This document shows, in pieces, positions 1 through 64,000 of a stretch of 64,000 nucleotides of DNA (position 1 is its first letter; each line of letters starts with the position of its first letter). Both the position numbers and the translations under genes were made by a program. This stretch comes from Stylophora pistillata. Its lineage: Eukaryota. Location of the stretch: positions 11,274 to 75,273 of the forward strand of contig NW_019217838.1 of assembly GCF_002571385.2 (NCBI RefSeq), given 5' to 3'. The notes under the pieces are model-generated. The model made no database searches. It was not told the origin of the DNA and saw nothing but the letters and a program-made list of their open reading frames with translations.

Positions 1-25000: not shown

Positions 25001-28000
25001 TTTGCTAATCTTCATTTATCTTGTATCAGCCAATGGGAGTCTTTGCCATTCTGGAAGAAGAGTGCATTGTCCCAAAAGCAACAGACATGACATTCTTACA
25101 AAAGATGCACAACAACCATGACGGCAAGCATCCTAAGTATTCCAAGCCTAAAATCTCCGGCAAGAAAGACACCAATCACCACTTTGAAGTTGCTCATTAC
25201 GCCGGCACTGTGGGATACAATGTCGACGGTTGGTTGGACAAGAACAAGGATCCAATCAATGAAGCTGTTGCACAACTGTTTGCCAAGTCCTCTGATCCAT
25301 TTATTGCTCACCTTTTCAAGGATTACGCTAGTGAATGTAAGAGTGGAATTATTCTTAAATTAGATAAAAGCTAAACAAGGGAAAGTCTCGGTAATATTCA
25401 TCACTGCCGCATCCTTCTGGAATTGGAAAATGACTTAAGAAATCGAGAATTTGCTAACTTGATTCTAGGAAAGTTTTTCTTAAGACTCTTTGAAACGAGT
25501 GATTTGTAGCTCTTTGTAGTACCGATGTGCCCTCAAGGAAATGGTCGTGAAGTATTACAAAGCAGGGGCGGATCCAGGAATTTTGGATAGGGGGGGTCCA
25601 AACTTTGGTTCAGAAAGGACTGTTCGACTCTTTTGAGGCAAATTACTTCTCCCCCACACCCCCTCCCACCAGTCGCGGTTGCACGTTATAATTCCTTGGC
25701 CGCTTACCGTTTACTTGGATTCATTAATTTAAAAAATCAGCCAGTTAAAGAATGATGTACGATCCTGCGGATGTAAGAATTTCAGTCTCAAAGTTGTAAG
25801 CGTCAGGTCTGATAGGGGGGTCCGGACCCCCCGGACCCTCCCCCTGGATCCGCCACTGCAAAGAGTGCCAATGACAGAATATCATTTTGATGTACGCTGT
25901 AACATGGAATTGTCGGAAATTTTGTAGAAAGAAGTTTCTAGTTTTTAAAGAGAGGAAGAACAGTTACTTTCATGTTTGAAGCGAAGAAGACAAGTATAAA
26001 AGACCAACTGAATTTTTTTGGGGTAGTTAAAGGTAATTTAGTTATAATTTGGCGTCGGTATGTGATCTGTGAACAGTCTGCCCTCGTAAATAATGTTATT
26101 CTCGTATTGATGCTGTCTGTTTGCACTGATTATGTATATTTTCTTGCACAAACACCGTAGCTCATGCAAGAGGTAAAGGAGGCAGCTTCCAGACCGTCAG
26201 TAGCAAACACAAGGTAGGAGCTGAATAATGCGGTGCTCTACACAAACATCCAATAATAAGATACCATCTTTATTGTTAAAGGTGTCCAGATTTTGCACAC
26301 GATTCATCAGTGTGAACAACCCTTACATGACATTTTATTTTGATTTTAACAGTTTTGACTCATCATGTTATCCTCTTTTTCATTTAGGAACAACTTACAC
26401 GTCTTATGGATACCCTGTACAGCACCTGCCCTCATTTTGTACGCTGCATTGTTCCAAATGAACACAAGAAAGCTGGTGTGATCGAGTCGTCACTTGTACT
26501 GCATCAGCTGAGGTGTAATGGTGTACTGGAAGGAATCCGTATCTGCCGAAAAGGATTCCCAAACAGGGTGCCCTTCCAGGAATTTCGACAGAGGTGAGGT
26601 TCACGACAATGGATGGATGCGTCTAGCTCTTGAAGTCAGTTTTCTAGGATGGTGCGCGTCCACACATGTCAGCGTGCTCTTTTAAAACGATCTTTGTTCA
26701 AGAACTTTAAAGGTTCCTTGTATCATTTTAATAACTAAGAATGTCAGTACTGGTAGATTTTTTCCCGCCTTACCACCGTCTGGATTGTATGTAGGATTGT
26801 ATTGTAAAATGTCTATTGCCTTATTTCTTGTTCACCCTTTTTTTATTGATTTTTAATGTCTTCTGTTGTTTTCTAGGTACCAGATCCTTGCACCAACCGC
26901 TGTTGCTGGTGGATTCATGGATGGCAAGAAGGCTTGTGAGAAGCTTCTTGATGCCATGCAATTGGAAAAGCAGTCTTACAGGGTTGGAACCAGTAAGGTA
27001 ATACGCTCGTTTGAGTTTCAAAAATAATCAAGAATGTCCCGGTTGGTTTAATAGATCTTTCAGGTGGCGTAAGAGTAGAAAAACCATTTTGATATAATTT
27101 TCAATTTATATATTTGCCAGAGATCAGAAAGTTTTAATGATATGATAGCGTTGAAGGATAGAAAACTGCTCTGCAGTATAACGCATTGATATTTGCTCGA
27201 GATCAGAAAATTGGAATGATTTAACGGTGTTGAAGGATAGAAAACTGCTCTGCAATGTGCGCATAGTGTTGTAACCAGATTAAAACAACTGAATAAAACA
27301 ATGGTGTACTTCAAACAGGTCTTCTTCCGAGCTGGAGTCTTGGGAGAACTGGAAGATATGAGAGATGAAAGGCTGGCCAAAATCATCTCCATGTTCCAGG
27401 CTTACTGCAAAGGTTACCTGATGCGCAAAGAATACCGCAAGATGTGCGACCAAAGGTAAGTGCCATAAAATAAGATAGAGCAGTTTTCAAGTGAGTGTCG
27501 AAAAACTTAAACCAATGCTATCATAGCGACCACTCAGAATAAAGGGTACATCATTATTTGTCAGCTAATGAGAACTCGAAGAGAAAACAAGAAATCTCCT
27601 AAAAGCGCGGGAAAACACGGATGACCACGTCGCAATTGTTTTTGGTTTTGCGTCTGATTGGTTGAGAGGATGGCGCGAGTTTTCTGGACCAATCACAGAG
27701 AGCAAAGATAAATAAAGTCATATCGATCCAGGTTTACTTTGACGCTCAATCAAAAATTGCTTTTTTTTTTGTCTCAAGGAAAAATAACTCGCATTAAAAG
27801 CCCTTTTTCTCAACTCCTGAATTTCTCGAAAGCCCTCGATGATGTTTTTAACTTTCTCGAAATCTACAAACTTCGAGCTTCGAATGAGGATCAAGATTCG
27901 AAGGACTGGTAACTTGCTTCGAACGTATTTTAGTAACTTGAAGAAGAAAAGTCACTTCATAAGTTTTGATGCTTCGATTTTTCGTTAGCTTTTCTTTCAG

Positions 28001-31000
28001 TAACTTCTCGACTTGCTGCTCTTATTATCGTATCGCAAATTTTTATAACTGAAATTTTTTTCCAACAGAATCGGAATTGCTGTTATCCAACGAAACGTGA
28101 GGAAGTATTTGTTCCTGAGAAACTGGTCGTGGTGGAGACTTTACACAAAGGTAAAATCAGTAAGATCATTGTTATAACCAACGATGTAAATTGTATATGC
28201 CTAAGGTCTCTAAATTCTATAGTGTAGAATATAGTGGCGACTCATCTTTTCTTGGGTGGTGACTTGTCATTTTTGTGATGTTTGTGCTATCAGGTCAAGC
28301 CTCTGTTGAACATTGCTCGTGCTGATGAAGAAATGAGAGAAAAAGCCGAAGAGGTTAGTATTCTTGTCCCTTCTCAAGTTCGATGAATAAATGCACTTTC
28401 AGTTTCTAGTTCGATGAATAAATGCACTTTTAGTTTCCAGTTCGATAAATAAATACCCTTTTAGTTTCCAGAGCCAGAAGACAGAAATAACTAGCAACAC
28501 TGTATTGATTATGGAAAACCCAACTTAATCGCGTGAAAGCATACGCCTTCTTACCCGGTAACTTTTCCTGGAAACAAAGATAACACGGCTCACTGCATGT
28601 GAGCAAAACCACGCAACTTGGGTACTTGGTCTAGGCAGCTTCCCTAGCAAGGCAGTGTCACGCATTCTGTTACCTCAAGTTATAGTAAATATTTATATAG
28701 ATGAGTAATATCTCTTCGATCAACGATGACATTTAACAATGACGCAAACACTTGAATAAACTGAAACACGAACCGATTTCAAACACTGTGAGTAATGCAC
28801 TTAGTGTGCAAAGGACGCGGTGTTTTACTGCAAATTTTTTTTTCGTTTAGCTCAAGAAGTTGCAAGATAGATTTGCAAAGGAGGAAGAGCTCAGGAAGGA
28901 ACTGGAAGAAAAGCTCACTACATTGATGGAAGAAAAGAACGAATTGTTCCAGAATCTACAAAGTGTACGTACATATACCCCATCACGTTACTGAATTCAA
29001 TTTGGTTGCCGATCGGGTACTAGTATGTTTATGAGATATCAAAAGGGTATAACCGTATCAACTAAACAGATGGGAAATACAGCCTATGGGGATATTTCAG
29101 TGATCTACGGGAAAACTTGCTGATGTAGAGAACACCATTACATTTAAAATATTGGAACAGCGAAAGCAGGTCTAGAATGCGTGGCAAAGCATGGCAGAAA
29201 TGACTGCGGTCACGTAGCCTTTACAAGAAGTTTCCCTCGTTTTTCGATGAATTTATTCGTTGGTGGTTTTTGGTTAGCTGAGTTGTGAGTATTGCTTATT
29301 CTGTCACATGGTATGAGCCCTCCATAGCGTGATTGCTGGTCTGTGACATGCAAGCGAAACCACAGTACCATACTTCTGCGTCTTTTTCGTTTGTTTTGTA
29401 CCACACTTCAGTTCTTATGATAATTTTATTTCGTTATTAAGTGGGTCGTTTATAGAGAAAATACAAAATAAACTGAAGGATGATGCAATGTCAAATTCTC
29501 CGCAAAAAAATGAAGTGTATAGCAGCCTGTAAGGAGATTTTTTTTGTCATTTCAAACACAGGAGCAAGACGCATGTGCAGATGCAGAGGACAGAGCATCT
29601 CAACTGCAAAAAGAAAAAGAAAAATTGGAAGATCAAATCAAGGTACCATAATGAAGAGAACTAGTATTAGTATTTCTATAGCAACCAGTAGTTTGTTGGT
29701 ACGAAACATTCATAAGGAGAAAGATAATGGAAATATTTAACAGAAAAAAAAAAATCAGTTGAATATCTGAGCGCTCTAAGTGGCATGAATTGAAACTAAA
29801 CACAACTTGGGCGTCGGTTAAGATGAAAGGCGTATGGGCAAAAAATTTTCTTATTGTGAACTGACAAATTTTATTTCACCTTTTAACAGGACCTCTCCGA
29901 ACAACTCGACGACGAAGAAGAGAACAGTGCTGAAATGCAAGAGGCAAGAAAGAAGATGGAAGCAGAAATCAGTGATCTCAAACAGGACGTGGAAGATTTA
30001 GAAACGGCTCTCAAAAAGGTACCAGCGTAGGTCAAGATGCTTAATGAAATAAACGAACATAATCCACTGCCTATAGATCATATGTTTGTCAAAAAGGAAT
30101 CCAAAGTATTCTCTTTTGTTTTTTGGGTAAATATTATTTATTATTTTAGTTGACTTCATGTAGACGACTCGTTTGCCGCGAGAGATAACCTTAAAATTTG
30201 TTTTTTTTGTCTCTAGGCGGAACAAGACATCGCAAGCAAAGAGAAAAATGCTGAACAACTTCATGACGAACTTGCCGCCCAAGATGAATCCATTACTAAA
30301 TTATCCAAGGAGAAAAAAGCGCTCGAGGAAGCGAAGCAGGTGAGGTCTTTTGAAGAGTGATGAAAGGAACCAACAAAATGAAGCCTTCTTCGCACAGACC
30401 CGTGAGAGATTTCCATAAACCAATAGAGACGGGAATAATTAGGATAAAGGAAATTGACCTGTTTCTTTTAAGGACCCATAGGATCTCTATTCGATAGCGT
30501 TCTCCCGTTCGAATTAGTTTCCACTAGATGAGAAAGTTTCGGAACTCGATGGACCAGCTGGAATTGACGAGGTTTCTTTTGTTGTCATCAGGAACTCGAA
30601 GACCAATTGCAAGAAGAGGAAGACAAAGTTAATCACCTTAATAAAGTGAAATCGAAACTTGAACAACAAATCGACGAGGTGGGTAGACCGTCGGGTTTCA
30701 CAAACCTATTCTGCAAGTGAGAAATTTAGCGTTAACCGTTACTGACGTGCGCTTGTTTTGTGCTATTGCAGACAGTAGATCAGTGGGAACGCGAGAAGAA
30801 ATCACGTGCGGATGTGGAGAAAGTTAAAAGAAAATTAGAGGGTGACCTAAAGGTAAGGTGCTTAATTGTCGTGCGCGGGATATCTCAGTTTTCTCGTTCG
30901 CACCTACTGTTACCTCGACCAGTGTGGAATGCGCGGCCGCTCTGAAATGTTGTTAAGGAATTCTGTGATACTCTTAAATGAAAAAATTGTGCTGTAGAAT

Positions 31001-34000
31001 TTGGACGTAATATTCGTGTTTCCTTTTTCACTCTGTTTAGATGACCCAAGACAACTTGGAGGATGTTAAAGGTGAAAAATCTCGTCTCGAGGACGACTTG
31101 CGAAGGTAAACTGTCGGCGGTATTCACCTTCTACTTTTGGTTCGTGGGACCCTGCGGTCAAAGGAAAAAAAATTTTTTTAGGGAAGGAGGGGTGGGTAGC
31201 GGCTCGTCTTATATGGGGGTTAAGGAAAAGAAAAATCCTTTAACGGCAATGTTGTGGCTGGCTTAGCGAATGAACAGCAGCCCTACTTAACATTCTTATG
31301 TGTTATCAAGTTCAAAAAATTAAGACGGAAAGCTGTGTATATGAAAAGCTGTTTTGTTCTGTTTTACACAGGAAAGAGCAAGAGCTAAACGAAAGCAGTG
31401 GCAACAACGAAAATCTTCTTGCACAAATCGAGTCTCTCAAGAAAAAGATCAGAGAGTTGGAGGTAATAAAAAGTTTGAGTACAGTTGTATTATAGATCGT
31501 AGGTATTCGTATGTCGCTCGTTTGTGGCCGTATGTACTCGTATGTATCCGAATGTTGCTCGTATGCTACTAGGAATACTCCGGCGTGTGGTGCTTTAGTC
31601 ACGATCAATGAGCGACTAGCTTTCGGTGAGATTTGTCGCGGGTTTGTCTGTTGAACGATGCAGAAAGATTCGTTGAATAAAACAAAATTATTATCAACCG
31701 TCCCGGAATGTCGTTTGACCTTTGTGACACCTGTAATGTATACTTTTGAGTCCGTTTTCCGTGCGCTAAGGAGATGTACGACTGGAAGTCTGGTCTTTTG
31801 TGAAATCTGTTTGCGCTGTTAGGTTTTTCCTTTGTTTCGGTGGTTGAATTTTGATGATCCATTGATTGAAGATTAAACCGTTAATTGGACTTAGCGCTAT
31901 TATGCATTCCTGCATAACATGATCACGAGGCGTGTGGAATAGCTGATAGTCCTCGCTGAGTAGGTTTTGAATCGAATATGAAGAATTCTTAGCATTTGTG
32001 AACTTTTTTCCCGGAAATTAAAAAGGCGTAGAAATGTGGGCGTCGGAGTCTTACAACTACAGATTGTATGTTCAGCCATCGGATAACAAATACGCTGTAA
32101 GTAAAAATATCCCTTCACATGGAAAATAGATATGCCGTGTTTGCTAAACGGCGGTGTGAATCGCTCATTTGTCGATATATAGCACTTTGCACTGTTCTAT
32201 ATATTGCGCGTATGTGTGATAGCTAATTGTTAGATTTGAATCAGTGTATTCAGTTTAGAGAAAAATATTACCTGTGATGTTTGCACAAGGCTATTGTACT
32301 CTTCTGGATTTTCAGTTTGATGTTATATTCGTAAAATGTCGGTAAAAGGTTTGGTATGAAGAAAATCGGACTTGTGTATTCAGTATTTCGCCCGGGTGTT
32401 TGTAAGACATTACACAGTGGGCAGAACGCTGGGTAAATGAAAGCATGGTTGGGTGTGAAATATTCTGGGCAGAGGTGTCTTTGCTTCAATGATTTTTTAC
32501 TTTCTATGTTCTTTAGGCCAGAATCGAGGAGTTGGAAGAAGAACTTGAGGCGGAGAAGAATGCTCGATCTAAGGTATGTTGTGGTTTTATCTTTTTGACG
32601 CTTTCTACAAGCTGTGCTTCAGTTAATGCCTCATGATCGTTTTATGAAGATAGCATATTGAAATCTCTCGCGCCGGAATGACTTTTAATTCCAGAACACC
32701 CTGATTTGAATAAGAATTACAATGTACAATGTACATTCTTTGTATAGAGCTTTTGCAAACAATTAAAACTTAATCTTCGTCTCGGAATTTGGCTTCCGTC
32801 CTGCAGAGATAAAACACCAGCAATGCTCAAGGACTTGAATTTTTCCATCAAGAATATAACTCCCAGCTTGTCCCTTTAACGAAAGAGCGCTAAGTACTAG
32901 CTTAAAGGTTAAATTCAATTCCCAGAAGAGCTTTGCGAAATGGTGTATTTATTTTGTTATGCGATTACTGTCAACGTTACCAGACAAATAGCTATTAGCA
33001 GATGAAAACTTCCGTCACTTTTGTCAAATCGAAAATAAAGGGTAAATTTTTATCGCAAAAAAAAATGTTTAGAATTATTGGATTGTTTAGTAATTATCAA
33101 ATAATGCTCGGAGCAAGTCCCACAAAGTACGCATTAATCTGTTGAATTAAAGTTTAGTCAGACATGCGGCATGCACACAGCAGGTTTGGACGGGGGAAGT
33201 ATTTGCCGCACTGCTGTGCAGAAGCTGATTTCTATTTCCGATTTGTCATCAATCAGGCGGAACGAGCGCGAATGGAACTCGAGAGGGAACTGGACGATCT
33301 GAACGAACGGCTGGAAGAGCAAGGCGGCGCCACACAAGCACAGGTACAATGAAATAATTGATTTATTCATGGATTATTTACTAATTAGTTTTGTCTTAAT
33401 TCATTAAGTTTCAAGTTGTGATTTTCAAAAGAAGCAAAGATAGATTGGGTTGAGATACATGTAGGTACATCCGATAGGAGGCTCTTTTGTTCTTTGTGAA
33501 GGGACGAAAACTAGGAAACCCTTAAAAAAGCTTCAGAGCAAGGACTAGAACCGACAATCAACTCAACCCTTGACCCAACAAAGCGTTCAAACGTCTGCGC
33601 ATTTGCGAACATCATAAGGACGAGGTGTCTTGCTTTTAGGCTGTCAGAAGTTTTAGTTCTTATATTAAAAAAAAAAATCATTGGTTCCCTTGTTGTAGAT
33701 CGAGCTAAACAAAAAGCGTGAAGGTGATATAACCAGGCTGCGACGGGAACTGGAAGAACAGGCATCCCAACATGAACAGTCCGTCAACAGTATGCGAGCC
33801 AAACAGAACCAGGCCATGCAAGAACTGCAAGACGAAATGGACTCCTTGAAGAAAGCTAAATCAAAGTGTGTAACGCATACTCAGTCTTGCTACTTTCCTC
33901 TGCAGCTGTTTTTTGAAATATCACGCAACGCTGGCTTAGGCTTTCTGTAGGATGTCACGCAACGCGTTCCAGCCATTCCTTAGCATGTCACGAAACGCCT

Positions 34001-37000
34001 CCCGCGTTAGCAAGAGACGAGTGATATCCCAAAGATATGCAGGCCTGAGAGATATGACTCACGGGGAGTGGTTTTTCCTACAATCAACTGAGAGCAATAA
34101 CTTGTCACTGATGCCGAATGATGTTGTGTGATGTGACCGTCTTTATGTCAATGCAGGGCTCATTAGATGTTGAATTGCTTTGTAGGATCGAGAAGGAAAG
34201 GAATGCATTGCAAGCTGAAGGAGACGACCTTTCTGTCAGCTTAGAAACGCTGCAAAAACAAAAGGTATTTCTGCAGCCATGCTCTTTTGCGTCAAGTTAA
34301 TTTCTTGTTTTCCATGGTTTCGTCATCACTATAACTCATCATTTGAATATTATGTTTAATTTTCTCAGACCCAGTCCGACAAACAGAACAGAGCCCTGGA
34401 GGAGCAGCTCAGTGACCACAAATACCAGGTTGGTTGATAAATGCTTTATTCACCTTCCAGGCTGTTATGTCTGAGGTGCTAATACGGATGTTTCTTTTAA
34501 CCCGCTTTCGTGGAGCTGTCAAAAGAATTTAATATCTAATCGACGCTAGAATGTCTGCCGACAAGTTAAAGAGATTTAGAGCAAAAGTGTTGACCCTTAA
34601 AGGTATTTTTTTGCGATTGTAAACATGTTTTTTGGCTATGCTTCAACTTTCTCCCTGCATTAGACTCTAAAACACGCTTTGCTTTCATGGGATTGTCGCT
34701 GGAGTGATACCGTTTAGAATGAGGAAAGGGTGTTTGGTTTCTGAAATTCCATTGTGAAGTGAGCAACAAGAGGTATTGTAGCCTCTTTCTCTCCTCCTTC
34801 GAGCAGCAGTTGTTCCGCCGTGAGAATTTGAGGGAAAGGTCGGAGAAAGCGGCCGATCTATATACTTTAGGGAACTCTACATAAAAACAGCCTGCTTAAA
34901 GGAATTTTCGTGGACTCTTTTTAAATGACACTTACACTGAGCACGAAAACAAGGCACGGCAAAAAAGTCAGGTGAATGGAACAGTAGCAATTTAACGCTG
35001 CCTTGATGATTGCTAATCTGAGTGTTTGATTAGGTGGAAGAGTTAAAGAAGAGTGTTTCTGAGTTGGAGATCGCTCGTAGTCGGTTGACTCAAGAAGGAG
35101 GAGATCTTGGAAAGCAAGTGGAGGAATATGAATCTAAAATTACGGTCTTTTTGAAAAGCAAGAAAACTCTAGAGCAGAGCGTCGAAGAGCTTAAGCGACA
35201 AAATGAAGAGGAAGTTCGGGTAAGCGCAGTCAAGTTAACTCCTTTTTTTTTTTTCAACGTTTGAACGGAGTCTGTATGGCTAAACGCAAATGAACTGTTC
35301 GACTAGTCACAGCAGAATAAACAACATCGTATAAAGCTGATACGCAAAGAGCAGGAAAACATGTAACGGATTGGGTTAATTCTTACCTCTGATTGGCTGA
35401 AACTTGCATAAAGTAACCAATCCCTATTGCAGAAAGTCAGTAAGAAAATGCGTGCGGCCAAGTCAATTTGGAATCCGGATCTCAAGACCTTTTGCATTTT
35501 CTTCTCTGTAGCTTAAACTGGACGCTCAGAATAAGTTAAAGAACGCCGAAGCTGACCTGGATAGCATGCAAGAAACAATCGAGGAACTGGAGGATGGAAA
35601 GGCTGACTTGCAGAAACAGCTTACGAGACCGAACGCCGAGAACCAACAGTTAAAAGCCAAGTTCGATCAGGAGGTGTTGGGACGATTAGAAGAACTGGAA
35701 GATGCAAAGTATGTTGAGTGTTAAAAACTCATAATTGAACTGAAAACATGATAATAGGCTTAACGAAACAATACAAATAATTTTTAAACTGTGGCTTTAC
35801 TTTGGAAAAGAAATTTGAAGTCTTGGCAACTATAAAATAAGGATGAAACTTTACTTATGCCATAATTTAGCGAGCGAGATGTTCCTCGGTTTGTTATTTT
35901 CGCGCATAGTCATTTTCTTTTGACAGCTTGGAGAATTATTTGGATATATCAACAAAGTTGAAATGGTAAATTGGCCACCGTAACAATTACAAAAGCTGAC
36001 GTTTTGAGCGTTAGCCCCTTCGTCGGAGCGAATAGAGGAATTGTGGAGAATAGATTGACGGTTTTGAAAAAGGAAAGAATAGCGAAATTTTGAAAACTGG
36101 GAAACTCGCACTTGCTACACATTCATCCACCAAAAAACTTTCATCAGAATGTCAGAATTTTAATAAAGAAACGTTCTGATGGCCCTTGTATTGGATACCT
36201 TTACCGAATGGACGCTTATTCAGGGATCTCTTTTAGTCCTGAGGGTGTCCCCTGAGTGTCCCTACATGGGTTAATTAGAAATAATTAAAAGCTGAATCAT
36301 TGGATAATGCAATTCAAGAGATTTCATTGGCTTAGCCATCGTGGGTTGTGAGGCATTATACCATGCGCGCGCACGAAGACAAGACTTACCGAAAGTGTTA
36401 TTGTTCATTGTAACATTCAGTTTGTTCTTACAAAATACAGTTGGGAAGATTTATACATATTTTGGGGCGTTTTTAATGAAACAACTATTTCACTCCCGCT
36501 TGTAAAATATGGGATGTTATGGTGAACTCGGCCTATCTCGTATCCACTTCGTTCATGCGATAACTGGTATCTTGGTTTTGACTCCCTACAGACGCAAGCT
36601 GACACAAAAACTCCAGGAGACAGAGGAAGCCCTCTCCAGCGCCTCACAAAAAGCCAGTAATGCCGAGAAAGCAAAGAACAGACTCAACTCGGAACTCGAA
36701 GATGCACTTATCGATTTAGAGAAGGTTTTTGATTTATTGCTACAAATATTTTAACCGCTTCGTGTTTTTTAGATTGTTTAACCAAACGAAAATGCTACAT
36801 CGGAATTAATTGCCATGTTCTCTCACCCAATAGGCACAAACCAACGCCGCTAATCTTGAGAAGAAGCAAAAGAAGTTTGATCAGCAGATAAACGAATGGA
36901 AACTGCGATACGACGAGCTACAAGGTGAAGTGGACAACGCGCAGAAAGAAGCCCGTAACTACTCTACTGAGGTGTGTCAAAAATCTGCTTTTATTTTCAT

Positions 37001-39283
37001 TAGATAAACTTTTCCTCTTGAAATGTACGAAAGCGACCTTGTAGTAATGAACCCGACTTATGTAGAAGTGGAAATAAGGCCTGAAAAAAATTCAGGTCCG
37101 TACAACGTTTGAACCCATAACCTTGGCGATACCAGGACAGTGCTCTACAAACTGGGCTAACAAGCCGACTGAGAGCTAGCTGATCATTATGTTGGTTCGT
37201 ATTAAACCCGTCGAAGTGATGAATCAATGAATTCCAATATATGAAAATCGTATATGTGTACTGGGGTTTCTTGAAATGTATGAAAGCGATCTTCGCAGTA
37301 ATGAACCCTACTTGTGTAGTAGTGGAAATGAGGCCTCAAAAAAATTTAGGCGTGGACGGGATTTGTTTCTCTTGAGTTTTAAGGCATATGGGATGGAAAC
37401 GTTATCTCAAACTTTTGCTTTGTTTGTTTTCAGATGTTCAAACTGAAAGGTTCGAATGACGAAATGAGTGAGCAGATGGAACTTTTGCGTCGGGAAAAGA
37501 AGAGTTTGGAAGGTAAGGTTACTGTTACTGTTAAGAGTAGTAAGAAAGTTTTCTGATGCAATGCGGTGGAAGGTTTTGCATCTAAATGCCAGCAATTCTA
37601 GAATGTCACCTCAAATGTCTGTACTGATATTGCCCGTACTTGTCTTCTCAGCTGAAATTGCCGAGTTGGCGGAGCAGCTTGGAGAAGGCGGCAAGTCTGT
37701 CGTGGAAATTGAGAAAGCAAAGAAGAGACTTGAGTTCGAGAAAGATGAACTGCAGAGCGCCTTAGAGGTATGCTCAGTACTGTGAAATGATATTTTAAGT
37801 CGACTGTGCGACTGGCAAATTTTGTTTTATCAGAATAAAACTTGAGTTTCAAGGAGGAAGAAACTAAAATCCTGGAATAGAACTGGTCGTAAAATGTCTT
37901 TGTTTTTCAAGAAGGGCGCTGTAAAGAACAAGTAGAGGCCAAATTGAAGACACGTGTTCTATTGCTTTTCAGGAAATCGAGGCCGCTCTTGAAGCCGAAG
38001 AATCTAAAGTAACGCGGTTTCAGCTGGAACTCACTCAGTTCAAACAGGAGGCCGAGAAGAGAATCGCCGACAAAGATGAGGAGCTTGAAAACCTAAGGCA
38101 AGTTTAACGTTGTTTTGTTTTTGTTTTTGTTTTTGTTTTCGTTTAGAGCTCTAAGATAAAGGACTCAACCTGTCAAATACTATTCACGGCCTGACAGAAG
38201 AATACTGACGAAAGTAATGGGCAGGTTTGAAACAGAACTGAGTTCTTGCCTCCCATTACTGTGCCCCTGTGTGATTTCTTTATTTTAACACAGTAATTTA
38301 ATTTTGTAGGAAAAATCACGCTCGCCAGCTGGAGAGTCTGCAAGCTTCTTTGGAAACTGAACTGAAGGCCAAGAATGACGTGGTAAACATCTTTTTTTTT
38401 TTTTTTTTTTTTTTTCTTCCACTCTTATTAACTAGAGTTTCTTCTTAGTTGGAAGACGACAATTTAGAAATTGCTTCCCGTTCTTGTATGAAAGTTTTGT
38501 CCTGGATATGAATTATAGTGACTTCATTTTTATTTTGTAGATGCGAGCAAAGAAGAACTTGGAAGCAGTCAACAACGAATTGGAGATCAACTTGGACAAT
38601 GCTATGAAGGTGAGATTAAGACTTGGGCTTTTTCTATTATTTCCTACTTAAAGTGTTCAGTGGTCAACTTTGCTCTCCTCCCATGAAACTCGGACTAACA
38701 AGTTTAGTTTCGATTTCTAGGCGAACGGAGAATTCCAGAAGAATTTGAAGAAGTTGCAACAACAAGTGAAGGTTAGTGCGACAGGAAGTTAACTTAGAAT
38801 GTGTATTTGATATTTCGCTAATGTTCTGAGTGATCAAGGTATGGAGACAAAACTACACGTTACCTACCATGTTTAGTGAAACATCGTTAAATCGTCGATC
38901 AAAATTTTCTATCTGTACAAAGCTAATCCTTGGTACTGTACCGTGTGTATAGGATCTTCAGGTGATGGTAGAAGAAGAACAGCGAGGCAAAGACGATGCT
39001 CGTGAGGCCGCCGCTAAAGCTGAACGCCGTGCTAATGAATTCGCCTCGCAGCTGGATGAACTACGTAGTATGCTAGAACAGGTAGGAGTATCGTTGTAAT
39101 TACCCATCAGTTAAACTTTTTCTCTGTTTCTCATGTCACGGATACCAGATTATCAAAGTTTTATCAGTTGCAAGGTGCCGAGAATATATGAAGCGAAACT
39201 AATTACTCATTCTTTGGACGATCCTCGGTAATCTTTGAAAGCTTTCCTACGGACATCGGATATTTAACAGTTATTCCACGAGC

Positions 39284-39322
<39 letters not shown>

Positions 39323-39400
39323 TACGCCCCCAAGAAATTATTATTTTGTAAGAAGAAACCGGATTTTTTAGCTTTTGATTTTAAGCTGACGGGTACGCTT

Positions 39401-39431
<31 letters not shown>

Positions 39432-39432
39432 C

Positions 39433-39468
<36 letters not shown>

Positions 39469-64000: not shown

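Follow-up and report, generated by a model that had tools for sequence, protein, structure and literature searches.

A conserved candidate first exon inside the muscle myosin heavy chain gene of stony corals and its possible headless rod product

Introduction

The DNA analysed here (hereafter the window, a stretch of 64,000 nucleotides read as one piece) carries the muscle-type (ST) myosin II heavy chain gene of a stony coral; the ST-type assignment rests on rod motifs, including one running to ...NKKRE. A large single-exon open reading frame (ORF) at 8742-10034 encodes a nicotinic acetylcholine receptor subunit, whose best named relatives are those of Montipora (78%), Acropora (75%), and Nematostella (64%). 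A protein 84% identical to this ORF (P0280) is encoded on a contig of 38,496 nt, and the contig of L016, one of the orthologous myosin loci considered below, is equally 38,496 nt long; the matching lengths suggest a conserved receptor-myosin linkage. Within the rod part of the myosin gene, the following features (all on the + strand) are relevant to this study.

31372..31462, + strand: upstream constitutive rod exon, ending in ...KKKIRELE in phase 0; used by the full-length myosin only; 93-97% protein identity in L015-L022
31463..32516, + strand: phase-0 intron containing the putative promoter and the candidate first exon; it occupies the position of the mollusc intron holding the catchin first exon
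31793..31942, + strand: conserved non-coding block, putative internal promoter or proximal enhancer; 107/150 columns invariant in four lineages
31903..31920, + strand: invariant 18-mer TGCATTCCTGCATAACAT, containing CATTCCT
31943..32033, + strand: poorly conserved spacer, presumed to hold the transcription start site (TSS) and 5' UTR; contains an upstream ATG (uATG) at 31978 and a TAA at 32019-32021
32034..32096, + strand: candidate first coding exon, ATG plus 20 codons; pattern MWA.E..NY..Y..PSD...A; 45/63 columns invariant
32097..32102, + strand: donor GTAAGT, invariant including the preceding CGCT; conservation ends here
32517..32573, + strand: acceptor exon, the first rod exon that would be common to both products; catchin joins at the same sequence
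33257-33343, 33699-33865, 34186-34264, 34369-34428, 35034-35219, 35512-35708, 36592-36724, 36834-36971, 37434-37512, and 37652-37767, + strand: first ten of the remaining 19 shared rod exons
37973-38097, 38310-38382, 38541-38609, 38721-38771, 38953-39081, 40624-40824, 41316-41486, 41777-41977, and 42359-42634, + strand: last nine of these exons

Headless myosin rods have been described in Drosophila and in the catch muscle of molluscs, and they have been treated as lineage-specific additions. Catchin/myorod is composed of 830 residues shared with the myosin heavy chain (MHC) and 156 unique residues (PMC12040844). In molluscs, the unique catchin exon ends in ...GLLE and is followed by the shared rod (Kollmar and Hatje, 2014, Fig. 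S3; PMC3912159). The tail-only Mhc8 of Lottia gigantea, which is supported by ESTs, starts with MTARALE and continues with ARVEELE (PMC3912159). According to the same study, isoforms of the headless type are not reliably predictable without mRNA (PMC3912159). The literature searched contained no account of a catchin, myorod, or rod isoform in cnidarians. An earlier note on this DNA had proposed that intron 31463-32516 hides an internal first exon for such a headless rod. It had taken the source to be a probable cnidarian, and the receptor relatives bear this out by pointing to a stony coral. In this study, the proposed exon was compared with orthologous loci and with the known headless rods.

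Materials and methods

Exon 33699-33866 was used as the query for a search of protein representatives. The matches were almost only single-exon ORF fragments, and these were used as seeds for alignment A1. Alignment A1 was then scanned against metagenome contigs, and 12 orthologous loci were obtained (L015-L026). The protein relatives P0001-P0012 and P0276 include more distant ones, with 57-76% identity. Only stony corals are represented, and the comparison in effect covers a single deep split, between the window and the other lineages, plus shallower ones.

The rod exons of the window were placed by comparison with the 927-aa ORF of L025, a related contig, and joined computationally for the count of residues and mass. 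The 26-43 kb part of the window was compared with the orthologous loci using blastn; the rod region scanned for intronic matches comprises about 12 kb and 22 introns. Identity was profiled in 30-nt bins of alignment A2. Pairwise dN/dS values were calculated by the NG86 method. Copies of the invariant 18-mer were counted in the genome with at most 2 mismatches allowed, and the reversed sequence served as the control. The genome (G000) was searched for myosin rods with PF01576 (Myosin_tail_1), and the host intron was searched against Rfam.

Results

The myosin gene and its rod exons

All rod exon junctions of the window are colinear with the 927-aa ORF of L025, without indels, and the frame is open to the stop codon. 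From exon 32517-32573 to the stop at 42634, 20 exons encode 864 residues. Together with the 21 codons of the candidate exon, the predicted rod product is 885 aa in length (21 + 864) with a mass of 102 kDa; the earlier estimate of about 874 aa and about 100 kDa was thus close but slightly low.

The search with PF01576 yielded two loci only, the ST myosin gene and a paralogue at C30:765587-777587, and no paramyosin-like gene was detected by this search of the genome. The paralogue is a non-muscle-type gene that lacks an intron where the candidate exon lies; the same feature in this gene was therefore rejected.

Several peculiarities of the rod region were observed. Intron 38098-38309 is of the GC-AG type (AAG|GCAAGT) and is missing in L017 and L018, where the flanking exons are fused, which indicates intron gain or loss among corals. 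Segments 39448-39917 and 40301-40770 form a direct duplication of at least 470 nt with 98% identity. The first copy, in which the initial 147 nt of a rod exon are found, terminates at a single N (39920); L017 has only one copy of the sequence. An artefact of assembly or a partial duplication of very recent origin is the probable cause, rather than two mutually exclusive exons.

L025 (positions 1-3246; Ga0123360_1079041) carries a more distant myosin of the ST type, with 62% identity in the rod, and this rod is intronless. Its first 126 nt resemble the 3' end of an intron, with a branch-point-like CTGAT, a T-rich tract, and CAG, and the end of this intron-like part corresponds to acceptor 30772 of the window. 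An in-frame ATG right at the boundary opens the 927-aa headless ORF. Three origins are conceivable for L025: a transcript with its start in an intron or with an intron retained, a tail-only gene, or a genome with a giant 3' exon. When the 927-aa ORF was compared with proteins of 510-1620 aa, nothing exceeded 42% identity, and no annotated cnidarian rod-only protein was among the matches in this size range; a rod isoform could share a cluster with the full-length protein.

The candidate exon in the window

The host intron (31463-32516, + strand) is 1054 nt in length and in phase 0 at both ends. It contains an ATG at 32034-32036 with G at -3, and a TAA stop (32019-32021) lies in frame 15 nt upstream. 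From this ATG, 21 codons are open through 32096 and are followed by the donor GTAAGT (32097-32102), which is in phase 0 and matches the acceptor of exon 32517. The ATG, the 21 codons, the upstream stop, the donor, and the length and phase of the intron are all exactly as the earlier note had given them. The three bases preceding the donor (GCT at -3 to -1) are non-consensus. A uATG is present at 31978 in all lineages, between the conserved block and the start codon. It is followed by a stop after 1-4 codons (31978-31992 in the window) and reads ATG TAG in other lineages; it would form a minimal upstream ORF if the TSS lies 5' of 31978.

The arrangement by itself is unremarkable. In the 64-kb window, GTAAGT occurs 20 times on the + strand and 15 times on the - strand, and an ATG-open frame precedes the motif in 16 of 60 (+) and 9 of 45 (-) site-phase combinations, about a quarter. 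An ATG-open frame joined to GTAAGT is thus no more than the chance expectation in the window. Since such a pattern is expected given this much intron sequence, the case depends on other evidence, and cross-species conservation is what raises the candidate exon above chance.

Neither the candidate exon nor the conserved block has other copies in the genome. The sole repeated part of the intron is 31497-31607, a short repeat of CGTATGT-like units in its 5' part, with many copies on other contigs at 72-89% identity, some of them in tandem. Because only this part of the intron is repeated, a repeat or transposon origin was rejected.

Conservation in orthologous introns

Six of the orthologous loci extend back through the intron, and a homologous mini-ORF is present in all six, 370-430 nt before the junction exon. 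The mini-ORF reads MWAAEPSHNYSFYVHPSDRTSA in L015/L016, MWAAEAHNYSFYVHPSDKISA in L017/L018/L026, and MWAAEARNYSFYIHPSDKKSA in L020/L022; a fifth lineage with the exon is represented by protein P0276 only. Every orthologous mini-ORF has kept the ATG, the purine at -3, a length that is a multiple of 3, and the GCT|GTAAGT end. The longer motif CGCT|GTAAGT, together with frame and ATG, is kept in three further DNA lineages besides the window and in the lineage of P0276. A 3-nt in-frame insertion in L016 is the only indel, and the head is hence 21-22 residues long across lineages. Reading through the donor, stops are reached at places that differ by lineage. When the read-through ORF of L017 was used as a protein query, it matched only genomic read-through ORFs. 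The earlier note had named the loss of ATG, frame, or donor in related species as grounds for abandoning its proposal. The opposite was found: all three are kept in every orthologous intron obtained.

The comparison by blastn revealed a single colinear intronic match in the whole rod region, at 31779-32105, and this match ends at the donor. In the profile of alignment A2, identity is 0.71-0.87 in the flanking exons and 0.19-0.53 in the 5' part of the intron. It reaches 0.74-0.84 in the block at 31793-31942 (one bin 0.58), falls to 0.34-0.56 in the spacer at 31943-32032, is 0.68-0.80 over the mini-ORF (32033-32092), and is about 0.45 past the donor. The limits of the conserved stretch are thus the ATG and the donor. 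Identity is 0.34 over the 30 nt preceding the ATG but 0.80 over the 30 nt preceding the true acceptor (32517), which argues for a first exon and not for a cassette exon. No acceptor or polypyrimidine tract is conserved before ATG 32034 across the aligned lineages.

The substitutions in the mini-ORF are of the coding type. Its 19 variable columns are distributed 4/4/11 over codon positions 1/2/3 (binomial P=0.024), and the distributions in the upstream and downstream flanking exons are 2/1/15 and 3/2/10, respectively. In the upstream conserved block, the corresponding distribution is 16/12/15. Pairwise dN/dS of the mini-ORF is 0.18-0.36. The proportion of invariant columns is higher in the mini-ORF (45/63) than in its immediate flanks (51/126; Fisher P=6e-5). 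The mini-ORF thus exhibits the general marks of a coding exon, namely conservation bounded by ATG and donor, third-position bias, dN/dS below 1, and an indel that is a multiple of 3.

The conserved upstream block

The block at 31793-31942 is conserved as strongly as the exons, and it has no codon periodicity and has stops in all frames. Invariant runs are located at 31827-31839, 31843-31852, 31903-31920, and 31923-31932. We read the block as a putative internal promoter. The third run is the 18-mer TGCATTCCTGCATAACAT, which includes CATTCCT, a putative copy of the M-CAT/TEAD-type motif found in muscle promoters of bilaterians. Neither a TATA element nor an initiator is evident.

The 18-mer has 27 matches in the genome, about four times the 7 obtained with the reversed control. 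Its near-copies are at G000:C104:497700-497717 and 25 other sites; if these adjoin muscle genes, the 18-mer would define a coral muscle cis-element.

No Rfam family exceeded the threshold in the intron; two sub-threshold matches both fall in unconserved parts. The block has no supported RNA fold (-17 kcal/mol, with almost no covariation). A known RNA family or structured RNA was rejected on these grounds.

Discussion

We consider it probable that the myosin gene of stony corals has an internal promoter and a short coding first exon, from which a catchin-like headless rod of 885 aa and 102 kDa would be produced. This idea, the core of the earlier note, is supported by the retention of ATG, frame, and donor in relatives and by the coding-type substitution pattern. 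In the proposed mechanism, the block at 31793-31942 in intron 31463-32516 would act as the internal promoter, and transcription would start somewhere in 31943-32033. The first exon would comprise a short 5' UTR, the start codon at 32034, and 20 more codons, and splicing from donor 32097 would join it, in phase 0, to constitutive exon 32517-32573. An internal start is indirectly supported by the conserved upstream block and by the lack of a conserved acceptor before the ATG. The predicted motor-less protein would consist of a non-helical head of 21 residues followed by the last 864 residues of the myosin rod. These shared residues would correspond to the distal S2 plus light meromyosin with the assembly region; the headless rod would be expected to dimerise as a coiled coil and join thick filaments like mollusc catchin/myorod. 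Transcription, splicing, translation, and the filament role of the coral product are all inferred from the genomic DNA.

Other explanations of the conserved island were weighed. The block and the mini-ORF could be an intronic enhancer or another non-coding element of the full-length myosin, with the ATG, the frame, and the GTAAGT kept merely through constraint on the element as a whole, such as factor-binding sites or a decoy U1 site. The exon-level conservation of a non-coding block and the recurrence of the 18-mer across the genome (27 matches against 7 for the control) agree with an enhancer. However, conservation is broken by the poorly conserved spacer, resumes exactly at the ATG, and ends at the donor; the 63 nt of the mini-ORF, unlike the upstream block, display codon periodicity and a dN/dS below 0.4, and their sole indel is a multiple of 3. 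A purely non-coding element is therefore an improbable explanation. There is a similarly slim chance that the exon is transcribed but yields no headless protein, either as a cassette or 'poison' exon subject to nonsense-mediated decay (NMD) or as the first exon of a transcript that is non-coding or poorly translated. AG dinucleotides are found a short distance upstream of the ATG in each lineage, regulated exons typically have strong and conserved donors, and inclusion after the upstream exon would, as read from the sequence, introduce in-frame stops or a frameshift. Yet identity within the island is lowest over the 30 nt that precede the ATG (0.34, against 0.80 at the real acceptor), and the candidate AGs are unaligned, while the periodicity in the frame of the ATG and the low dN/dS argue for a translated peptide. 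An in-frame cassette exon was rejected outright, given the stops or frameshift and the lack of a conserved acceptor.

That the mini-ORF and donor coincide by chance in an ordinary intron, or reflect a nested element on the opposite strand, is very hard to credit. ATG-open frames ending in GTAAGT are indeed common (16 + and 9 - combinations in 64 kb), and a 72-aa ORF on the - strand overlaps the block. Against chance, this is the only intronic stretch that is still alignable between lineages, the other rod introns having diverged beyond detection. On the - strand, the frame whose wobble positions fit the variation has stops in every lineage, and the frame that is open in all four lineages places its wobble at + codon position 2, which misfits the variation; a - strand gene was rejected for these reasons.

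Among the known headless rods, catchin/myorod is the closest parallel to the predicted coral rod. It is likewise a headless product of the MHC gene, made from a unique intronic first exon spliced to the shared rod (Yamada et al., 2000; PMC3912159). The candidate exon of the coral also lies inside a muscle MHC gene, in phase with the 3' rod exons. The coral head ends in ...KYA and is followed by the same shared rod start as in catchin; the junction is the same, and the shared rod has 830 residues in catchin and 864 in the coral. The earlier note had based its catchin parallel on a similar number of residues, and the identical junction (Fig. S3, PMC3912159) makes the likeness tighter than was claimed. 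The heads differ. That of catchin has 156 residues, is Ser/Thr/Pro-rich and phosphorylated, and is conserved among molluscs, whereas that of the coral has 21-22 residues and lacks such a region; no resemblance between the coral head and the catchin domain was found when they were compared by eye. Catchin is hosted by catch muscle, whereas the host of the predicted product is a cnidarian with epitheliomuscular cells. Lottia Mhc8 has a short non-helical start of 7 residues, joined at the same rod position as in the coral. It is, however, a separate gene in a tandem array, whereas the coral element is inside a single full-length ST gene and would share its exons.

The myosin rod protein of Drosophila is a headless thick-filament protein with an internal start within Mhc (Standiford et al., 1997), as is proposed for the coral. 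It starts about 260 residues further upstream via a 5' extension of the first rod exon, and the whole rod is kept. Its N-terminus is not conserved even among flies (PMC3912159), whereas the separate coral exon is conserved across coral lineages. A Drosophila-type rod protein was rejected for the coral, since the coral junction is deeper in the rod and the candidate exon is separate and would be spliced. The warning that headless isoforms are not reliably predicted without mRNA holds for the coral exon too; compared with the Drosophila-type cases in that study (PMC3912159), a cross-species signal exists only for the coral exon. Paramyosin, a headless coiled coil of about 100 kDa that is related to the myosin rod and forms thick-filament cores, is similar in kind to the predicted coral product but is encoded by an independent gene. 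A core-forming, paramyosin-like role of the coral product is pure inference.

A wider reading is that the cnidarian-bilaterian ancestor already had a two-product muscle myosin gene, which gave the motor and, from a promoter within this phase-0 intron, a headless rod. The coral and mollusc forms would then be descendants of one arrangement, and the rod would be a non-motor thick-filament component in animals without paramyosin. We regard this reading as speculative and rather unlikely. Common descent is no more likely than independent recruitment of this phase-0 intron, because every conserved copy is from a stony coral and the heads show no sequence relationship.

The locus also illustrates that a second product of a major structural gene can be overlooked when gene models leave out very short first exons. 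It offers testable objects for work on corals and sea anemones, namely one splice junction, a 21-residue peptide, and a candidate muscle promoter of about 150 nt. A conserved internal first exon at an identical junction would be either ancestral to cnidarians and bilaterians or the result of independent recruitment of one intron, and either origin bears on how thick filaments were constructed before paramyosin, titin, and troponin.
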